Part shown: positions 1 to 64,000 of the stretch, piece by piece | Numbering within the stretch: the stretch's first letter is position 1 | How the letters are laid out: each line of letters starts with the position of its first letter | Source of the DNA: an uncultured Kiloniellaceae bacterium | Lineage (GTDB): Bacteria; Actinomycetota; Acidimicrobiia; Spongiisociales; UBA11373 | Direction of reading: 5' to 3' | Length of the DNA: 64,000 nt | Assembly (NCBI GenBank): GCA_964194935.1 | Contig: CAXMOL010000106.1 | Location: 2,058-66,057, forward strand | Made by a program: the position numbers and the translations under genes | Notes under the pieces: model-generated | The model's input: only the letters and a program-made list of their open reading frames with translations | The model's database searches: none | Told to the model about the DNA's origin: nothing

Positions 1-122
1 TACGCCGCGGTTGAGGTTCCTTGTCCGGTGACGACGAGGCGGCGTCCTGCCATCGCACTCTCTCGTTGGGGCGCAGGACGGTAGTCGGTGGACTGAGCTG
101 ATCCGACTGCTTCAATGACCCG

Positions 123-1103
123 ATGACGCAGTTCCTGCAAGGCGTGTCGGTGCCGGTACGTCCCGAGATTCCGACCGTGTTTGCTCGCGAGTGGTTGCGC
201 CTTGCTGCGCCGGGATCCGCTTGGGATGGGCGCCAGCGTGTCGAGATTGCTGCGGCGGCTCGGGCGTCTCGTCACGGCGCATTGGAGTCGGGCCCTTTCC
301 TGCCGGCTGTCGCCACTTCGGCCGCCGCGATGCTCGGGTCGACGCCGGGACGCGCTACTCGAATCTGGGCCGAGTCGGTCATTTCGACCATCGGCTCGAC
401 GGCATACGTGGAACTAGTCGGCGTGGTGGCCCGTGCATCTGCGGTCGATTCGTTCCATCGGTCGTTGGGGGCGACGGAGCCGACACTTCCTGAGCCCCAA
501 GCAGGTGAGCCGTCGGGAGAACAGGACCTCGCGGCCCGCCCCAGTGCAGCGTGGGTGCCGATGGTTGGTGGAGCATCGATCGTGCAGGCGCTTAGTGCGG
601 TGCCCTCCGAATCCGAGGCGCAGGAGGACATGCATGGGCAGCTCTACCTGACCTATGGACAAATGCAGGACCTGCAGTTTGTGCGTGGTCTTGCCAGGCC
701 GCAGATGGAGTTGGTGGCGGCGCGCACCTCGGCATTGAACGAGTGCTTCTACTGAGTCTTGGCGCACAGCCAGATGCTCCGTGCGAGCAGCGAAATCGCC
801 AACATACCTTTCGACCCAAGGTCCATCACGGACCCGTCGATCGATCCACTGCTCGCAGGCGGCCGGGCCCTTATACGGTTTACCGACGCAGCAGTCGGGT
901 CGGATGACCCCGCCGACGCCAGATCATTGCTGGCGGAGTTGCTGGGCTCTGCGGCGGTGGTGGACGCCGCCGGGGTAGTAGCCAATTTCGAAATGATGAA
1001 CCGCGTCGCCGAGGGGACCGGGATGCCGGTTGGTAAGGGGACTCTGGCTCGGACCGAGGAGTGGCGAATGCTCATCGGGCTCGATCGATACCGTCATGAC
1101 TGA
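123..1103 (+). CDS. AhpD/carboxymuconolactone-decarboxylase (CMD) family protein. The frame is continuous except for one in-frame TGA at 756-758, so this is a selenoprotein candidate or a pseudogene.
   Basis: ORFs 123..755 and 759..1103 are in the same frame and separated only by TGA. Across the junction the protein reads ...MELVAARTSALNECFY-[TGA]-VLAHSQMLRASSE, which matches the CMD/AhpD core motif ELV..R.S.iNGCxYCxxxH with TGA exactly at the second Cys. The true start may lie downstream of 123, because the N-terminal region is low-complexity Ala/Arg-rich. Confidence 0.5.
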
Positions 1104-1172
1104 CCAGCGCAACTGGGCCCGGCCGAGCTAGCCCAGAGCCTCAGATCTACTGTCACCCCGGTGCAGTCGAGG

Positions 1173-2873
1173 CTATGCCGGTCGGTACGGCAGGTAGTAG
1201 GGCTCCCATGAAGCCCGGCTTACAGCAGCTACAGGGTCGAGCAGCGGCTCGGCGACGCCTTCGGCTACCGCGGCGTCGATGACGGCGAGGGCGACCTTGA
1301 GCGAGACGCCCCGCACGTCAGTGATTGCCGGGAACAGGCCCCCCTGTTTGAGGCGATCGTCGCTGACCTCGTTGGCGAGGGTCTTTGACGCAGCAAGAAA
1401 CATCCCAAGCGTTATGCGTTTGGCGCGAGACACGACGGCTCCGAGACCCACACCCGGGAAGACGAATACGTTGTTCGCCTGTCCGATCAGATGCCGGGTC
1501 CCGTCGTGGGTCACATCATCGAACGGACTGCCCGTGCCCACCAGCGCCCGACCCTCGGACCAGGCCAGGATGTCGGACGGCGTTGCCTCACTAAACGTTG
1601 TGGGGTTGGACAGAGGCATGACGATCGGTCGATCATGGGTCTTGGCCATGGTCCTGATCATCGGCTCGGTAAAGGTGCCCGGTTGACCGGTGACTCCGAC
1701 GAGGACGGATGGAGTATGGCCGCGGATGGTGGCCTCGAGATCGAGGAGGTCGCCCTGGCCTTCCCAGCCTGCGACGACGCTCGGCTGAGCGGCGAATTGG
1801 GCCTTGCGATCGTCGAGACCTTGACGGCCTGCCACGATCAGCCCCTTGCTGTCGGTGAGGATTATCCGTCGATGGGCCTCGCCGCGTCCGATCCCCTCTT
1901 GTTCCATGGCAGAGCGGATTTGGCGGGCGATCCCGATCCCAGCGGATCCGGCCCCAGCGATCACCACCCTTTGGTCGGACACGCGTTCGCCGAGCAGTCT
2001 CATTGCGGCCAGGAGACCTCCGACGACCATCGCTGCCGTGCCCTGGATGTCGTCGTTGAATGACGGGAGAACATCGCGGTACATATCGAGATGACGGAAC
2101 GAAGTCAGATTGGCAAAGTCTTCCCACTGCAGAATCGCTGCCGGGAAGACTCGCTGTACGGCCTCAACGAACTCGTCGACGAGTGACCAGTAGTCCGCGC
2201 CGCGCAAACGCGGTTGGCGAACTCCGAGATACAGCGGATCGTCGAGCAATTCCTCGTTGTTGGTTCCCACGTCCAGCGACACCGGCAGGCATAGTGAGGG
2301 ATGGATACCTGCCCCCGCCGTGTACAGCGCAAGTTTTCCGATCGGGATGCCCATCCCTCCGGCACCCTGGTCTCCGATTCCCAGGATCCGCTCGTTATCG
2401 GTTGCAACTATGACCGCCGCCTCCCGCATGGATGCGTTGCGCAGGAGCATGTCGATGCGTCCCCGATCTCCCGGGGTCACGTATATCCCGCGACCTCGGC
2501 GGAAAATCTTGCTCCAATGCCGACACGCCTCGGCAACTGTGGGGGTGTAGATGAGGGGCACAGTCGCGGTGAGGTTGTCGAGAATCGTCCGATAGAAGAG
2601 CGTCTCGTTGCGATCCTGTAGTCCGGCCAAGTAGATGTGCTTCTGGAGATTGGCTTCTTTGTGGGCGATCTGATCCAGGGCACGCTCGACCTGTTCGGCG
2701 AGCGTCGACACGTGGGTCGGCAGCAAGCCGAGGACGCCGAGCGATTCCCTTTCCTGAGCAGAAAATGCGGTTCCCTTGTTGAGCAGAGGCTCGTCCAGCA
2801 AATGGCGCCCCCGCTCGGCGACCGGTAGGTATCGCTCGCCCGTAACCGCGTCGATCGCTGGCTGGTAGCGCAT
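1173..2873 (-). CDS. NAD(P)-dependent malic enzyme (malate dehydrogenase, oxaloacetate-decarboxylating)
   Basis: 566 aa. The N-terminus has the LNKGTAFS malic-enzyme signature, Rossmann GAGSAGIGIA, and full-length similarity to the malic enzyme family. Confidence 0.9.
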   Translation of the reverse strand: MRYQPAIDAVTGERYLPVAERGRHLLDEPLLNKGTAFSAQERESLGVLGLLPTHVSTLAEQVERALDQIAHKEANLQKHIYLAGLQDRNETLFYRTILDNLTATVPLIYTPTVAEACRHWSKIFRRGRGIYVTPGDRGRIDMLLRNASMREAAVIVATDNERILGIGDQGAGGMGIPIGKLALYTAGAGIHPSLCLPVSLDVGTNNEELLDDPLYLGVRQPRLRGADYWSLVDEFVEAVQRVFPAAILQWEDFANLTSFRHLDMYRDVLPSFNDDIQGTAAMVVGGLLAAMRLLGERVSDQRVVIAGAGSAGIGIARQIRSAMEQEGIGRGEAHRRIILTDSKGLIVAGRQGLDDRKAQFAAQPSVVAGWEGQGDLLDLEATIRGHTPSVLVGVTGQPGTFTEPMIRTMAKTHDRPIVMPLSNPTTFSEATPSDILAWSEGRALVGTGSPFDDVTHDGTRHLIGQANNVFVFPGVGLGAVVSRAKRITLGMFLAASKTLANEVSDDRLKQGGLFPAITDVRGVSLKVALAVIDAAVAEGVAEPLLDPVAAVSRASWEPYYLPYRPA

Positions 2874-2939
2874 ATCAGGAGACTACCGATGTGGTCTGCG
2901 GAGCCGTTGGATCGCCGACGTGAATGTCCGATCGCCTGA

Positions 2940-3881
2940 TTACTGCTGACTGGCGAGGCGTCTGAGCGCTGCTGATAAATCTTGATGCAAGAGCCGAACC
3001 GATTTGGCCGGCCAGGTCTCGGATTCTGCTCGAAGAAACGACGTCCGGTCGGTGCGGTTGTCGAAGCGCTGTATCGGGATGTCGATCGATCCGATCGGGA
3101 TCGTCCCGGGAAGACGGGCCTCGGTCTCGAGCCAGACCATGTCGTCGGTTCCGTAGTTCTGAAGCATCACCTCTTCGGGAACTCCGTGGTGCAGAATCGA
3201 GGCGTCACCTTCTTTTCCCGGCATCGCCCGATCCCGGTTGCGCCGCCGACTTTCCGCCGGTTCCACCCAGACGTAGAGGATCGAGCATCTCGAGCGAATC
3301 TCACCGGCCAGTGCACCGATTGAGGAGGCGTATCCGAGTGGGTGGGGGAGCGGTAGGTCTGCGCCCTGGGGCCCGCCTCTGGCGAACTCGATGACGACCG
3401 TGGAGCCCTGGTCGGCTCTTTTGATTGGTTGAAGGTTGGCCACGTCGTCGGTGATCTGGAGTTCGACAGCTTTGCGGACTCGTCGATCGAGCGCTTCGAA
3501 AGGTGCAGCAGTACCGGCAAGGACTCGGGCCCGATCGAAGCGATGCAGCAATTCCGATGGGGACTGCTTGTGCCCTCCGGCTCCCACCATCAATGAGAAG
3601 TCCTCGTTCAGGAGGTGGATGAGCGTCAGCCAGTCGTTGGGATCTAGCCAGGGTGATTCGTCGGATTCGAAGAAGACCGGGTCTTCTCCCAGCGCCCTCA
3701 ATTCCTCGGAGATTCGGCGCATGAGGTGGACATATGGGTAGTCGTCGAGTTGAGCCGTGGGGCCGAGCGCCATGTCCCGAAGAGCGGAGGACGGGTCGAG
3801 ATGATCGAGATATCGGCGCACCTCCGACTTGCCCGACGCCGGCAGCGCCAGCAATAAAAGGACGTCGATTGGATCTGGCAC
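2940..3881 (-). CDS. Hypothetical P-loop NTPase/kinase-like protein
   Basis: 313 aa ORF with an N-terminal Walker-A-like LALPASGKSE. No further family is recognisable from sequence alone. Confidence 0.45.
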   Translation of the reverse strand: MPDPIDVLLLLALPASGKSEVRRYLDHLDPSSALRDMALGPTAQLDDYPYVHLMRRISEELRALGEDPVFFESDESPWLDPNDWLTLIHLLNEDFSLMVGAGGHKQSPSELLHRFDRARVLAGTAAPFEALDRRVRKAVELQITDDVANLQPIKRADQGSTVVIEFARGGPQGADLPLPHPLGYASSIGALAGEIRSRCSILYVWVEPAESRRRNRDRAMPGKEGDASILHHGVPEEVMLQNYGTDDMVWLETEARLPGTIPIGSIDIPIQRFDNRTDRTSFLRAESETWPAKSVRLLHQDLSAALRRLASQQ

Positions 3882-3912
3882 GGTGCGATGATGCCATGCT
3901 CGTGATGGTCAC

Positions 3913-5103
3913 ATGCTGAAATCGCAACAGATGAGAAAACGGATCGCTCTCCATCTGTCGGTTCTGATCATCGGCGGCGCCGTGATCAGAGTCGCTGTTG
4001 TTCCCGCTGAGGTTTGTCCTCCAGTGACGGCACTCGAGGTTTCTGCCTCTATCGAGGCCGCCACGACGTGGCTGGTCGGGGGAATGGCCGACGATGGCAC
4101 GTACACCTATGGCTTCGATCGCAACGAAGATGTCATCAATCAGGGCTACAACTACGCCCGACATGGCGGTGTCACCATGGCGCTCTATCAGGCGTACGAG
4201 GTCATCGGTGATCCCGACCTCCTTGCCGCGGCCGATAGAGGGCTGGCTCACGCCCTCAACGACATAGTCGAGCACGGTGGCTGGATGGGATGGCAGCCCG
4301 GCGGGGATATCCCGCTCGGCGCCAACGGTTTGCTGTTGGCGGCGCTTTCGATTCGACGTAGGGCCACCGGCGACCCGATTCATGATGAGTTGATGCGCGG
4401 CATTGGCCGGTTCTTGGTGGGCCAGCAACAGGAGAACGGGAGCATCTTTGCCTCCTGGGACATCCGTGCGGAAGAGCCGCGGGAGTCGTTCGGTCCGTTT
4501 GCCACCGGTGAGGCTGCGTGGGCACTTGCCCTACTCGATCGTCAGATGCCGGGCGAGGGGTGGGGAGACGCAGCCGGGCTGACCCTTGACTACATGGGTG
4601 AGGACCGCAACCGCCTTGAAGGCTACGCCACAAGCCTGCCTGATCACTGGGCTGCATATACGGTCAGCGATATTCGCCCCGATCTGCTCACGACGGGCCG
4701 CGTTGAGTACGCCAGGCGCCTCGCCGGCTATTTCGGGATTCGGTTGCGGTTCGAGGCGCAGCGCCGTGGGGACGGGATCAACCTCTGGTTGCGTTGGTAT
4801 CCGGGTCCACCAGCAGGGGTTGGCACAGCCGGTGAGGGGATTGGGGCACTGCATCGGCTCAGCGTCGAGGAACCGCGTCTGGCGGATCTGACCGCGGCGA
4901 TTGAGGAGCGATTGGTGTGCACTGCCGGGTTCATGGTCCGGCGTCAGATCTCGGCAGACGAGGCCACTGGTGGGGCGACGACGTCACTGGAGTCGGGAGC
5001 CTGGTTCTATCGGGGCTATACCCAGATGGATGATCAGCAGCACGTGTTGTCGGCGCTTCTGTCGGCGCTTCCCGTGCTGGAGGCGATGGAGGAGGTTGGA
5101 TGA
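3913..5103 (+). CDS. Hypothetical membrane-anchored protein, possibly with an alpha/alpha-toroid (prenyltransferase/squalene-cyclase-like) repeat fold
   Basis: 396 aa. An N-terminal hydrophobic segment (LHLSVLIIGGAVI) is followed by Gly/Trp-rich repeats (GGWMGWQPGG, QQQENGSIFASWD, GEAAWALALL) resembling QW-type toroid repeats. The start may be the second ATG at 3931. An ATGA overlap with the next gene suggests translational coupling. Confidence 0.45.
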   Translation: MLKSQQMRKRIALHLSVLIIGGAVIRVAVVPAEVCPPVTALEVSASIEAATTWLVGGMADDGTYTYGFDRNEDVINQGYNYARHGGVTMALYQAYEVIGDPDLLAAADRGLAHALNDIVEHGGWMGWQPGGDIPLGANGLLLAALSIRRRATGDPIHDELMRGIGRFLVGQQQENGSIFASWDIRAEEPRESFGPFATGEAAWALALLDRQMPGEGWGDAAGLTLDYMGEDRNRLEGYATSLPDHWAAYTVSDIRPDLLTTGRVEYARRLAGYFGIRLRFEAQRRGDGINLWLRWYPGPPAGVGTAGEGIGALHRLSVEEPRLADLTAAIEERLVCTAGFMVRRQISADEATGGATTSLESGAWFYRGYTQMDDQQHVLSALLSALPVLEAMEEVG

Positions 5104-5654
5104 ATGGGCTGCTGATGCTCGTCGCCTACATGGCGGCGCTGAACCCGATGCGGACTCGGCTGGGAGTGCCTGAGCACTCGGATGGAAAGGCCCGGATGGG
5201 CCCGCTGGCATCCGGAGCCGCGATTGGTCTGGGCGCCTTGCTCGCGTTGGCGGCTCTGGCGCGATCGTTGCTGGACGCTCTAGAGATTTCTCCGGAGACC
5301 TTCCGAATTGCTGCCGGTTTGGTACTTGTGATCGTTGCCGCCCGGATGCTCTTCGTTTCGGTGCCGCCCGCTGAGCCAGTTCCCGACGGCTTTGGAGCCG
5401 CGCTGTGGCCTGTGGCTTTTCCGAGGGTGATTTCCCCGGAGACAATCACCCTCGTGCTCACTTCCGCTGCGTCGGACGGGGTGGGTGCGATGTTGCCCGG
5501 GCTGGTGTCGGCGTCTGTGGCCTTGGTCGCTTTGGGTCTGATCCGGACGGGTTCGCTGAGCGAACGGGTCCTGGCGAATCTGGGACGAGTGTTGGCGGTC
5601 GCACTGGTGCTTGTCGGCATCTGGTTGGCACTCCAAGGCGTGCGCGAGGTCTAG
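5100..5654 (+). CDS. MarC/UPF0056 family integral membrane protein
   Basis: 184 aa multi-TM protein. The N-terminus LLMLVAYMAALNPMRT carries the conserved NP motif typical of MarC-family proteins. Its start overlaps the stop of the upstream gene (ATGA). Confidence 0.55.
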   Translation: MNGLLMLVAYMAALNPMRTRLGVPEHSDGKARMGPLASGAAIGLGALLALAALARSLLDALEISPETFRIAAGLVLVIVAARMLFVSVPPAEPVPDGFGAALWPVAFPRVISPETITLVLTSAASDGVGAMLPGLVSASVALVALGLIRTGSLSERVLANLGRVLAVALVLVGIWLALQGVREV

Positions 5655-5663
5655 CGTGTCGAC

Positions 5664-6533
5664 ATGAAAGAGTTCTCGCTCATCGGCGTGCCTTTTGACG
5701 GCGCTGCAACGCTAGGCAGGCCTGGATCTCGATACGCACCGGACGAGGTGCGGCGCCACCTCGACTGGATGAAGATGCGGGTCGAGGACGGTCAGATCTA
5801 CTGGATAGATCGTGACGAGATCGTGCCCTTTGAACCGAGCGCCTTGCATGACGTCGGCGACGCTTCTGTGGTTCCGCATGACCTTATGGCGACGATCGAG
5901 GCGACCCGTTCCAAGGTGAGGGGAGAAGCGAAGAACGGTCGAGTACCGGTGGTGATCGGAGGCGACGACTCGGTCTTCTTCCCAGCCGCAGCCGGGGTCC
6001 ATGACGCCGTCGGAGGGTCGGTGGCGATTGTGCACTTCGATGCCCATCTCGATTTGCTCGACCACAGCGAGTCCCAAGGCACTCACAGCCAATCGAGCGG
6101 GATGAGGCGATCACTCGAGTTGGACCGGGTAGATGCCCGACACTGTGTCCAGGTCGGTACCAGGAACTTCAACTTTCCGTCATCCAAGCTGTTTATCGAC
6201 GAGATCGGACTCACCGAACTCACCGCCACGAAGGTTCTATCGCAGCCCTCTGAGGCGACGGTGGAACAGATACTCGGGGTCATCGGCGACGCAGATCATC
6301 TGGTGGTATCGGTCGACATCGACGTGCTCGATCCGGCGTTCGCTCCGGGAGTCGGCTGGCAGGAGCCGGGCGGTCTGTCGTCGCGCCTGCTGCTCGATCT
6401 GATGCTGCCGCTGGCCAACCGTGCGGACGGGTTTGCACTAAACGAGGTCAATCCGATGACGGATCAAGGGTCGCAAACGACGATCCTTGCAGCCAACCTC
6501 GTGTTCCAGTTCGTGGTGGCGGCCGGGCTCTAA
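5664..6533 (+). CDS. Arginase-family ureohydrolase (agmatinase/formiminoglutamase-like)
   Basis: Metal-binding motifs of the arginase fold are present: GGDDS (GGDHS-like), HFDAHLDL and SVDIDVLDP. Confidence 0.8.
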   Translation: MKEFSLIGVPFDGAATLGRPGSRYAPDEVRRHLDWMKMRVEDGQIYWIDRDEIVPFEPSALHDVGDASVVPHDLMATIEATRSKVRGEAKNGRVPVVIGGDDSVFFPAAAGVHDAVGGSVAIVHFDAHLDLLDHSESQGTHSQSSGMRRSLELDRVDARHCVQVGTRNFNFPSSKLFIDEIGLTELTATKVLSQPSEATVEQILGVIGDADHLVVSVDIDVLDPAFAPGVGWQEPGGLSSRLLLDLMLPLANRADGFALNEVNPMTDQGSQTTILAANLVFQFVVAAGL

Positions 6534-8284
6534 CAGCTCTTGAGCTTCCACAGCCCTTGGTAGCGCTCGACCCAGCGTTCGGTCGTCTTGGTGCCATCCG
6601 GGTAGGTGATGTAGCGGTACACGGTCACGGTCCAGCCGGGTGATCCCTTCTGGAATACGGTCCCCGATGGTGCGTCGTTGGGAACGCAGCCACCATCTTT
6701 GATGCCGCTGTGGTTGTACCGACCCGACAGCCCGGCTTCGACATCGATCCCACCGTTGTCTCCGTAGAACTTTACGGTGATCGAAGTGTCGGTGTGTGAT
6801 GTCTCGATCACGATCACCGAATCGGTGTTGTTGCGAAACACCAGGTCCGGGTTGGGGAAACCCAGCGTGGCTTCGCGGCCCTCGGGGTAGCGGCTGAACC
6901 AAGCTGTGTGTTTGAAGTGGTAGACGTCTTCGACGCCGGAGAAGAAGATTGCGTTGTACATGGTGGTGGTGAATTGACTCGTCCCACCGCCGATGCAAAT
7001 CGGGCCCTCGTCCACGATTTCGCCGCGCAAAAGAGCTCCGGCGCACACGTAGCCGTTCCTGACGAAGCGCTGCCCGACGTGTGCGTTCAAGGAGAAGACC
7101 TCGCCGGGCATCACCCAAGCGCCGTCCACGTCGTCGGCGATCTGTTGGATGTTGGTCACCCTCGCCTGGCAGCACGAGTGGTGGGTGGTGAACTCGCCGA
7201 TCAGTTCCTTTACACCAAAGGCCTCGACGTCAGCGGTGGATAGATCCGCTTCCCGTCCGGCGTGATAGGGCATCTCAGCTACCCGGGTATCAACGTTGAC
7301 CGCGGTCCATGCAGCCTCGACCAAACCAGTTGGATCCGGCTCCTGGACCGGAACGCTGGGGGTGACAGAAACGACGTCTTCGACCTCATCGATGACGAGC
7401 TCGGCGTCCGACGGATCCGTTTCGAGATACGGCGCAAAGGCGGCGATGTAGTTGAGAACGGTGCCGTCATCAAACTTCATCTCGAATTTCGGTACCCCGT
7501 CCTCGGTGTCGTCGAGGCGTTGCACGATCAGTGCGTCGGCCAGGACAGAACGGGGGATGTTGATTTCCCGACCCAATTCGGTCGCTTGCAGTGTTACGGG
7601 TCCGGCGAGAATTGTGGCAATCCGATCGACGACTGCATCGATATCGGCTTCACCGAGAACAGCCTGGATTTGCCTAGTGGGCAACTCGATGGCGCTGCGG
7701 GAGCGATCTGTGAGGACCGCGTCGACTGCCGCGACGGCCATGTCCATCTCGATGCCGGTGCCGCTGCGTGGGTATGAGTACACGATCGACCCGTCGTCGA
7801 CCGAGACGTCACCGGGGTGCGCCGGATCCGAAATGCCGTTCATCTGCCAGTCGAGGATCGCTGCCTCGAGCGCTGCGGCGTCGTAGGTATACGGGGTAGC
7901 GATCTCGGCGTCGGCGTTGCCGAAGTGACCGAGCCACCAGCCGGCTTGGACGAATACGCTGCCGCTACGACCGTTGTCCAAGGCCGCGTCGACAATCGCG
8001 TGTTCGTCGATTTCGAATCCGACTGTCGTCGGATCAAGGCTGAAGACTCTGCCGGCCACAACGACGGGGATTGGTGTCGCGGCCAGTTCCTGTTCCATCG
8101 CTCGTACCCGCTCGAGAGCTTCGAATTCATCGAGTCCGCCGAGTTCGACACCATTTACGGTGACGTCTCCCAGGACCTCACCACCGTTGGTGGCGCGATC
8201 GATCCCGAAAAGGAATAGGGCTCCGCCGACAATCGAGCCGAGCGCGATCAGGAATCCGAGTAGCAGGCGGTTGGAACGAGTCAC
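6530..8284 (-). CDS. VanW-family protein (N-terminal TM anchor, C-terminal VanW domain)
   Basis: 584 aa. N-terminal TM LLLGFLIALGSIVGGALFLF. The C-terminal region (GGGTSQFTTTMYNAIFFSG...) resembles the VanW domain. Its stop overlaps the convergent arginase-family gene stop by 3-4 nt. Confidence 0.7.
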   Translation of the reverse strand: MTRSNRLLLGFLIALGSIVGGALFLFGIDRATNGGEVLGDVTVNGVELGGLDEFEALERVRAMEQELAATPIPVVVAGRVFSLDPTTVGFEIDEHAIVDAALDNGRSGSVFVQAGWWLGHFGNADAEIATPYTYDAAALEAAILDWQMNGISDPAHPGDVSVDDGSIVYSYPRSGTGIEMDMAVAAVDAVLTDRSRSAIELPTRQIQAVLGEADIDAVVDRIATILAGPVTLQATELGREINIPRSVLADALIVQRLDDTEDGVPKFEMKFDDGTVLNYIAAFAPYLETDPSDAELVIDEVEDVVSVTPSVPVQEPDPTGLVEAAWTAVNVDTRVAEMPYHAGREADLSTADVEAFGVKELIGEFTTHHSCCQARVTNIQQIADDVDGAWVMPGEVFSLNAHVGQRFVRNGYVCAGALLRGEIVDEGPICIGGGTSQFTTTMYNAIFFSGVEDVYHFKHTAWFSRYPEGREATLGFPNPDLVFRNNTDSVIVIETSHTDTSITVKFYGDNGGIDVEAGLSGRYNHSGIKDGGCVPNDAPSGTVFQKGSPGWTVTVYRYITYPDGTKTTERWVERYQGLWKLKSC

Positions 8285-8327
8285 GGAGGCGGGATTGTAC
8301 TGAGCCGGAGGGGTTGCGGGTTAGGAA

Positions 8328-8792
8328 TCAGTCGGCCGAGATGTTGCGCACCATGCGCTCTCCGTGACCTGATGCCTTTACGTTCCGCTTGGCGTGTTCG
8401 ACATCGCCTGAGGGCCCTATCACGAAGGTTGAGCGGATCAATCCCTCGTATTCCCTGCCGTAGTTCTTCTTGATCCCCCACGCGCCGTAAGAGGATGCAA
8501 CGGCGTGGTCTTCGTCGGATAGCAGGGGGAATGGAAGATCGTGTTTGGCGTGGAATTTGGCGAGCTTGGTGACCGGGTCGGGGCTGATGCCGGCGACCTT
8601 CCACCCTGCTTCGAGGAAGAGATCATGGCGGTCGCGCAAGTCACAGGCCTGGGTCGTGCATCCGGGGGTGAAGGCTTTCGGGTAGAAGTAGAGGAGCAGG
8701 TGCGATCCCGAGAAGTCGGTGAGGGCCGTCGGTTTGCCCTCGTGGTCGGAGAGGGTGAACTCTGGAGCCCGATCGCCGGCTTCGATGGTCAT
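8328..8792 (-). CDS. bcp: Peroxiredoxin Bcp (thiol peroxidase, PrxQ type)
   Basis: APEFTL...YFYPKAFTPGCTTQACDLRD is the PrxQ/Bcp active-site region. The start is taken at the internal ATG (MTIEAGD), since the upstream 31 residues of the tracked ORF are non-conserved. Confidence 0.85.
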   Translation of the reverse strand: MTIEAGDRAPEFTLSDHEGKPTALTDFSGSHLLLYFYPKAFTPGCTTQACDLRDRHDLFLEAGWKVAGISPDPVTKLAKFHAKHDLPFPLLSDEDHAVASSYGAWGIKKNYGREYEGLIRSTFVIGPSGDVEHAKRNVKASGHGERMVRNISAD

Positions 8793-8841
8793 GAGCTCTA
8801 CTCCTGTGTGGCGGACTCGGAGTCTGGTCGATCCGGCATTG

Positions 8842-9870
8842 CTATTCCGAAGCCGTGCGAACCCGTAGCTGGCCGCAGGCTGCATCGATTTCTGAGCCGC
8901 GCGTATTTCGAAGCGTCACGTTTGCGCCCTGGCGCCCGATCTCGTCGACGAACTGATGGATCCGGGCGTCGGGAGGCCGCTGTTGCGGTGCCAGTGGAGT
9001 CGGATTCATGGGGATGATGTTGATGTGTGCCCTGAGGTCACGAGCGATGGCGGCGAGGGCCCTTGCCTGGTCGGGCGTGTCGTTTATCCCGTCCATCAAC
9101 GTCCACTCCAATGTGACCCGTCGACCCTTGCCTTGGGTAAAGCGCCGCACTGCGGCGAGCAAATCATCGATCGGGTACCGAGCATTGAGCGGAACGAGCG
9201 ATTCTCGCAGTTCGTCGTTGGCGGCATGAAGGCTCAAGGCGAGGGTCACCGGCCAGGGCTCGTCTGCCAGTTGATTGATTCCGGGAACAACGCCGACCGT
9301 CGAGACGGTGATCGACCGTGCCGACATCCCCATCACCTCGACGAGGCGTCTTATGGCTTCTCGCACCCTCTTGTAGTTGGCGAGTGGTTCGCCCATCCCC
9401 ATGAACACCACGTTGGACACGCGTTGCGGTGAGCCTTCCATGGGGTGGTCGCGCAATGATGCCGTCGCATAGGCCACCTGCGCGGCGATTTCTCCCGCCT
9501 GGAGATGACGTTCGAAACCGAACTGACCGGTTGCGCAGAAGGTGCAGGCCATTGCACACCCTGCCTGGCTGCTGATGCACAGCGTTGTGCGACGTGGGTA
9601 CCCCATCAGGACCGCCTCTATGGCGGCTCCATCTGGAGCTCGGAACAACCACTTGCGGGTGCGGCCGCCGTCGGCCGATTGTTCGAGCTCGACCGAAAAG
9701 GGCCAGTGGGTTGGTCCGAGACGATCCCGGATCTGGGCCGGGAGATTGGTCATGTCGCTCGGTTCGAGCACCGGGTGTTCGTAGAGCCACTCTCGCACCT
9801 GATCGGTGCGGTAGCCGGGTTCATCTCCAAGCAGGTCACCCAGCTCCTCGGGAGCGATGAGGTAGGGCAA
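8842..9870 (-). CDS. rlmN: 23S rRNA (adenine2503-C2)/tRNA methyltransferase RlmN (radical SAM)
   Basis: 342 aa. The CISSQAGCAMACTFCATG radical-SAM CxxxCxxC cluster motif and the GMGEPLAN, IIPMNP signatures of RlmN/Cfr are present. Confidence 0.9.
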   Translation of the reverse strand: MPYLIAPEELGDLLGDEPGYRTDQVREWLYEHPVLEPSDMTNLPAQIRDRLGPTHWPFSVELEQSADGGRTRKWLFRAPDGAAIEAVLMGYPRRTTLCISSQAGCAMACTFCATGQFGFERHLQAGEIAAQVAYATASLRDHPMEGSPQRVSNVVFMGMGEPLANYKRVREAIRRLVEVMGMSARSITVSTVGVVPGINQLADEPWPVTLALSLHAANDELRESLVPLNARYPIDDLLAAVRRFTQGKGRRVTLEWTLMDGINDTPDQARALAAIARDLRAHINIIPMNPTPLAPQQRPPDARIHQFVDEIGRQGANVTLRNTRGSEIDAACGQLRVRTASE

Positions 9871-9873
9871 GGA

Positions 9874-10233
9874 TCAGTCAGCAGTCAGGTCTGCGGCTTG
9901 TCGAATCCAGTCGGCGGCCTTCTCATTGGCGACCTCGGCCGTTGACGCGACCTCGGCCGCGGATGCCGAGCCGAGAGCCGAGAACGTCGTTATGCCTGAC
10001 TGCTCCAGGCGCGCCCGGTAGACGGGTCCGATGCCCTTAACTTGCGAGAGGTCGTCGTCGGTGGTCTGCAGAGCAGTTGGGGGACCGGGAGCAACCCGAA
10101 AGGCCGGAGCCTCGGCGGGGGTGACCGGAACGGTTTCGGGGCCTAGTAGTCGGTCCTTTACCAGCCAGATAACGGCAGCGATACCGGCTCCGACTCCGAT
10201 GGCGTATCCACCCAATTTGGTTATGCGGCGCAT
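9874..10233 (-). CDS. Small membrane-anchored protein with a helix-hairpin-helix motif
   Basis: 119 aa. N-terminal TM GYAIGVGAGIAAVIWLV and a C-terminal LSQVKGIGPVYRARLEQSGITTFSAL HhH-like motif. It sits 3 nt downstream of rlmN on the same strand. Confidence 0.5.
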   Translation of the reverse strand: MRRITKLGGYAIGVGAGIAAVIWLVKDRLLGPETVPVTPAEAPAFRVAPGPPTALQTTDDDLSQVKGIGPVYRARLEQSGITTFSALGSASAAEVASTAEVANEKAADWIRQAADLTAD

Positions 10234-10270
10234 GCTCCAAGTGTACGACCGTGGGATCTGGGGGCGAATG

Positions 10271-11863
10271 TCATTCGCCGGCGGCGGTGGCTGTACTCAC
10301 ACGTGGGTCGGCCGCGGCGGTCCTAACCCCATCAGCGTCGATGGCTATCACTGAAACGGGGCCCCAACCGGGGGTGTTGGCCGGCCCCGGCAGGATCGTA
10401 TGACCTAGCGCGCCCAGGCCGGTGATGACGTGTTCCGGCATCCCGGATTCGACCTGAACAGCAGGCCCTTCGTCGGTGCCCTCGATACTCCACCTTGGGA
10501 GTGCCTGGGCTTCGATCGGGTCGAGTTCGGCGATCAGCATGGCGGCCACCATCTGTGCGAGGTATTGCGGTTGTTGGTCACCCCCGCGAGTCCCAAGGAT
10601 GAGCGCAGGTTCGTCGCCTCTGGTCCACAGTGTCGGCGCCAAGGTGTGTAGTGGTCGCTTGCCGGGCCCTGCTTCATTGGGGTGTCCTGCGGTCACCGAG
10701 AAACCTGCGGCGCGGTTGTGGAGAAATACCCCGGTCGAGCCGGCGGAGATCCGGCTGCCGATGCCGAAGTAGTTGGACTGGATGCATGAGACCGCCATGC
10801 CGTCGGCGTCGATTGCGCAGAAAAAGGCCGTGCCGGCTGGGCCTGGAGTCGGTTCTGGCCAGTCGGCGACTGCGTTGGGAGCGATAGCCTGGAGACGCTG
10901 ATCCAGCCGTTCGGAAGCTAGATATTCAGAGAGTTCCCATGGAAGGTGATCCGGATCTGCGACCACGTCGTTTCGTTCCCAGGCGAAGGCTCGATAGGCC
11001 TCTATCACCGCGTGATGGAAAGCGGGATCAGTCGCATCGGCTGGTGGGCCGAGTCGTTCCAGCACCCAGGCGGCAGCGAGCGTGATGTACCCCTGGCTGT
11101 TCGGCGGGATGGTCCAGCCGGTGAGGCCGAACACATCGATACTCAGTGGTTCGACCCAATCAACGTCATTGGCGGCGAGGTCCTCGGTGGTGAGCACGCC
11201 CTCCGTGGCCTTGGCGACCGCTGCGGCGATGCTGCTCTCATAAAACCCCGCTCGCCCGTCTGTGGCGATGGTTTCCAACGTTGCCGCTAGGTCTCGTCGT
11301 CGGAGAGTTGCGCCAGCTCTGGGGGGTGTGCCGTCGGGGTACAGGGCTTCCGCCGACGGTTGACCAACGAGGGAGTCCGCCAACCGTTCGAGCGTTTCGG
11401 CGAACTCAACCGATACTTCGAAGCCCTCTTCACCCAATGCGATCGCATCCGCCAGAACTGCCCTGAAGTCGAGCCGTCCGTGTCGATCCTGTAGTGCCGC
11501 CCATCCGTCGACGCATCCCGGTACCGAGATTGTGGACGTTCCGTAGGTGGGCATTCGAGTATGTCCTGCCTCCCGTAGCGCCGCTGCGCTGAGACCCGAT
11601 CCACCCCTGCCGCTCGCATTGAGCACGTCGGGTCGATCCATCCCGGGTTGGTGGACGATGGCAAAGAGGTCCCCGCCGATTCCGCATGTCGATGGGAGCA
11701 CCACTCCGAGGACTGCGTTGGCCGCAATTACTGCATCGGCGGCCGAACCGCCCGCGTCCATTGCTCGCAGCGCGGCGGCGGTTGCTTCATGGTGGGGGGT
11801 CACGGCAACTGCGCCGGTACCGGAGTAGCTGGAGATCTTGGGCGTCAAGGCGTGAGGCTCCAT
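10271..11863 (-). CDS. ggt: Gamma-glutamyltranspeptidase (Ntn-hydrolase)
   Basis: 530 aa. The N-terminal domain reads ...SGGSAADAVIAANAVLGVVLPSTCGIGGDLFAIV. The catalytic Thr region is TAFFCAIDADGMAVSCIQSNY and the oxyanion region is GTRGGDQQPQ, as in the GGT family. Confidence 0.85.
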   Translation of the reverse strand: MEPHALTPKISSYSGTGAVAVTPHHEATAAALRAMDAGGSAADAVIAANAVLGVVLPSTCGIGGDLFAIVHQPGMDRPDVLNASGRGGSGLSAAALREAGHTRMPTYGTSTISVPGCVDGWAALQDRHGRLDFRAVLADAIALGEEGFEVSVEFAETLERLADSLVGQPSAEALYPDGTPPRAGATLRRRDLAATLETIATDGRAGFYESSIAAAVAKATEGVLTTEDLAANDVDWVEPLSIDVFGLTGWTIPPNSQGYITLAAAWVLERLGPPADATDPAFHHAVIEAYRAFAWERNDVVADPDHLPWELSEYLASERLDQRLQAIAPNAVADWPEPTPGPAGTAFFCAIDADGMAVSCIQSNYFGIGSRISAGSTGVFLHNRAAGFSVTAGHPNEAGPGKRPLHTLAPTLWTRGDEPALILGTRGGDQQPQYLAQMVAAMLIAELDPIEAQALPRWSIEGTDEGPAVQVESGMPEHVITGLGALGHTILPGPANTPGWGPVSVIAIDADGVRTAAADPRVSTATAAGE

Positions 11864-11933
11864 GGCGGGTATGTGGGTACCCAGTATCCCGTATCCAGCA
11901 ACATCAGATGGAAGCCTGGCGCCTGGTTGCGGG

Positions 11934-12587
11934 CTACGGGCGCCCGATCCTCCGGTTTACCGCGTTGAGCACGGCACGTACCGCCGTTTCTGACTCGTCT
12001 CCGCTGCTCAATGCGGATCCAACGGACATTTCCTCGCCACGCTCGCCTGTTGCGACGACGACTGCAACGATCACCGTCTTCATCCCGATGGCGGGATTGC
12101 CTATCGAATCCAGGGCCAAGACGTCGTCCCCGAGGAGTGATTCGATGGCCCGCAGTGCCGCCTCGCCGACCAGGCGCAGCCGAGCCGACTGCGCCGCGGG
12201 GCCGGTGGCGGTCCCGGCGTACTCCTCGCCGTGCCACCCCAATGTCACCGCAACCGTTGTGCGTGGCCCCTCGGGAATCTCGTGGACGCCCATGATTGCC
12301 GGCCGATCATCGTCGGCGGCGATCGAATCCAGCCCGATCTGCACTACTGAGATGACACGCCGATCGAGCGTGATACCGAATCGGGCGAGCGCCACCGTCT
12401 GCACGTCGCGAACGACCTGCTTTGGCGCCTTTTGCGGAGACGCGAGCACGTGGACCTCGGTCACATCATCGCCTTCAGTCGCAACCCTGACTGCGGTGAT
12501 CGAGGGGAGCCGTGCCAACGTCTCTTCCAGCTCTTGCGTGTCCATCGAGAGCAACCCTTCCACCACAAAGCGTAGCCAACCGGACAC
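11934..12587 (-). CDS. Hypothetical protein with three internal roughly 50-aa repeats
   Basis: 217 aa ORF with good codon usage and three similar segments (ITAVRVATEGDDVTEVHV / RTTVAVTLGWHGEEYAG / MKTVIVAVVVATGERGEEM). No family is assigned. The start may be the internal MDTQELEE. Confidence 0.4.
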   Translation of the reverse strand: MSGWLRFVVEGLLSMDTQELEETLARLPSITAVRVATEGDDVTEVHVLASPQKAPKQVVRDVQTVALARFGITLDRRVISVVQIGLDSIAADDDRPAIMGVHEIPEGPRTTVAVTLGWHGEEYAGTATGPAAQSARLRLVGEAALRAIESLLGDDVLALDSIGNPAIGMKTVIVAVVVATGERGEEMSVGSALSSGDESETAVRAVLNAVNRRIGRP

Positions 12588-12757
12588 CCTCTGTCACTCC
12601 GGCCAACCGGGCAGCACACGTAGTACGGAATCCAGGTATTGTGTCGGTGGGCGGACGTCATCCCCTGACCCGGGGGTGCGTCCGCTTTGTTGTGTTCAAG
12701 GGGCCTCTGGCCAGCTTGGACCGGTAGCGGGAGGGTCGTGAGACCGCCCCATTTGGC

Positions 12758-12821
12758 GTGTGCCCCGTGGCACACATTGACAAGTGAAGGTGGGCATTGA
12801 TCGTGCCGATGGAGACATTGA
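12758..12821 (+). promoter_or_regulatory. Candidate operator/promoter block: palindrome GTGTGCC-ccgt-GGCACAC followed by three CATTGA(C) direct repeats at about 20-21 bp spacing
   Basis: gtgtgccccgtggcacaCATTGAcaagtgaaggtgggCATTGAtcgtgccgatggagaCATTGAcacgg lies in the 450-bp divergent intergenic region upstream of the HD-domain operon leader. Confidence 0.4.
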
Positions 12822-12940
12822 CACGGTCAGCGACCCCGGGTTGCCCGGGTCACCTGTACGGCTAGCCCTCGACGAGTGAAGCGGATATCCACTGCGAAAG
12901 CGGTGAGACTTCTCCAGAAAGGGAACCGGAGGTGATTCAA

Positions 12941-13009
12941 ATGGTTGACCGTGGGAAGAAGACCAGTGAGATCTGCCGGCAGTACAGCATGGGCTGGCGT
13001 GTCGGCTAA
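12941..13009 (+). CDS. Candidate small ORF / leader peptide (22 aa, MVDRGKKTSEICRQYSMGWRVG) in the leader of the HD-domain operon
   Basis: The ATG is preceded by a near-perfect Shine-Dalgarno sequence GGAGGTGA with a 5-nt spacer. The ORF ends at TAA 13007-13009, 31 nt before the ATG of the downstream gene, which itself lacks a recognisable SD. Confidence 0.3.
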   Translation: MVDRGKKTSEICRQYSMGWRVG

Positions 13010-13040
13010 GTGACTGACCCGGGCGGCCCGCTACCTGCTT

Positions 13041-14336
13041 ATGAACTCAAAACAGATCGACCGTAGAACCGCAATTCTTGCCGCCGTATCGGCTGGGGCG
13101 GGTGCGGTTGTAGTCGTTGTGCTCTTCGTTCTTCAAAGCGACCCTCACCCTCTCTGGTTGTGGGGGACCTTTGCCGTCGCTTTTGTAATCCTGGAATTCT
13201 GGTCGGTCGAGGTAAACGACCGCCTCTTTATCTCGTCCTCGATCATGGTTGCGTTCAGCGGCATGGTTATTTTCGATCGGGACAGCGCAGTGCTGGCCGT
13301 CACCCTCATGGCTGCCGTCGCGGTACTTCACCCCGAGGACCTCCGTCTGCGGAGATGGCGCCAGCCTGCCTACAACTTTGGCCAGTTGGTGCTGTCCACG
13401 GCCATCGGTGCGCTGGTTCTATACCCCTTCTTGCCCCAGAGCACTCTGCTCATCTCCGACGTTCCGGTGCTGGTCGGCGGGGCCGCGCTGGCGTCCCTTG
13501 TCTACAACTGGGTCAACTTTCGTCTGGTCGCCCTGTACGTGAAAGTGGCCTACCCGGATCGTTCTCTCCGGCCTTGGTCCCGGATGTTGGCCAATCATCT
13601 GGTTCACGCCGTGCTGGGGGCCTACGGGGCCTTGATCGGAGCCGCCTATCTGCTGGTCGGCCCTGCGGCACTGCCGATGGTCGTCGGCACTTTCCTGATC
13701 GGACACTCAGGTTTTGCCGTCTATTCCCGGATGCGGCAGGCCCACGAGGACACGGTGAGCGGATTCGTAAAGGCGGTCGAGGCACTTGACCCGTATACCA
13801 AGGGGCACACCGAACGCGTTGCCCAGTTCTGTCGAATGGCCGGAGAACGTCTTGGGCTCGATCCGGATCAGCTCGAAGTGCTGCGATGGGCCGCGCTGAT
13901 TCACGACGTGGGAAAACTCGCCGCTCCGCCGGATCTGATCAGCAAGGAAGGCCCGCTCGGGGATGATGAGAAAGCCAGGCTTGAGCGAAGCGTGCGAGTC
14001 GTCGAGGAGTTGTTGGGCCAGGTTGACTTCCTTGCGGCTGCGGTCGCTGCTATCTCGAGAAGTGAGGTCCCCGAGATCCCTCGTCCGATCATTGCCCGGA
14101 TATTGGGTGCGGCGGACGATTTCGACTTGATGACCAGCACCCGGTCGTATCGATCGGCTCGATCCCAGTCGGCTGCGTTCGAACAGCTCCGCGCAGATGA
14201 GAGGCGACACGGTGTCGACGTCGTGACAGGCCTCATCGAGACCGTTGCGAGTGGCGAAGTCGTGTACGGACCTCCGGACGAAGAGACCTTCGCCGAGGTC
14301 GAGCGTCTGGTGCAAGAGAGGTCTCGTCGTGCGTAG
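13041..14336 (+). CDS. Multi-TM membrane protein with a C-terminal HD-superfamily phosphohydrolase domain (degenerate HD-GYP / PgpH-like). Candidate cyclic-dinucleotide phosphodiesterase.
   Basis: About 7 predicted TM segments, then HTERVAQF...AALIHDVGKLAAPPDLISKEGPLGDDEKARLERS (HD-GYP-like H..HD.GK..P..IL.KPG.L...E pattern) and ADDFDLMTSTRSYRSA (DxxDAMxSxRPYR motif). The canonical HHExxDGxGYP segment is absent. Confidence 0.75.
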   Translation: MNSKQIDRRTAILAAVSAGAGAVVVVVLFVLQSDPHPLWLWGTFAVAFVILEFWSVEVNDRLFISSSIMVAFSGMVIFDRDSAVLAVTLMAAVAVLHPEDLRLRRWRQPAYNFGQLVLSTAIGALVLYPFLPQSTLLISDVPVLVGGAALASLVYNWVNFRLVALYVKVAYPDRSLRPWSRMLANHLVHAVLGAYGALIGAAYLLVGPAALPMVVGTFLIGHSGFAVYSRMRQAHEDTVSGFVKAVEALDPYTKGHTERVAQFCRMAGERLGLDPDQLEVLRWAALIHDVGKLAAPPDLISKEGPLGDDEKARLERSVRVVEELLGQVDFLAAAVAAISRSEVPEIPRPIIARILGAADDFDLMTSTRSYRSARSQSAAFEQLRADERRHGVDVVTGLIETVASGEVVYGPPDEETFAEVERLVQERSRRA

Positions 14337-15519
14337 TCGCGTGATTTCGGTGGTCCTGGTTGTCGTGCCCTTGACTGTCGGGGGAGCGACGGCTGTCGCG
14401 TGGTGGCCGGGGATCGAATTCCCTGCTCTGGTCGTGACCTATTTGGCGGCGTATGTGGTGACGACCCCGACTGCGCCGGATCGAAGGGTGTCGCTCTCGA
14501 TGGGTGTTGCCGGGGCAATTGCTCTAATGAGCGGCGGATCGCTTGTGGTGGTGCTCGGTCCGGCCGCGATCGCCCTTCCTCTTGGCCGACTGATCGTGCA
14601 CGTCCGCCACGGGCCCCGAGTAGCCCGCGACATGTTTCCGGCTGAGCCAATCGGCGTGCTGGTGTTTGCTTTGGGGTTCGCTGGAGGCCTCTTGACCGTG
14701 TCCTCCACCAGTCCCGCTCATCCGGGAGTTCTGGCCGTCTTTGCGCTTGCTGCCATCCTTGGGTTCGGCGCGACCGTGTTTGCGAGGTCCCTGTTCTCCG
14801 AGCAACGACGCGTGGTGGCGCGTCGCCTAATAGCGTTGCGGACGCTCGAGGACTGGCCCGCCTATACGATCGTGTACTCGTCTGTCGCCTTGTTCGCCGT
14901 CACGGCCGAGCCAATGGGATGGTGGGCAGTACCGCTCGCCGGGCTCCCATATCTTTTCTCCTATGTGTCGCTGCACCGACTCCAGGGCACAAGGCGCACC
15001 TACGACCAGACCATTCGAGCCCTTGGGGCTATCCCGGAGGCGAGCGGTCAAGTGGTGAGCGGGCATTCAGCACGAACCGCCGAACTTGCCGTGGCGGCAG
15101 GCGCCGAGATTGGGTTGGGTGCCTCTGAGCTGGGACGGCTCGAGTACGCGGCGCTACTGCATGACATCGGTCGAATCGCTCTTGCCAACCCGACTGTTGG
15201 TAGCGACTACTCGTTCAGCGACGTGGCAGGTTGGAGCGCGGCGATCATCGGTGAAGCGAAGTACCTCGAGAAGGTTGCTGCGATAGTTGCCCGCCAGCAC
15301 GCTCCGTATCGAAGAGAGGGCCAGGTTCGGGATCAAGACGTGACACGGTCGTCGCAACTGATTCGGATCGCAGCGCGTTACGACAGCGATGTTGCCGAGG
15401 GTGCGGCGCCTATGGAGGCAATGGAGGTGTTGCATCAGGGGGCGGCTTATGACTACGACCCCGAGTTGGTGATGGCTCTGCGACGGGTACTGGAGCGGCG
15501 CGGAGCGTTCGCCGCCTAG
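14329..15519 (+). CDS. Second, paralogous multi-TM HD-domain membrane phosphohydrolase (degenerate HD-GYP-like)
   Basis: N-terminal TM region, then HSARTAELAVAAGAEIGL...LEYAALLHDIGRIALANP (HD motif) and ...ARQHAPYRREG. The likely GTG start at 14329/14341 overlaps the TAG stop (14334-36) of the upstream paralogue, so the 14245 start of the tracked ORF is probably too far upstream. Confidence 0.7.
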   Translation: MRSRVISVVLVVVPLTVGGATAVAWWPGIEFPALVVTYLAAYVVTTPTAPDRRVSLSMGVAGAIALMSGGSLVVVLGPAAIALPLGRLIVHVRHGPRVARDMFPAEPIGVLVFALGFAGGLLTVSSTSPAHPGVLAVFALAAILGFGATVFARSLFSEQRRVVARRLIALRTLEDWPAYTIVYSSVALFAVTAEPMGWWAVPLAGLPYLFSYVSLHRLQGTRRTYDQTIRALGAIPEASGQVVSGHSARTAELAVAAGAEIGLGASELGRLEYAALLHDIGRIALANPTVGSDYSFSDVAGWSAAIIGEAKYLEKVAAIVARQHAPYRREGQVRDQDVTRSSQLIRIAARYDSDVAEGAAPMEAMEVLHQGAAYDYDPELVMALRRVLERRGAFAA

Positions 15520-15534
15520 CAGCGGTCGGTAACC

Positions 15535-15560
15535 TCAATACCTCGGTAGTGAGGTATTGA
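15535..15560 (+). promoter_or_regulatory. Perfect 10-bp inverted repeat (TCAATACCTC-ggtagt-GAGGTATTGA) overlapping the start codon of the crotonase gene
   Basis: Read directly at 15535-15560. It lies 16 nt after the stop of the second HD-domain gene and includes the TTG start at 15557. There is no downstream U-tract. Confidence 0.4.
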
Positions 15561-16330
15561 TCGTGCTGCATTACGAAGTAACACCGCCCCGAGCGACCAT
15601 CACGATGGATGATCCCGGGAGGAGAAATCCTCTGTCCAACGCCGCCATGGCTGAGATGGCCGGCTTCGTTGACGCCGCTGCCAGCGACGACGAGGTGCGG
15701 GTGATCGTGATCACCGGTGCCGGGGATCAGGCGTTTTCTGCGGGGGGTGATCTCAGCGCCGGGTTCGTTGACGATCCACTGGCCGGCCACGACGATCGGG
15801 GGGCACTTGCCGCACTGTTCCGCTCAATGAGGTCGGCCGGCAAGCCGACGGTCGCCCGAGTAAATGGCCATGCCCTGGCTGGGGGCTTTGGTTTGGCTGC
15901 AGCTTGCGACGTCGTGATTGCTGTTGACGAGGCCACCTTTGGAACCCCCGAAATCAAGGTGGGCCTTTGGCCAATGATGATCACGGCCATCTTGCAGCGC
16001 GTCATGCCTCACAAGGCGGCTCTCGAGCTGATGATGACCGGGCGCCGAATCTCGGCGGAGGAAGCGCTGCGCCTTGGTGTGGTCAGCCGGGTGACTTCGC
16101 GTGCTGAGTTGGATGCAGCGGTCGATCTCGTGGTTGATTCGCTGGTTGCCATGAGTCCGGCGATTCTGCGAATGGGCCGAGATGCATTCTTCGCTGTGGA
16201 GGACTTGGACTTCGATACGGCAATCGGCCACCTCCACAGCGGGTTGACAGCTGTCGCCGCGACCGAGGATGCAGCCGAAGGTGTCCGCGCCTTTCTCGAA
16301 AAGCGACGGCCGGACTGGCGCGGTCGGTGA
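15557..16330 (+). CDS. Enoyl-CoA hydratase/isomerase (crotonase family)
   Basis: 257 aa. VIVITGAGDQAFSAGGDLS..., ...VARVNGHALAGGFGLAAACDVVIA and ...GLWP are the crotonase-fold signatures. TTG/GTG start. Confidence 0.8.
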   Translation: MIVLHYEVTPPRATITMDDPGRRNPLSNAAMAEMAGFVDAAASDDEVRVIVITGAGDQAFSAGGDLSAGFVDDPLAGHDDRGALAALFRSMRSAGKPTVARVNGHALAGGFGLAAACDVVIAVDEATFGTPEIKVGLWPMMITAILQRVMPHKAALELMMTGRRISAEEALRLGVVSRVTSRAELDAAVDLVVDSLVAMSPAILRMGRDAFFAVEDLDFDTAIGHLHSGLTAVAATEDAAEGVRAFLEKRRPDWRGR

Positions 16331-16812
16331 AAGACGGCGCCACCAAGCGCTTTCGACCGTCGGCCAAGGCAGTCGTAGTGGCCGACGGGCGGTTGCTGGT
16401 TACTCGCAATCGGACTCCGGCCGATCCCGGCCCCGATTGGTACATCTTGCCGGGCGGGGGACAACACCTCGGCGAAACTCTCGAGGCCACCCTGGTGAGA
16501 GAAGTCCGCGAGGAAACGGGGGTCGAGGTGATCCCCGGACCCTTGCTCTGGATACGTGAACTGATCGTGGCGCTGCGTCCCGACTGGCCGTTCGACCCCG
16601 GCGATCATGTCCTCGAATTCATGTTCGCCGCCGCCTATGTCGCCGACCATGGGGATGGTCATGAGGAGGACCGCTATCAGGTCGGCGTTGAATGGGTTGC
16701 TGTCGACGCCCTGGCTGATCTGCGGTTCTATCCGTCTGCCGTCGTTCCGTCTCTGCGAGAGCACATAAACGGTGGGAGTTCGGGCCCGATCTATCTCGGC
16801 GACACTTCCTAG
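16327..16812 (+). CDS. NUDIX hydrolase
   Basis: Nudix box GGGQHLGETLEATLVREVREETGVEV (GX5EX7REUXEEXGU). The GTG start overlaps the crotonase stop (GTGA). Confidence 0.8.
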   Translation: MKDGATKRFRPSAKAVVVADGRLLVTRNRTPADPGPDWYILPGGGQHLGETLEATLVREVREETGVEVIPGPLLWIRELIVALRPDWPFDPGDHVLEFMFAAAYVADHGDGHEEDRYQVGVEWVAVDALADLRFYPSAVVPSLREHINGGSSGPIYLGDTS

Positions 16813-16922
16813 GCGGGTTTGGTGCGCCGGCTGTACTCGACCCAGTTCCGCTCGTGCGTGCCGCGTTGCTGGTCGTGGGGTGTCCTACGCTCGGAGTCGA
16901 TGCTTGTTGGATTCCAGCGCAC

Positions 16923-18686
16923 ATGACTTGGGAGGCGTGGCTGACCCTTGGCGTGATCGCGATCACAGTCACGCTGTTGATCCTCGACCTAACCGCCCCT
17001 GCGGGAGTGGTTATGGGAGCCGTAGTCGCCTTGTTGGTGCTCGATGTGCTGGAGCCCGCACAGGCGTTTGCAGGATTTAGCAACGCCGCTCCGATCACCG
17101 TCGCCGCCTTGTTCGTCGTCGCGGCCGGCATCGAGAGGACCGGTGTATTGAACCGACTGGTCGACATCGTGGCTGGGCGGTCTGCTGGGGAGCGGATGAC
17201 GTTGGCCCGGTTGGTGGCGCCGTCGGCCGCAGCGTCTGCCTTTCTGAGCAACACCCCGATTGTGGCGATGCTTGCTCCAGCGGTGGGCCGATGGTCGGAG
17301 CGGGTTGGTCGCCCCGTCAGCCGGTTGCTGATGCCGCTCTCGTTTGCCGCGATCCTGGGCGGCATGGTCACCGTTATTGGCACTTCAACCAACCTCGTCG
17401 TCTCCGGCTTGTTGGAAGAGGCCGGTTTTGAGGCGTTCGGATTCTTCGAACTAGCCAAGCTGGGGCTGCCGGTGGCACTCGTTGGTCTCGTGTTCGTCGT
17501 GTTCGCCTCGCCTGTTGTGCTGCCGACCCGACGTTCGGCCCGGAGCGATATCGAGGACTCACGTGAGTACACAGTCGAGATGACGGTTGTACCGGAGGGA
17601 CCCGTTGACCGGATGACGGTCGAAGAGGCCGGACTGCGCCATCTCGCTGGTGTGTTCTTGGTTCAGGTTGAGCGTCAGGGCAATCTGGTGGGGGCGGTTG
17701 CTCCCGACTTCACGCTTCGCGGTGGCGACACGTTGCGATTCGTCGGAAACGCTCTCGAGGCTGCCGATCTGCAAGAGCGAGCCGGGCTCGTCCCGGCCGC
17801 CGAGACCGGCGGGGGCATCCCTCCGGGCCGGATGGCGTTCTTCGAGGCGGTGGTGGGTGCCGGATCGGCCCTCGTGGCCCGATCGTTGCGTGACATCGGA
17901 TTCCGCCAGCGGTATCGGGGCGCGGTTCTGGCGATTCATCGGGCTGATCAACGTGTGCTCGGCAAGCTCGGCGACGTCGAGCTACGGGTTGGTGACACCT
18001 TGCTGCTTCTCGCTGCACCGGAGTTCCGTGCCAGGTGGCACGGAACTGGGGACTTCCTGATGGTTTCACAGCTCGCTGGGACCGAGCCGGCCCGCTCTAC
18101 AAAGGTCGGCCCTGCTGCACTGGTCGGAGGCGCTGTGATCGGTACGGCCGCGACCGGGCTGTTGCCGATCCTTGAGGCATCGCTACTCGGGGCGTTCGCA
18201 ATGGTCTTGCTTGGAGTGCTGACTCCCAGCGAGGCGCGACGGGCAGTAGATCTAAACGTCGTGGTGTTGATCGCAGGTTCGTTCGGGCTCAGTGCCGCGA
18301 TTGCGGCTACCGGTCTTGCGGCGACGGCCGCCGATGGGTTGGTTGTAGCCCTCGATGGGTTGGGCACTCCGGCGGTACTGGTAGGTGTCGCTCTGCTGAC
18401 GCTTGTTTTGACTGAAGCGGTAACCAACAACGGGGCAGCGGTACTCGTGTTCCCCGTCGCGATAGCGGTTGCGGCGGAAGCCGGTGCCGATCCTCGTGCG
18501 TTTGCGGCGACCGTCGCGCTTACTGCCTCCGCCTCATTTCTTACCCCTATCGGATATCAGACGAACACGATGGTGTGGGGTCCCGGTGGTTACCGCTTCG
18601 GCGACTACTCGCGACTCGGCTTTCCACTAACACTGTTGACCCTCGCGGTGGTGGCCTTGGTGGCGCCTCTGTGGTGGTCGCTCTAG
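16923..18686 (+). CDS. DASS/SLC13-family anion:cation symporter with two internal TrkA-C domains
   Basis: About 590 aa. N-terminal and C-terminal transmembrane halves flank a central soluble region with two TrkA-C-like segments. The start is chosen at ATG MTWEAWLTLGV; the tracked ORF begins 69 nt upstream. Confidence 0.7.
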   Translation: MTWEAWLTLGVIAITVTLLILDLTAPAGVVMGAVVALLVLDVLEPAQAFAGFSNAAPITVAALFVVAAGIERTGVLNRLVDIVAGRSAGERMTLARLVAPSAAASAFLSNTPIVAMLAPAVGRWSERVGRPVSRLLMPLSFAAILGGMVTVIGTSTNLVVSGLLEEAGFEAFGFFELAKLGLPVALVGLVFVVFASPVVLPTRRSARSDIEDSREYTVEMTVVPEGPVDRMTVEEAGLRHLAGVFLVQVERQGNLVGAVAPDFTLRGGDTLRFVGNALEAADLQERAGLVPAAETGGGIPPGRMAFFEAVVGAGSALVARSLRDIGFRQRYRGAVLAIHRADQRVLGKLGDVELRVGDTLLLLAAPEFRARWHGTGDFLMVSQLAGTEPARSTKVGPAALVGGAVIGTAATGLLPILEASLLGAFAMVLLGVLTPSEARRAVDLNVVVLIAGSFGLSAAIAATGLAATAADGLVVALDGLGTPAVLVGVALLTLVLTEAVTNNGAAVLVFPVAIAVAAEAGADPRAFAATVALTASASFLTPIGYQTNTMVWGPGGYRFGDYSRLGFPLTLLTLAVVALVAPLWWSL

Positions 18687-19297
18687 AGACCGAACGAGTC
18701 GGCTATCAGTTCTTCGAGTTGGTCCTCATCTATCTGGCCGAAGATCGTACGGACGATGGCTCCGTCGGACGAGATGAGGTAGGTCGCAGGCAGGCCGGGT
18801 GATGGATAGCGACGTCCGACCCTGTCGTCCTCGTCGATTGCCAGTGGGTACGACACCCCGATTTCTGCTGCAAACTCTCGGGCCGCCGTGGGGTCGTCTT
18901 CGACGGCGACTCCCAAGAACAGGACATCGCGGCGAACCTTGGAGGCGGCATCAAATGCCGGCATTTCGGCGCGGCATGGTCCGCACCAGGACGCCCAGAG
19001 ATTGAGGATCACGGGACGGCCGTCGGAGGCGAGATGATCGGTGAGTCGGAAACTCGTTCCGTCGAGTAGATCTATCGAGAAGTCGGGTGCCGTCTCGCCG
19101 TTCTGAGTCGGAAGACCGAGTGCTTCGTCGAGATTGGGGTCTGAGCCATCCGAATCTGCGTTGCCGCCGAATAGAGCTATCCCGACCGCGATGGCGGCGA
19201 CAACGATGAGTGTCAGGGCACCGAATGGCCACCGGCGGGCTGGGGTGTGAGGGACCGAAGGCGCCTGTTCAGGGGCTTGGTCCTCGGTCGATTCCAT
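18683..19297 (-). CDS. TlpA/ResA-like thioredoxin-fold thiol:disulfide oxidoreductase (membrane-anchored)
   Basis: TM anchor then ...ILNLWASWCGPCRAEMP (WCxxC thioredoxin motif). Its stop overlaps the stop of the convergent transporter gene. Confidence 0.8.
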   Translation of the reverse strand: MESTEDQAPEQAPSVPHTPARRWPFGALTLIVVAAIAVGIALFGGNADSDGSDPNLDEALGLPTQNGETAPDFSIDLLDGTSFRLTDHLASDGRPVILNLWASWCGPCRAEMPAFDAASKVRRDVLFLGVAVEDDPTAAREFAAEIGVSYPLAIDEDDRVGRRYPSPGLPATYLISSDGAIVRTIFGQIDEDQLEELIADSFGL

Positions 19298-19463
19298 GGG
19301 CGCAGCGTACCGCCGCGTGGATCCAATTCAGCCGCACCGGAGCGCGTCCGTGTCGCCTATCGGTACCCGAGCTGAGCTGCCCCGGTCGTCGATGCACCAC
19401 TGGCGCAACCGACGGCGATTAACGAAACTTCCGCCGCCATGGCGACCAAGTGGCGTGGCATTG

Positions 19464-20411
19464 TTATAGCCCGATCTGGGGAACGATCTTTTCAATCGTC
19501 CGGGCGTTGCCCATCACGTAGAAGTGCACCGCCGGAACTCCATGCTCGAGCAGATCCCGAGTCTGTTCGAGCGCCCAGGCGGCACCTACGTCGCTCACCT
19601 GGTTGTCTTCGGCTGCGGCGACAGCCTCGGCCAATTCGACAGGTATCTCGCAGTAAAAGTTGCTCGGGATCGTGGTCAAATGGCGCTTGGTGGTCACGGT
19701 CTTGAGTCCGGGGATTATCGGAGCAGAGATCCCTTGGCTGCGGCACTCTTCGACCAGTTTGTAGTAGTGGGCGTTGTCGAAGAACATCTGAGTAACGACG
19801 TAGGACGCTCCGGCCTCAATCTTCTCCTTGACCCTGGCGACGTCGGCAGACATGTTGGGTGCCTCAAAGTGCTTCTCGGGGTACGCAGCCGCGCCGACAC
19901 AGAAGTCCGTGGGTGAAGCATCAAGAAGCTCTTCGAGGAAATCCCCCTGGTTCATGGCCCCGATCTGGGCGATGAGGTCGCTGGCGTGATCGTTGCGACT
20001 CCGACCGTGCTCGAGCGGCTTCTGGTATCCGGAGTCGTCACCCCTGATCGCCAGCACGTTGTCGATGCCGAGAAAATACAGCTCGATGAGGAAGTCCTCG
20101 GTCTCTTGGCGGGTGAACCCCTCACACAGAACGTGGGGCACGGCATCGATGTCGTACTTGTTCTGGATGAGGGCACAGATACCCAGGGTGCCGGGACGTT
20201 TGCGCTTTATTCGCTTCTCGACGCCCGCTGCTGTCTCCTCGTAGATCACCTCGGCTGCGTGGCTCGTGATGTCTATGAACGGAGGATTGAATTGGGCGAG
20301 ATCCTCGATGAGGCCCACCAGCGAGTCGAGGCGCCCGCCACGTTGCGGCGGGATGATCTCAAAGGAGATGAGCGGCTGTGTGGCGCTCTCGAGGTGTTCG
20401 ATGACTTTCAT
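19464..20411 (-). CDS. metF: 5,10-methylenetetrahydrofolate reductase
   Basis: 315 aa. ISFEIIPPQ...FIDITSHAA..., full-length MetF family similarity. Confidence 0.9.
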   Translation of the reverse strand: MKVIEHLESATQPLISFEIIPPQRGGRLDSLVGLIEDLAQFNPPFIDITSHAAEVIYEETAAGVEKRIKRKRPGTLGICALIQNKYDIDAVPHVLCEGFTRQETEDFLIELYFLGIDNVLAIRGDDSGYQKPLEHGRSRNDHASDLIAQIGAMNQGDFLEELLDASPTDFCVGAAAYPEKHFEAPNMSADVARVKEKIEAGASYVVTQMFFDNAHYYKLVEECRSQGISAPIIPGLKTVTTKRHLTTIPSNFYCEIPVELAEAVAAAEDNQVSDVGAAWALEQTRDLLEHGVPAVHFYVMGNARTIEKIVPQIGL

Positions 20412-20447
20412 GGCAGGCCTTACAGAGTACCCGGCGGAGTCGATCGA

Positions 20448-21605
20448 TCAGGTCAGAGAATCCCAGTCGATCGGCCCCGGGGGAAGCTTGCTGTCCATTG
20501 CCGGCATGGGGTATTTGAGACCGGACCCGCAATTGAACAAGACCGCTCGCTCCTCTTGATCTATCAAGCCCGATTGGACCGCCGCGGTCATCGCGGCGTG
20601 GGTGGCCGCACCTTCGGGAGACAACAGCAGACCTTGTTCACGCGCTACAGACTGTTGTGAATCGAGGATCGATTCATCGTCGACGGCGATCGCGAACCCA
20701 CCGCTTTCTCGCAAAGCGGACAGGATCAAGAAGTCACCTATGGCAGCCGGGACCCGGATCCCGCTGGCGATGGTCGAAGCGTCCTCCCAGCGTTCGGCGT
20801 GAGTGGCTCCTGCATCAAACGCCCGAACGATCGGGGCACACCCGGTCGACTGCACCGCCACCATGCGCGGCATCGGCCCATCGAGCCAGCCGATCTCGCG
20901 CAGCTCCTGGAATGCTTTCCACATGCCTATCAGACCGGTGCCACCTCCGGTCGGATAGAGAATCACATCCGGCAACTCCCATCCGAGTTGCTCGGCTAGC
21001 TCGAGCCCCATCGTCTTTTTACCCTCGATCCGGTAGGGCTCCTTCAGCGTGGAGACGTCGAACCAGCCCATCGGGTCCACACCTGCGGCAACGATCTTGC
21101 CGCAGTCGTCGATGAGACCGTCGACCCGCCACACCCGTCCGCCGTGGAGTGCGATCTCGCGCACATTTGTCTCGGGAGTGTCGGCCGGACAGAAGATGAA
21201 TGTCTCGATTCCGGCCCGCGCCCCGTAGGCCGCCAGGGCGGCTCCGGCGTTGCCGTTGGTCGGCATCGCCAGCCTTGTCAGCCCCAATTCGAGGGCCATT
21301 GAGACGGCGACGGCGAGACCGCGGGCCTTGAACGAACCCGTCGGGAGTCGGCTCTCGTCCTTTACGAGCACCGTTGTCGCAGCCTGGTCGCGGAGTCGTA
21401 TCAGTGGAGTCACCGGCTCGCCGAGCGACACGATGTTCGTGCGGTCCTGCATCGGCAGGAGTTCTCGCAGTCGCCACATGTCGTGTGGCCTCGTCGCCAG
21501 GTCGTCTCGGGTGAGGGTTTGGCGCGCCGCTTCGAGGTCGTATCGGACCAGCAGCGGTTTGCCGGTCTCCGAGAGGCCGTGCGGCTGGTTGGCCGGATAC
21601 CGCAT
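20448..21605 (-). CDS. Threonine-synthase-like PLP-dependent enzyme (fold type II; ThrC/cysteate-synthase family)
   Basis: ...VKDESRLPTGSFKARGLAVAVS... (PLP-lysine motif SFKxRG) and ...YPTGGGTGLIGMWKAF... The start is taken at ATG 21605 (MRYPANQ). The 440 nt upstream in the tracked ORF is Arg-rich junk that overlaps the neighbouring gene. Confidence 0.75.
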   Translation of the reverse strand: MRYPANQPHGLSETGKPLLVRYDLEAARQTLTRDDLATRPHDMWRLRELLPMQDRTNIVSLGEPVTPLIRLRDQAATTVLVKDESRLPTGSFKARGLAVAVSMALELGLTRLAMPTNGNAGAALAAYGARAGIETFIFCPADTPETNVREIALHGGRVWRVDGLIDDCGKIVAAGVDPMGWFDVSTLKEPYRIEGKKTMGLELAEQLGWELPDVILYPTGGGTGLIGMWKAFQELREIGWLDGPMPRMVAVQSTGCAPIVRAFDAGATHAERWEDASTIASGIRVPAAIGDFLILSALRESGGFAIAVDDESILDSQQSVAREQGLLLSPEGAATHAAMTAAVQSGLIDQEERAVLFNCGSGLKYPMPAMDSKLPPGPIDWDSLT

Positions 21606-21646
21606 CCCGGTGGCCGAGCATTCGAGGTGCGTGACGAGTGAGGCGG

Positions 21647-22687
21647 TCACGGCAGTTCGACCGTGGTGCGGCGTATCTCGACCCGGGCCAAGGCCTCGTC
21701 GTTCGGAATGGTGCCGATCCCCGGTAGCGGTTGAGGCGCGACGCGACCGGCCTCGAGCGTTGGATACTCCGCGATGTCGTTCGCCAGATAGGCGCTGGGG
21801 GGACCCACCGCGGCATCGACAACACCCGGAATTCCTGAGGCTGCCAGAAGGTGGAGCCGACCAATCGCGGTGTCGAACGTGCCTCCGATTCGAACGCCGA
21901 GGCCGTGTTCGACAGCCGCGGCGGTGATGCGTCCGAAGCTGCTGAGACCATGGCGGTTGAGCTTTATGGCCAAGACGTCGGCAGCTTCGGCGGCGATGAC
22001 CCGAGATGCCTCGACTTCGGAGGTGATCGCCTCGTCCACGCATACCGACATCGATACGGTCGATCGCAGCGAGCGGTGTGCCTCCAATGCCTCGGGTGGG
22101 AATGGCTGCTCGATAAAGGAGACTTCGGCGGCGTCGAGCTCAGCGAACACCGGATCAGCCGGGTCGCGATACGAGGCGTTGGCATCGACTCCTATGTCTA
22201 GATCAGGAAGAGCCTGCCGTAGAGCTGCGACCGGGGCAACATCGCGTTGGGGAGCGATCTTGAGCTTTATCGCCGAGATGCCATGAGTCTCGAGCCAGGC
22301 GATCTCGTCGGGGACTCGCTCTGGGTCGAGCAGGCCTATCGGGTGTCGGGCCGCCACGGATCGTCCGGTTGCACCGAGCCACTCGTGGAGCGGTACTCCC
22401 TCGCGTCGTGCCGCGGCATCGGCTCTGGCTGCCTCTAGAGCCGCGTGTGCGATCGGAGTGGATGGGCCTGCGCTGGACCATTCCTCCGGTTGGGCGAGAT
22501 CACGGAAAGCTTCATCCGCGGTCCCGAATCTCCCGGAAGGAAAGGCGGGAGCCTCGCCCCAGCCGATGGAGTCTGGAGTCTCGACGGCGACCAGAACAGA
22601 TCGGCGGCCGACCATTCTTCCGGCAGCCGTTTGCAACGGTCGGCGAAACGGGACGTCGATCTCTACGAGCGTGAGGCGCTCGCTCAA
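21647..22687 (-). CDS. Enolase-superfamily enzyme (MR/MLE: o-succinylbenzoate synthase / N-acylamino-acid racemase / dipeptide epimerase-like)
   Basis: ...HGISAIKLKIAP..., ...DLDIGVDANASY..., ...SFIEQPFP..., ...VCVDEAI... place the catalytic Lys and Asp/Glu metal ligands at MR/MLE positions. ATGA overlap with acnA. Confidence 0.7.
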   Translation of the reverse strand: MSERLTLVEIDVPFRRPLQTAAGRMVGRRSVLVAVETPDSIGWGEAPAFPSGRFGTADEAFRDLAQPEEWSSAGPSTPIAHAALEAARADAAARREGVPLHEWLGATGRSVAARHPIGLLDPERVPDEIAWLETHGISAIKLKIAPQRDVAPVAALRQALPDLDIGVDANASYRDPADPVFAELDAAEVSFIEQPFPPEALEAHRSLRSTVSMSVCVDEAITSEVEASRVIAAEAADVLAIKLNRHGLSSFGRITAAAVEHGLGVRIGGTFDTAIGRLHLLAASGIPGVVDAAVGPPSAYLANDIAEYPTLEAGRVAPQPLPGIGTIPNDEALARVEIRRTTVELP

Positions 22688-25353
22688 TGATCAGCGGCCA
22701 TGCGTCGCAGCACCATGTGGAGAATGCCGCCGTGGCGGAGGTACTCGACTTCCACCGGGGTGTCGACTCTGGCCACCGTGGCGAATTCGATCACTTCACC
22801 GTCGGCTCTCGTGGCTCGGACATTGATCTCTTGTCGAGGCGTCAGGTCATCGTCGACGGCGATGTCGTAGGACTCGGTTCCATCGATGCCGTATGTGGCG
22901 GCATTGGTTCCGGGAAGGAAGGTGAGGGGGAGAACCCCCATCATCACCAGGTTGGAGCGGTGGATCCGCTCGAATGAGTCGACGATGACCGCTCTCACTC
23001 CGAGCAGATAGGCGCCCTTGGCGGCCCAGTCGCGGCTCGAACCCATTCCGTAGTCCTTGCCGCCGATGACCAGCAGCGGAATACCGGCATCCCGATAGGA
23101 AAGCGATGCCTCGTACACCGTCTTGACGTTGTCGTCCGTGAAATCGGTCGTAAACCCGCCTTCGGTTCCTGGAGCCAACTCGTTGCGGATTCGTATGTTG
23201 GCAAAGGTGCCTCTGGTCATGACCAAGTCGTTGCCACGCCGCGATCCGTAGGAGTTGAACATGGATCGCTCGATCTGGCGATCGGCGAGGAACTGGCCGG
23301 CCGGAGTGTCTGGTCCTATGGCCCCGGCCGGGCTGATGTGGTCGGTGGTCACGGAATCACCCAGCTTGAGCAAGGCTCGGGCCCCTGCGATCGGGGCAAT
23401 CGGTGCCGGAACCTCGCCGAGATCGGCGAAGAACGGCGGTTCCTGGATGTAGGTGCTGGTTTCTTCCCAAGCAAAGAGGTCACCACCGGAGACTTCGATT
23501 GCTTTCCACTCGTCGGCCCCTTCGAACACGGCTCCGTATTGCCGGCTGAACTGATCGCTGGACACTGTGGCGGCGACGATTGCAGAGATCTCCTCCTGGG
23601 TCGGCCAGATATCCCGCAGTAGTACATCGTTGCCGTTGGAGTCCACTCCTATCGGATCGGTGGTGAGATCGATGTCCACGGTCCCGGCGATCGCATAGGC
23701 GACCACCAGAGGAGGCGAAGCAAGGTAGTTGGCCCTTACGTCTGGGCTGATTCGCCCTTCGAAGTTCCGGTTTCCCGACAGCACTGAGGCAACAACGACA
23801 TTGCCTTCGTGCACGGCGGCGCTGATCTCGGCCGGCAGTGGTCCAGAGTTGCCGATGCACGTCGTGCACCCGTAGCCGACAAGAAAGAAGCCGAGTGCTT
23901 CGAGGTCGGCGGTCAATCCGGCCGCTCCCAGGTATTCGGTCACGACCTTGGACCCGGGGGCAAACGAGGTCTTTACCCATGGTTTGCGGTTTAGTCCCTT
24001 CTCGCGGGCTTTGCGGGCGATAAGTCCTGCACCGACCATGACGTCCGGGTTCGACGTGTTGGTGCAGGACGTGATTGCTGCGATCACCACGTCACCAGTG
24101 GAGAGATCGAAATCGCCGTCAGCGCTGGAGACGGCGATCGGGTCGTCGTTGCGGTTGGCAAAGGTGGTGTCGAGGCCTGCTCTCCAGGTCTGTTGCATTG
24201 CTCCGAGATCGATCCGATCCTGCGGTCGCTTGGGACCGGCAAGCGATGGCTCGACCGTCCCCATGTCCAGCTCGACAATGCTCGAATAGGTGATGTCGTG
24301 TGACTCGTCTCGCCACAAACCCTGTAAGCGGTAGTACTGCTCCACGGTCTCGACGAGTGCTTCGTCGCGTCCGGTCAGGCGCAGGTACTTGGTGGTCTGC
24401 TCGTCTACCGGGAAGTAGCCGACGGTGGCTCCGTATTCCGGGGCCATGTTGGCAATGGTCGCCCGGTTGGCCAGTGGCATGTCGGCCAATCCCGCCCCGA
24501 AGAACTCGACGAATTTTCCGACGACGCCGTGGGCGCGCAGCATCTGGGTGACCCGCAGTACCAGGTCGGTGGCGGTCGTCCCCTCCGGAAGACTCCCGGT
24601 GAGACGGAATCCGACGACCTCGGGAACCAGCATGAAGATTGGCTGGCCGACCATCGCGGCCTCAGCTTCGATGCCGCCGACACCCCAGCCGAGTACTCCA
24701 AGACCATTGATCATCGTGGTGTGCGAGTCGGTGCCCACCAGTGAATCCGGGTAGAGGCGGCCATCTTCGTCCCACACCACTTTTGCCAGATATTCGAGAT
24801 TTACTTGATGGACGATGCCTGTGGATGGGGGCACCACTCGGAAGTTGGAGAAGGCCTGTTGTCCCCACTTGAGGAATTCGTACCGTTCTTGGTTTCGTTC
24901 GAACTCCCGGTCGCTGTTGATCTTTAGAGCGAGCGGTGAATTGAAGGCATCGACCTGCACCGAGTGGTCGATAACGAGGTCGGATTGCACCTGCGGGTTT
25001 ACGAGTTGGGCAGCGGACTCGTCTCCTGTCATACGGACGATCGCGGATCGCATCGCGGCGAGATCCACGACGGCCGGCACACCTGTGAAGTCTTGGAGTA
25101 CGACCCGCCCAGGACGGAAGGCAATCTCGGTCTCCTCGACTTTGGACGCGTCATAGCCGGCCAGAGCTTGTACGTCTTCATCCGTGATTGTGTGACCGTC
25201 GTGGTTGCGCAGCACGGCCTCGAGCAGCACCTTTATGGAGTAGGGGAGCGCGTTGATATCGGCGATGGTCGACAACGCACCGATGCGGAAGATCTCCCGT
25301 TGCCCGAGGGGCGTTTCGATCGTCTCCCGGGCGCTGAATGGGTCCTGCGTCAT
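22684..25353 (-). CDS. acnA: Aconitate hydratase A
   Basis: 889 aa with full-length aconitase A similarity, including the Cys ligand regions ...ITSCTNTSNP... and ...CTTCIGNSGP... and the C-terminal swivel domain. Confidence 0.95.
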   Translation of the reverse strand: MTQDPFSARETIETPLGQREIFRIGALSTIADINALPYSIKVLLEAVLRNHDGHTITDEDVQALAGYDASKVEETEIAFRPGRVVLQDFTGVPAVVDLAAMRSAIVRMTGDESAAQLVNPQVQSDLVIDHSVQVDAFNSPLALKINSDREFERNQERYEFLKWGQQAFSNFRVVPPSTGIVHQVNLEYLAKVVWDEDGRLYPDSLVGTDSHTTMINGLGVLGWGVGGIEAEAAMVGQPIFMLVPEVVGFRLTGSLPEGTTATDLVLRVTQMLRAHGVVGKFVEFFGAGLADMPLANRATIANMAPEYGATVGYFPVDEQTTKYLRLTGRDEALVETVEQYYRLQGLWRDESHDITYSSIVELDMGTVEPSLAGPKRPQDRIDLGAMQQTWRAGLDTTFANRNDDPIAVSSADGDFDLSTGDVVIAAITSCTNTSNPDVMVGAGLIARKAREKGLNRKPWVKTSFAPGSKVVTEYLGAAGLTADLEALGFFLVGYGCTTCIGNSGPLPAEISAAVHEGNVVVASVLSGNRNFEGRISPDVRANYLASPPLVVAYAIAGTVDIDLTTDPIGVDSNGNDVLLRDIWPTQEEISAIVAATVSSDQFSRQYGAVFEGADEWKAIEVSGGDLFAWEETSTYIQEPPFFADLGEVPAPIAPIAGARALLKLGDSVTTDHISPAGAIGPDTPAGQFLADRQIERSMFNSYGSRRGNDLVMTRGTFANIRIRNELAPGTEGGFTTDFTDDNVKTVYEASLSYRDAGIPLLVIGGKDYGMGSSRDWAAKGAYLLGVRAVIVDSFERIHRSNLVMMGVLPLTFLPGTNAATYGIDGTESYDIAVDDDLTPRQEINVRATRADGEVIEFATVARVDTPVEVEYLRHGGILHMVLRRMAADH

Positions 25354-25450
25354 GGGGTGGTCCTTCGTTGGCTCACCGCCGAGTCTACGAACACTTGGGT
25401 CTGAGGCGACATGGCACGCTGCGATCGGGTTGCGCGATTACGCTCAGTCC

Positions 25451-25996
25451 ATGGCAGTAATCATTGGCGTCGTTGCTGGTGTCCTTCTGTTGGGTGCCAT
25501 TGCGATCTATAACCGCCTGATCCGGCTTCGGAATCGAACAGACAACGCATGGTCCCAGGTCGATGTACAGCTGAAGAGGCGCTACGACCTGATCCCGAAT
25601 CTCATCGAAACGGTGAAGGGCTACGCCTCACACGAGCGCGAAACGTTTGAAGCCGTGGTCAGAGCCCGGGCTGCGGCTCAAGAGGCAGGCACGGTGGAGC
25701 AACAGGCCCAGGCGGAGGACTTCCTTACCGGGGCGCTGCGCAAGTTGTTCGCCTTGGCCGAGGACTATCCGGAGTTGCGGGCCAGCGAGAACTTCCGCAG
25801 CTTGCAGGCCGACCTGTCGGAGACAGAGAACAAGATCTCGGTCGCCCGACAGATCTACAACGACACGACCTTGTCCTACAACAACGCAGTGCAGACGGTC
25901 CCGTCGAATCTTGTCGCTGGGATGTTCGGGTTCGTAGCACGCGAGTATTTCGAGGTCGAGAACGATGCCCGGTCCGCTCCGGAGGTGAGCTTCTGA
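25451..25996 (+). CDS. LemA family protein
   Basis: N-terminal TM (MAVIIGVVAGVLLLGAIAIYN) followed by the LemA domain (...WSQVDVQLKRRYDLIPNLIETVKGYASHERETFEAV...). The start is chosen at ATG 25451 rather than the 25253 start of the tracked ORF. Confidence 0.85.
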   Translation: MAVIIGVVAGVLLLGAIAIYNRLIRLRNRTDNAWSQVDVQLKRRYDLIPNLIETVKGYASHERETFEAVVRARAAAQEAGTVEQQAQAEDFLTGALRKLFALAEDYPELRASENFRSLQADLSETENKISVARQIYNDTTLSYNNAVQTVPSNLVAGMFGFVAREYFEVENDARSAPEVSF

Positions 25997-27873
25997 AGCG
26001 AGCGCTCGCTGTCGCGGCTTTTGTCGCGCTGCTGAGCGCCCTCGCAATTCCGGCTGCGTTGGCGAAGTCGTTTCGGATCACAAACGCTCGTGTCATCGTC
26101 GGTGTCCACGACGACGGCTCGGTCACCGTCGCCGAGCATTTGACCTTTTCGTTCGACGGAACCTTTCAGGGCGCGTATCGCGATATTCCGATCCGGCCCG
26201 GCGAGGTTATGACCAACATCGAGGTCTCTGAGAACGCGGTCGCATACACCTCTGGTGCTCCTACGGCACTCGGATCGACCGGTGAGCCTGGTACCTATGG
26301 AGTCGAAAACCTTGGTTCGAGGGTTCGGGTGGTGTGGCATTACCGCGCTACCGACGAAAGGCGAACCTTTACCGTCACCTACCGCATGCAAGGCCTTGCC
26401 GTTGCCTATGACGACATCGTCGACGTAAACCTGAAGGTGTGGGGAGACGAGTGGGATTTCGCTCTCAACGCGGTAGAGGCTGAGATGCTGCTGCCTGATG
26501 GCGCCGGCTCTGGCGATGTTCGGGTGTGGGGCCATCCGGCCTCTGTAGATGGAGTAACCGACCTCGGGTCCGACGGAGTCTCTCCGACACTGGTGGCGAC
26601 GGATGTTCCGAATCGGCAATTCGTAGAATTCCGGGTCACCTTTCCTCGCTCGCTACTCACTTCTACCGAGGGGGCCTCGGTAGTGCGAGGAGTCGGTCTG
26701 CAGAGCGTTCTAGCCGAGGAGGCCGCGCTCGAGGTCCGCGCTGTGGACGACGCTGCGAATGCTGCTCATTTCGTGCACGAACGCAACATCACGTTGCTCA
26801 CGCTGCTGCTCTTCTTGGTGCCGATACCGCTTGTCTACCTGTGGGGATTTCGGCGCTACGGCAAGGAACCACGTATCGAATACGACCAGGACTATGAGCA
26901 TTCCATACCGACAGCCCACCGCCCTGCTGTCGTGGGTGCGATGGTTTCGCAGGGGGCGGCCGATGAGGCCGAATTCACGGCGACCCTTTTCGATCTGATT
27001 CGGCGTGGCGTGTTCGTAGCGGAGCCGACGTCGGTCGAGCACCGCACCTGGGGAGGGCTGAAGAGCGAAACCGTGTCGGATCTCGAGATCGGTCTTGGCG
27101 ACACCGAGCAATCCCTGAAGGCCTACGAGCGGTCAGTGGTGACTGTCGTAACCCGCGTCGTGGCCGACGGTCCGCAGCCGCTGATGGAGTTTCGCAAGAA
27201 GATTCGAGAGGATGCAGCCGAGAACGCCACTACCTATCGCTCGTTTCGCGAGAAGGTTGAACAGGCTGTGACATCCGCCGGCCTTTTGGAGCCGGTCTCG
27301 CGTTTTAGCGGGCCAGGAACCATCTTCGTCACCTTTATCGCGCTTGGCTTGATCGGGTGGTTTGTGGCTGCGCCCATCGTTGATTCAGTTATCGAGTCGA
27401 TCGACTTGTTTCTCCTCCGATTCGGGATCGTCGTGCTCGGTGTGTTCTCCCTGGTATTGACATTGTTATTGGCGGCGCGTCGTTCGATCTGGGTGCGCCG
27501 GACAACACAAGGCGCACTGGCCAATGCCAGGTGGCTCGCCTTTAAGCGCTATCTGGAGGACTTCAGCCGACTCCAGGAGGCGCCGCCGATGTCCCTCGTC
27601 CTATGGGAGGACTACCTGGTGTACGGCATTGCCCTCGGAGTCGCCGAGGATGTCCTGGAGGCCGCTCGGCTGGGTGCACCAGAGGAGGTGCACACCAGCA
27701 ACCTCTATTGGTATGGAACCCATGGATACGGGGGCCATTCATCAAACGCCATTTCCGGCATCGCAAGTGCACTGAACGGCGCCTTTGCCCCACCGTCCTC
27801 GTCGGGCGGCGGCGGTGGTTTCTCGGGCGGCGGCGGTGGCGGCGGCGGTGGCGGTGGCGGAGGTGCTTGGTAG
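25993..27873 (+). CDS. DUF2207-family membrane protein (LemA partner) with a C-terminal poly-glycine tail
   Basis: In-frame upstream extension from the 26059 TTG gives a signal peptide LKRALAVAAFVALLSALAIPAALA (start probably CTG 25993 or TTG 26059). Extracellular domain, TM helices near residues 240 and 430-470, and a C-terminal SSSGGGGGFSGGGGGGGGGGGGG typical of DUF2207. It overlaps the LemA stop. Confidence 0.65.
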   Translation: MKRALAVAAFVALLSALAIPAALAKSFRITNARVIVGVHDDGSVTVAEHLTFSFDGTFQGAYRDIPIRPGEVMTNIEVSENAVAYTSGAPTALGSTGEPGTYGVENLGSRVRVVWHYRATDERRTFTVTYRMQGLAVAYDDIVDVNLKVWGDEWDFALNAVEAEMLLPDGAGSGDVRVWGHPASVDGVTDLGSDGVSPTLVATDVPNRQFVEFRVTFPRSLLTSTEGASVVRGVGLQSVLAEEAALEVRAVDDAANAAHFVHERNITLLTLLLFLVPIPLVYLWGFRRYGKEPRIEYDQDYEHSIPTAHRPAVVGAMVSQGAADEAEFTATLFDLIRRGVFVAEPTSVEHRTWGGLKSETVSDLEIGLGDTEQSLKAYERSVVTVVTRVVADGPQPLMEFRKKIREDAAENATTYRSFREKVEQAVTSAGLLEPVSRFSGPGTIFVTFIALGLIGWFVAAPIVDSVIESIDLFLLRFGIVVLGVFSLVLTLLLAARRSIWVRRTTQGALANARWLAFKRYLEDFSRLQEAPPMSLVLWEDYLVYGIALGVAEDVLEAARLGAPEEVHTSNLYWYGTHGYGGHSSNAISGIASALNGAFAPPSSSGGGGGFSGGGGGGGGGGGGGAW

Positions 27874-27934
27874 GCCCGTCGGAGTCGAACCGAAGCCTCG
27901 GTACCATCTCTCGCCCCGAACCCGAGGACCCGTC

Positions 27935-29020
27935 GTGACCGATCTAGCCGAGCTTCGCAAGGCCGTGGACAGCGTCGTCGATCCGTCCCTGCGGCGGAAC
28001 CTGGCCGAACTGGGGATGGTCCGCGAGGTCGTTGTTGAAGACTCGACGGCACGGGTGGGTGTCGCGGTGCCGACACCGGTCTGGCCTGTTCAGGTACTAG
28101 GCGAGAAGATCGCCGCTGCCGTAAAGGAATTCGACGACATAGGCGATGTCGCCGTCGATATCGCGATCATGACCGAAGCCGATGTTGCCGCGCTAGCGGC
28201 GCGGCTCAAAGACGAGGGCACAGCTGGTGGACCTGGTTCAAGAACGAGGGTGATTGCTGTTGCCTCGGGCAAGGGAGGGGTCGGCAAGTCCTCGGTGACC
28301 GCCAACACTGCGGTAGCGCTGGCGGCACTTGGGCACGACGTCGGAGTCATCGACGCAGATGTCTGGGGTTACTCCATCCCCAAGATGCTCGGAATCACCG
28401 ATCCGCCCACCGCCTTGGGCGACTTGATCATTGCACCCGCTGCCCACGGAGTACGGGCGATCTCGATGGACTACTTCGTTGGTGAGGACCAGGCAGTCGT
28501 TTGGCGTGGCCCGATGCTGCACAAGGCGCTCGAGCAGTTCCTCAACGACGTCTGGTGGGACGAACCGGAGTATCTGTTGATCGATATGCCGCCGGGGACC
28601 GGAGATGTCGCGATTTCAATTTCTCAGTTTCTCCCGAGATCGCAGGCGATCGTGGTCACCACCCCGCAGCCCACCGCACAGCGGGTCGCCAAGCGTGCAG
28701 CCGAGATGGCGGCCAAGGTGAACCAGGACGTATTGGGTGTAGTTGAAAACATGTCGTGGTTTGCAGGCGATGACGGCAAGCGATACCCGATCTTTGGAAG
28801 TGGCGGTGGAGCAGAGCTGGCCGAGGAGTTGGGGGTTCCTTTGCTGGGGAGCATTCCGCTGGTCACCGCCCTGCGCGAAGGCGCCGACCGAGGCGAACCG
28901 GTGTACGTGGCAAGCCCGGACTCTGAGGCGGCAGCAGCATTCGATGCGATTGCGAGCGCAATCGAGGCCTCGCGGCCCCGGGTCCGCACCCATCCCGACC
29001 TGGTGATCAAGAGCGACTGA
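27935..29020 (+). CDS. Mrp/ApbC/NBP35-family Fe-S cluster carrier ATPase with an N-terminal DUF59 (MIP18) domain
   Basis: ...VIAVASGKGGVGKSSVTAN... (deviant Walker A), CxxC-type motif region, N-terminal DUF59. The start is chosen at the in-frame GTG 27935; the upstream 50 codons are Ala/Arg low complexity that overlaps DUF2207. Confidence 0.85.
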   Translation: MTDLAELRKAVDSVVDPSLRRNLAELGMVREVVVEDSTARVGVAVPTPVWPVQVLGEKIAAAVKEFDDIGDVAVDIAIMTEADVAALAARLKDEGTAGGPGSRTRVIAVASGKGGVGKSSVTANTAVALAALGHDVGVIDADVWGYSIPKMLGITDPPTALGDLIIAPAAHGVRAISMDYFVGEDQAVVWRGPMLHKALEQFLNDVWWDEPEYLLIDMPPGTGDVAISISQFLPRSQAIVVTTPQPTAQRVAKRAAEMAAKVNQDVLGVVENMSWFAGDDGKRYPIFGSGGGAELAEELGVPLLGSIPLVTALREGADRGEPVYVASPDSEAAAAFDAIASAIEASRPRVRTHPDLVIKSD

Positions 29021-29028
29021 AGTAGCCG

Positions 29029-29271
29029 TCAGTCGGAGGTCTCGGCTCCGCGTAGCGTCGACATGATTTCCTTGCATGTCGGGCAAATCGGGTAGCGGTC
29101 GGGATCCCGGTTGGGAATCCACTTCTTGCCGCAGAGCGCCATCACTTCCATGCCCTCGACGTTGCTGCGCACGATGTCTGCCTTGCGCACGTAGTGGGCG
29201 AAGCGGTCGTGATCTCCATTGCCGTGATCAAGGCGCTTGTCCGTCTCGGTTCGGGTCGTAGTCTCGGTCAC
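29029..29271 (-). CDS. DUF3039 domain protein
   Basis: ...DHDRFAHYVRKADIVRSNVEGMEVMALCGKKWIPNRDPDRYPICPTCKEIMSTL is the actinobacterial DUF3039 signature with a CxxC zinc-ribbon-like end. The start is uncertain: GTG 29271 or ATG 29331. Confidence 0.6.
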   Translation of the reverse strand: MTETTTRTETDKRLDHGNGDHDRFAHYVRKADIVRSNVEGMEVMALCGKKWIPNRDPDRYPICPTCKEIMSTLRGAETSD

Positions 29272-29329
29272 GGGACCGAGACTACGACGAAGGCTCGATC
29301 GCAGCGAGTGCCGGCCTACTATGCGCGCC

Positions 29330-29566
29330 ATGAGTGACTCCACCACCGTCCAGGTCAAGATTGGCGTGACCTTTGCGCCGCGAGAGATCGAATTAGAGAT
29401 CGAAGACGTCGATGCCTTCGTCTCCGACTTCGAAGCTGCAATGGCGAGCGAGTCGCAGGTGTGGTGGATCACCGACCTCGATGGCCGCCGGCGGGGCCTG
29501 GTCGTCGACAAGGTCTCCTATGTGGACATCGAGGCGGAGCGGGACCGCACCATCGGTTTCGGATAG
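29330..29566 (+). CDS. DUF3107 domain protein
   Basis: 78 aa. MSDSTTVQVKIGVTFAPREIELEIEDVDAF...VDKVSYVDIEAERDRTIGFG matches the small conserved actinobacterial DUF3107 family. Confidence 0.6.
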   Translation: MSDSTTVQVKIGVTFAPREIELEIEDVDAFVSDFEAAMASESQVWWITDLDGRRRGLVVDKVSYVDIEAERDRTIGFG

Positions 29567-29583
29567 CGAGTCTTCAATGAAGG

Positions 29584-29609
29584 AAGCCTCGCCGAGTGGC
29601 GAGGCCTCA
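29584..29609. terminator. Candidate bidirectional intrinsic terminator hairpin between convergent DUF3107 and whiB
   Basis: gaaGCCTCGCCgagtGGCGAGGCctc gives an 8-bp perfect GC-rich stem with a 4-nt loop, flanked by a U-rich tract on the plus strand (tcattcgattc) and an A/T-containing tract on the minus side. Confidence 0.45.
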
Positions 29610-29649
29610 TTCGATTCGGGATTCCCCCCGGTTGAAGTACGTCGGTGCG

Positions 29650-29916
29650 CTAGGAAGCGCGACGACGCCGCTCAGCGAGCCAGCGCTTGCGAAGTCGCCT
29701 GCGCTCGTCCTCTGCGTAGGCACCCCATACCCCGGCTTCCTGGTTGGTCTCCAGGGCGTAGTTCAGGCACTCCTCTTGGACTGAGCATGTCGAACAAATC
29801 TCCTTAGCGGACTCGATCTGATCGACGGCTGGACCGGTGGTCCCGATCGGGAAGAAAAGACCCGGCTCCGAATAACGGCAGGCCGAGAGTTCTCTCCAAT
29901 CGGTGATAGTCAGCAT
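29650..29916 (-). CDS. WhiB-family transcriptional regulator (Fe-S)
   Basis: 88 aa from the ATG at 29916 (MLTITDWRELSACRYSEPGLFFP...CSTCSVQEECLNYALE...GVWGAYAEDERRRL) with four conserved Cys and a C-terminal basic tail. Confidence 0.85.
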   Translation of the reverse strand: MLTITDWRELSACRYSEPGLFFPIGTTGPAVDQIESAKEICSTCSVQEECLNYALETNQEAGVWGAYAEDERRRLRKRWLAERRRRAS

Positions 29917-30112
29917 TGGTTTCTTTCTGTCTTTGCGTAACGAAACGGCCTTGAATGTGAATGCATTCACAAGCCGCCCAGCAACGATAGGTGCAGTGGT
30001 GCGGAGGGTCAAGCAGTTTTTTGAAACCCGACTCCGAATCGATCGTCAAATTCATGCTCCCCACGACAGATTCGCAGGAACAATGCCGTTCTGCGGTTAC
30101 GATTTCGTCGTT

Positions 30113-30577
30113 ATGTCTATCCACGACGAGCTCATCGAGGAGCTCAAAGATGCCATGCGGGCCCAAGACAGGCGTCGTCTCGACGTCATTCGACAGGTCG
30201 AAACGGAGGTGTCGCGCTCCCGTTCCGAGAAGGGCTTTAGCGGTGATCCGCAAAGTGACGAGCTGTATGCAAATGTGATCGCCGCCTATGTGAAGAAGAT
30301 GGATAAGGCCCGCGAGGAATTCGTCGCCGCCGGCGAGCGTGGTGTCGAACAGGCGGAGAAACTGGCATACGAGGTCGAATACCTCGATCGCTGGGTTGCG
30401 AGGTCGCTCTCCGAGACCGAGACGGCGGAGGTGGTCCGGGTGGCGATCATGGAACTAAAGGCGAGCGATCCGAAGCAGATGGGCCAGGTGATCGGGCACA
30501 TTATGAAGAATGGCCCCGGCGGGATGGATGGAGCCGTGGTGAGCCGCCTTGTAAGGGAAACACTCGAAGCCGGGTAA
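30113..30577 (+). CDS. GatB/YqeY domain protein
   Basis: 154 aa from the internal ATG at 30113 (MSIHDELIEELKDAMRAQDRRRLDVIRQ...) with full-length similarity to the YqeY family. Confidence 0.8.
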   Translation: MSIHDELIEELKDAMRAQDRRRLDVIRQVETEVSRSRSEKGFSGDPQSDELYANVIAAYVKKMDKAREEFVAAGERGVEQAEKLAYEVEYLDRWVARSLSETETAEVVRVAIMELKASDPKQMGQVIGHIMKNGPGGMDGAVVSRLVRETLEAG

Positions 30578-30682
30578 CCCAGTGTGTTGACCCGGCGGCC
30601 AGTTTTGTCGCAATCGCCGTTCCCCGGTGGGCCCGGTCGGAAATACGGAACCAGCTAGGTTTGCCGCAGCAGGAGGGGAACT

Positions 30683-32965
30683 ATGACTCGGCGTCTCACG
30701 CTGACCAATTGGGGTGCCTACGAAGTCGAGACCGACGGTCACGACATCACGGCCGTGCATCCATTCGCCAAGGACCCTGATCCATCACCGATCGGGCAGT
30801 CGATGAAGGCTGTACGCAAGAGTCGGGTAGAACGTCCGGCGATCCGCGAGTCCTGGTATCGAAATGGTCCTGGATCCAACCCGGAACGTCGCGGTCAAGA
30901 GCCTTTTGTAGAGGTCGAGTGGGATGTCGCCTTGGACATGCTCGCTGCGGAGCTGGAAAGGGTGCGTTCCGAGTACGGGAATCAGGCGATCTTCGGCGGC
31001 AGCTACGGCTGGGCCAGTGCCGGCCGATTCCACCATGCCCTGAGCCAGATCCACCGCTTTCTGAACTCGATCGGTGGCTATACCTACTCGGTCGATGACT
31101 ACTCGATCGCCGCCGGCCACGTGATAGTCCCTCATGTCTTTGGGTTCTCGTTGAACGACATATTGGACGAGCAACCTCATTTCAGAGAGATCGCAGAGAA
31201 CACTGAGTTGATGGTGGCCTTCGGAGGTCTGCCGATAAAGAACAGCCAGGTGAGTTACGGAGGCCAAGGTCGTCACATGTTTGCTGGCTACCTCGAAAAC
31301 TGTCGCGATCGTGGAGTCAAGTTCGTAAACGTCTCTCCCTTGCGCGAGGACGTGATGGATGCTGTCGAGGCCGAGTGGATACCGGTAAGGCCGAGCACGG
31401 ATACCGCCGTCATGCTCGGGATCGCACACAGTCTCCTTCTCGCCGGAGATCAGGACGAGGAGTTTCTCAGCACCTATTGCATCGGGTGGGATCGCCTCCG
31501 TGCCTATATCTTGGGAGAGTCGGATGGCACGCCCAAGACGGCCGAATGGGCCGGCGAGATCTCAGGCGTCGATCCGGAGCGGATCATGTCGCTTGCTTCC
31601 GATATGGCGCGGGCGCGGACCCTCATCACCGTTAGCTGGTCGGTGCAACGAATCGACCATGGGGAACAGACGTATTGGATGGCCGCGGCGCTGGCCGCGA
31701 TGCTCGGTCAGATTGGCCTCCCCGGAGGTGGGATCGGCTACGGCTATGGAGCGGTCGGGTTGAATGGGCACGCGGTCGGCTATCACGATCTCCCGAGGCT
31801 CGCTCAGGGCAAGAACGATGTCTCCGACTTCATCCCGGTGGCGAGGATTTCAGACCTCCTGCTTCATGGCGGTGAGGAGTTCGACTACAACGGCATGCGC
31901 CTTACCTACCCGGAGACGCGACTGGTCTATTGGGCCGGAGGCAACCCGTTCCACCATCATCAGGATCTCAACCGACTGGCCGAGGCCTGGCAGACCCCGG
32001 ACACCATCGTCTGTCACGAGCCTTTCTGGAATGCCCTTGCTCGGAATTCCGACATTGTGCTCCCCGCAACGACCCCGCTGGAGCGGGACGATGTAGGGGG
32101 TAGCGGAAATGATGACTGGATCTTCTGGATGGAGAAGGTGATCGAACCGGTAGAACAGGCACGGGACGACTTCGACATATTCGCCGACCTGGCAGAGCGT
32201 CTTGGTGCGGGAGAGAGATTTACGGAGGGACGAACGTCTGCCGAGTGGATCGAGCATCTCTACGACAGATTCCACTCCCGTCATCCTGACTACCCCTCGT
32301 TGCAGGAGTTGCAGGAGACAGGTCACTTCCAGATTCCCGAGGAGTTGGTCCCGCCGCTTCCATCGCAGCTCGTTGCGTTCAGGAATGATCCGGTCGGCTC
32401 CGCACTAAAGACACCCTCAGGTCGGATCGAGTTGTACTCCGAGACCATCGAAGGGTTCGGCTATGAGGACTGTCCGCCTCATCCGTCATGGCTTGAACCG
32501 TATGAATGGCTCGGCAGTGTGGGCCGGTATCCCCTCCATCTGATTTCCAACCAGCCCAAGACCCGTCTCCACTCCCAGTGGGACCATGGCGAGACGAGTC
32601 TGAATGGCAAGGTCGATGGCAGAGAACAGATCGGTCTAACCCCGAAGGATGCGAAAGCCCGAGATCTCGGGGCGGGGGATCTAGTTCGGGTGTTCAATGA
32701 TCGAGGTGCTTGTCTGGCTTCGGTCACCATTCGGGATGACCTGATCGAAGGCGTGGTCCAGCTCCCGACCGGGGCGTGGTGGGATCCAGTTGAGCCGGGA
32801 GGCTTGTGCCGAGCGGGGAACCCCAATGTCCTCACCCGTGACGTAGGAACCTCGTCGTTGGCCCAAGGCCCCACCGCACACACGTGCTTGGTCGAGGTCG
32901 AGGCTTTCACGGGAGAGGCTCCTGCCGTACGTGCTCACGACCACCCGCAGCTTCTCGCCGACTAG
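30683..32965 (+). CDS. Molybdopterin (bis-MGD) oxidoreductase of the DMSO-reductase family, cytoplasmic BisC-like (biotin/methionine sulfoxide reductase-like)
   Basis: 760 aa, no twin-arginine signal, no N-terminal Fe-S Cys cluster. Conserved molybdopterin-binding segments (GGSYGWASAGRFHHA..., ...VVCHEPFWNALARNSDIVLPATTPLER..., C-terminal ...PNVLT...) as in BisC/TorZ. Confidence 0.8.
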   Translation: MTRRLTLTNWGAYEVETDGHDITAVHPFAKDPDPSPIGQSMKAVRKSRVERPAIRESWYRNGPGSNPERRGQEPFVEVEWDVALDMLAAELERVRSEYGNQAIFGGSYGWASAGRFHHALSQIHRFLNSIGGYTYSVDDYSIAAGHVIVPHVFGFSLNDILDEQPHFREIAENTELMVAFGGLPIKNSQVSYGGQGRHMFAGYLENCRDRGVKFVNVSPLREDVMDAVEAEWIPVRPSTDTAVMLGIAHSLLLAGDQDEEFLSTYCIGWDRLRAYILGESDGTPKTAEWAGEISGVDPERIMSLASDMARARTLITVSWSVQRIDHGEQTYWMAAALAAMLGQIGLPGGGIGYGYGAVGLNGHAVGYHDLPRLAQGKNDVSDFIPVARISDLLLHGGEEFDYNGMRLTYPETRLVYWAGGNPFHHHQDLNRLAEAWQTPDTIVCHEPFWNALARNSDIVLPATTPLERDDVGGSGNDDWIFWMEKVIEPVEQARDDFDIFADLAERLGAGERFTEGRTSAEWIEHLYDRFHSRHPDYPSLQELQETGHFQIPEELVPPLPSQLVAFRNDPVGSALKTPSGRIELYSETIEGFGYEDCPPHPSWLEPYEWLGSVGRYPLHLISNQPKTRLHSQWDHGETSLNGKVDGREQIGLTPKDAKARDLGAGDLVRVFNDRGACLASVTIRDDLIEGVVQLPTGAWWDPVEPGGLCRAGNPNVLTRDVGTSSLAQGPTAHTCLVEVEAFTGEAPAVRAHDHPQLLAD

Positions 32966-33030
32966 ATCGGTGATCGCCGAGGTGGTCGTCTGGGACTTCA
33001 CACCGTGAGGGAGTACTCAGCACTCAGGTC

Positions 33031-33046
33031 TGAAGACTGAAGACTG
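33031..33046. repeat. Tandem heptamer repeat (TGAAGAC)x2, the reverse complement of CAGTCTT, between convergent Mo-oxidoreductase and ku
   Basis: ...ggtcTGAAGACTGAAGACTGtgg...; the reverse complement CAGTCTTCAGTCTTCAGACC matches the arrays at 50854 and 63957. It is preceded by tACTCAGcACTCAG. Confidence 0.75.
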
Positions 33047-33056
33047 TGGACTTCTT

Positions 33057-33845
33057 CTAGCCGGCCTTGCGCTTGGCCTTGGTGGCCTCGACGCTGGCTT
33101 TTAGCGCTTCCATGAGGTCGACGACGCCGGTTGGCTGTGGCGCACTCTGTGGCCCGACGATCTCCTCGCCCTCCATTTTGCGCTTGGCAAGTTCCTCGAC
33201 CGCCTCACGGGATTCGTCCACCCATTCCTCTGGATCAAATGGTGTGGTGAGGTTGTCGATGATCATTTCGGCCATCTTCAATTCCTGATCGCTTACTTCG
33301 GTCTCAGCCTCCAGCTCTTCGAAAGCCGGTTCGCGGATCTCATCCGGCCAGTACATCGTTTCCATAACGATGACGCCTTCCTCGGCGCGAAGCGTCGCTG
33401 GGTATTCGCGCTCTCGGATTGCCACTCTGGCGAGGCCGACCATGTCTCGTTCGGCGAGGGCACTCACGAGGATTTTGTACGCCTTTACGCCGGTCTGTTC
33501 AGGAGCGAGGAAGTACGAGGCGCGGTAGTAGATGGGATCGATCTCTTCGGACTTGACGAACTGGATCACATCGACCAGCCCGGAGCCCTTGGTCCGTAGC
33601 GCCTGGGCCAACTCCTCGTCGGTGAACACCACGTAGCGGTCCTTTTCGATCTCGTAGCCCTTCACGATGTTCTCAAACGCGACTTCCTCGCCGTCGCTCT
33701 CGGCGACCCGCTTGTAGCGGACGCGAGCGTGATCGCCGTCTCGCAACTGGCGAAACTTTGGCCGCTTGTTCTCGGTAGCCGTATAGAGGCCGACCGGGAT
33801 CGTCACCAGGCCAAAGGAAATGGCACCCTTCCAGATCGGTCGCAT
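33057..33845 (-). CDS. ku: Ku protein (non-homologous end-joining DNA-end-binding protein)
   Basis: 262 aa from ATG 33845: MRPIWKGAISFGLVTIPVGLYTATE... is the canonical bacterial Ku N-terminus, with a C-terminal Lys-rich tail. The upstream 79 codons of the tracked ORF are unlikely to be coding. Confidence 0.9.
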   Translation of the reverse strand: MRPIWKGAISFGLVTIPVGLYTATENKRPKFRQLRDGDHARVRYKRVAESDGEEVAFENIVKGYEIEKDRYVVFTDEELAQALRTKGSGLVDVIQFVKSEEIDPIYYRASYFLAPEQTGVKAYKILVSALAERDMVGLARVAIREREYPATLRAEEGVIVMETMYWPDEIREPAFEELEAETEVSDQELKMAEMIIDNLTTPFDPEEWVDESREAVEELAKRKMEGEEIVGPQSAPQPTGVVDLMEALKASVEATKAKRKAG

Positions 33846-33977
33846 CGTGGATCTCCGAATCGTGAAGGCTCGGATGATACGCGTCAAGACCACTCTGATA
33901 CGGTTCCGCCTTCGCGACCCGGAGACCACTTGGACACCACGGTTCCCGCACTCGACGGCTCCGCGCCGCCGCAGACG

Positions 33978-34706
33978 ATGGATCGCAAGACGCTGATTGT
34001 CTTCGTTTCGGCGACACTGTTGATGGTCGTATTCAACTATTGGGGCCTGCCTTCTCGATTTGCCGGCACCAGCTTCCATCAAGGAGTCGCCGACAGACTC
34101 GGCGAGGGATATAGCGCCTACTTCTTGTTGTTGCCGTACCAGTACTGGGGTGTTTCCAGCTTGGTCATCAGGGTCGTTGCCCCGCTGGCGGTGATCACGA
34201 TCATCCTCCGAGAATCACCACGCGATTGGGGTTTTCGCCTCAGTGGACAGTGGGAGCACCTACGTCCCTATGTGTGGTTCTTGGCTGCGATGGTCCCGGT
34301 CTTGTTCTTGGCGTCTTCGCTCGGAGCGTTCCAGGCGAAGTATCCGCTCTATTCGTTTGCCGTCGAAGGCGGGTGGCATTTCTGGGGTTACCAACTGTTC
34401 TATGGAATGCAGTTCCTCGGGTTGGAAGCGTTTTTCCGGGGTTTCCTGGTGTTCGGGCTGTATCCGCGGCTCGGCGTTTACGCGGTCCCGGTCATGGTGA
34501 TCCCGTACACGATGATCCACTTCGGCAAGCCGGCTCCCGAGACGTTTGCGGCCGTAATCGCCGGATTCATCCTTGGCTATCTGGCGCTCAAGTCGCGTTC
34601 GTTCCTCTGGGGATGGATGCTCCACTGGGGGGTGGCGATCACGATGGACCTGCTTGTGATCGGCCGTGAATTCGGCTTTGGCAACATACGCCGAATCATC
34701 TTCTAG
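33978..34706 (+). CDS. CPBP-family intramembrane metalloprotease (CAAX protease / Abi)
   Basis: Multi-TM protein with EExxxR-type motif 1 (GLEAFFRGFLVFGL) and later conserved His motifs (...IHFG..., ...HWG...). The start is chosen at ATG 33978. Confidence 0.8.
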   Translation: MDRKTLIVFVSATLLMVVFNYWGLPSRFAGTSFHQGVADRLGEGYSAYFLLLPYQYWGVSSLVIRVVAPLAVITIILRESPRDWGFRLSGQWEHLRPYVWFLAAMVPVLFLASSLGAFQAKYPLYSFAVEGGWHFWGYQLFYGMQFLGLEAFFRGFLVFGLYPRLGVYAVPVMVIPYTMIHFGKPAPETFAAVIAGFILGYLALKSRSFLWGWMLHWGVAITMDLLVIGREFGFGNIRRIIF

Positions 34707-34817
34707 CTGCGGCTGAGATCGGCCAGCCCCTCGGCTTGCTGGCTCCAGATGTGTGTGATCAAGAGGATTGGTGGGTCGGCGCTGACCGACCGGGTCCGAC
34801 CGGGTAGCGTCTCGATC

Positions 34818-36005
34818 ATGAGCACGTTTAGTTCCGACTTCGGCGCCCGCACGACGGCTCTCGTGGATGAAGGACTGTTCAAGGAGGAGCGAGTAATCGC
34901 CTCGTCCCAGGACGCCCGAATCCGTCTTGCCGATGGCGCTGAGGTAATAAACATGTGTGCCAACAACTACCTGGGCTTGGCCAATCATCCTGCGCTTGTG
35001 GAGGCCGCTCACAAGGCGCTCGATACATACGGATACGGGATGGCTTCGGTGCGCTTCATCTGTGGGACTCAGACTGTTCACGGCGAACTCGAAGACCGGA
35101 TCTCGAGTTTCCTGGGGATGGAAGACACGATCCTGTACTCGTCGTGTTTTGATGCCAACACCGGGCTGTTCGAGACGATCCTCGACGAGTCGGACGCAGT
35201 TATCTCCGATGCCCTGAATCATGCTTCGCTCATCGATGGGATCCGGCTGTGTAAGGCGCGACGGATGCGTTTCGCCAACAGTGACATGGGGGAGCTCACA
35301 GAGAGACTCGAAGAAGCGGCCGATGCTCGCTATCGACTGATCGTGACCGACGGCGTGTTCTCCATGGACGGGATGCTGGCGGATGTTCCGGCCATCGCGG
35401 ATTTGGCCGACAAGCACGATGCGATGGTGATGGTGGACGATTCCCACGCGGTCGGATTTGTCGGTGAGCGGGGCCACGGGACCGCCGAGGCGCGAGGAGC
35501 CGAAGGTCGTGTCGACATCCTCACCGGTACTTTTGGCAAGGCGCTGGGGGGCGCTTCCGGTGGGTACACCAGCGGCCCTGCAGAGGTGATCGGCTGGTTG
35601 CGACAGCGGTCTCGCCCCTATCTCTTCTCCAATTCCCTGGCTCCCGTGATTGCGGCGACGACCTTGCGGGCCCTCGACCTGATCGAAGAGTCGGATGAAC
35701 TTCGGGTCAAGTTGGCTGCAAACGCGGCATTGTTCCGCCAGGGGATGGAGGCCTCGGGGTTCTCGTTGGGGGGCGCAGGGCATCCGATCATCCCTGTCAT
35801 GCTCGGCGATGCCAAGGTTGCCGGAGAGATGGCCGCCCGCCTGCTCGAGGAGGGCATATATGTGATCGGATTCTCTTTCCCGGTGGTCCCCAAGGGAGAG
35901 GCCAGAATCAGAACCCAGATGTCGGCCGCTCATTCGTCTGATGACATAGAGCAAGCGGTGGCCGCATTCTCTCGAATCGGCACGGAGATGGGGGTGCTGG
36001 AGTGA
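34818..36005 (+). CDS. kbl: Glycine C-acetyltransferase (2-amino-3-ketobutyrate CoA ligase)
   Basis: 395 aa. ...NYLGLANHP..., ...[11 protein letters not shown]..., ...[14 protein letters not shown]..., ...GTFGKALGG... (PLP Lys), full-length Kbl similarity. The start is chosen at ATG 34818. Confidence 0.9.
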
Positions 36006-37030
36006 GAGCGCTGGTCAAGGCAAAGTCCGAACCGGGGTTGTGGCTGGACGAGATCGATATTCCCCGGCCCGACGATCGCGACGTCCTCATCAAGGTTTCC
36101 AAGACCTCCATCTGTGGGACCGATCTTCACATTTACAACTGGGATCAGTGGGCTCAGGAGACGATTCCGGTCCCGATGGCCGTGGGACATGAGTTCATGG
36201 GTGAGATCGTTCGGCTCGGCTCGGAGGTCAACGGCCTCGAGTTAGGTGCCCGGGTTTCCGGGGAGGGTCACATCACCTGCGGTCACTGCCGCAACTGTCG
36301 GGCCGGTCGTCGTCACTTCTGTCACAACCACCTCGGCCTCGGTGTCACCCGTCCCGGTGCGTTTGCCGAATACGTCACCCTTCCGGCTGAGAATGTCTTT
36401 CCAATACCGCAGCACATCGGAGACGACATCGCCTCGGTGTTGGATCCGCTCGGTAACGCCACCCACACCACTCTTGCTTTTGACCTCGTGGGCGAGGATG
36501 TGCTCATCACCGGAGCCGGGCCGATCGGGCTGATGGCGATCGCCATTGCACGGCACGTCGGGGCGCGGTTTGTGGTGATCACCGATATCAATCCGTACCG
36601 GTTGGAGTTGGCGAAAGGGCTCGGCGTTGATCGCGCTATCGATGTGCGGTCCGAGTCGATCGACTCGGTAATGACGGAGCTGGGCATGACGGAGGGGTTC
36701 GATGTGGGACTAGAGATGTCAGGGGCTGCCTCGGCGTTGAACCAGATGCTCGAAGCTATGAACCACGGCGGCAATGTGGCCGTCCTTGGCATTCCGTCGG
36801 GTGATATCACCGTTGAGATGAACGAGGTCATCTTCAAGGGGTTGACCGTAAAGGGCATCTACGGAAGACGTATCTTCGAGACTTGGTATAAGTCTGCTGC
36901 GATGCTGCAAAGCGGTCTTGATATCTCATCGATCGTGACCCACAATTTTGCGGCGGCTGACTTCGAGGACGCATTCGCCACTGTTGCTTCGGGTGAGTGC
37001 GGCAAGGTCGTGCTGGACTGGTTGGCGTGA
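36002..37030 (+). CDS. tdh: L-threonine 3-dehydrogenase (zinc ADH family)
   Basis: 342 aa. MRALVKAK...ICGTDLHIY...GHEF.GE..., Rossmann GAGPIGLMA. The GTG start overlaps the kbl stop. Confidence 0.9.
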
Positions 37031-37446
37031 TGGATCTCTCGCTTGATCAGGCCGGACGGATAGTCGACGCGGCACTGGCACGGGGTAGGGAGATGGGCCT
37101 GGCTCCACTTGCGGTCGCGGTGCTGGACGCCGGAGGTCACCTCAAGGCTTTCAAACGCGAGGATGATGCGGGCATAATCCGGCCGCAGATCGCGATCGGC
37201 AAGGCATGGGGAGCTCTGGGAATGGGGATGGGGACCAGGGCTCTGGCCTCCAAGAGCCCCGAGTTCCTGGCTGCGTTGGGGGCGATGTCGGGGGGCAAGG
37301 TGGTGCCGTCGCCCGGTGGAGTACTGATCCGTCAGGGCGAGCGTGTCGTCGGCGCGGTTGGCATCACCGGAGACACGGGAGACAATGACGAGGCATGCGC
37401 GGTGGCGGGGATCGAGGCGGCTGGCCTCGAGGCGGACACCGGTTGA
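37030..37446 (+). CDS. GlcG/HbpS-like (DUF336) heme-binding protein
   Basis: About 138 aa. ...AVAVLDAGGHLKAFKREDDAG...IAIGKAWGALGMGM...GAVGITGDTGDNDEACAVAG... is the typical DUF336 pattern. The start ATG overlaps the tdh TGA. Confidence 0.7.
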   Translation: MDLSLDQAGRIVDAALARGREMGLAPLAVAVLDAGGHLKAFKREDDAGIIRPQIAIGKAWGALGMGMGTRALASKSPEFLAALGAMSGGKVVPSPGGVLIRQGERVVGAVGITGDTGDNDEACAVAGIEAAGLEADTG

Positions 37447-37526
37447 GGCAGCGGCCTTTGGTCCCTACCGGGCCGAGCGTGGCTCCTGCAGGGTGATGCA
37501 AAACAACTATCAAGAAGGGTCGTGAC

Positions 37527-38864
37527 ATGCGGCGCAAGGTGATCGTGATCGGGGCGGCTGGCCGCGATTTTCACAATTTCAACACTAGGTACCGCAATGA
37601 TGAATCAACCGAGGTCGTGGCCTTTACAGCCGCCCAGATTCCCGGCATCGAGGGGCGCCGATACCCCGCCGAATTGGCCGGCCCGTTGTACCCCGATGGA
37701 ATCCCGATCCACGCCGAGGATGAACTCCCGCAACTGATCGAGGCGCTGGGGGTCGATGAATGCGCCTTTTCATATAGCGACATCTCATATGACCATGTGA
37801 TGCGGGTCGGGGCAGTCGTAATGGCAGCCGGAGCATCCTTCACGCTGTTGGGGCCGACAGATACGCAGATCCGCAGCACCAAACCGGTGGTCGCAGTGTG
37901 CGCTGTTCGCACCGGCGCCGGCAAGAGCCAAACGGCGCGGCGGGCAGTCGAGGTTCTGATGAGCAAAGGGCTGAAGGTCGTGGCGGTTCGGCATCCAATG
38001 CCATACGGAAATCTTGTGGCCCAGAAGGTGCAGCGGTTTGCCGAGATCGAAGACCTCGAGCGCCACGATTGCACCATCGAAGAGATGGAGGAATACGAGC
38101 CCCATATTGTGCGCGGCAACGTGATCTATGCGGGCAACGATTACGAGGCCATCGTTCGGGCGGCCGAAGATGATCCCGACGGGTGTGACGTAATCGTGTG
38201 GGATGGCGGAAACAACGATGTGTCCTTCTACGAAACGGATCTCTTGATAACGGTTGTCGACCCTCACCGGCCGGGTCACGAGTTGGCGTACTACCCCGGA
38301 GAGGTCAACTTTCGACGGGCTGATGTGATCGTGATGAACAAGATGGACAGCGCTGGGCGAGAGGGAATCGACGAGGTAAAAGCGAACATCGCTGAGCACA
38401 ATCCGACCGCCACCGTCATCGAGGCCGCTTCGCCACCGGTGCTGCAGAATCCGGACATCGTGCGCGGTAAGAGGGTGCTGGTGGTCGAGGACGGGCCGAC
38501 ACTGACGCACGGCGGAATGAAGATCGGCGCGGGTGTTGTGGCGGCTGCCCAACACGGGGCGGCGGCCTTTGTCGATCCGCGACCGTATTTGGTCGGAAGC
38601 CTTGTCGACACGTTCGAAAAGTATCCCGAGATTGGCACCGTCCTCCCGGCGATGGGTTATGGCGCCGATCAGATAAAGGACTTGCAGGCAACTATCAACG
38701 CCACCGAATGCGATGTTGTAGTGATCGGGACGCCGATCGATCTGACGCGAGTGCTCGAAATCGACAAACCGCACACCAGGGTCACCTACGACCTCGATGA
38801 AATGGGCCATCCCGATATGGATGATGTCCTTACCGGATTCGTCGAGGTGATGGGGCTCGGGTAG
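37527..38864 (+). CDS. COG2403-type predicted P-loop GTPase (cyclic 2,3-diphosphoglycerate-synthetase-like family)
   Basis: 445 aa. N-terminus MRRKVIVIGAAGRDFHNFN and an internal Walker A VAVCAVRTGAGKSQTARR. The overall layout resembles the archaeal cDPG synthetase / bacterial COG2403 family. Assignment is from memory, not searchable here. Confidence 0.55.
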   Translation: MRRKVIVIGAAGRDFHNFNTRYRNDESTEVVAFTAAQIPGIEGRRYPAELAGPLYPDGIPIHAEDELPQLIEALGVDECAFSYSDISYDHVMRVGAVVMAAGASFTLLGPTDTQIRSTKPVVAVCAVRTGAGKSQTARRAVEVLMSKGLKVVAVRHPMPYGNLVAQKVQRFAEIEDLERHDCTIEEMEEYEPHIVRGNVIYAGNDYEAIVRAAEDDPDGCDVIVWDGGNNDVSFYETDLLITVVDPHRPGHELAYYPGEVNFRRADVIVMNKMDSAGREGIDEVKANIAEHNPTATVIEAASPPVLQNPDIVRGKRVLVVEDGPTLTHGGMKIGAGVVAAAQHGAAAFVDPRPYLVGSLVDTFEKYPEIGTVLPAMGYGADQIKDLQATINATECDVVVIGTPIDLTRVLEIDKPHTRVTYDLDEMGHPDMDDVLTGFVEVMGLG

Positions 38865-39135
38865 TCGTACGGTCCTTTTCCTACGCACGCTCTGACCGCC
38901 GCGGGTAGGTTCGGGATCCGAGACGGACGCAAGGGAGCCTCGGGCACCAACGCTGGCGCGCTGCCGGTGGTGCTGGGGTTCATGGGGTGGGACCCGATGA
39001 TCGAGATCTGCGAGTTTTGGAACGCCCTATGGAACGACGCCTGGGGAACCTGGGATGGTCTGTGGTTGTTTCAGGTCCGACAGCGGCCGATAGATCGAGC
39101 CCTGAGCGAGCCCCGCTTCGTCGAGGTGCTGGGAC

Positions 39136-39504
39136 TTGGCTAGTCGGATTCCCGGGTTCGGGAGCCTGGTCTTGGTCGCCGCGGTGGCCATTTCGGCTTG
39201 TGGGGGAGGCGAATCCGTCGCCGTAGATGTCCCCGACGATGCCACCTTCTGCTCGGTGTTCTTGGGCGAATACAAGGCTGCTTTGAGTGACGCCGTGGCG
39301 GCCACCGACGCCGGGTTTGATGCTGCATCGGCTCGAATCAACGCCTGGGCCGAGGTATTGGTCTCGCTCGCTCCGGAGGAGATTGGTGTTCAGTCCAAGG
39401 ACAATCTGTTGTATCACCAAGCCCAGGCGGATCTTCTCTCGGCGGCTGCGTTCATCCCGGGGAGCAATGAGATGCATGCTTGGGCCAATGCCAACTGCGG
39501 CTAG
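39136..39504 (+). CDS. Hypothetical lipoprotein
   Basis: TTG start. Signal peptide GFGSLVLVAAVAISAC with a lipobox-like AISAC, a small Ala-rich mature domain, and a C-terminal Cys. Confidence 0.5.
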   Translation: MASRIPGFGSLVLVAAVAISACGGGESVAVDVPDDATFCSVFLGEYKAALSDAVAATDAGFDAASARINAWAEVLVSLAPEEIGVQSKDNLLYHQAQADLLSAAAFIPGSNEMHAWANANCG

Positions 39505-39537
39505 CCCTTCAAGATCCGCCTAGCCCGGGGAATCGAG

Positions 39538-41166
39538 TCAGGGAGAAGGCCGTTTCATGATCGGCTGCAGGAACCGTGCGCTGCGCAATGGTTCGGCGGC
39601 GGCGGCGGCGAGCACCCCACCGCCGAGTGCTCCCGCAATTCCGGGCGCAGACGCGTCGGCGCCCCCAAGGTAAAGGCCCTTGACCTCGGAGCGGGGGACA
39701 AGGGACTGGTCGGCAAATCGCTCCGGTGCTGTCCCGAGCCCATAGATCGAACCTTGTGGCGATGCGGCGAAGTGGTTGGTCGATAGCGGGGTCGACATCT
39801 CGACGTGATCAACGAATGGGGCGAGATCCGGGTATTCGTCCAGGTATTGCTGCAACAGTCGGTCGGTGAGTTCCGTTTTGAACGCGTCGTATTCGGCCCC
39901 CCGCTTTTTCCATCGGCTGCCCTGCCACCGACCAAACGCATCCCAGGGAACGAATGTGATTGCCTCACCCGTGTTTCGTAGCTCCGGCCCCGGGTCGTGC
40001 TGGGGATCCTTGAGTGACGGGAAGCTACAGAACATCACCGGCGTGCGACCGGGGGTGCGATCCGGATCTACATCCCACCCTGCAATCTCCATGTCCCAGG
40101 AGTCGTAGTACCACTGGCAGTACCGCTTGGCACCCTTGGCGCCTATGTCGCCCTTGAATCCGATGTACAGACTGACGTGTGCCGGACCGGCCTCGCGGTA
40201 CGGTGCCTGAGAGCCAGGCAGGCCGGCTTCGAGCAAGTTGGATGTGGGGATCGCTCCTGCAGTGCTGATGACCCGTTTGGCGGCGATTTCGGCGCCACTT
40301 GCCAGGCGGACACCGGTGACCGTTCCCCGTCGGGTGACGATTTGATCGACTGTGTGGCGTACGGCCGTCCATCCGCCCCCGTCGGCGACCGTCGTCAGGA
40401 GAGCCGGCGCGATGCTGGAAGCACCGCCGACCGGGTAGTAGGCGCCGTGTAGGAAGTGGCGCACCATGAGCGCGTGCATCGCAAAAGAGGACCGGGCCGG
40501 GGTGGCCCCGTAATACCCCCACTGGGCGGCGAGGACGGCTCGGAGGCGGGGGTCCGAGGTGAGCGATGCCAGGACTTCAGCCGTAGTCGCGCTCATGTAC
40601 TCCTGGGCGGTTGCTGTGGCCCGCTTACGGCCGCTCGTGGGCAGCAGGCGCGGCATGGCTCGAACCTGCAGTGCTTTGGCTGTCGAGCGGGCTGCGGTGC
40701 GGGTAATCATCAGGTACTCGTCAACGGCGCTGCGTTCCTCGGGAAACGCGTCTATCAAGGTCTCGCGAAACGCCTCCGGCGTATCCGGAAGTTGGATTGA
40801 GAAGCCATCGGGAAAGTTGAATTCGTCGTAGAACTCCCCAACCGGCTGCCACTGGAGACGCCCGTCGGTCAGTGTCTGGAGCAGGCGACCCGGATAGCTC
40901 GCCTCGGACATCTCACCCACGATGTGTACTCCGACATCCCAGCGATATCCGGGTCGCTTGAACATCTGAGTGAAGCCGCCGGGGATGTTGTGCTGTTCCA
41001 GGACGAGGACCCTTCGCCCCAGTTTGGAAAGCATTGCTGCAGACGCCATTCCGCCGATGCCGGACCCGATGACGATGTAGTCCCAGGGGCCGTCTGGAAT
41101 CTCATGACTCCACGGTCGGTTTGGCTGGTCGGTCAAGCGCCCCCGGCAGGAATCGAACCTACTCAT
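39538..41166 (-). CDS. FAD/NAD(P)-binding oxidoreductase of the phytoene-desaturase (CrtI/retinol-saturase-like) family
   Basis: N-terminal dinucleotide-binding DYIVIGSGIGGMASAAMLSKLGRRVLVLEQ...GG, and a C-terminal ...LYLGGADASAPGIAG... typical of CrtI-family amine-oxidase-fold enzymes. The first 11 codons of the tracked ORF lie inside a duplicated tRNA 3'-end fragment, so the true start is probably the downstream TTG (LTDQPNRPW...). Confidence 0.8.
   Translation of the reverse strand: MSRFDSCRGRLTDQPNRPWSHEIPDGPWDYIVIGSGIGGMASAAMLSKLGRRVLVLEQHNIPGGFTQMFKRPGYRWDVGVHIVGEMSEASYPGRLLQTLTDGRLQWQPVGEFYDEFNFPDGFSIQLPDTPEAFRETLIDAFPEERSAVDEYLMITRTAARSTAKALQVRAMPRLLPTSGRKRATATAQEYMSATTAEVLASLTSDPRLRAVLAAQWGYYGATPARSSFAMHALMVRHFLHGAYYPVGGASSIAPALLTTVADGGGWTAVRHTVDQIVTRRGTVTGVRLASGAEIAAKRVISTAGAIPTSNLLEAGLPGSQAPYREAGPAHVSLYIGFKGDIGAKGAKRYCQWYYDSWDMEIAGWDVDPDRTPGRTPVMFCSFPSLKDPQHDPGPELRNTGEAITFVPWDAFGRWQGSRWKKRGAEYDAFKTELTDRLLQQYLDEYPDLAPFVDHVEMSTPLSTNHFAASPQGSIYGLGTAPERFADQSLVPRSEVKGLYLGGADASAPGIAGALGGGVLAAAAAEPLRSARFLQPIMKRPSP
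41132..41160. repeat. 29-nt direct repeat copy of the tRNA-Arg 3' end plus 6 nt of flank (att-like scar)
   Basis: gtcaagcgcccccggcaggaatcgaacct at 41132-41160 is identical to 41271-41299. The latter covers the 3' acceptor/T-arm of tRNA-Arg (41277-41349, minus strand) plus gtcaag of flank. Confidence 0.85.
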
Positions 41167-41276
41167 GGGGTACCGAGCGAAGCGAGGTTCGTTGGTCGTG
41201 ACGTCGAGCCCGGATAGGGCTCGAAAGGATGCGACCCCTCGGCCGGTTGGTCGGGCTTTGTGTCCGCTCTGTCAAG

Positions 41277-41349
41277 CGCCCCCGGCAGGAATCGAACCTG
41301 CGCACCCGGCTCCGGAGGCCGGTGCTCTAATCCCCTGAGCTACGAGGGC
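41277..41349 (-). tRNA. tRNA-Arg (anticodon CCG)
   Basis: Reverse complement GCCCTCGTAGCTCAGGGGATTAGAGCACCGGCCTCCGGAGCCGGGTGCGCAGGTTCGATTCCTGCCGGGGGCG folds as a cloverleaf. Acceptor GCCCUCG/CGGGGGC, D-arm GCUC/GAGC, anticodon stem CCGGC/GCCGG with loop CUCCGGA (CCG), T-arm GCAGG-UUCGAUU-CCUGC. CCA is not encoded. Confidence 0.85.
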
Positions 41350-41413
41350 AGCGCATCGAGTGTACCGATGGACCAATCGGTGGATAATCCACCGGTACGA
41401 TCAAGTACCTCTT

Positions 41414-43078
41414 ATGACTTCATTCCCCGACGTGATCGAACAAGCGGTGCAAAGCGCTCTCGCGTCGGTTACCGCTGCCGGGTCGATACCGGAGCTGGGA
41501 ACCGTCGCGTTCGTAGTGGAGCGTCCGCGTGATCGCGATCATGGCGACTGGGCGACGAACATTGCGTTGGTCGCAGCAAAGCAAGCCGGAGTTGCGCCGC
41601 CGGATCTGGCTGCGCTCGTTGTCGAGCATCTACCGGACGTCCCCTACCTGGCGTCGACTGATATCGCGGGCCCCGGATTCATCAATTTCACTCTTGCTCC
41701 CGACTGGTATCACGAGGTGCTGCGCAAGGCCGCCGATGGTGGACCCGACCATGCCCGCGGTAAGCGGGGATCCGGAGAGCGGATTCAGGTCGAGTTCGTT
41801 TCCTCGAATCCGAACGGCCCGCTTCACATAGGCCATGGGCGCGGCGGGGTAATAGGCGATGTCATCGCCAATGCCCTCGACTACGCCGGCTATCCGGTGA
41901 GTCGCGAGTACTACTACAACGATGCCGGTGTGCAGATGGACCGCTACGCCGCCAGCCTCGAGGCGCTCTACCTCGAAGTCAACGGTCTCGATACCGAATT
42001 TCCCGAGGACGGATATCACGGCGCGTATGTCAGGGAGTGGGCCGAGCAATTGTTCGCCGAGCAGGGTGACTCTCTGGTGGATCTGGACGACCGCCGAGAC
42101 CGGATTCGGCAATGGGGACTGGAGCGGGCGATGCTCGAGATCGAGGAAACGCTGGAAATGGCCGGTATCAGTTTCGATCAATGGTTCAGCGAGACGACGC
42201 TGCACGAAAGCGGTGACGTAGATCGTTCGATAGAGGTTCTCCGGGAGCGCGGTCACGTCTACGAAGACGACGGCGCCTCGTGGTTCCGGACCACCGACTT
42301 TGGAGACGAAAAGGATCGGGTGCTGGTCAAGTCGGATGGGGAGTACACCTACATCGCTCCTGACATCGCTTATCACCGAGATAAATTCGAGCGTGGCTTC
42401 GATCGTGCCATCAACGTTTGGGGTGCCGATCACCATGGCTACATCCCTCGGATGAAGGCAGCGGTACAGGCACTGGGGTATGAGCCCGATCGCCTCGAGG
42501 TCCTGATCAATCAAATGGTCAACGTGAGCCGCGGCGGGGACCCGGTACGCATGTCGATGCGGACGGGGGAGTTCATCTCCTTCCGTGAGGTCCTAGAGGA
42601 GGTGGGGACCGACGCCACCCGATTCCATCTTGCGGCGTTTAGTCCCGATACCACCATCAACTTCGATCTGGAGGAGGCCAAGGCGCAGTCGATGGACAAC
42701 CCGGTCTACTACCTCCAATACGCGCACGCCAGGATGTGTTCTCTGGAGGCCTTTGCCGCCGAGCAGGGCATTGTGCGCCAGCCGATGGACGAAGTCGATC
42801 TGTCGGTGTTGGACCATCCGGCCGAATTCGCTCTGCTCCGTGAAGCCGACCGCCTCGGTGAAGAGATCGCCGAGGCTGCGAGGCGCCGTGCCCCGCATCG
42901 CGTTGCCACCTACGGCACCGACTTCGCTACCGCCTTCCACCGGTTCTATAGCGAGTGCCGGGTGGTCGTTGACGATCCTGGCGTCACCCAAGCCCGCTTG
43001 TGGCTCATTGCCGCCAGCAAGAGTGTGATCCTGGCGGTATTGGGGGTGCTCGGCCTGAGCGCTCCCGAGACGATGTGA
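41414..43078 (+). CDS. argS: Arginine--tRNA ligase
   Basis: 554 aa from ATG 41414. ...VEFVSSNPNGPLHIGHGRGGVIGD... (HIGH class I motif), a C-terminal KMSK-like ...MSMRTGEF..., and the anticodon-binding domain. Confidence 0.9.
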   Translation: MTSFPDVIEQAVQSALASVTAAGSIPELGTVAFVVERPRDRDHGDWATNIALVAAKQAGVAPPDLAALVVEHLPDVPYLASTDIAGPGFINFTLAPDWYHEVLRKAADGGPDHARGKRGSGERIQVEFVSSNPNGPLHIGHGRGGVIGDVIANALDYAGYPVSREYYYNDAGVQMDRYAASLEALYLEVNGLDTEFPEDGYHGAYVREWAEQLFAEQGDSLVDLDDRRDRIRQWGLERAMLEIEETLEMAGISFDQWFSETTLHESGDVDRSIEVLRERGHVYEDDGASWFRTTDFGDEKDRVLVKSDGEYTYIAPDIAYHRDKFERGFDRAINVWGADHHGYIPRMKAAVQALGYEPDRLEVLINQMVNVSRGGDPVRMSMRTGEFISFREVLEEVGTDATRFHLAAFSPDTTINFDLEEAKAQSMDNPVYYLQYAHARMCSLEAFAAEQGIVRQPMDEVDLSVLDHPAEFALLREADRLGEEIAEAARRRAPHRVATYGTDFATAFHRFYSECRVVVDDPGVTQARLWLIAASKSVILAVLGVLGLSAPETM

Positions 43079-43087
43079 CCAAGATTC

Positions 43088-44215
43088 TCACCGGTCACGA
43101 CTCTTGGTAATGGCGGGCTTGTCTGCCGTCTGCAATGCCCGGGAGAATCGCAGGATTGCGGTGAAGATGTCGGCCACCGAATCTTCCGAAAGGCCCCGCT
43201 CCTTGGCCCACTGGCGGCGCTGTTCAAGCAGTGCCTGCTCGCGACTCGGATCGCGCACCGATCGTCCGCTCTCAGACTTGAAACGGCCCGCTCGGTCCAC
43301 CAGATGGCTTCGCTGAGCCAGGAGTTGGACGATCTCCGCGTCGACTTCGTCGATCAAGTCCCGCGTCTTCATCAGTTCTGGGGCTTGATCGCCCAGGTCG
43401 GGGATGGCGAAGGCAGGCGAGGCGGCAGAACCTGAGGATTCGATCTCCAGCTCCTCCAATTGGCCGTGAACCAGCAATAGAGAATCGAGCAGGGCTTGAC
43501 GGGCGTCGGCGGCGAAAGGATTGTCTCGCTCGATCGCCAGGAAGAGATGACTTGCATCGCCACGGACGGATTCGATCGTCTGTCCGAGGGCCTGGAATGA
43601 AGGCGGGGAGAAGGCCAGGTCTTCGGCTGCTCCGATATCGATGAGTCCCTTGGCGATGAAGAAAGCCATCGCGTGGGTGCGAGCCATCAATCGATCGTGT
43701 TCGAATTCGGGCTGCTCGATGACTTGGCATCCGATTCGTTCGTACAGGCGGCGGGCCCTTTGCGCTGCCCGCGGCTGAAGCTCGTTGGGGCAGACCACGG
43801 CTCGCAGCGGTCGTTCGCCGCGGGCGATGTTGGTCGGACCAAAGAGCGGATGAGTTCCCGCCCATTCAACGTCGGCACCGAGTACGTCGGTCATCGCCTT
43901 TATGGGACCCACCTTGACGCTGCCCACATCTATCACTAGTTGGCCCTCGCGCAGGAGGGGTTTGAGATCAGTGAGCGCTGCTCTGATCTGACCAACCGGC
44001 GTGGCCACCACAACGACGTTCGCCTTGGCGACCAGCTCGCTCAAGTCGGTGGTCCCTAGCTCTTGGGGTGGTTCGACGAACGGGTCCCACGCTCGGACGG
44101 CGACTGGCGTCGCGAGCAAGAGTTCCGATAGGGCGCGGCCGAAATGACCGAATCCGACGATGGCGACTGATGTGTCGGCGGGCATTTCTCCGAGTCTCTT
44201 CGGTGGTCGCTCCAT
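43088..44215 (-). CDS. Prephenate dehydrogenase with a C-terminal AroQ chorismate-mutase domain (PDH-CM fusion)
   Basis: N-terminal Rossmann VAIVGFGHFGRALSEL and a prephenate dehydrogenase core. The C-terminal roughly 90 aa (...ELMKTRDLIDEVDAEIVQLLAQRSHLVDRAGRFK...DPSREQALLEQ...) is AroQ-type chorismate mutase. The start is M1 (44215) or M11 (44185). Confidence 0.8.
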   Translation of the reverse strand: MERPPKRLGEMPADTSVAIVGFGHFGRALSELLLATPVAVRAWDPFVEPPQELGTTDLSELVAKANVVVVATPVGQIRAALTDLKPLLREGQLVIDVGSVKVGPIKAMTDVLGADVEWAGTHPLFGPTNIARGERPLRAVVCPNELQPRAAQRARRLYERIGCQVIEQPEFEHDRLMARTHAMAFFIAKGLIDIGAAEDLAFSPPSFQALGQTIESVRGDASHLFLAIERDNPFAADARQALLDSLLLVHGQLEELEIESSGSAASPAFAIPDLGDQAPELMKTRDLIDEVDAEIVQLLAQRSHLVDRAGRFKSESGRSVRDPSREQALLEQRRQWAKERGLSEDSVADIFTAILRFSRALQTADKPAITKSRDR

Positions 44216-44275
44216 TTACTCGCCAGAGTAGGACTTGACGCCAATGCACCGATTCGCTGACGGTACGATCCGGCA

Positions 44276-45556
44276 ATGGCAATCGGGATCGGCATTGCGG
44301 GAGCGGGAACGGTCGGTGGCAGTCTGATTCGCAGGCTGGTTGAGGGACGCGCTGGCGTAATCGCCAAGACCGGTCTCGATCTAGAGGTTCGTCGGATCGT
44401 CGTTCGTGACACTTCCAAGAGCAGACCGTCGATTCCGGACGAATTGGTGTCAGACGACATTGGGTCGTTGATCTCTGATCCCGAAGTCGACCTCATCGTT
44501 GAGGTAATGGGAGGGTTGGAGCCGGCAGGTGAACTGGTGCTGGGCGCGCTGCAGGCAGGCAAGCCCGTCGTCACCGCGAACAAGGAATTGATCGCCGCTC
44601 GCGGTCCCGAACTCTTTGCTGCCGCTGCAGCCTCCGGAGTACCTCTGTTGTTCGAGGCGGCGGTCGGGGGTGGTATCCCGATCATCAGGCCTCTCACGGA
44701 GACACTTGCCGGTGAGCAGGTCGACCGTATTCTTGGGATAGTCAATGGAACCACCAACTTCATTCTTTCCTCGATGGCTGACGAAGGCGTGGGGTACGAG
44801 GAAGCCCTTGCCGCTGCGACGCGCCTCGGTTACGCCGAGCCGGATCCCACCGCCGACGTCTCCGGCACCGACGCGGCCGCGAAGGCAGCGATATTGGCTG
44901 GCCTCGCGTTTGGCACATGGGTTTCACCGGATCGGATCCACACCGAAGGCATCACCGATATCACGGACGCCGACTTCAATGCGGCCGAACAACTCGGATT
45001 CGCGATCAGATTGTTGGCGGTGGCTGAACGGCGCTCGGATGGTGTGAGTGTCCGGGTCCATCCCCTCATGCTTCCGTCGGAACATCCGCTCGCAGCCATC
45101 CGCGGTGCGACGAATGCCATCTACGTCGAGGGATCATCTGTGGGGGAGTTGCTCTTTGCCGGACCGGGTGCCGGAGGTGAGCCGACGGCGACGGCAGTTC
45201 TCGGCGATGTGATCGATGCCGCCAGGGAATACCTGTCAGGATCGCAAGTGGCTCCGGCGATCAGGGTCGAACCGGGTGATGTCGTCGACTTTGGTCGGGT
45301 TGAGACTCAGTGGTACATCAGGCTCGAAGTTGTCGACAATCCAGGGGTTCTGGCGCAGATAGCGACCGCCTTTGGTGATGCAGGTGTCAGCCTCCTTTCG
45401 GTCCGTCAGGAGGGTCGCGGGGATCGAGCGACCTTGCTGTTGGTCACCCACCGTGCACCCGAAGCTGCCCAACAAGAAGCGGTCAAGACGTTGCGCGCCC
45501 TTGAGGTCGTGGAGGCAGTGGCATCGGTGATCCGGGTCGAAAGTGAGGGAGTGTGA
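44276..45556 (+). CDS. hom: Homoserine dehydrogenase (with C-terminal ACT domain)
   Basis: 426 aa. [13 protein letters not shown]-binding, a central catalytic domain, and a C-terminal ACT (...[22 protein letters not shown]...). Confidence 0.9.
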
Positions 45557-46572
45557 CCTGGCCGGGTCTCATTGAGGCGTTCCGCGATCGCCTCGACATC
45601 GATCCGAGTACGACGGCGATCACGCTTCTCGAGGGGAATACTCCATTGCTGGCGGCCCCGAAATTGTCGACGATGGTCGGGCGGGAGGTGTTCCTCAAGG
45701 TGGAGGGCGCCAATCCGACCGGTTCTTTCAAGGATCGAGGAATGACGCTCGCTGTGTCGAAAGCCGTTGCTGCTGGGGTACGTGCGGTTGTGTGCGCTTC
45801 GACCGGCAACACCTCTGCCTCAGCGGCTGCATACGCAGCCAGGGCTGGCATCGAAGCGATCGTGATTCTTCCTGCCGGCAACGTCGCCCTCGGCAAACTC
45901 GCCCAGTCGGTTCGTCACGGAGCCCGGATCGTGGCCGTTGACGGAAACTTCGATGACGCCATGCGAGTTGTGCGCGAGATGGCGAGTGACGAGGTGGCAC
46001 TCGTCAACTCGGTCAACCCGGATCGAATCGAAGGGCAGCAGACTGTCGCCTGGGAAGTGATCGACGCGCTCGGCGCGGCTCCGGGCACTCATTGTCTCCC
46101 GGTTGGCAACGCCGGCAATATCACGGCCCACTGGAAGGGGTACTCGGCCGCCGATGCTGCTCCCGTTATGTGGGGCTTTCAGGCTGCAGGTGCGGCACCG
46201 ATCGTCCACGGTGAACCGATCGATCATCCGGAGACGATTGCGACCGCCATCCGGATCGGTGATCCGGCGTCGTGGACGGAAGCGGTGACCGCTCGTGACG
46301 AGTCCGGCGGCATCATCGGGGCGGTTTCCGATACCGAAATCTTGGATGCATATGACCTACTGGCCGCCTCAGAGGGAGTCTTCTGTGAGCCTGCTTCTGC
46401 TGCCTCGGTAGCCGGATTGCTGGCCAATAGGGCTGATCTCCCCGACGGACCGGTGGTGTGCACGATCACCGGACACGGCCTAAAGGACCCTGCAACGGCT
46501 GTCGATATGGATGTGGAGCTCGACCCAGTCGCCCCGGAAATTGGTGCGGTTCGCGCATCCCTCGGTTGGTGA
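45553..46572 (+). CDS. thrC: Threonine synthase (short form)
   Basis: 339 aa. ...[18 protein letters not shown]... PLP-Lys motif, ...[10 protein letters not shown]..., and full-length ThrC similarity. Its start overlaps the hom stop. Confidence 0.9.
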
Positions 46573-46879
46573 TCAGACGACCAGTCTTTGCTGAATCGTC
46601 GCAAGGCTCTACAATCAACCCATCGGGTAGACAACCCGATTCCCTGGACACTGTCTGTTGGCACCTGCTTTGGAAAAAATGCGTGTGTCCCATGACTGTC
46701 CCTAATCAGAACGATGTTCTGGAGGATCCTTTGAAGCTGTTCCTCGATCCGGCGTATCCCGCCGAAATCGAGTTGTCTCATGACCGGGGTGTCTCCGAGA
46801 CCCCACAGCCAACGGACGCCACTCGCAATTGCGGGGCGCCTTCGACACTTCGTCAGTCCCAGAACCAGAGAGGGAGCGA
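46573..46879 (+). promoter_or_regulatory. Long, relatively AT/C-rich 5' leader of rho (candidate autoregulatory attenuator / rut-like region)
   Basis: 307 nt non-coding gap between thrC and rho, with locally lower GC and C-rich runs, immediately upstream of the rho ATG at 46880. rho genes are commonly autoregulated through such leaders. Confidence 0.35.
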
Positions 46880-48496
46880 ATGACCACACGATCCAAGCTT
46901 CAGGAGAAGAAGCTCGACGAGCTGCGCACGATCGCCGGCTCGCTCGAAATCGCCGAACACGACAGTCTGCAGAAATCCAAGTTGATTGCGGCGATCCTCG
47001 AATCCGACGACTTTGATGCAAGCGCCGAGCCAGACCCCGTCGATTTCCCGGAGATCGAGGCGCACCGACCCGCAAAAGACGAGCCCTCTGCGCCCAAGGG
47101 CGGTAAAGCCGCTACAACGGCCAAGCCAAGAAATTCCAAGCCCGCGTCCCAATCCAGACCCAGCCGGGACGGTGATCGAGACGGGAATCGAGACGGGAAT
47201 CGAGACGGGAATCGCGATGGGAATCGTGAGGGCGGCCAAGGCGGTCAGCGGCGTCGACGCAGCCGCGGCGGTCAGGGCGGCGGTCAGGGCGGCGGTCAGG
47301 GCGGCGGTCAGGGCGGCGGTCAGGGCAGCGGTCAGCGTCAGGAGCAGCAGCAGTGGGATGACGCGGATCTCGAGGACCGCGAAGGCATCCTCGACATCTT
47401 GCCTGAGGGGTACGGCTTCCTTCGCGTAACCGGGTACCTGCCGGGTGATAAGGACTGCTACGTATCAGCAAGCCAGGTCCGCAAGTTCGGCCTTCGTAAG
47501 GGCGACACCGTCAGCGGCCCCATCCGTCCGCCGCGTTCCAAGGAAAAGTTCCCCGCGATCACCCGGATTGACCACATCAACGGGATGACGGTTGAAGAAG
47601 CTCGCAACCGCCCCAAGTTCCAAAGCCTCACGCCGTTGTTTCCTGATGAGCGGTTGCGCCTCGAAATAGAAGGCGAGGCCGACCATGTGCTGGTGCGCAT
47701 CGTCGACCTGATTTCGCCGATCGGCAAAGGTCAGCGCGGGCTCATTGTGTCGCCGCCAAAGGCTGGCAAGACGACGGTGCTGAAGGAGATCGCCAACTCC
47801 ATTACGGCAAATAATCCAGAGTGCCAGCTGATCGTCGTGCTCGTAGACGAGCGACCTGAAGAGGTAACCGACATGCAGCGTTCCGTAAAGGGCGAGGTGA
47901 TCTTCTCGACGTTCGATCGTCCTGCGGAGGAGCACACCCAGGTGGCGGATCTTGCGATCGAACGAGCTCGACGTCTTGTTGAGATGGGTGGCGACGTGGT
48001 GATCCTGCTCGATTCGATCACCAGGCTGGCGAGGGCGTACAACCTGGCGACTCCAGCGTCCGGCCGGATTCTCTCGGGTGGCGTCGATTCGACGGCGCTG
48101 TATCCCCCGAAGCGATTCTTCGGTGCTGCCCGCAACATCGAAGAGGGAGGAAGCCTCACGATTCTCGGTACCGCTCTGGTCGAGACCGGATCGCGGATGG
48201 ACGAGGTCATCTTCGAGGAGTTCAAGGGAACCGGAAACATGGAGCTTCGCCTCGATCGGAGACTCGCCGACAAGCGCGTGTATCCGGCCATCGATATCGA
48301 AGCTTCCGGTACCCGCAAGGAAGAATTGCTCTTCAACAAGGACGAATTGGCCCAGGTGTGGAAGCTGCGCCGGGTGCTGCTCGCCCTTCCCGAACCGGCC
48401 GCGGGGTTGGAGTTGCTGATCGACCGATTGAAGAAGACGAAGTCGAATGCCGAGTTCCTAGCCGACATCGCCAAGTCCACCCAGCCCGGGTCCTAG
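46880..48496 (+). CDS. rho: Transcription termination factor Rho with an actinobacterial N-terminal low-complexity (RD/GGQ-repeat) insertion
   Basis: The ATG at 46880 gives [24 protein letters not shown] (Rho N-terminal domain). The insertion reads [26 protein letters not shown]...[23 protein letters not shown]. The OB-fold, RecA-like domain (Walker A PPKAGKTT) and C-terminus are conserved. Confidence 0.9.
47155..47345 (+). repeat. In-frame tandem codon repeats inside rho: (GACGGGAATCGA)n encoding DGNR repeats, followed by (GGCGGTCAGGGC)n encoding GGQG repeats
   Basis: Direct reading: cgagacgggaatcgagacgggaatcgagacgggaatcgcgatgggaatcgtgag..., then ggcggtcagggcggcggtcagggcggcggtcagggcggcggtcagggc. 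Confidence 0.8.
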
Positions 48497-48520
48497 ACTC
48501 CGGTCCGCTCAGGAGTAGAG

Positions 48521-48832
48521 ATGAAGCAAGGAATCCATCCCGAATACCGCGAGGTCGTGTTCGTCGATACGTCGTCGGACTTCAAGTTCCTGACGCGGTC
48601 AACAGCTGCGACCACCGAGACGATCGAGTGGGATGACGGCAACACTTATCCGATGGTGCGCGTCGAGATGTCGAGCGCAAGCCACCCGTTCTACACCGGC
48701 AAGCAGATCCTCATCGACTCCGGTGGCCGCATCGAGCGGTTCCGCAGGCGGTACGGCCAGAAGGCGGACGCGCCTGTTGCCGCCCCCGCCGAAGAGGCGA
48801 CAGAGGAAAGCACCGAGTCCGAGGACTCGTAG
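48521..48832 (+). CDS. rpmE2: 50S ribosomal protein L31, type B (zinc-independent paralogue)
   Basis: [28 protein letters not shown]...SHPFYTGKQ matches L31 but lacks the CxxC zinc ribbon. There is an acidic C-terminal extension. A strong SD (AGGAG) sits 8 nt upstream. Confidence 0.85.
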
Positions 48833-48835
48833 CCA

Positions 48836-49768
48836 GTGTCCCGTTCGCCGGGAGCCACTGTCGGAGGTCAGGCCGTCATCGAAGGTGTGATGATGCGCGG
48901 TCCGACTGGATGGTCCGTGGCGGTGCGACGCCCCGATGGAGTCATCGAAGCTCGTAGCGATGAACTACCACGACTGTCTGCGCGGTCGCGAGCAGCCAAG
49001 GTTCCGCTCATTCGTGGCGTGATGGTTCTGGTCGAATCGCTCAGCCTCGGTTTTCGCGCTTTGTCCTGGTCGGCGACCAAGGCGACTGATGAGGACGAGG
49101 AGGAGATCAAGCCTCGTCACATCGCGGGAGCGATGGTCGTGGCATTTATCTTCTTTATCGGCTTCTTCATGCTGCTCCCGCTCCTCGTTGCCAAGGGTGC
49201 CGAGCGGTTGGTGGGGGAGTCGGATGTCTTTTTCAACGTGGTCGATGGACTCGTCAGGGTGCTGCTGTTCGTCGGCTATATCTGGGCCATCGGCCGCTCG
49301 GCTGAGATCGCTCGCGTATTCATGTTCCACGGCGCTGAACACAAGACGATCCACGCCTATGAGGCCGGCGATCCCTTGTCGGTCGACGCGATCCAGAAAT
49401 ACAGCCCGCGCCATCCACGGTGCGGAACCAACTTCCTCTTGATCGTCATCTTGATCGCGATCGTGGTGTTCACTGCGGTCGGTCGACCGGGATGGTTTTG
49501 GCTCGTGGCGAGTCGCGTGGTGCTGATCCCGTTTATTGCAGGTATCTCCTACGAGGTGCTCAAGTTGGCCGCCAACCATCGGTGGATGAGCCTTGCCTCG
49601 CGCCCCGGCATTTGGCTGCAACGACTCACCACCCGCGAGCCGACCGATGATCAGGTCGAGGTGGCCGTTGCCTCGCTGCTTGCTGCGCTCGACACTGCTG
49701 ATCGTACCGATGTGGAGCAGCGCGGCCCGATCGCGCCGGGTGCGCTCGGATACGTGATTTCGACGTGA
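48836..49768 (+). CDS. DUF1385 (YqhQ-like) membrane-associated protein
   Basis: ...VGGQAVIEGVMMRG... N-terminus and ...FMFHGAEHKTIHAYE... with hydrophobic segments, as in DUF1385. GTG start 4 nt after rpmE2. Confidence 0.7.
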   Translation: MSRSPGATVGGQAVIEGVMMRGPTGWSVAVRRPDGVIEARSDELPRLSARSRAAKVPLIRGVMVLVESLSLGFRALSWSATKATDEDEEEIKPRHIAGAMVVAFIFFIGFFMLLPLLVAKGAERLVGESDVFFNVVDGLVRVLLFVGYIWAIGRSAEIARVFMFHGAEHKTIHAYEAGDPLSVDAIQKYSPRHPRCGTNFLLIVILIAIVVFTAVGRPGWFWLVASRVVLIPFIAGISYEVLKLAANHRWMSLASRPGIWLQRLTTREPTDDQVEVAVASLLAALDTADRTDVEQRGPIAPGALGYVIST

Positions 49769-50844
49769 GGGACGAGGCACTTTTCGCAAGATTGACCGAG
49801 ATCGAAGAGGCCTACGACGAGACGCTGGAGACCATGGCAGACCCTGAGGTCTCAGCCGATCAGGCCAGGTATGCGGAGGTGGCAAAGCGATACTCCGACC
49901 TCAAACGAGTCGTTGACGTGTTCGCCGAATATCGCACCGCAATTCAGGATTCTGAAGAAGCAGCCGAGCTGGCCTCGATCGAAGAAGACGCCGAGATGGC
50001 GGCCGACTTCAGAACCATGGCTGAGGCCCGCTCGACTGCGGCAGATGCGTTCGAGAGCAAACTCCGCCTGATGCTGGTGCCGAAGGATCCAAACGATGAC
50101 AAGGACGTCATCGTCGAGATCAGGGCGGCGGTGGGTGGCGATGAGGCGGGGATTTGGGCGGGCGATCTGTATCGCATGTACCAGCGCTATGCCGAGAACC
50201 ATGGCTGGGCAACGGATCCGATCAACACGTCTGTGAGCGAATCAGGCGGTTTCAAGGAGATCACGTTCTCGGTAAAGGGTTCCGGGGCCTTCTCTCGTTT
50301 CAAGTTCGAAGCCGGGCCGCACCGGGTTCAGCGGGTCCCCAAGACCGAATCGCAGGGCCGGGTACATACCTCGATAGCGACCGTCGCAGTGCTGCCTGAG
50401 GTTGACGCGGTCGAGGTGGAGCTAAATGAGCACGATCTCGAAATCGATGTCTTTCGATCGTCCGGCCCCGGAGGGCAATCGGTGAATACAACAGACTCAG
50501 CAGTTCGTATCACTCACAAGCCGAGCGGCCTCGTGGTCATCTGCCAGGACGAGAAATCGCAGCTGCAGAACAAGGCAAAGGCTCTGCGTGTCCTGCGGGC
50601 CCGCCTCTATCAGATCGAGATGGACAAGCAGATGTCCGAGGTGGCCGCCGATCGTAAGGCCCAGGTCGGTTCAGGCGAGCGCAGCGAGAAGATCCGCACC
50701 TACAACTTCCGGGAGAACCGTGTCACCGATCATCGGATAGGCATGACGATCAAGCGACTCCCCGAGATTCTGGAGGGAGCGCTCGACCCCTTCGTAGATG
50801 CGTTGACGCTCGATGACGAGGCGAGGCGCCTGAGCGAAGGGTAA
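49765..50844 (+). CDS. prfA: Peptide chain release factor 1
   Basis: 359 aa. PxT-type codon-recognition region and ...SGPGGQSVNTTDSAVRITH... (GGQ motif). Its start overlaps the upstream stop. Confidence 0.95.
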   Translation: MRDEALFARLTEIEEAYDETLETMADPEVSADQARYAEVAKRYSDLKRVVDVFAEYRTAIQDSEEAAELASIEEDAEMAADFRTMAEARSTAADAFESKLRLMLVPKDPNDDKDVIVEIRAAVGGDEAGIWAGDLYRMYQRYAENHGWATDPINTSVSESGGFKEITFSVKGSGAFSRFKFEAGPHRVQRVPKTESQGRVHTSIATVAVLPEVDAVEVELNEHDLEIDVFRSSGPGGQSVNTTDSAVRITHKPSGLVVICQDEKSQLQNKAKALRVLRARLYQIEMDKQMSEVAADRKAQVGSGERSEKIRTYNFRENRVTDHRIGMTIKRLPEILEGALDPFVDALTLDDEARRLSEG

Positions 50845-50853
50845 GAGGAGTAG

Positions 50854-50888
50854 CCAGTCTCCAGTCTCCAGTCTCCAGTCTCCAGTCT
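50854..50888. repeat. Tandem heptamer repeat (CCAGTCT)x5 immediately 3' of prfA
   Basis: gtagCCAGTCTCCAGTCTCCAGTCTCCAGTCTCCAGTCTtcccccc read directly. Related (CAGTCYY)n arrays occur at 33031-33046 and 63957-63980. Confidence 0.9.
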
Positions 50889-51048
50889 TCCCCCCACCAA
50901 ACGCCTGCGGCCTGGCTCCGACGTTCAGGTCCTACTCGGCCCCGAAGCGCCTCCGCATGGAGGAGCCACCTACGGCGGCGCCCTGTTCTACGTTTGAATC
51001 CCCCAAATGGGAGAGTTGTCTTTCTTGCTAATCGCCAACAGCTAGTCG

Positions 51049-53967
51049 CTACTCGAATCCGATCGGTACCAGTCGTATGAGTATGTAGTTGTCGGCGCGG
51101 AGCAACTCGTTGGCCAGTGCCTTCAAGTCTGCTCGAGTCGGATCAAAGGTTTGCCCGATGCGGTTCACGACTTGTGAAAAGCTCTGGCCGGGGTGCTCAG
51201 CGGCCGACACGATGGCTTGCGACAGCAGTTCGTTGGACACCAACTCGTAATCGCGCAGGAGTTGTTCCTGGGCGATCGCCAGTTCGTCGGCGGTTGGTCC
51301 GCTGGCGCGGAGGTCTGCCAGCACCGCCAGTGTTTGGGCGACGACCTCATCGAGCCCAGCCGGGTCGCCGCTGATCTGGATTCGTAGTTCTACCGACTGC
51401 ACCGGCTCTTCAACCAAACCTGCAAACGCAAATGGTGAGTAGGACGCAGAGAGCTGCTCGCGAATCCGTTCCGTGAGCCGTTGTTGCAGCACTAGCTCGA
51501 GCAGATCGATCTGGATGCGTTTGGTGTCGTCCAATTCGGTCGCGGTGCTGAACAGGAAGGTCACTCCACCGAGTTCCCCGGTGCCGGCTTCGACGACGCG
51601 TTCGATGACGCCGTCGGGGAGGTCCGGTCTGACGTTGGTAAATGGCTCTGCGTCGCCCGGACCGGGAATCGTGCCGAGGTAGCGCCGTGCCAGGTCTTCG
51701 ACGACGTTCTCCTCGAAGTCGCCCGAAAACACAAAGACGAAATCGCCGGGATCGTCGAAGCGGTCAGTAAAGATGGCCGCCGCTCGATCGAGATCGAGAT
51801 TTATGAGTTCGGCGGCGGTCGGTAACACGGCAAAGCGCGGATCACCGTCGAACCTGGAGTCATTGAGGGCCCCCGCCACGGCCAGGTCGGGTACCTGCTC
51901 CGGATTGGCGGCATAGGGCAGGGCCTCACTGATGACTATGTCGAGGGCCGTCTCTTCGAACCGAGGTTCGGTCATGTAGAGATGGACCAACTGAAGTAGC
52001 GTCTCCAGGTCACGGGTCCCCGCCTCACCGAAGAATCCCTCGTGTACCTCGTCGATGAACGGAGTCAGCGCCACGACGAGACCTGAAAGCGTGCGATCCA
52101 AGGTGACCTGATCGATGTCGCCGACGCCGCTTTTGGCGATGATGTCGGCCGCGAGCTGCGCCTCGACTACGTCGCCTGGCGGCAGTAGCGACCACCCGCC
52201 GGGACTGGATGCTCGGAACACGACGACGTCATCGCGAATTGTTGTCGGCAGGAAGACGACTCGTGCTCCGTTGTCGAGCGTCAGGTCGGTGAGCCCGGTG
52301 TCGGCGAAGAGCCCACGGGATTTGACCGAGGTCGGTTCGGGTCGGCTCATCAACGTCTCGAGCGGTTCGATGTCGTCGCTCCATGGCTCGTAGTCACTCG
52401 AGCCGACGCGATCGAGGATCTCGGCCAGAGTTGATTCCTCAGGGATGACGTCCTGGGAGGCCTCCGGTGCAACAAGGATGACGAACGGTTCGGTCGATGC
52501 GACCGTGGCTGCAAACGTCGCCCACGCTTGTTCGGCGGTCATCTCGTCGAGGAGGCGGAGTCGCAAGTCGAACCAATCGTCGGCTGATGGAATCGGAATG
52601 CCGCCGAGGAATCTCTCGACGTAGGTGTCGGCATATTCAGCGTCTTGGGTGGTCCCGCGTTCGTCGAAGGCCAACTGCACGTCACCGCGCATGACGTCGA
52701 CCACCCGATCCAGTTCGGAGGCGTTGAAGCCGTGCACCCGGGCGCGTTCTACCTCGACCAGAAGGGCTTCGGTTGCTGCGCCGAGATCAGCAGGGTCGGC
52801 GAACGCTGCCAGACCGGGGGTGCGTTGGGCGCGGACGAGCGGATTGGAGGCGAACGACGGATCAAAGAACGGAGCGGAGCCGCGCAGCGCGGTTTCCTGC
52901 AAGCGGTTGACGATCATCTCCCATGCCAGTTCGAGGGCCATGCTCTGTCGCAGAGACCCGATGGTTCCTTCGCCATCGAGCACCGGCAGTGGATAGTTGA
53001 GTTCTGCCCAGGCCTGGGGATACTCGGGGTCGGCGATTATGAAGAAGGCAGGTTCCGTTGCGGCCTGGATGATCGGATGGGGAACCGGATCTGGATCAAC
53101 GGCCGATGCGACCGGGGCGAACCGTTCGAAGATGAGCTGTTCAATCGCGTCGGCATCGAAATCCCCTACCGCGATGATCGCCATCGTGTCGGTGCGGTAC
53201 CAGCGCTGGACGAAGTCACGCAGTCCCTCGGTCGTGGTCGCGGCGACCTGGGTTGGATCGCCCAACGGGCTGCGGTCTCCGAATGGTGTTCCCTCAAGCA
53301 GCACATCGGTGACACCCTCGAAGTAGCGGCCCCAGAAGTTCTGGTCTCTCAGTCGCCACTCCTCGACGAGGACTCCTCGTTCCAAGTCAACCTCGTCGGG
53401 ATCGAGTGCCACGGCGGTTGCCCATTCAAGGAGCACGTCGAATCCGGCGGTGAGAGTTTCGACGTCGTCGGTGGGCAACTCCAACTCATAGACGGTTTCT
53501 TCATAGGACGTGTAGGCGTTGATATCGGGCCCGAACTCTGCTCCAAAGCGCTGCAGCAGTAGTACGAGTTCATTGGCAGGAAAGCGCTCGGTCCCGTTGA
53601 ACATCATGTGTTCGAGGTAGTGGGCGGCGCCACGCTGGCCGTCGGCCTCCTGCACCGACCCCGCCATGACGGCGAGTCGCAGCTGCGCCCGCCCTCCGGG
53701 GGAGTCGTTCTCACGGATGTAGTAAGTCAGTCCGTTGTCGAGGGTCCCGATCAAAACCGCATCGTCGACGGCGATCACATCGTCATCGTCGGAAAAGCTC
53801 GCGACCTGGGGGATCGTCGACGTTGCAGGTCCATTTGTTGCTGAAGCCGTGGTCGTTGCGTCTCCGGCCAGGCCACTGGTGGTCGTCGAATCGTCCGAAT
53901 CTGAACACGCCCCCGCGATGAGGACGAGGGTGAGTGCGGTTGCTCCGAAGCGACTGGAGGCGGTCAT
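51049..53967 (-). CDS. M16-family zinc metallopeptidase (large two-unit pitrilysin-like protease), secreted lipoprotein
   Basis: 972 aa. Signal/lipobox ...LTLVLIAGACSDSD. Inverted zinc-binding motif HYLEHMMFNG...E (HxxEH). A second M16-like unit in the C-terminal half. Confidence 0.85.
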   Translation of the reverse strand: MTASSRFGATALTLVLIAGACSDSDDSTTTSGLAGDATTTASATNGPATSTIPQVASFSDDDDVIAVDDAVLIGTLDNGLTYYIRENDSPGGRAQLRLAVMAGSVQEADGQRGAAHYLEHMMFNGTERFPANELVLLLQRFGAEFGPDINAYTSYEETVYELELPTDDVETLTAGFDVLLEWATAVALDPDEVDLERGVLVEEWRLRDQNFWGRYFEGVTDVLLEGTPFGDRSPLGDPTQVAATTTEGLRDFVQRWYRTDTMAIIAVGDFDADAIEQLIFERFAPVASAVDPDPVPHPIIQAATEPAFFIIADPEYPQAWAELNYPLPVLDGEGTIGSLRQSMALELAWEMIVNRLQETALRGSAPFFDPSFASNPLVRAQRTPGLAAFADPADLGAATEALLVEVERARVHGFNASELDRVVDVMRGDVQLAFDERGTTQDAEYADTYVERFLGGIPIPSADDWFDLRLRLLDEMTAEQAWATFAATVASTEPFVILVAPEASQDVIPEESTLAEILDRVGSSDYEPWSDDIEPLETLMSRPEPTSVKSRGLFADTGLTDLTLDNGARVVFLPTTIRDDVVVFRASSPGGWSLLPPGDVVEAQLAADIIAKSGVGDIDQVTLDRTLSGLVVALTPFIDEVHEGFFGEAGTRDLETLLQLVHLYMTEPRFEETALDIVISEALPYAANPEQVPDLAVAGALNDSRFDGDPRFAVLPTAAELINLDLDRAAAIFTDRFDDPGDFVFVFSGDFEENVVEDLARRYLGTIPGPGDAEPFTNVRPDLPDGVIERVVEAGTGELGGVTFLFSTATELDDTKRIQIDLLELVLQQRLTERIREQLSASYSPFAFAGLVEEPVQSVELRIQISGDPAGLDEVVAQTLAVLADLRASGPTADELAIAQEQLLRDYELVSNELLSQAIVSAAEHPGQSFSQVVNRIGQTFDPTRADLKALANELLRADNYILIRLVPIGFE

Positions 53968-54132
53968 TGGATGAGGAGCCTAGGGCTGGCCCGCTACAAG
54001 GCGTCGGCCACCTTCGTTGAGTTGCAGCCCTGCTCGCGTTGATCCGCGATTCGCCAAGAGCCAACGTCTTGTTGAGGTCCTCTTGAGGTTTGTTCCTGCA
54101 TCTTCTCTACATCACCAGCAGAGGAGAGCGGT

Positions 54133-54387
54133 ATGAGAGTGTGGATCGATCAGGATTTGTGCACCGGCGATGGGATGTGCGAGGAGATCTGTCCCGACGT
54201 ATTTCGACTTCAAGCTGACGGATTGGCCTACGTCCACGACGAAGGCGGACTCAGGACCGCAGGCGCCGCTGATCCAGGTCGATTCGTCACGGTTGGGGAT
54301 TCACTCAGAGATGATGTGTTCGAGGCAGCCGACGAGTGTCCGGGGGAGTGCATCTTTGTCGAAGCTGAGGCAACCGCCGCCGCTTGA
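54133..54387 (+). CDS. Ferredoxin (single-cluster, 3Fe-4S/4Fe-4S type)
   Basis: 84 aa. MRVWIDQDLCTGDGMCEEICPDVF...ECPGECI has the CxxDxxC...CP pattern of actinobacterial small ferredoxins. Confidence 0.8.
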   Translation: MRVWIDQDLCTGDGMCEEICPDVFRLQADGLAYVHDEGGLRTAGAADPGRFVTVGDSLRDDVFEAADECPGECIFVEAEATAAA

Positions 54388-54432
54388 TGGCAGATCGTCA
54401 CTTGGGATCCGCTCCGGGCGTACTCTCCCGAC

Positions 54433-55227
54433 ATGGCGATTCCACAGCATGAACAGGAACGGTTGGCGATGGCCGTGACCGACCGGGATCGCGCCTCGCT
54501 TGCACTCGACCCACCGAGTGCCGCCGATCAACAACGGATCGCCGAATTGGTTGCCCGGCGCAACGCCGGCGAGCCATTGCAGTACCTCGAAGGATCGGTG
54601 CAATTCGGGCCTATCGACCTGCTCATTGACCATCGCGCCCTGATTCCGCGGCCAGAGACCGAGCGGGTGTGGGAGGAGGCCGTGACATCGCTTGGGATTG
54701 CCGGTCCCGGCACGGTGATCGTCGACCTCGGCACCGGATCGGGTGCATTGGCCCTGGCGCTGAAGTACGCATTTCCTGATGCCCAGGTGTTTGGCATTGA
54801 CATCAGCGAGGATGCGCTGGCCCTGGCCAAGGAGAACGCAATCCAAACCGGCCTCGATGTAACTTTTCTCCACGGCGATCTGTTTGAACCTCTTCCCAAG
54901 CGGTTGATGGGGCGAGTCGATTTGGTCGTGGCCAATCCTCCCTATGTAGCCGCCTCCGAACTCGCCGGCCTCCCCGCCGAGGTGCGCGATCACGAGCCTC
55001 ACGCGGCGCTCGTGTCGGGTCCAACTGGTACCGAGATCTTGGAGCGGATCGCCGATGAAGGGTTCTGGTGGGTCGGCATCGGCGGATGGATCATCAGCGA
55101 GATAGGCGAAACCCAGGGCGAACCCGCACATGCGGCATTCTTTGCCTTCGATCGAGAGGTGCGCCCCGATCTCGCCGGGCGGGATCGAATATTGGTGGCA
55201 CGCCGCGGAGCGTCATGTTGCGTGTAG
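54433..55227 (+). CDS. prmC: Release factor glutamine N5-methyltransferase PrmC (HemK)
   Basis: ...VVDLGTGSGALALAL... SAM motif I and ...LVVANPPYV... NPPY motif. This is the usual position after prfA, here displaced by two inserted genes. Confidence 0.85.
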   Translation: MAIPQHEQERLAMAVTDRDRASLALDPPSAADQQRIAELVARRNAGEPLQYLEGSVQFGPIDLLIDHRALIPRPETERVWEEAVTSLGIAGPGTVIVDLGTGSGALALALKYAFPDAQVFGIDISEDALALAKENAIQTGLDVTFLHGDLFEPLPKRLMGRVDLVVANPPYVAASELAGLPAEVRDHEPHAALVSGPTGTEILERIADEGFWWVGIGGWIISEIGETQGEPAHAAFFAFDREVRPDLAGRDRILVARRGASCCV

Positions 55228-55279
55228 AGGTGCGCCAAGTCTGCGGTGAGCCTCCGGCCGTCTATCGACGACCACCGCG

Positions 55280-55852
55280 GTGACCACCATCGAAGGGGCT
55301 CTTGCTGCCCTTCGCCAGGGTCAAATCATCGGACTGCCTACGGACACCGTTTATGGGATCGGTGCCGATCCAATGCAGTACTCGGCAGTCGAGCAGTTGT
55401 TTGCCGCCAAACAAAGACCCGAGATCAAACCGGTTCCGATCCTCGGCGCGACCATCGACGATCTCAGCAAAGTGGCTCTGATCGATGCTGCGGTTGCCTC
55501 GCTGGTCAGCCGGTATTGGCCCGGCGCGTTGACATTGATCCTGCGCCGTGCTCCCGGGGTTCCGAAGTGGGTCGGTGATGATGTTCGCGACACAGTCGGG
55601 GTGCGGGTTCCTGATCACCCGGTGGCGCTTCGGGTACTGGAGGCGGTGGGTCCACTGGCCGTGACCAGCGCCAATCTCTCGGCCGGCGATCCTGCCAATG
55701 ACGCGGAGGCGGCGGAGGCGGCTCTCGGCGCTTCGGTAGGGGTATACCTCCCGGGCTCTGCCGGAGGCGGTCTGGCGTCGACCGTGGTAGATCTTTCCGG
55801 CGAAAGACCTCGAATCCTGAGGGTTGGGCCGGTCGAGTGGGCGGGCGGGTGA
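55280..55852 (+). CDS. tsaC: L-threonylcarbamoyladenylate synthase (YrdC/Sua5 family; YrdC domain only)
   Basis: ...GQIIGLPTDTVYGIGADP... and ...SANLSAGDPA... are YrdC-fold signatures. 190 aa, so there is no Sua5 C-terminal domain. Confidence 0.8.
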   Translation: MTTIEGALAALRQGQIIGLPTDTVYGIGADPMQYSAVEQLFAAKQRPEIKPVPILGATIDDLSKVALIDAAVASLVSRYWPGALTLILRRAPGVPKWVGDDVRDTVGVRVPDHPVALRVLEAVGPLAVTSANLSAGDPANDAEAAEAALGASVGVYLPGSAGGGLASTVVDLSGERPRILRVGPVEWAGG

Positions 55853-55966
55853 GCCGGCGCCGGAGGCTCGATCATTGCATCGTGTCGGAGCGTGGTGTCG
55901 CTCGCTGAGCACTGACTTGGCGCTCAAGCGCCGCACTACCCTGACCCGGCTCGCAGGAAGGATTTC

Positions 55967-57238
55967 ATGGTCTCTGAAGCCCCTCTATCCGACGCCGACC
56001 CGGCAGTCGCATCTCTCATCGCGCGTGACGTAGAACGGCAACGCTCATACGTTCATCTCATCGCTTCAGAGAACTTTGTCTCGCGTGCCGTAATGGAGGC
56101 ATCTGGGTCGATCTTTACCAATAAGTATTCCGAGGGGTACCCCGGCAAGCGCTACTACGAGGGATGCGAGATCGTCGACGAACTCGAGAATCTGGCGCGC
56201 GATAGAGCCAAGGGACTGTTTGGCGCCGAGTACGTCAACGTCCAGCCGCATAGCGGTGCCCAGGCGAATATGGCGGTCTACTTCGGATTGCTCGAGGCTG
56301 GAGACAAGATTCTCGGGATGAGCCTTGACCAGGGGGGCCATCTCACCCATGGCTCACATGTGAACTTTTCCGGCATCCTCTACAACTTCGTGGCATACGG
56401 GGTCGATCCCGGGACCGAGAGGATCGATATGGATGAGGTGCGGCGGGTCGCCAACGCCGAGAAGCCAAAGATGATCGTCGCCGGATACTCCGCGTACTCG
56501 CGCATCATCGACTGGGCGGCCTTTCGGGAGATCGCTGACGAGGTCGGAGCCCTGCTCATGGTCGATGCAGCCCACATCATTGGATTGGTGGCAGGTGGTG
56601 CTCATCCCAACCCTGTGCCTCACGCTCATGTGGTGACGGCCACCACTCACAAGGCGATGCGGGGAGCCAGGGGCGGCCTGATCCTGGCCGATGAACAATT
56701 CGGGCCGGCGCTCGACAAGGGAGTGTTTCCCAATGCCCAGGGAGGGCCGCTCAACAACCACATCGCCGGTAAGGCCGTGTGTTTCGCCGAGGCAGCGACG
56801 CCGGAGTATCAGGAGTACGCAGCACAGGTTGTTTCGAACGCGAGCGCGATGGCCCAGGCCGTGATGGACGATGGGGCAAGAGTCGTTTCCGGCGGCACCG
56901 ATAACCACCTTTTCTTGATGGATCTCCGTTCGATCGACGAAGACCTAACCGGTCGCGATGCTGCCCGCGTGCTGTCCTCGGTCGGGCTGACGATCAATTT
57001 CAATACGATTCCGTTTGATCCACGACCCCCTTATCGCGCCAGCGGATTGCGGATCGGTCTCCCGGCAGCCACGACCTGCGGGATGAAGGAAGCGCAGGTT
57101 GAGGAGGTCGGTCGTTTGATGGTGCGATCGCTGCAGAATCGGGCAGATGAGTCGATTCTCGACGAAGTGCGCCGTGGGCTCGGGGCCGTCGCCGCTGAGT
57201 TTCCGCCCTATCCGGCGAGTTTCCCGGGGCATGTCTGA
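55967..57238 (+). CDS. glyA: Serine hydroxymethyltransferase
   Basis: 423 aa. ...LIASENFVS..., ...VTATTHKAMRGARGG... (PLP-Lys region), full-length SHMT similarity. Confidence 0.95.
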   Translation: MVSEAPLSDADPAVASLIARDVERQRSYVHLIASENFVSRAVMEASGSIFTNKYSEGYPGKRYYEGCEIVDELENLARDRAKGLFGAEYVNVQPHSGAQANMAVYFGLLEAGDKILGMSLDQGGHLTHGSHVNFSGILYNFVAYGVDPGTERIDMDEVRRVANAEKPKMIVAGYSAYSRIIDWAAFREIADEVGALLMVDAAHIIGLVAGGAHPNPVPHAHVVTATTHKAMRGARGGLILADEQFGPALDKGVFPNAQGGPLNNHIAGKAVCFAEAATPEYQEYAAQVVSNASAMAQAVMDDGARVVSGGTDNHLFLMDLRSIDEDLTGRDAARVLSSVGLTINFNTIPFDPRPPYRASGLRIGLPAATTCGMKEAQVEEVGRLMVRSLQNRADESILDEVRRGLGAVAAEFPPYPASFPGHV

Positions 57239-57314
57239 TGACGGTTTGCTCTGACTCGGGAACATCGATACATTGTGAAGAGGGTCACAAGCTGTTCTGG
57301 AGGGGGCTCTCGGC

Positions 57315-57530
57315 GTGAGCAAATACCACGAGGAGATTGGACGGCAGGTCGCCGCTGGCGTTGATTCCGCCAGCTTCTTTGCGACGATCATGTCCGGCTT
57401 CCTGCTTGGGGCGTTGCTGGACTGGTGGCTCGACACCAAGCCGGTCTTTATCGTGCTCGGGATCATTGCCGGGTCGATCATCGGCTTCTGGAGGATGTGG
57501 ACCATCGCCAACGGTGATTCCGGTGACTGA
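57315..57530 (+). CDS. Small membrane protein, AtpZ-like (F0F1 ATP synthase accessory/assembly protein)
   Basis: 71 aa with two hydrophobic helices, directly upstream of the atp operon. Confidence 0.5.
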   Translation: MSKYHEEIGRQVAAGVDSASFFATIMSGFLLGALLDWWLDTKPVFIVLGIIAGSIIGFWRMWTIANGDSGD

Positions 57531-57543
57531 GCGACTTCCGGTG

Positions 57544-57939
57544 ATGGATGTCGAGGCGATCCTCGCCCTTCACACCGTAAAGCGCGGACTGGTGATCGGG
57601 CCCCTCGCCGTTGCGACCGCATGGGGTTTGCGAGGAGCAAGTGGCGCCATCGGGGCCACCATCGGTGTGGTCGTAATCGTCCTCAACCTGCTCGCCTCGG
57701 GCGCGCTCCTTTCGCTGGCTGCGCGCATCTCGCTAGGCGCCTATCATGCCGCAGCGCTGTTCGGTTTCGTGCTGCGGTTGCTCACCATCACGGTGTCGAT
57801 GCTTCTTGTTGCGCGCTTCTTTGAGATCGACCGAATCGCGTTTGGTGTGGCGGCGGTTGTGACATATCTGGTGTTGTTGACGCTGGAGGCTGTTGCCATC
57901 GTCCGTGGAAGCGAGAAGGAGTTGGAGTGGACGTCCTGA
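57544..57939 (+). CDS. ATP synthase protein I-like small membrane protein
   Basis: About 130 aa hydrophobic ORF immediately preceding atpB. The start is GTG 57523 (overlapping the AtpZ-like stop) or ATG 57544. Confidence 0.5.
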   Translation: MDVEAILALHTVKRGLVIGPLAVATAWGLRGASGAIGATIGVVVIVLNLLASGALLSLAARISLGAYHAAALFGFVLRLLTITVSMLLVARFFEIDRIAFGVAAVVTYLVLLTLEAVAIVRGSEKELEWTS

Positions 57940-58745
57940 TTCTGGCCAGCGAGAGCTGCGATCCGGCAACGGAGATCATCTGCGCGCCCGACAACGTCAT
58001 CGAACTGTTCGAATTCACCGAGTCATTGTTCTCGATTGGCCCGCTCAACTTCACCAAGACGGTCGTCCTGACCTTCCTCGCAATGTTCATCGTTTTGGCT
58101 CTGCTCTACATGGGGTTTCGCAAGAGGAATGTCGTTCCGTCGAAGTTCGGTGTTGCGATGGAATCGGTTGTCTCGTTTGTGCGAGATGATGTGGCCAAGG
58201 GGACAATCGGACCCGATGGACTGCGGTACGCGCCCTACCTGTTGTCGATCTTCATGTTCATCCTGGTAGCCAACCTGTTCGAGTTGACGCCGGGCATCAA
58301 CTTCCCCCTGACCTCACGAATGGCTATTCCGTTGATGCTGGCCGTCTTCACCTGGCTGATCTTTGTGATCGTCGGCTTCTCCAAGAACGGCCTGCACTAT
58401 CTCTTCGACATCGTTTGGCCCAAAAGCGTGCCGCTGGCCCTTCGCTGGCTGGTAGGACTCATCGAGCTCGTCTCGGTGTTCGTTCTCAGGCCTATCACGC
58501 TCGCCGTCCGGCTCTTCGCCAATCTCGTCGCCGGGCACCTGATGTTGACCCTGCTGCTTGGATCGGGGTGGGTCTTCTTCGCAGCCGTCGGTGACATTGG
58601 AGCTCGGTCGATCATCGGGCTTCCTTGGTTCTTGTTCGGCCTCGGAATCTTTGTTTTCGAATTCGTCGTGGCAGTGCTGCAGGCATATATCTTCACGCTG
58701 CTGTCGGCGGTGTACATACAAACGTCGGTCCATCCCGAGCACTAA
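57927..58745 (+). CDS. atpB: ATP synthase F0 subunit a
   Basis: 272 aa multi-TM. ...LTLAVRLFANLVAGHLML... contains the conserved Arg of subunit a. GTG start. Confidence 0.9.
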   Translation: MDVLILASESCDPATEIICAPDNVIELFEFTESLFSIGPLNFTKTVVLTFLAMFIVLALLYMGFRKRNVVPSKFGVAMESVVSFVRDDVAKGTIGPDGLRYAPYLLSIFMFILVANLFELTPGINFPLTSRMAIPLMLAVFTWLIFVIVGFSKNGLHYLFDIVWPKSVPLALRWLVGLIELVSVFVLRPITLAVRLFANLVAGHLMLTLLLGSGWVFFAAVGDIGARSIIGLPWFLFGLGIFVFEFVVAVLQAYIFTLLSAVYIQTSVHPEH

Positions 58746-58973
<228 letters not shown>

Positions 58974-58987
58974 GGAGATAGGAAATC

Positions 58988-59551
58988 ATGATCCAATTCC
59001 TGGCCTCGCTGCTCGTCCTTGCCGAAGAGGCTGTGGTCGAGGAGAGCAGTGGAATAGACCTGCTGCTGCCGGAGACATCGGAGTTGATCGCTGGGTTCAT
59101 CGCCTTTTCGATCATCTTCGTGTTCGTCTGGAAGTGGGTGCTTCCTGCAGCCAATCAGACCCTCGCCGCTCGTCAGGAAGCCATCACCGGCAAATTGACA
59201 CAGGCGGAAGAGGCTAAGCAAGAGGCCGAGAGTCTGCTGGAGGACTACAAGCAGCAACTGGCGCGAGCCAAGGGCGAGGCGAACGAGATAGTGGACGGCG
59301 CTCGTCAGACTGCTGATGCCCTGGGCACCGATTTGGTCGAAAAGGCGGAGGCCGAGGCAGAGTCGATCCGCGGCCGAGCCCGCGAAGACGCAGCAGCAGA
59401 AAAGGCGCGGGCTGCCGGCCAGATCAGGGACGAAGTCGCTTCGCTCTCGCTGGAGTTGGCTCAAAAGGTGGTTGCCGGCAGCGTCGATGAGTCGGCGCAA
59501 CAAACCCTGGTTGATAGGTATATCGACGATCTCGGGAGCCTGGAGACCTGA
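58988..59551 (+). CDS. atpF: ATP synthase F0 subunit b
   Basis: 187 aa. N-terminal TM then a long charged coiled coil (AEEAKQEAESLLEDYKQQLARAKGEA...). Confidence 0.85.
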   Translation: MIQFLASLLVLAEEAVVEESSGIDLLLPETSELIAGFIAFSIIFVFVWKWVLPAANQTLAARQEAITGKLTQAEEAKQEAESLLEDYKQQLARAKGEANEIVDGARQTADALGTDLVEKAEAEAESIRGRAREDAAAEKARAAGQIRDEVASLSLELAQKVVAGSVDESAQQTLVDRYIDDLGSLET

Positions 59552-60090
59552 TGGCGGCTGACCAGCGCATCGACGGCTACGCGGCCGCCATCCTTGAGGT
59601 GGCAACGGCGGAGGGTGAGCTTGCTCGTGTGGGCGACGAACTCTTCCGCATCGCACGTGCCTTCGAGTCGTCACCCGAGTTGCGTGATGCGCTCACCGAT
59701 CCGCGCCTCCCCACGGAGCTCAAGAAGGGTGTGGTCGATGACCTGCTCGGCTCCAGGACGTCGGCGCTATCGGTGAACCTCGTGAACTTCGTAGTCGGTG
59801 TTGGGATGTCTTCGGATCTTCCCGCCATTGCCGACCGGCTCGCCGAGCGCGCCGCAGCAGAGAGAAACAAGGTGATCGCCGAGGTGCGCACCGCTGTAGA
59901 GCTCGATGCCGGGACCGTGGACCGACTCACTGCGTCGTTGTCGCGGGCGACCGGCAAGGACGTGGAAGTAAAGACGATCGTCGACCCTTCAATCATTGGC
60001 GGCGTTGTCGCCCGGGTCGGTGACACGGTGATTGATGGATCGCTGTCGCACCGCATGCAACAAATTCGTGAAACGTTGACCAGGCGCTGA
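59551..60090 (+). CDS. atpH: ATP synthase F1 subunit delta (OSCP)
   Basis: 179 aa OSCP-like protein with C-terminal ...[22 protein letters not shown].... Its start overlaps the atpF stop. Confidence 0.85.
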
Positions 60091-60098
60091 GGAGTAAA

Positions 60099-61610
60099 AT
60101 GGCCGAACTGACCATCAATCCCCAGGAGATCACCGAAGCCCTCCGCAAGAACCTCGAGGGCTGGGAACCCAATCTCGAGGCGGCCACGGTTGGATACGTA
60201 GCCTCTATCGGCGACGGCGTAGCCAGAGTCGAAGGTTTGGCGGATGCGATGGCATCCGAGTTGTTGGAGTTCCCCGGTGGACTCCTTGGTGTGGCACTGA
60301 ACCTCGACGAGGACTCGATCGGTGCCGTGATCATGGGCGACGGCTCCCACGTCCATGAGGGCGACACAGTTCGTCAGACCGGGCGGGTTCTCTCCGTCCC
60401 CGTCGGCGACGGCCTGCTCGGCCGGGTGATCGACCCGCTTGGTAATCCGATCGACGGCAAGGGACCGCTCGAAGCTTCGGAGTCCCGGCTCCTGGAAACG
60501 CAGGCACCATCTGTCGTGGAGAGGCAACCGGTTCACCAACCGCTGCAGACGGGCATCAAGGCCATCGACGGGATGACCCCGATCGGTCGGGGTCAGCGCC
60601 AGCTGATCATTGGTGACCGCCAGACAGGCAAGACAGCCTTGGTTGTAGACACGATCATCAACCAGAAGGACACCGGCGTTAAGTGCATCTACGTCGCGAT
60701 CGGTCAGAAGGCATCCACCGTTGCCGAAGTAGTCGAAGCTCTCAGCGAACGGGGAGCGATGGACTACACGGTCGTTGTAAACGCTCCGGCATCTGCGGCA
60801 CCGGCGCTTCAGATGTATGCCCCCTACACCGGTTCAGCCATTGGCCAGCACTGGATGTACAAGGGCGAACACGCACTGGTGATCTTTGACGATCTCTCCA
60901 AGCAGGCGGTGGCCTACCGATCGATATCGCTGTTGCTCCGTAGGCCTCCAGGGCGGGAGGCATTCCCGGGTGACGTGTTCTATCTGCACAGCCGACTTCT
61001 GGAACGTTGCGCCAAATTGAGCGACGAACTCGGCGGTGGGTCGCTGACCGGTTTGCCGATCGTGGAGACCAAGGCCGGTGACGTTTCGGCCTACATCCCG
61101 ACGAACGTGATTTCGATCACAGATGGCCAGATCTACCTGGAGACCGACTTGTTCTACTCCGGCGTGCGTCCGGCCATCAACGCCGGGATCTCGGTATCTC
61201 GCGTCGGCGGCAACGCTCAGATCAAAGCGATGAAGAGTGTGGCCGGTTCACTGCGGCTCAATCTGGCTCAGTTCCGCGAGCTGGAGGCTTTTGCCGGATT
61301 CGGTTCCGACCTCGATGCTGCCTCGCAAGCCCAGCTGCAGCGAGGGCGGCGGGTGGTGGAGGCGCTAAAGCAGCCTCAGTACCAGCCGGTGCCGGTTGCC
61401 GAGCAGGTGGTGGTGATCTACGCCGTTACAAACGGGTTGATGGACGGTGTCGAGGAATCGCGCATCCTCGAGTTCGAGGCGGGATTGTCCGACTACATGC
61501 GGACCCGCCATCCCGATCTTCTCACCGCGATCAACGAATCCGGCACGTTGCCCGAAGGTGATGCACTCGCCGGTGCGATCAACGACTATGCCGAGACGTT
61601 CGGGGAGTAG
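60099..61610 (+). CDS. atpA: ATP synthase F1 subunit alpha
   Basis: 503 aa. Walker [11 protein letters not shown] and full-length alpha-subunit similarity. Confidence 0.95.
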
Positions 61611-61619
61611 CGCAGACCG

Positions 61620-63940
<2,321 letters not shown>

Positions 63941-63956
63941 TGGAGTCGTCGGTCCT

Positions 63957-63980
63957 CAGTCTTCAGTCCTCAGTCAGAGC
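63957..63980. repeat. Tandem heptamer repeat (CAGTCYY-type) immediately 3' of atpD
   Basis: ggtCCTCAGTCTTCAGTCCTCAGTCAGagc, i.e. CAGTCTT-CAGTCCT-CAGTCAG. It sits where atpC would normally follow. Confidence 0.8.
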
Positions 63981-64000
63981 AATAGAGCCTGAGCCACTGA

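Follow-up and report, generated by a model that had tools for sequence, protein, structure and literature searches.

The gene at positions 123-1103 of the 64,000-nucleotide stretch of DNA analyzed here (hereafter the window) is best read, with a probability that we place near 0.93, as one monocistronic gene that encodes an NF041238-family selenoprotein of 326 residues and whose in-frame UGA is read as selenocysteine (Sec) with the help of a hairpin a short distance downstream (Table 1). The original prediction, a Sec-for-Cys selenoprotein of the AhpD/CMD type with a CxxU center, is upheld by the match to NF041238, by the conserved TGA, by the existence of Cys homologues and by the selection and the frozen hairpin found downstream of the TGA. 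The selenoprotein family to which the gene belongs has been catalogued since 2005 and is curated in NCBIfam, and the gene therefore carries little weight as a discovery.

The gene consists of one reading frame that is broken by a single in-frame TGA, and its read-through product comprises 326 codons. The two same-frame ORFs parted by one TGA that had been described previously were recovered, but the position of the TGA had to be corrected: the end coordinates of the ORF list count the stop codon, and the TGA therefore occupies 753-755 and not 756-758. The latter positions are GTC (Val), and the ORF listed at 759..1103 begins merely at the first TTG past the stop. The protein context reported around the TGA matched exactly upon retranslation, giving ...MELVAARTSALNECFY-[TGA]-VLAHSQMLRASSE across the junction or, as an alternative excerpt, ...QMELVAARTSALNECFY-[UGA]-VLAHSQMLRASSE..., and the CFYU motif reads NECFY-TGA-VLAH (738-767), with Val as the residue after the Sec position. 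Both termini of the product coincide with those of its homologues, which start with MTQFL or MTPFL and end in ...DRYRHD followed by the stop. A Logan contig from run ERR13301386, which constitutes an independent assembly, carries an identical gene with the same TGA. Since the upstream gene, seen on the Logan contig, and the downstream malic-enzyme gene both lie on the opposite strand, the selenoprotein gene is monocistronic.

Table 1. Coordinates of the AhpD-related gene and of its elements within the window.
Feature	Position	Strand	Remarks
Complete selenoprotein gene, AhpD-related (NF041238)	123..1103	+	ATG 123, Sec-UGA 753-755, stop TGA 1101-1103
In-frame UGA, putative selenocysteine U211	753..755	+	TGA in 92/92 copies; Cys in rare full-length homologues and PDB relatives
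Active-site signature E196-x11-C208-x2-U211-x3-H215	708..767	+	E, C and H invariant in homologue alignment A1
Active-site codons	E196 708-710, C208 744-746, U211 753-755, H215 765-767	+	
N-terminal helical lobe, approximately residues 14-114	162..464	+	Second AhpD-like lobe by structure; without Pfam match
C-terminal AhpD/CMD-type lobe carrying the CxxU center, approximately residues 153-300	579..1022	+	
SECIS-like hairpin	775..789	+	Stem U775-C779 with G785-A789 (UGCUC/GAGCA), pentaloop C780-C784 (CGUGC)

Profile scans were performed with the 326-residue product in which a Cys had been put in for the stop. The NCBIfam equivalog model NF041238 (AhpD_rel_CFYUT, 'alkylhydroperoxidase-related (seleno)protein') was matched with an E-value of 1.5e-77 and 261.3 bits against a cutoff of 175, and the alignment, which places residues 12-324 on model positions 1-356 of 357, is full-length. 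Besides this end-to-end match, the gene shares with the family the C-F-Y-U motif, the length class and a UGA followed by a SECIS-like hairpin; it differs from the family name in having CFYUV, with Val after Sec, where the model has Thr, both residues being found in the family. The broader models were matched at or under their thresholds, with PF02627 (CMD, Pfam) barely passing (23.1 vs 23.0) and TIGR00778 (25.7 vs 27.8) and TIGR01926 (40.8 vs 81.8) falling below. Alignment to PF02627 and TIGR00778 had been suggested as a way to verify the Cys/Sec column; these two models give borderline scores, and Cys-containing homologues align a Cys in the column.

A 2026 review (PMC13188914) treats the NF041238 family as identical to "hypothetical protein 1" of the Sargasso Sea selenoproteome. 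The 2005 description of the latter (Zhang, Fomenko & Gladyshev; PMC1088965) drew on four reads and noted a CXXU motif along with a SECIS prediction. AhpD-like CxxU selenoproteins rank with the most abundant selenoprotein families of the sea (PMC2398784). The AhpD-like 1 (COG2128/TIGR01926) and AhpD-like 2 (PF02627) proteins of the Sargasso and GOS surveys (PMC1088965, PMC2398784) belong to the same superfamily as the window gene and have in common with it the CxxU with Sec in second place and a marine/metagenomic distribution; they are, however, single-domain proteins of about 180 aa, whereas the window family adds an N-terminal lobe of its own of about 115-150 residues.

The in-frame TGA stands in the same column in all 92 homologous copies collected (12 GTDB-genome loci and 79 metagenome loci), at identities of 34-85%. 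The patterns used to scan for these loci, S[AY][LIF]NECFY and [VIA][AG][NT]F[EAQ]MMN, left out the TGA codon itself, and the 92/92 count is therefore not an artefact of selection. Relatives with a sense codon at this place, which had been named as a sign of a pseudogene or sequencing error, did not appear among the loci sampled. When 1.84 billion cluster representatives were searched exhaustively with HMMER, 675 relatives were retrieved. Among the best 150 of them, the sequence stops precisely at C-x-[YFWH] in 135 and reads on with Cys in 10; Gly is present in two and Ser in one, and the other two are different cases. Forms truncated at the UGA, taken as Sec, thus outnumber Cys forms by about 13:1 among these best 150 representatives and, given that Cys read-through forms stand beside those ending at the UGA, Sec/Cys pairs exist in the family, with Sec predominating. 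Cys occupies the UGA position in P0068, in P0186 and in nine further representatives with CxxC. The solved structures of AhpD-family proteins likewise align a Cys on the UGA (NKCFYCLVAH in 2pfx, NRCVYCAVSH in 6k40), and the spacing E-x11-C-x2-C-x3-H is shared by the window protein and the PDB relatives to which it was aligned. That the TGA falls on the second Cys of this signature is far beyond chance, and the placement of the TGA at the second redox Cys, as originally proposed, stands on the 92 copies, the Cys homologues and the two structures.

Three full-length members of the family (P0270, P0335 and P0327) have Gly (CAHG, CVYG) or Ser (CAYS) at the second redox position and may be variants without redox activity or with an altered mechanism. 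The relatives of the window gene come mostly from Acidimicrobiia MAGs; homologues at 55-66% identity were also seen in MAGs labelled Acidobacteria, Gammaproteobacteria and Gemmatimonadales (L002, L007 and P0076), labels that reflect either mis-binning or horizontal gene transfer.

Downstream of the UGA, a short hairpin is conserved within the coding sequence. It lies 21-23 nt after the UGA; in the window its loop starts 24 nt after the UGA, and its 5 bp amount to -5.7 kcal/mol; the hairpin of relatives is longer (7-8 bp, -10 to -12 kcal/mol). Comparing 86 distinct sequences, numbered with the U of UGA as 1, positions C25, U26, C27, G29, G33, A34 and G35 are invariant, G24 is present in 85/86, position 30 is always U or G and position 36 always C or U. 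The conserved hairpin thus pairs G24-C27 with G33-Y36 around an N-G-K-N-N loop, and the RNAalifold consensus pairs 23-27 with 33-37 (+23..+37). Over the flanks 21-27/33-39, 84.7% of cells are paired, as against 24.8-47.8% with the partner slid, and 0/500 shuffles attain the observed pairing or covariation score. The pair 22:38 covaries, being A-U in 12 sequences and C-G in 14. The codons at the hairpin site also depart from the usage of the same genes: Leu is CUC in 86/86 sequences against a background of 36%, Ala is GCG in 60/60 against 30%, Ser is AGY in 86/86 against 31% and Arg is CGU in 58/76 against 12%, while the Arg codon CGC, with a background of 33%, is never used there. Replacement of the dipeptide Arg-Ala by Ser-Trp turns the loop from CGUGC into AGUUG and leaves the stem unaltered. 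Considering that the four core pairs are invariant, the structural support comes from frozen synonymous sites together with one covarying flank pair and not from classical covariation. The GCUC-NGKNN-GAGY hairpin is kept across MAGs labelled as several phyla, and its conservation and frozen synonymous sites support its assignment as a SECIS-like element. In one 740-kb contig (L069, Ga0209543_1000001), two tandem paralogous copies about 1.1 kb apart (10670-10729 and 11779-11838) each possess their own TGA and their own GCUC-NGKNN-GAGC hairpin.

The original prediction of a SECIS-like stem-loop 3' of the UGA was correct as to the presence of a hairpin, but not as to which stem is conserved. The stem proposed at first, CGCAC 763-767 with GUGCG 781-785 (+11..15 with +29..33), forms in the window sequence and is not conserved: it pairs in 78.6% of cells versus 78.4% in shuffles (234/500), and its pair 12:32 holds in just 31% of sequences. 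Both structures compete for G29-G33. Folding of the single sequence over 750-830 or 753-800 was indistinguishable from shuffles (z of -0.8 and -0.6, within an overall range of -0.5 to -0.8) and is therefore uninformative by itself. No SECIS model of Rfam was matched at gathering or E-value thresholds, the sole match being a chance one to Ms_IGR-2 (E = 6).

Bacterial SECIS elements typically show G-U in the apical loop, as in E. coli fdhF and in the bSECISearch literature, and the bSECISearch model places the start of the loop 16-37 nt after the UGA, a range that includes the 24 nt of the window. The hairpin resembles the fdhF-type SECIS in its location in the coding sequence just 3' of the UGA and in having G (G-U/G) at loop positions 2-3; it differs in its far shorter stem, with 4 invariant bp and 1-4 variable pairs, and in having no bulged U. 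Its loop also lies some 6 nt further from the UGA than that of fdhF.

With respect to the decoding machinery, ARAGORN found no tRNA-Sec in the 64 kb window or in 94 related loci, the only tRNA of the window being a tRNA-Arg, and no SelA, SelB or SelD was found among 40 window ORFs scanned with NCBIfam, nor did the flanks of the 94 loci yield any of these genes. The caveat attached from the outset, that selA, selB, selD and tRNA-Sec are absent from the window, was therefore well placed and, because the window holds none of them, Sec decoding is something that we infer for the source genome. In Actinomarina, another Acidimicrobiia lineage, selC, selA, selD and a divergent selB are reported for 84/84 complete genomes in a 2026 preprint (bioRxiv 10.64898/2026.04.03.716425), which provides class-level support only for the source genome.

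The lack of observed Sec machinery would also suit a UGA recoded in some way other than as Sec, either by a near-cognate or suppressor tRNA (Trp, Cys or Gly) or through an alternative code, and the full-length homologues with Gly (two) and Ser (one) at the UGA position point the same way. We regard such recoding as very unlikely, considering that the aligned residue is overwhelmingly Cys, the hallmark of Sec, that the conserved hairpin with its G-U loop lies at bSECIS distance, that RF1 is encoded nearby and that UGA ends many well-aligned window genes. UGA is otherwise an ordinary stop in the window: it ends the selenoprotein gene itself at the same place as in the homologues, and it terminates AcnA, whose profile alignment reaches the last residues. 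Two further TGAs at which one frame shows coding signal both before and after the stop, 9874-9876 (-) and 20448-20450 (-), are plain gene boundaries, between an HhH protein and RlmN in the first case and between ThrC and MetF in the second.

Public databases present the family in pieces. A search of 5.8 billion proteins gave matches that nearly all cover about 60% of the query, with lengths of about 200-250 aa and ends at ...NECFY, and the C-terminal part used as query matched only fragments of 87-119 aa. Several of the C-terminal fragments adjoin N-terminal ones in the same MAGs (HKN74_09720/09725, HKN80_00605/00610 and ACR2NL_06965/06970); gene callers systematically split the selenoprotein gene into two adjacent 'hypothetical protein' CDS, of about 210 aa and about 110 aa. 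Taken at face value, these consistent calls, together with an in-frame ATG (Met218) located 18 nt past the UGA, would describe two separate genes, the first coding for 210 aa up to the UGA and the second, with an internal start, for 109-119 aa, as in HKN74_09720/09725. Such an arrangement is extremely improbable: the break would fall inside the CxxC-H active-site helix of one AhpD domain, natural unbroken Cys forms exist, the frame and the zero spacing are preserved in 92/92 copies, and the curated NF041238 model covers both halves. In practical terms, the conserved UGA and the GCUC-NGKNN-GAGY hairpin offer a simple and specific signature with which the split MAG records could be repaired.

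To compare constraint on the two sides of the UGA, the 30 codons before it were set, in 66 genes, against 26 codons that surround the NFEMMNR block some 80 codons further on. The third position accounts for 52% of the differences downstream and 50% upstream, and 43% of differing codon pairs are synonymous downstream as compared with 45% upstream, values that indicate purifying selection undiminished beyond the TGA. A pseudogene or a sequencing or assembly error, in which the TGA would be a recent nonsense mutation or a miscalled TGC or TGT, has in its favor that one base change turns either codon into TGA and that the window holds no Sec machinery, but is effectively refuted by the presence of the TGA in all 92 independent homologues, the most distant at 34% identity, and in the independent assembly of the identical gene, and by purifying selection that is equal downstream and upstream of it.

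Returning to the full-length selenoprotein, its fold was approached through an AlphaFold2 model of the natural Cys homologue P0068, which is 39-41% identical to the window protein. The model reached a mean pLDDT of 77.9 and a pTM of 0.79 from a 61-row alignment that is deep only for the first two-thirds and shallow for the C-terminal third. It displays the all-helical AhpD fold with a Glu...CxxC...His center, arranged in two lobes, and is closest to Sestrin-2. Judging from this model, the window protein is best described as two AhpD-type helical lobes with the redox center in the C-terminal one. Duplication of the lobes is unproven at the sequence level (hhalign E = 0.015, probability 3%), and the N-terminal lobe has no Pfam match. 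The resemblance of the window family to eukaryotic Sestrin-2 (human, PDB 5cuf) is architectural only, at 13% identity, and the PA26/Sestrin profile revealed no sequence-level homology to the Sestrin family. Sestrin-2 carries its redox Cys in the N-terminal lobe and has leucine-sensing/GATOR2 functions. An extra CxxC in the N-terminal lobe (GCEFCQRR, GCALCRLR, TCRLCEAR) was observed in a distant CFYUT clade (P0206, P0189, P0200, P0186 and L095:10001-10747). The window's Acidimicrobiia clade differs from it in being without this motif, the counterpart region reading ...AAARASRHG..., with the CxxC lost, and the sequences suggest that the N-lobe was formerly a second redox center.

In the mechanism that we propose, the UGA at 753-755 would be decoded as selenocysteine at codon 211, the hairpin at 775-789 would recruit SelB with Sec-tRNA(Sec), and the second UGA (1101-1103), without such a hairpin, would direct termination. 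E196...C208-F-Y-U211...H215 would then constitute the AhpD proton-relay/CxxC center with Sec in place of the second Cys. The Glu/His relay could activate the selenolate, which would attack an oxidized substrate; this might be a hydroperoxide, or else a sulfenic acid or a disulfide carried by a partner, for instance a peroxiredoxin. The adduct would be resolved by Cys208 to a selenenylsulfide, which a cellular reductant or thiol system would subsequently reduce. The protein is probably a thiol/selenol oxidoreductase. In comparison with Mycobacterium tuberculosis AhpD (1gu9) and the peroxidase-related proteins 2pfx, 6k40 and 2prr, it has Sec for Cys and an extra N-terminal lobe, and its gene has neither an ahpC neighbor nor a conserved operon partner.

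Biochemical work could reasonably start from the strong preference for Sec and from the two-lobed AhpD/Sestrin-like fold, and the source organism, an Acidimicrobiia-like bacterium, can be flagged as a likely selenium user. A more ambitious reading, which we consider doubtful, is that of a near-obligate selenoenzyme family built from two AhpD lobes in a Sestrin-like arrangement, with a minimal SECIS, GCUC-NGKNN-GAGY, of unusually invariant sequence. If it were true, such a bacterial counterpart of Sestrin-type peroxidase/sulfinyl-reductase chemistry, strictly needing selenium, would mean that Sec plays an enzymatic role of a new kind in Acidimicrobiia that are abundant in the sea and in sediments.

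The window is an ordinary chromosomal stretch with 61.6% GC. Its genes include malic enzyme, a Bcp/PrxQ peroxiredoxin, RlmN, ThrC, MetF, AcnA, a BisC/TorA-type molybdoenzyme, Ku, Kbl/Tdh, ArgRS, Rho, RF1, SHMT and ATP synthase. The gene neighborhood over 91 loci showed nothing in common beyond close relatives, with malic enzyme present in 9 loci. The Bcp/PrxQ-type thioredoxin-dependent thiol peroxidase (8331-8915, - strand; NF006960, 167.7 bits) is encoded 7.5 kb from the AhpD-related gene and is a possible redox partner of it, while not being a conserved neighbor across the family. The BisC/TorA-type molybdopterin S/N-oxide reductase (30659-32962, + strand) scores 909 bits with TIGR00509, just under the cutoff of 1017, and its gene is an uninterrupted ORF; it is therefore not a Sec-containing molybdoenzyme. 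Two neighboring ORFs of about 430-440 aa (13014-14333 and 14227-15516, both + strand), paralogous to each other, give weak matches (49 and 48 bits) to a NosR-family response-regulator/c-di-GMP phosphodiesterase model and seem to be tandem duplicates that encode a signalling protein. Finally, the C-terminal 100 residues of the product of 25244-25993 (+ strand) are weakly MamQ/LemA-like (90.7 bits vs a cutoff of 250), and this product is probably a LemA-family membrane protein.

Follow-up and report, generated by a model that had tools for sequence, protein, structure and literature searches.

Two translationally coupled, degenerate HD-GYP membrane proteins in Acidimicrobiia: a candidate non-hydrolyzing receptor for cyclic dinucleotides

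Among c-di-GMP enzymes, the HD-GYP class is the least understood. A locus from an uncultured member of the Acidimicrobiia raises the question of what two adjacent proteins of this kind do when neither has an intact catalytic signature. The locus lies in a 64,000-nucleotide stretch of contig CAXMOL010000106.1, the whole of which is referred to here as the window. Its two genes, A and B, each encode a multi-pass membrane domain followed by a C-terminal domain related to HD phosphohydrolases, and an earlier note on this DNA had read them as a possibly heteromeric receptor-phosphodiesterase pair of the PgpH class. The reading favored here, with a probability of roughly 0.55, is that A and B may together form a 1:1 heteromeric receptor that binds, and does not hydrolyze, c-di-GMP or a nucleotide like it, comparable to DvhD of Desulfovibrio vulgaris; the same figure covers, jointly, the proposal that A/B is the form which an HdgA/HdgB-type operon takes in Acidimicrobiia.

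The description of A and B as tandem, translationally coupled, paralogous genes holds up well (Table 1). The open reading frame of B has its first start at a TTG (14245), and the in-frame GTG that overlaps the stop codon of A, recognized as the start in the earlier note, is the one used in relatives. A purine-rich, SD-like AGAGAGG lies within the 3' end of gene A. The 8-nt overlap recurs in the form RTGnnTRR at 39 of the 50 A/B junctions of related loci, and 8 further junctions in this set overlap by 14, 4, or 1 nt. The proteins share 22% identity over 135 amino acids in BLASTP (E = 1e-9), and their profiles align over 374 columns with a probability of 99.5%.

Table 1. Coordinates of the genes, domains, and leader elements of the A/B locus in the window.
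Feature	Position	Strand	Details
Gene U	11934–12545	-	203 aa; conserved MDTQELEE start; ORF extends to GTG 12587
Conserved leader of gene A	12637–13040	+	~400 nt; nucleotide conservation across loci
-10-like TATTGT	12637–12642		Leader
Hairpin then T-run	12649–12685		Leader
Conserved block TTGACAAGTGAAGG	12777–12790		Leader
Conserved block AGTGAAGCGGA	12875–12885		Leader
Long-range helix (RNAalifold)	12842–12851 with 13016–13025		TGCCCGGGTC pairs with GACCCGGGCG
Small leader ORF	12941–13009	+	22 codons; SD GGAGGTGA at 12928–12935
Gene A	13041–14336	+	431 aa; ATG 13041 to TAG 14334–14336
Gene A putative MASE9-type membrane domain	13041–13718		~aa 1–226, then stalk helix
Gene A HD-GYP-family domain	13725–14252		~aa 229–404; Pfam HD_5 and PmGH 4mcw alignment
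Start/stop overlap GTGCGTAG	14329–14336	+	GTG of B begins 8 nt before the end of the A TAG
Gene B	14329–15519	+	396 aa from GTG 14329–14331
Gene B domains			Eight-helix membrane domain ~aa 1–215; stalk helix aa 176–238 (model); HD-GYP-fold domain ~aa 220–390

The cytoplasmic domains of both proteins belong to the HD-GYP branch of the HD superfamily, with HD-GYP criteria taken from the Galperin and Chou model and PROSITE PS51832. A matches Pfam HD_5 at 4.6e-18 (66 bits, cut-off 27.2) and HD at 3.3e-10. B matches HD at 1e-6 (29 bits, cut-off 22) and scores 26.7–27.0 bits with HD_5, slightly below the 27.2 cut-off; HD_5 is matched by 20 of 21 B relatives at E ≤ 0.01. The best NCBIfam match is an HD-GYP response regulator, and Cas3 HD matches in the same collection, being weak and of generic HD similarity, were disregarded. 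Sequence matches in the PDB comprise PmGH (4mcw), V-cGAP3 (5z7c), and DvhD (9rbz), the last being the top match of A (3.4e-14), and every PDB match at the reporting cut-off of ≤0.01, whether by sequence or by fold, is an HD-GYP protein. Neither domain falls in an unrelated HD subfamily, the outcome that the earlier note had named as fatal to its reading. Of the HD-GYP layout which it ascribed to both proteins, membership of the branch stands for both, and the DxxDxMxSxRxYR motif is found in A only, as AADDFDLMTSTRSYR; B reads AARYDSDVAEG at that place.

The metal ligands of A were mapped by alignment to PmGH (4mcw), with the offset checked at KPG, H250, D305, and R314. In this map, H256 corresponds to H189, H288/D289 to H221/D222, S317 to H250, D359 to D305, and R368/Y370/R371 to R314/Y316/K317. 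Four ligands are left in A (H256, H288, D289, and D359), and three of the seven, all histidines, are lost from the places of H250, H276, and H277. Where PmGH has H276/H277, the window protein reads SRSE; the register at this position shifts by one residue between the phmmer and family alignments, and histidine is absent in both registers. Y252 occupies the position of E185, a residue required solely by trinuclear sites. H256, H288, and D289 are kept in 155–159 of 160 A-type proteins.

The HHExxDGxGYP segment is missing from both proteins, as had been seen before: its place reads ISRSEVPEIP in A and ARQHAPYRREG in B, and none of 160 A-type and none of 159 B-type proteins has G[YF]P at the corresponding site. 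Residues of A predicted by alignment to contact c-di-GMP are retained, namely K292 as the Lys that follows HD (K225), K302-E-G304 at the KPG loop, and R368-S-Y370-R371, and R368, Y370, and R371 are conserved in 158–160 of the 160 A-type proteins. The GYP tyrosine contacts the phosphate ring, and its loss might also weaken c-di-GMP binding by A.

B has only H246, H278, D279, and H324 (equivalent to H277) left as metal ligands, the first three in 151–153 of 159 B-type proteins (~95%) and H324 in 80%. The segment bearing the H250 equivalent is missing, the D305-equivalent site is Ala or Ser, and the KPG loop, the GYP motif, and the RxY[K/R] guanine-binding motif are all absent; R282 is present. 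The B family has invariant residues peculiar to itself: W302, P326-Y-R328, G331, and AYDYDP. Foldseek searches with an AlphaFold model of B (pLDDT 89.3, pTM 0.81) return DvhD (9rc0/9rbz) and PmGH (4mcw) as best matches, with target-normalized TM scores of 0.66–0.70 for the isolated domain, and the B profile matches V-cGAP3 at 3e-10, aligning to both of its HD-GYP domains. Judged from these residues, B is an old pseudoenzyme, an ancient degenerate copy. The earlier suggestion that one copy may be inactive was an understatement, in that metal ligands are partly lost in both A and B. The absence of metal-binding residues from both copies, which the same note had set against its own reading, turns out to be partial: ligands are impaired in both, and A keeps four, as does B. 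The expression 'receptor-phosphodiesterase pair' should probably give way to 'receptor pair'.

Comparison across loci suggests how this state arose. The three extra histidines of A read HHH in 33 of 38 relatives below 50% identity and are mostly gone in relatives at 60% identity or more, where RSR (19 of 52), SSE, and others stand in their place. Because A relatives outside the window clade mostly retain all seven metal ligands, the ancestral A was probably active. Loci of Bacillota contain U, a gene that also lies upstream of A, together with a single canonical MASE9-HD-GYP gene (HHHERWDGxGYP); locus L059 has U and both paralogs, A canonical and B degenerate; and in loci of Acidimicrobiia A is without GYP. 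This series points to a stepwise decay of catalysis, from one canonical gene, through a canonical and a degenerate gene, to two degenerate genes. The pairing of an enzyme with a degenerate paralog is old and widespread in Actinomycetota, and the decay series provides a natural system for the conversion of a phosphodiesterase into a receptor, to be compared with the recent DvhD structures.

The closest described case is the hdgA (vnz24090)/hdgB (vnz24095) pair of Streptomyces venezuelae, whose genes are adjacent and encode membrane-bound proteins, with hdgB lacking GYP (PMC6205966). The duplicated pair, called unusual in the earlier note, thus already bears a name in Streptomyces (PMC6205966) and is conserved through Acidimicrobiia and other Actinomycetota. 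The likeness to hdgA/hdgB is one of architecture and gene order: same-strand, actinobacterial neighbors that each encode a multi-TM N-terminus ahead of a C-terminal HD-GYP domain, the latter degenerate in the second gene. L059 shares the hdgA/hdgB state of a canonical first and a degenerate second gene. Unlike hdgA, which has a conserved HD-GYP domain, A is without GYP and without three metal-ligand histidines; nor has hdgAB been described with an 8-nt overlap, a divergent U gene, a leader, or a small ORF. Deletion of hdgA/hdgB gives no phenotype (PMC6205966; PMC13232838), and the pair is not known to have a role.

In the receptor reading, the start/stop overlap would lead to roughly equimolar synthesis of A and B, and A would pair with B through the stalk helices and HD-GYP domains, as in the dimers of PmGH and DvhD. 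We infer this heterodimer from two things, the gene overlap and the homodimers that other HD-GYP proteins form; a heteromer with one inactive partner, as first proposed in the earlier note, is plausible. The complex would bind c-di-GMP or a close cyclic dinucleotide without hydrolysis, and would link nucleotide occupancy to the membrane domains much as DvhD and LapD do, or else couple a membrane signal to a partner. U would be the likely soluble partner or a second ligand sensor. Expression may be gated by the structured leader, with translation of the small ORF to its stop opening a helix over the start region of A.

The precedent for such a receptor is DvhD, in which a metal-free HD-GYP domain binds c-di-GMP without cleaving it and a stalk mediates dimerization (PMC13090378). 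Like DvhD, which signals by conformational change, A and B are membrane-anchored and have lost HD-GYP metal ligands. DvhD differs in that one gene encodes it, that it carries dCache and PAS domains, and that it forms a homodimer, whereas A/B are two coupled, diverged paralogs. It also retains GYP and has SQ in place of HD, whereas A and B keep HD and are without GYP, and it controls a Lap-like adhesin protease, with such partners absent at the A/B locus. V-cGAP3 of Vibrio cholerae (5z7c) resembles the pair in having two HD-GYP domains, one of them degenerate and regulatory, but it is a soluble protein that carries both on the same chain, and its C-terminal domain is a cGAMP phosphodiesterase with a fully canonical sequence.

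V-cGAP3 is also the model for an alternative that we consider possible, if rather unlikely, in which A is an active phosphodiesterase and B its regulatory pseudoenzyme partner. Such an enzyme might work with one metal, or recruit E342 or other residues as replacement ligands, and its substrate may be cGAMP, pGpG, or another nucleotide. An H...HD...D tetrad suffices for one metal in classical HD hydrolases; A retains this tetrad (H256, H288, D289, and D359) along with K292 and RxYR, which makes residual or altered hydrolase activity possible. The seven ligands present in most A relatives outside the clade favor activity as well, as does the joining of an inactive with an active HD-GYP domain in V-cGAP3, to both of which the B profile aligns. 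HdgA, with an altered RxxK motif, reportedly still hydrolyzes c-di-GMP (personal communication cited in bioRxiv 10.1101/2021.11.05.467447). However, H250, H276, and H277 are replaced by non-ligands (RSR, SSE, and others) in most members of the window clade, a pattern that suggests relaxed constraint on catalysis; D289 is replaced by E or G in 5 of 160 A-type proteins, and GYP is missing from all 160. The HD-GYP phosphodiesterases that have been studied possess a bi- or trinuclear center (bioRxiv 10.1101/2021.11.05.467447), and DvhD, without such ligands, is inactive (PMC13090378).

It is improbable that A and B are independent homodimeric sensors with separate inputs and outputs, the overlap serving co-expression only. 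The low identity of the two proteins (just 22%), their barely alignable membrane domains (in hhalign, these domains alone give a weak, colinear match with a probability of 28% and P = 6e-4), the invariant residues that each has of its own, and the self-interaction of Streptomyces HdgB in a two-hybrid assay (PMC13232838) are all consistent with separate homodimers. The genomic arrangement speaks against them: B comes after A in 47 of 55 related loci and is almost never apart from it in this sample, and the exact 8-nt overlap persists where the proteins are just 40% identical, which argues for stoichiometric coupling. The disappearance of every recognizable ligand-binding feature from B likewise fits a dependent partner.

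The membrane domains bear on the class to which the pair had been assigned. In place of seven TM helices, hydropathy analysis of A gives eight segments, with short ones at residues 63–77 and 82–96, and the membrane part of the B model has about eight helices and a beta-hairpin. A from the window has no match to MASE9 (PF20972) at E ≤ 1, and 4 of 12 A-family members match it, the best at 2.6e-8; the relatives P0002 and P0016 (70–76% identity) exceed the 24.3-bit MASE9 cut-off. Among 21 B-family members there are no MASE9 matches. Domain order and the roughly eight segments, two of them short, are shared with MASE9-HD-GYP proteins such as TM1467 of Thermotoga maritima (bioRxiv 10.1101/2021.11.05.467447), and the membrane domain of HdgA is the experimentally studied example of MASE9 (bioRxiv 10.1101/2021.11.05.467447). 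The Bacillota relatives in the loci compared share the canonical, TM1467-like type; TM1467-like proteins differ from A/B in that each is encoded by a lone gene, has kept its catalytic motif, and is unaccompanied by a degenerate paralog. By the profile matches of its relatives, the membrane domain of the pair is probably of the MASE9 type, and not of the PgpH/7TMR-HDED type. DUF5317, considered as kin of the A/B membrane domains, gave no signal.

That A and B are PgpH-like 7TM-HD c-di-AMP phosphodiesterases, with which they share only a general plan, several membrane passes and then an HD-superfamily domain, is extremely unlikely and, as far as sequence comparison goes, refuted at the level of family membership, since 7TMR-HDED (PF07698) matches neither protein at E ≤ 1, the best Pfam and NCBIfam matches are HD_5 and an HD-GYP response regulator, the PDB sequence and fold matches (≤0.01) are all HD-GYP proteins, and the membrane domain of relatives is MASE9. 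The c-di-AMP hydrolysis of the PgpH kind that the earlier note had brought up loses its support for the same two reasons, the lack of PF07698 and the presence of MASE9 in relatives.

The surroundings of the pair raise the tentative possibility that A/B is one face of an undescribed signaling module common to Actinomycetota and Bacillota, consisting of U, a leader RNA, a micro-protein, and MASE9-HD-GYP. U and the micro-protein would be subunits or regulators of the membrane HD-GYP protein, the leader would act in cis as a regulatory RNA of a new kind that may sense a ligand, and in Acidimicrobiia the enzyme would have become a pure receptor. As part of this equally tentative proposal, the micro-protein would be a hydrophobic peptide of 26–29 aa encoded inside a covarying helix, and this helix would cover the start of the gene that follows. 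Parts of the A/B module recur in Bacillota, and the gene after MASE9-HD-GYP is the degenerate paralog in Actinomycetota or DUF5317 in Bacillota, where it lies between hpf and secA. U, the micro-protein, and the leader offer handles on the inputs to which MASE9-HD-GYP proteins respond in both phyla and on their outputs.

The leader has an MFE z-score of -3.4, and gene A has no SD of its own. An extended helix of 12828–12860 with 13010–13040 masks the stretch immediately 5' of the A ATG, and the helix around the small ORF is covarying. Cognate versus non-cognate duplex energies are further evidence for the long helix; RNAalifold did not recover it in distant-clade leaders, the 5' part of which was misaligned by MAFFT. 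Rfam gave no relevant match in the whole window at the gathering threshold, in 12400–13200 at E ≤ 10, or in 14 related loci, so the leader belongs to no known riboswitch class, whether for c-di-GMP, c-di-AMP, or another ligand. A sigma-70 promoter and terminator scan of 12400–15700 returned nothing useful within the leader. TTGACA at 12777 was rejected as a promoter element: it has no -10 partner and is co-conserved with GTGAAGG.

In the window clade, the conserved part of the small ORF is confined to its last six codons, MGWRVG-stop (12989–13009), and the longer frame is broken in L006; the 22-codon ORF was rejected as a conserved peptide on these grounds. Distant relatives have a gene for a hydrophobic peptide of 26–29 aa at the same position. 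A 29-codon ORF shows zero indels across 18 loci, with the third codon position the least conserved, and Bacillota-like counterparts are found in L083 and L084. On this comparison, the small ORF of the window is the remnant of that peptide gene.

U encodes a soluble, highly conserved protein, is transcribed divergently from A, and lies upstream of it in 40 of 46 loci, with relatives 71–97% identical. It has no Pfam or NCBIfam family, and searches against PDB sequences and Pfam gave nothing except a 0.015 match to Lin0512_fam; the family numbers at least 2,270 representative sequence clusters, without a Pfam model. In the structural model of U (pLDDT 82.9), a small N-terminal alpha/beta domain precedes two beta-beta-beta-alpha units. 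Foldseek matches to this model are LeuA (1sr9, 3hpz, and 3fig) and LiCMS (3f6g and 3f6h), and the C-terminal half of U, as modeled, resembles the regulatory domain of LeuA and citramalate synthase.

Genes A and B are two long same-strand ORFs in a window of ~62% G+C, located where the earlier note had placed them. An A/B overlap of the same 8-nt form, RTGnnTRR, occurs in 39 of 50 related loci carrying both genes, and overlaps of 14, 4 or 1 nt in a further eight. This recurrence indicates that B's GTG start and the translational coupling proposed in that note are real and conserved.

Features of the A/B locus and its leader
Feature	Coordinates	Strand	Description
Gene U	11934-12545	-	203-aa soluble protein, transcribed divergently from gene A; ORF extends to 12587
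Structured leader	12637-13040	+	~400 nt, conserved, upstream of gene A
5' hairpin	12649-12696	+	GGGCGGACGTCATCCCC...GGGGGTGCGTCCGC then TTTGTTGTGTT; strong, right after conserved TANNNT box (12637-12642)
Extended helix	12828-12860 with 13010-13040	+	Covers region before A's start codon
Long-range helix	12842-12851 with 13016-13025	+	TGCCCGGGTC with GACCCGGGCG; covarying, reaches A's ATG
Small ORF	12941-13009	+	22 codons, strong SD, inside leader helix; conserved core 12989-13009
Gene A	13041 (ATG) to 14334-14336 (TAG)	+	431 aa
Gene B	14329 (GTG) to 15519	+	In-frame GTG 8 nt before end of A's stop; ORF opens at TTG 14245

Gene A matches Pfam HD_5 (4.6e-18) and HD; gene B matches HD (1e-6), with HD_5 at 26.7-27.0 bits, just under the 27.2 cut-off. 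The top NCBIfam match of each is an HD-GYP response regulator, limited to the HD-GYP part. Among PDB sequences, A matches the HD-GYP proteins DvhD (9rbz/9rc0), PmGH (4mcw) and V-cGAP3 (5z7c) and the c-di-GMP phosphodiesterase 4r8z, and both B and the B family profile match V-cGAP3 and DvhD. AlphaFold models B confidently from 66 sequences (pLDDT 89.3, pTM 0.81), with about eight helices in the membrane, a stalk helix of 60 residues and a helical domain; the closest PDB folds to this model are DvhD and PmGH. These matches and the missing GYP motif bear out the assignment to degenerate HD-GYP proteins. The placement in the PgpH/7TM class proved wrong, as 7TMR-HDED matches neither protein at E≤1 and MASE9 (PF20972) is instead matched by A relatives at 70-76% identity and by four of 12 sampled A-family members (best 2.6e-8). 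MASE9, defined on TM1467 and Streptomyces HdgA, is a membrane sensor of eight segments, two of them short (bioRxiv 10.1101/2021.11.05.467447), a description with which A's hydropathy profile agrees. Over the initial part of the HD domain A and B are 22% identical, and the alignment of the two family profiles spans their full length with a probability of 99.5%. The cytoplasmic halves align at 99% and the membrane halves at only 28% (P 6e-4), yet colinearly.

A was mapped onto PmGH by sequence alignment, with the numbering offset verified at the KPG, H250, D305 and R314 positions described previously (bioRxiv 10.1101/2021.11.05.467447). The window's A retains H256, H288/D289 and K292 (PmGH H189, H221/D222 and K225), K302-E-G304 (KPG), D359 (D305) and R368/Y370/R371 (R314/Y316/K317). 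S317 takes the place of H250 and Y252 that of E185, and the alignment places no histidine at H276/H277 and no GYP. GYP is absent from all 160 A-family proteins; the RxYR residues are retained in 158-160 of them. The three extra histidines of A read 'HHH' in 33 of 38 members less than 50% identical to the window's A and are mostly substituted in the clade at ≥60% identity ('RSR' in 19 of 52). Across the 159 B-family proteins, H246, H278 and D279 are ~95% conserved and H324 (H277) 80%, the stretch that bears H250 is deleted, Ala or Ser occupies the D305 position, and KPG and RxYK are missing; new invariant residues are D298, W302, P326-Y-R328, G331 and AYDYDP. Judged by these residue patterns, B is a long-standing pseudoenzyme, and A has the appearance of a nucleotide-binding protein with a metal centre that decayed in the window lineage. 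The suggestion that one copy may be inactive falls short of this picture, in which both copies are apparently impaired.

A and B would be synthesised at about 1:1 and probably assemble into a heteromeric complex in the membrane, held together by their stalks and HD-GYP domains, for which the dimerisation of PmGH and DvhD through such contacts (PMC13090378) is a precedent. In the window organism, c-di-GMP or a similar dinucleotide would be bound via A without turnover, making the complex, by analogy, a receptor of the DvhD kind. Fold, residue pattern and coupling of the genes are observed; binding, heteromer formation and output are inferred. In the main rival, A is still partly active as a hydrolase on its classical H...HD...D tetrad and B regulates it; the substitutions at the metal centre count against this.

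Acidimicrobiia metagenomes are rich in both families. Of 55 loci on one-genome-per-species contigs with room downstream of A, 47 have B after it, and U, transcribed divergently, lies upstream of A in 40 of 46 with room upstream. 'Actinomycetes' MAGs carry A-B-U on a single strand, and in the related locus L059 U is accompanied by a canonical A (HHHERCDGEGYP) and a degenerate B. Bacillota loci, Natranaerobius thermophilus and two further contigs have U, one canonical MASE9-HD-GYP gene and then DUF5317, a membrane protein occupying B's place (L083 4168-4725; L084 6277-6837; L082, N. thermophilus NZ_CP144220.1) and without detectable similarity to the A and B membrane domains. This cassette is flanked by hpf and secA in both further contigs, L083 and L084. 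These arrangements suggest a plausible series from a single enzyme, through enzyme plus degenerate paralogue, to two degenerate copies. The middle state matches Streptomyces venezuelae hdgA (TM-HD-GYP) and hdgB (TM-degenerate HD-GYP lacking GYP), which are adjacent, probably form one operon, encode membrane-bound proteins and give no phenotype when deleted (PMC6205966; PMC13232838). Rather than a singular oddity, the A/B pair is a variant of this known, uncharacterised arrangement. What is new is the predicted impairment of both copies in the window lineage and the place of the pair within a conserved and so far undescribed module that also comprises U, the leader and the micro-ORF.

U, leader and small ORF belong to the same unit as the pair. 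U exceeds both A and B in conservation (71-97% identity among listed relatives) and has no match in Pfam, NCBIfam or PDB sequences; ten distant members likewise lack Pfam matches. Its model (pLDDT 82.9) resembles, in the C-terminal half, the amino-acid-binding regulatory domain of LeuA/citramalate synthase. A profile search finds at least 2,270 representative clusters at 50% identity, and the family is associated with MASE9-HD-GYP genes in Actinomycetota and Bacillota.

Nucleotide conservation of the U-A spacer extends to loci with A proteins that share only 50-75% identity, and Rfam holds no match to it. Over 35 loci, cognate helix strands average -38.2 kcal/mol, versus -29.1 for non-cognate and -25.7 for shuffled 3' strands, and some strands are fully compensated (GCTGCCCAAGC/GCTTGGGCAGC in related locus L030). 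Two Acidimicrobiia clades share AGYGRAGCGGA and TTGACAAnTGAAGG, each followed by a hairpin. The leader is a candidate new cis-regulatory RNA. The 5' hairpin covaries at its stem top among loci (L004, L006, L010) and looks like a terminator at the extreme 5' end or a 5' stabilising stem.

The small ORF is uncalled in every gene list returned for these contigs. In a distant Acidimicrobiia clade it is 29 codons long and free of indels across 18 loci, encodes a hydrophobic peptide and shows a coding-type pattern, the third codon position being least conserved (0.72/0.82/0.54). Relatives (L012-L050; L083 2805-2885; L084 ~4879-4960) encode hydrophobic peptides of 26-29 aa, MKxK...LAxxxxAGxAxx[KR][IV]G, and Bacillota-like contigs carry comparable 26-28-aa peptides in the same position. 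The window clade retains only the last six codons, M-[GS]-W-[RK]-[VI]-G-stop; the window's own ORF is hydrophilic, with MGWRVG-stop as its conserved remainder. The window-clade ORF has decayed from the hydrophobic form. Gene A lacks its own SD, and the distance between the small ORF's stop and the extended 3' helix strand is 0-5 nt. Ribosomes terminating at that stop would open the leader helix, so that A's translation would depend on the small ORF. In related locus L005 (~3920-3970), the conserved end occurs twice in frame (GWKIG-SPID-GWKIG-stop), which suggests tandem duplication of a unit of terminal codons and helix strand.

Neighbouring genes (15557-16812 and 16854-18686, forward; 10271-11863, reverse) encode enoyl-CoA hydratase, NUDIX hydrolase, CitMHS/TrkA_C transporter and gamma-glutamyltranspeptidase functions, the last three being syntenic in L001, a 70%-identical locus.

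Follow-up and report, generated by a model that had tools for sequence, protein, structure and literature searches.

The locus examined here raises a simple question: why is the 3′ end of a tRNA-Arg(CCG) gene present twice, once within the gene itself and once at the start of a protein-coding open reading frame, with only 110 nt of gene-less DNA in between? In the window, by which we mean the whole 64-kb stretch of DNA that was analysed, the 29-mer GTCAAGCGCCCCCGGCAGGAATCGAACCT has exactly two copies and no other match at up to three mismatches, and no such pair was expected by chance in 100 shuffles. This confirmed the first-pass annotation, which had reported the two exact copies and placed one of them at the tRNA-Arg 3′ end. 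The 29-mer takes in the final 24 nt of the tRNA, starting with 3 nt of the 5′ T-stem strand, continuing over the T loop and ending with the 3′ acceptor strand, and then 5 flanking nt (TTGAC).

The two copies delimit a 139-bp unit with the order tRNA end, a variable part A, a conserved part B and the tRNA-end copy (Table 1). At the proximal junction the tRNA is intact by ARAGORN and Rfam (64 bits), and in our alignment it is 100% identical across all four related species groups. On the 5′ side of the distal copy, the sequence bears no relation to the tRNA body. The copy is followed by T(T/A), as the tRNA gene is, and not by CCA; it is therefore a copy made at the DNA level, and we rejected a retro-origin from the mature tRNA. 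The arrangement has the anatomy of an attL/attR pair at a tRNA T-arm and 3′ end, as had been proposed.

Table 1. Features of the tRNA-Arg(CCG) locus, in window coordinates.
Feature	Position	Strand	Basis
tRNA-Arg(CCG) gene, intact	41276..41349 (Rfam RF00005: 41277-41349, 64 bits)	-	ARAGORN, Rfam, alignment
Direct repeat 1: last 24 nt of the tRNA (T arm and 3′ acceptor strand) plus TTGAC	41271..41299	-	
Spacer part A, 47 nt, opening with the TTGAC of repeat 1; fast-evolving	41229..41275	-	
Conserved module B, 68 nt	41161..41228	-	nhmmer, alignments, conservation
Palindrome/hairpin HP1, TCGAGCCC-TATCC-GGGCTCGA	41204..41224	-	
Motif CC(TCGCT)2CGG within B	41173..41187	-	
Direct repeat 2: copy of the tRNA 3′ end plus TTGAC	41132..41160	-	
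Remnant of a second part-A copy, now oxidoreductase codons 3-8	41113..41131	-	
FAD-dependent oxidoreductase (amine-oxidase/CrtI-like), likely coding sequence of 532 aa from TTG 41136-41134	39538..41136	-	Pfam, homologue N-termini, alignments with L085 and L084
"Third look-alike", a chance resemblance outside the feature	39508..39536	.	

We then considered what the distal copy means for the protein. As the first-pass annotation noted, repeat 2 is read through as residues 2-11 (RFDSCRGRLT) of the longest open reading frame, 39538-41166 on the minus strand, annotated as a 542-aa protein starting at ATG 41166. The protein matches PF01593 and PF13450 in Pfam and is named "all-trans-retinol 13,14-reductase" in some sources; ahead of its N-terminal Rossmann GxGxxG lie the conserved RPWSHEIPDGPWDY of the family and a short Met-Thr start. 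Compared at their N-termini, 60 homologues follow the pattern M-T-x(n)-RPWSHEIP, which fits the in-frame TTG at 41136, and the 10-residue extension from the ATG is not a family feature. In the related locus L085 (related loci are given L numbers throughout), ATG ACC GAC CAG aligns to TTG ACC GAC CAG of the window. The last 5 nt of repeat 2 supply this TTG and the following AC, and the G-run of the repeat lies 4-8 nt upstream of the TTG.

A genuine coding fusion, with translation from ATG 41166 and the tRNA-derived segment serving as a functional N-terminal extension, would be in keeping with the frame between ATG and TTG, which is open in the window, L081, L095 and L096, and with ATG being a stronger start than TTG. 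Against it, the extension is absent from all other homologues, in L082 and L097 the ATG frame is closed by a stop after 11-12 codons, the ATG at 41166 has no purine-rich Shine-Dalgarno sequence before it, and the only two changes within the 10 extension codons are both non-synonymous (S to T and C to Y). We regard the coding fusion as distinctly unlikely. The fusion of repeat and N-terminus that had been claimed is most likely an over-call of the open reading frame, with translation starting at TTG 41136, and the extension MSRFDSCRGR is probably not translated. The same over-call is found in several related assemblies (P0002, P0125 and P0126).

A further proposal, that the oxidoreductase is itself a cassette bounded by degenerate tRNA ends, did not survive. 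It relied on a third look-alike at 39514-39527, whose best gapped alignment score of 11 was equalled in 40 of 6394 windows; this look-alike is confined to the closest strains, and its resemblance to a tRNA is no greater in relatives. The GC content of the gene is only slightly raised (0.63-0.67 versus about 0.60-0.62). Downstream synteny is kept, and relatives with the tRNA but no repeat extend to about 75% DNA identity. We thus rejected the cassette: the third repeat is a chance resemblance and the gene is long resident.

Comparison with about 15 related metagenomic loci showed that the unit itself comes and goes. Four loci (L090, L091, L092 and L094), obtained from other samples than the window, have an empty site of the form tRNA...GGGGGCGCT|TCTGTAAGAC...; in argS and the oxidoreductase their identity to the window is 96%, and they represent conspecific strains. 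Empty and occupied alleles (L082, L083 and L097) differ by exactly one repeat plus the spacer, and the distal flank of the empty alleles is shared by the occupied L097 and L082/83. The length of the repeat varies: it consists only of the 25-26-nt tRNA end in the occupied type-I alleles (L082 and L097) and spans 59 nt in L095 (57/59 identical). The window corresponds to the L095 allele minus 21 nt (AGAGCGGACACAAAGCCCGAC). In L095, and at the tRNA-Pro loci L089 and L104 described below, the repeat continues beyond the tRNA for 35-48 nt of locus-specific flank, including the local terminator hairpin. The segments between repeats measure 14, 51, 110, 113 or 122 nt across loci; all of them are tiny, an outcome that kilobase-sized elements decaying at random would not produce. 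Several direct repeats of a tRNA 3′ end occur at one spot in the alleles L089 and L101.

Four species-level groups, at 84-87% DNA identity, also carry the unit, and the pattern of substitutions in B matches this grouping. The first-pass annotation had suggested comparing the locus in related strains, and had reasoned that a segment conserved, invariant and coding would be a coincidental or ancient fixed duplication. This refuting condition held only by half: the segment is conserved in four groups, yet it is present or absent among strains and is not needed as coding sequence. The alignments indicate that the unit is old and vertically inherited, with B and the copy under constraint. A passively decaying scar is not supported, and the best reading is that of an old insert that has been retained and is still polymorphic. 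In an ArgS-anchored scan of GTDB genomes, the nearest species (64-71% identical) lacked both the oxidoreductase and the module; the tRNA-argS pair was conserved, and an independent duplication was found (L004). The possibility that the structure is an assembly artefact or a pseudo-tRNA gene comes to mind, as the source resembles a metagenome-assembled genome and repeats can mislead assemblers. The same structure is, however, shared by at least seven independent contigs and ARAGORN and Rfam find no second tRNA, and we consider the chance of either to be close to negligible. Since independent NCBI, ENA and JGI assemblies agree, the structure is not an assembly artefact.

What, then, does the spacer contain? 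ARAGORN found no second tRNA there and Rfam gave no tRNA match in 41100-41275 at E ≤ 10, which agrees with the first-pass annotation. No Rfam family matched the spacer and its overall fold is not unusual (z = -1.5); we rejected a pseudo-tRNA or a known RNA family on these grounds. The strong hairpin that had been pointed out is real (HP1 in Table 1). Divergence between groups is 0.31 in A, 0.08 in B and 0.04 in the tRNA-end copy, compared with about 0.39 at third codon positions, so that B has evolved about 4 times more slowly than A, and B plus the copy about 4-8 times more slowly, during vertical descent. The HP1 stem sequence is kept in the Arg-locus copies and in L089/L100 and is degenerate in L104; L096 carries one compensatory change in it, from T-A to C-G. 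The motif CC(TCGCT)2CGG is identical in L104 and takes the form CC(TCCGC)2TCCGG in L089/L100. A second small helix of B covaries from A-T to G-C between its Arg and Pro versions; covariation in B is minimal, with two pairs, and 8 of 500 shuffles reached the observed score.

Other candidate functions and origins for parts of the spacer were tried and rejected. No promoter-like site was found in it, and the sole terminator-like match lies on the opposite strand within the poorly conserved A, with none on the tRNA (minus) strand; we set aside a promoter or terminator function for these reasons. A tRNA-like minihelix formed by the end of B and the copy fails on inspection because the CCCC/GGGG pairing is not conserved (L096 has GCTCC). 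An 11-nt match of A to the tRNA of L001, which might have marked A as an older, decayed tRNA end, was not significant against shuffles. The ends of the unit, TTGACAGAG... and ...CCCCATGAGT, are not inverted repeats on inspection, and the spacer element occurs once in the 64 kb.

B is not confined to tRNA-Arg. With nhmmer, homologues were found behind the tRNA-Pro(CGG) gene of a further two Acidimicrobiia species (L089/L100, E ~1e-11; L104, 6e-6). In L089 and L104, B abuts a repeat of that tRNA-Pro's own 3′ end, forming exact direct repeats of 80 and 58 nt with spacings of 154 and 171, respectively; L100 has the order tRNA-A-B and no distal repeat. The palindrome of B is 26/27 identical between the tRNA-Arg and tRNA-Pro loci of different genera, and A is unrelated; B has therefore either moved or far exceeds any known trailer in constraint. 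B lies about 47-50 nt from the tRNA end at the tRNA-Arg locus of the window and at the tRNA-Pro locus of L089/L100, and about 69 nt from it in L104. No gene was found downstream of the tRNA-Pro loci. The recurrence of B at this tRNA in other species lay beyond the reach of the first-pass annotation, which was made from the letters of a single stretch.

The repeats themselves also share a boundary. All independent 3′-end repeats (those of the window clade, L004, L089, L104 and L101) begin within a few nucleotides of the 5′ edge of the T-stem and run through the tRNA end, and these start points are site-specific rather than random. The second unit extends for 29 nt in the window, 59 nt in L095, 58 nt in L104 and 80 nt in L089, and a second B was never seen. 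B and the repeats are not obligatorily linked, because L100 has B but no distal repeat, and L101 and L004 have repeats but no B; B is absent from the L090-type conspecific strains and from L085, L101 and L103.

We searched for a recombinase or an intact element that could account for the unit. An integrase or other recombinase gene was found neither in the interval bounded by the repeats nor within 10 kb in the window, nor in the 2.5-6 kb flanks of related loci; the neighbours in the window are argS, tyrA, hom, thrC, rho, the oxidoreductase, a CobW-like gene, ADH, an aminotransferase and Ku. Searches of IMG/VR, GenBank phages and PLSDB plasmids yielded no intact relative of the module. In IMG/VR, two hairpin patterns and the tRNA-Pro end each gave 0 matches, two matches to the 3′ motif were dismissed as chance, and the 24-nt tRNA end matched 11 contigs, which carry phage tRNA genes or unremarkable att halves at tRNA-Arg(TCT), without B. 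The spacer had no match in PLSDB or GenBank phages, where only phage tRNA genes were matched. No autonomous element was among the matches listed, an absence that is weak evidence as the metagenome collection also missed loci known to match (L082/83).

Given how the repeats are built, the existence of both empty and occupied alleles, vertical inheritance under constraint and the presence of B at another tRNA, we favour, with about an even chance of being right, the reading that the 139-bp unit is a miniature non-coding insert with att-like flanks, generated by T-arm-specific recombination and not a gene island. A recombinase specific to the T-arm/acceptor part of the tRNA, as a tyrosine integrase is, would have made the unit: the incoming DNA would bring its own tRNA 3′ end, rebuild the tRNA and push the old end downstream. 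What remains, or all that was ever inserted, would be att-flanking DNA only, which would make the unit a miniature element without an integrase. Later local rearrangements would have produced a second partial unit and then the 21-nt deletion, setting the distal repeat directly against the oxidoreductase, whose start would now be a TTG made by the last bases of the repeat, with the tRNA-derived G-run in the Shine-Dalgarno position. Excision is predicted to yield a 139-bp circle with the junction …CCCCATGAGT-AGGTTCGATTCCTGCCGGGGGCGC-TTGACAGAGCGG…. B may be a binding arm for the recombinase or an accessory protein, or may have been co-opted by the host.

That neither a recombinase nor an intact relative was found within the scope searched speaks against a recombinase origin and would suit a local tandem duplication without a mobile element, arising at the T-arm hairpin through replication slippage, through unequal crossing-over or through the repair of a break. 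Such a duplication would have left about 1.2-1.5 copies of a 139-171-bp unit, in the manner of the repeats at E. coli tyrT considered below; empty alleles would arise by recombination between the repeats, and B would be a native trailer element, as the tRNA-A-B order of L100 suggests. Repeats that take in the locus flank, over 59 nt in L095 and exactly in L104 and L089, suit a local duplication no less well than they suit an attP/attB identity block, and in our own reading of the alignment the distal flank of L090 and L097 opens with sequence loosely similar to the start of A. The duplication reading fares worse with the site-specificity of the events: all breakpoints lie at the T-stem edge in at least three to four independent events, the second unit ends before a second B in all three B-bearing repeat structures, and the repeat of the type-I occupied alleles is confined to the tRNA end. 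It also leaves the near-identity of the B palindrome between tRNA-Arg and tRNA-Pro genera, next to an unrelated A, to be accounted for, and we think it rather doubtful.

The constraint on B during descent points to a host-level function outside the recombination model. Under a third possibility, compatible with either origin, B with or without the copy would be a functional non-coding element of the tRNA unit (a stable 3′-trailer RNA, an insulator, a terminator without a U-tract or a protein-binding operator) and the repeats would be secondary. The slow evolution of B and the copy, the near-invariant palindrome stem, the covarying second helix and the fixed spacing of B from the tRNA at the tRNA-Arg locus of the window and the tRNA-Pro locus of L089/L100 would all fit. 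They must be set against the lack of an Rfam match, an unexceptional fold, covariation that shuffles can equal, the dispensability of B in L090-type strains and its absence from three other loci, the lack of a promoter-like site or of a terminator-like site on the tRNA strand, and the absence at the tRNA-Pro loci of a downstream gene to regulate. We judge this explanation unlikely.

The 139-bp unit can be compared with known systems. Elements that integrate into tRNA genes (prophages, genomic islands, and integrative and conjugative elements of actinomycetes such as pSAM2 and SLP1) likewise leave a 3′ tRNA repeat running from the T arm past the gene end with the tRNA intact, and their empty and occupied sites likewise differ by one repeat plus the insert; att identity blocks in Actinobacteria are usually 25-112 bp long. 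Here, in contrast, the repeats stand only 110 nt apart, integrase, excisionase and cargo are all lacking, and the unit is old, vertically inherited and partly constrained, with no autonomous relative found. CIMEs, described in streptococci, are att-flanked remnants of integrative elements without recombination genes. They resemble the unit in their att-like flanks, in lacking a recombination module and in their possible mobilization by an integrase acting in trans. The unit, however, is an order of magnitude smaller than known CIMEs, no related ICE or IME was identified, and the same arm B occurs at two tRNA genes, each with the matching tRNA end.

At E. coli tyrT, 178-bp repeats, each beginning with the last 19 nt of tRNA-Tyr, reportedly lie downstream of the gene. 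They share with the loci studied here a partial tandem unit that opens with a tRNA 3′ end and is of comparable size (139-171 bp here), but here there are 1.2-1.5 units, the module is present once and a homologous module stands at another tRNA in another genus. Miniature inverted-repeat transposable elements (MITEs) and REP-like elements are likewise short, non-coding, strongly palindromic and polymorphic for presence; our unit, unlike them, is single-copy in 64 kb, is always tied to a tRNA 3′ end, and has neither terminal inverted repeats nor a short target-site duplication (a MITE has inverted ends and a 2-10 bp target duplication; the duplications here span 25-80 nt). In Dehalococcoides, tandem direct repeats of the ssrA 3′ end are reported to separate genomic islands (PMC3146451). 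Multiple 3′-end repeats gather at one hot spot in L089 and L101 as well, but the Dehalococcoides repeats bound kilobase-sized islands with integrases, whereas the intervals here are 14-122 nt.

Copies of a tRNA 3′ end are a standard signpost for islands and prophages. Here they bound only a 110-nt gene-less interval, which nonetheless holds a conserved module that varies in presence among strains and recurs behind a second tRNA gene in other species. For annotation, the locus teaches that a new ribosome-binding site and TTG start can come from an att-type repeat, and that longest-ORF calling then yields a spurious "tRNA-encoded" N-terminus. Should the module prove to be mobilised in trans, this uncultured and streamlined actinobacterial lineage would hold a minimal substrate for a tRNA-targeting recombinase, and island-finding tools that rely on such repeats would have reason for caution. 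More tentatively, and with considerable doubt, B may define an undescribed family of gene-less integrative elements of about 110-170 bp in Acidimicrobiia. Each would consist of a conserved arm of about 70-80 nt (a palindrome and pentamer repeats) joined to a copy of the 3′ end of the tRNA gene it lies behind, sometimes with the terminator, and would be moved in and out in trans by a T-arm-specific recombinase encoded elsewhere; in a variant of this reading, B would be a hitherto unknown element of tRNA trailers, either a structured RNA or a site for protein binding, and the repeats would result from its spread. If the gene-less family is real, its members would be for integrases what MITEs are for transposases.

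The 3′ end of the tRNA-Arg(CCG) gene is duplicated, as the first-pass annotation had noticed: a 29-mer, GTCAAGCGCCCCCGGCAGGAATCGAACCT, occurs in two exact copies in the window, with no further match there at up to three mismatches and none expected by chance. Read in the tRNA sense it is AGGTTCGATTCCTGCCGGGGGCGC followed by TTGAC, and it spans three bases of the 5′ strand of the T-stem, the T loop, the 3′ strands of the T-stem and acceptor stem, the discriminator region and five flanking bases. The spacer between the copies comprises a variable part, A (47 nt, counting the TTGAC of the tRNA copy), next to the tRNA and a conserved module, B (68 nt), next to the distal copy. This distal copy lies in the reading frame of the longest minus-strand ORF, which traverses it.

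Coordinates of features in the window and at related loci
Feature	Locus	Position	Strand	Remark
tRNA-Arg(CCG)	window	41276-41349	-	sole tRNA in 64 kb; Rfam 64 bits
29-mer, tRNA copy	window	41271-41299		
29-mer, distal copy	window	41132-41160		
A	window	41229-41275		
B	window	41161-41228		
Palindrome	window	41204-41224		within B
Longest ORF	window	39538-41166	-	542 aa
Oxidoreductase CDS	window	39538-41136	-	probable
In-frame TTG	window	41136-41134	-	
Upstream ATG	window	41166	-	
Third look-alike	window	39514-39527		chance resemblance
ORF, 165 aa	window	38980-39477	-	no Pfam match
ORF, 122 aa	window	39136-39504	+	probable gene
Chorismate mutase / prephenate dehydrogenase	window	43088-44215	-	bifunctional
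Ku homologue	window	33057-34082	-	PF02735, 6e-50
Truncated tRNA-Arg	L093	about 540-560		
Microsatellite	L090	2946-3000		
Microsatellite	L082	about 5850-5910		
Microsatellite	L104	about 3700-3760		
Microsatellite	L103	about 3840-3920		
tRNA 3′-end copy	L004	within 1339-1409		
tRNA-Pro(CGG)	L089	5928-6004		
Duplicated hairpin unit	L101	4310-4530		

A protein search recovered the window's own oxidoreductase and relatives at 75–92% identity. Using the relatives' contigs and the DNA identity of their flanking genes to the window, we defined four groups: group 1 (96–97%), in which the window and L095 are occupied by the unit and L090, L091, L092 and L094 are empty, and the occupied groups 2 (L081 and L096; 84%), 3 (L082 and L083; 87%) and 4 (L097; 86%). 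Among the outgroups, in L085-87 (about 75% DNA identity) an unrelated 188-nt spacer separates the tRNA from the oxidoreductase and there is no tRNA-end copy, and L084 (protein P0005, 81% protein identity) has the oxidoreductase without an adjacent tRNA. All occupied loci share the order tRNA-Arg, about 47 nt of A, 68 nt of B and a 24–26-nt tRNA-end copy. In the empty loci, which belong to the window's species, the tRNA ending in GGGGGCGCT is followed directly by TCTGTAAGACGCGATTAGCG...GGCAAGGGGTGAATT-GTG. A flank of this kind also follows the distal copy in L097 and L082/83, so that a single repeat and the 110-nt spacer account exactly for the difference between empty and occupied alleles, as is classically seen when DNA is inserted or excised at a direct repeat. 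The structure recurs in at least seven independent contigs, which rules out an assembly artefact. Separately, the related locus L093 has a tRNA-Arg gene without its 5′ half, joining GATGCGCTGC to TCCGGAGCC, in which ARAGORN finds no tRNA; either variation in the population or misassembly may account for this. Heptanucleotide microsatellites, such as (GCGATTA)2(GCCATYA)2-3, (CATGGCT)4 and (CAGCTGT)2(AATGCGC)2(GATACGC)2, also lie beside tRNA loci and differ in copy number among strains.

The tRNA end had been described as fused to the oxidoreductase N-terminus, which is most likely an over-call of the ORF. The enzyme, FAD-dependent and amine-oxidase/CrtI-like, has its Rossmann motif from residue 29 of the 542-aa form, and the N-termini of 60 close and distant homologues read M-T-x(1-10)-RPWSHEIPDGPWDY. 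An in-frame TTG in the window yields MTDQPNRPWSHEIP, and ATG ACC GAC CAG of L085 (81% protein identity, repeat absent) aligns base for base to TTG ACC GAC CAG of the window. Upstream of the conserved residues RPWSH, the only possible starts are this TTG and an ATG that falls within B. In L082/83 and L097, the oxidoreductase begins at a GTG of its own, farther downstream, and the ATG frame closes after 11–12 codons; the 10 "extra" codons show only two substitutions, both non-synonymous. On these grounds the TTG-initiated frame is probably the real coding sequence, a call we make with good confidence, and, with like confidence, the last five bases of the repeat would give the start codon, with the G-run CCGGGGGCGC in the Shine-Dalgarno position. 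Initiation at the ATG is the less probable option. The apparent fusion is most likely an artefact of annotation, arising from the repeat's present role as source of the start codon.

Near this start, L095 has a second partial A after the distal copy, matching the first tRNA-end-plus-A at 57 of 59 bases and fused in frame to RPWSH to give ...RGRLTERTQSPTDQPSRPW. The window equals L095 minus 21 nt, AGAGCGGACACAAAGCCCGAC, a short form common to L081 and L096. Such secondary rearrangements would explain why the repeat touches the oxidoreductase in the window. Strains that are at least 84% identical thus use three different sequences to encode the N-terminal tail, in keeping with the way its length varies within the oxidoreductase family.

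Across the four groups, between-group divergence was 0.31 in A, about 0.39 at oxidoreductase third codon positions, 0.08 in B and 0.04 in the distal copy (two singleton changes). Substitutions in B track the host groups, so the unit is inherited vertically, and the spacer does not look like a decaying scar. The hairpin annotated in the spacer is a perfect palindrome in B, TCGAGCCC-N5-GGGCTCGA, whose stem is unchanged save for one compensatory T-A to C-G in L096; B also holds the motif CC(TCGCT)2CGG. Covariation in B, examined by RNAalifold and pair counting, was weak (two pairs; 8 of 500 shuffles reached the observed score), and the spacer fold was unexceptional (z = -1.5). The spacer contains no pseudo-tRNA, in agreement with the first-pass annotation, and Rfam found tRNA-Arg only. 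The spacer has no promoter-like site, and its only terminator-like match is on the strand opposite to that of the tRNA (minus). Similarity of A to a tRNA end, as a hidden older copy, was not significant.

One metagenome scan with the palindrome located L089, in which tRNA-Pro(CGG) is followed by 48 nt of local flank with a terminator-like hairpin, a B homologue (likewise 68 nt; 26 of 27 bases identical across the palindrome) and a distal repeat consisting of the exact tRNA-Pro 3′ end plus the 48-nt flank (80 nt, spacing 154). Contigs with an identical neighbouring CorC gene provided two further alleles: L100, with tRNA-A-B and no distal repeat, and L101, which lacks B and shows a tRNA-Pro end of slightly altered sequence 51 nt downstream of the gene. 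A sister species is represented by L104 and L103. The former combines tRNA-Pro with a B homologue (nhmmer 6e-6), in which CCTCGCTTCGCTCGG matches the window exactly, and with a 58-nt exact repeat comprising the tRNA end and the local terminator hairpin; the latter has neither B homologue nor tRNA-end repeat. At L004, a distant tRNA-Arg(CCG) locus (67% ArgS identity) where B is absent, only 14 nt separate the gene from an independent 28-nt tRNA 3′-end copy, which has a single mismatch, located in the T loop, and precedes a terminator-like hairpin. All of these repeats begin no more than a few bases from the T-stem 5′ edge. Between L089/L100/L101 and L103/L104, tRNA-Pro and its downstream module have opposite orientations with respect to the CorC and asd genes that flank them. 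Downstream of tRNA-Pro, L101 has a tandem duplication of a unit of about 90 nt that includes a hairpin (…CTCCCATTCCGATGGGAGGGGGTTGGGGGGAGGGCAAACCCCTGGACA); L100 has this unit once. The two B-bearing tRNAs have mutually complementary anticodons, CCG and CGG, probably a coincidence with only two loci.

ArgS-anchored GTDB loci place the window in an uncultured member of the Acidimicrobiia (Actinomycetota). The closest GTDB species representatives (only 64–71% ArgS identity) keep the divergent tRNA-Arg(CCG)/argS pair, and the oxidoreductase is in none of them. The unit's surroundings in the window consist of housekeeping genes, with argS, tyrA-CM, hom, thrC, rho and prfA to one side and, to the other, the oxidoreductase, a small convergent gene, a CobW-like gene, ADH, an aminotransferase and Ku. 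In the window and L097, argS and hom are separated by the bifunctional chorismate mutase / prephenate dehydrogenase gene; the two directly adjoin in the conspecific L090/L091 and in L081, L082 and L096, a single-gene presence/absence polymorphism beside the tRNA locus. Since relatives' gene calls put a 117–122-aa gene opposite the 165-aa ORF and convergent with the oxidoreductase, the plus-strand ORF is probably the real gene. The proposal that the oxidoreductase is a cassette bounded by degenerate tRNA ends was rejected, the look-alike beyond its 3′ end being a chance resemblance. In IMG/VR, contigs L107, L109 and L111-L114 carry isolated tRNA-Arg(TCT) 3′ halves, from anticodon loop to 3′ end, with the same 24-nt terminus as the window tRNA and unrelated to B; their appearance is that of ordinary phage attachment sites, with the anticodon loop as the target.

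A site-specific process that targets the T-arm and acceptor end of tRNA genes is favoured by three features: repeats that always begin in the T-stem, an intact tRNA, and empty and occupied alleles that differ cleanly. Tyrosine recombinases that integrate at tRNAs behave in this way; in Actinobacteria, as with pSAM2 and SLP1, the sequence held in common with the target runs from tens of bp to about 100 bp. That B recurs beside the distal repeat at two different tRNAs suggests a conserved arm of the attachment region, in which case the complete unit would be a miniature derivative without an integrase, comparable in logic to CIMEs, although far smaller. The att-type reading of the repeat is reasonable, on repeat anatomy and alleles; a decaying scar is not supported, given the conservation of B. 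An origin as a simple decayed island is further argued against by the lack of an integrase within 10 kb of the repeats in the window or of any recombinase nearby, by the failure to find an autonomous relative in IMG/VR, GenBank phages or PLSDB plasmids, by intervals of only 14–122 nt, by repeats that in some cases reach into locus-specific flank, by the separate occurrence of B and repeats, and by the constraint on B in vertical descent, which would imply some function.

The main rival to such site-specific integration is local duplication, analogous to the E. coli tyrT repeats. The Ku homologue shows that the organism has non-homologous end joining, which could bear on the origin of short duplications with filler DNA. 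Either origin, integration or duplication, would accommodate a functional tRNA-trailer element. A mature tRNA is an unlikely source through retro-origin, since CCA is missing from the Arg copy. The unit is 139 bp, gene-less, old, strain-polymorphic and partly conserved, and belongs to a small family at two tRNAs in Acidimicrobiia. Att-type repeats as such are already known; the conserved mini-module, so far as our checks reach, is undescribed, and if the unit is indeed a miniature element, the finding would be substantially more interesting.
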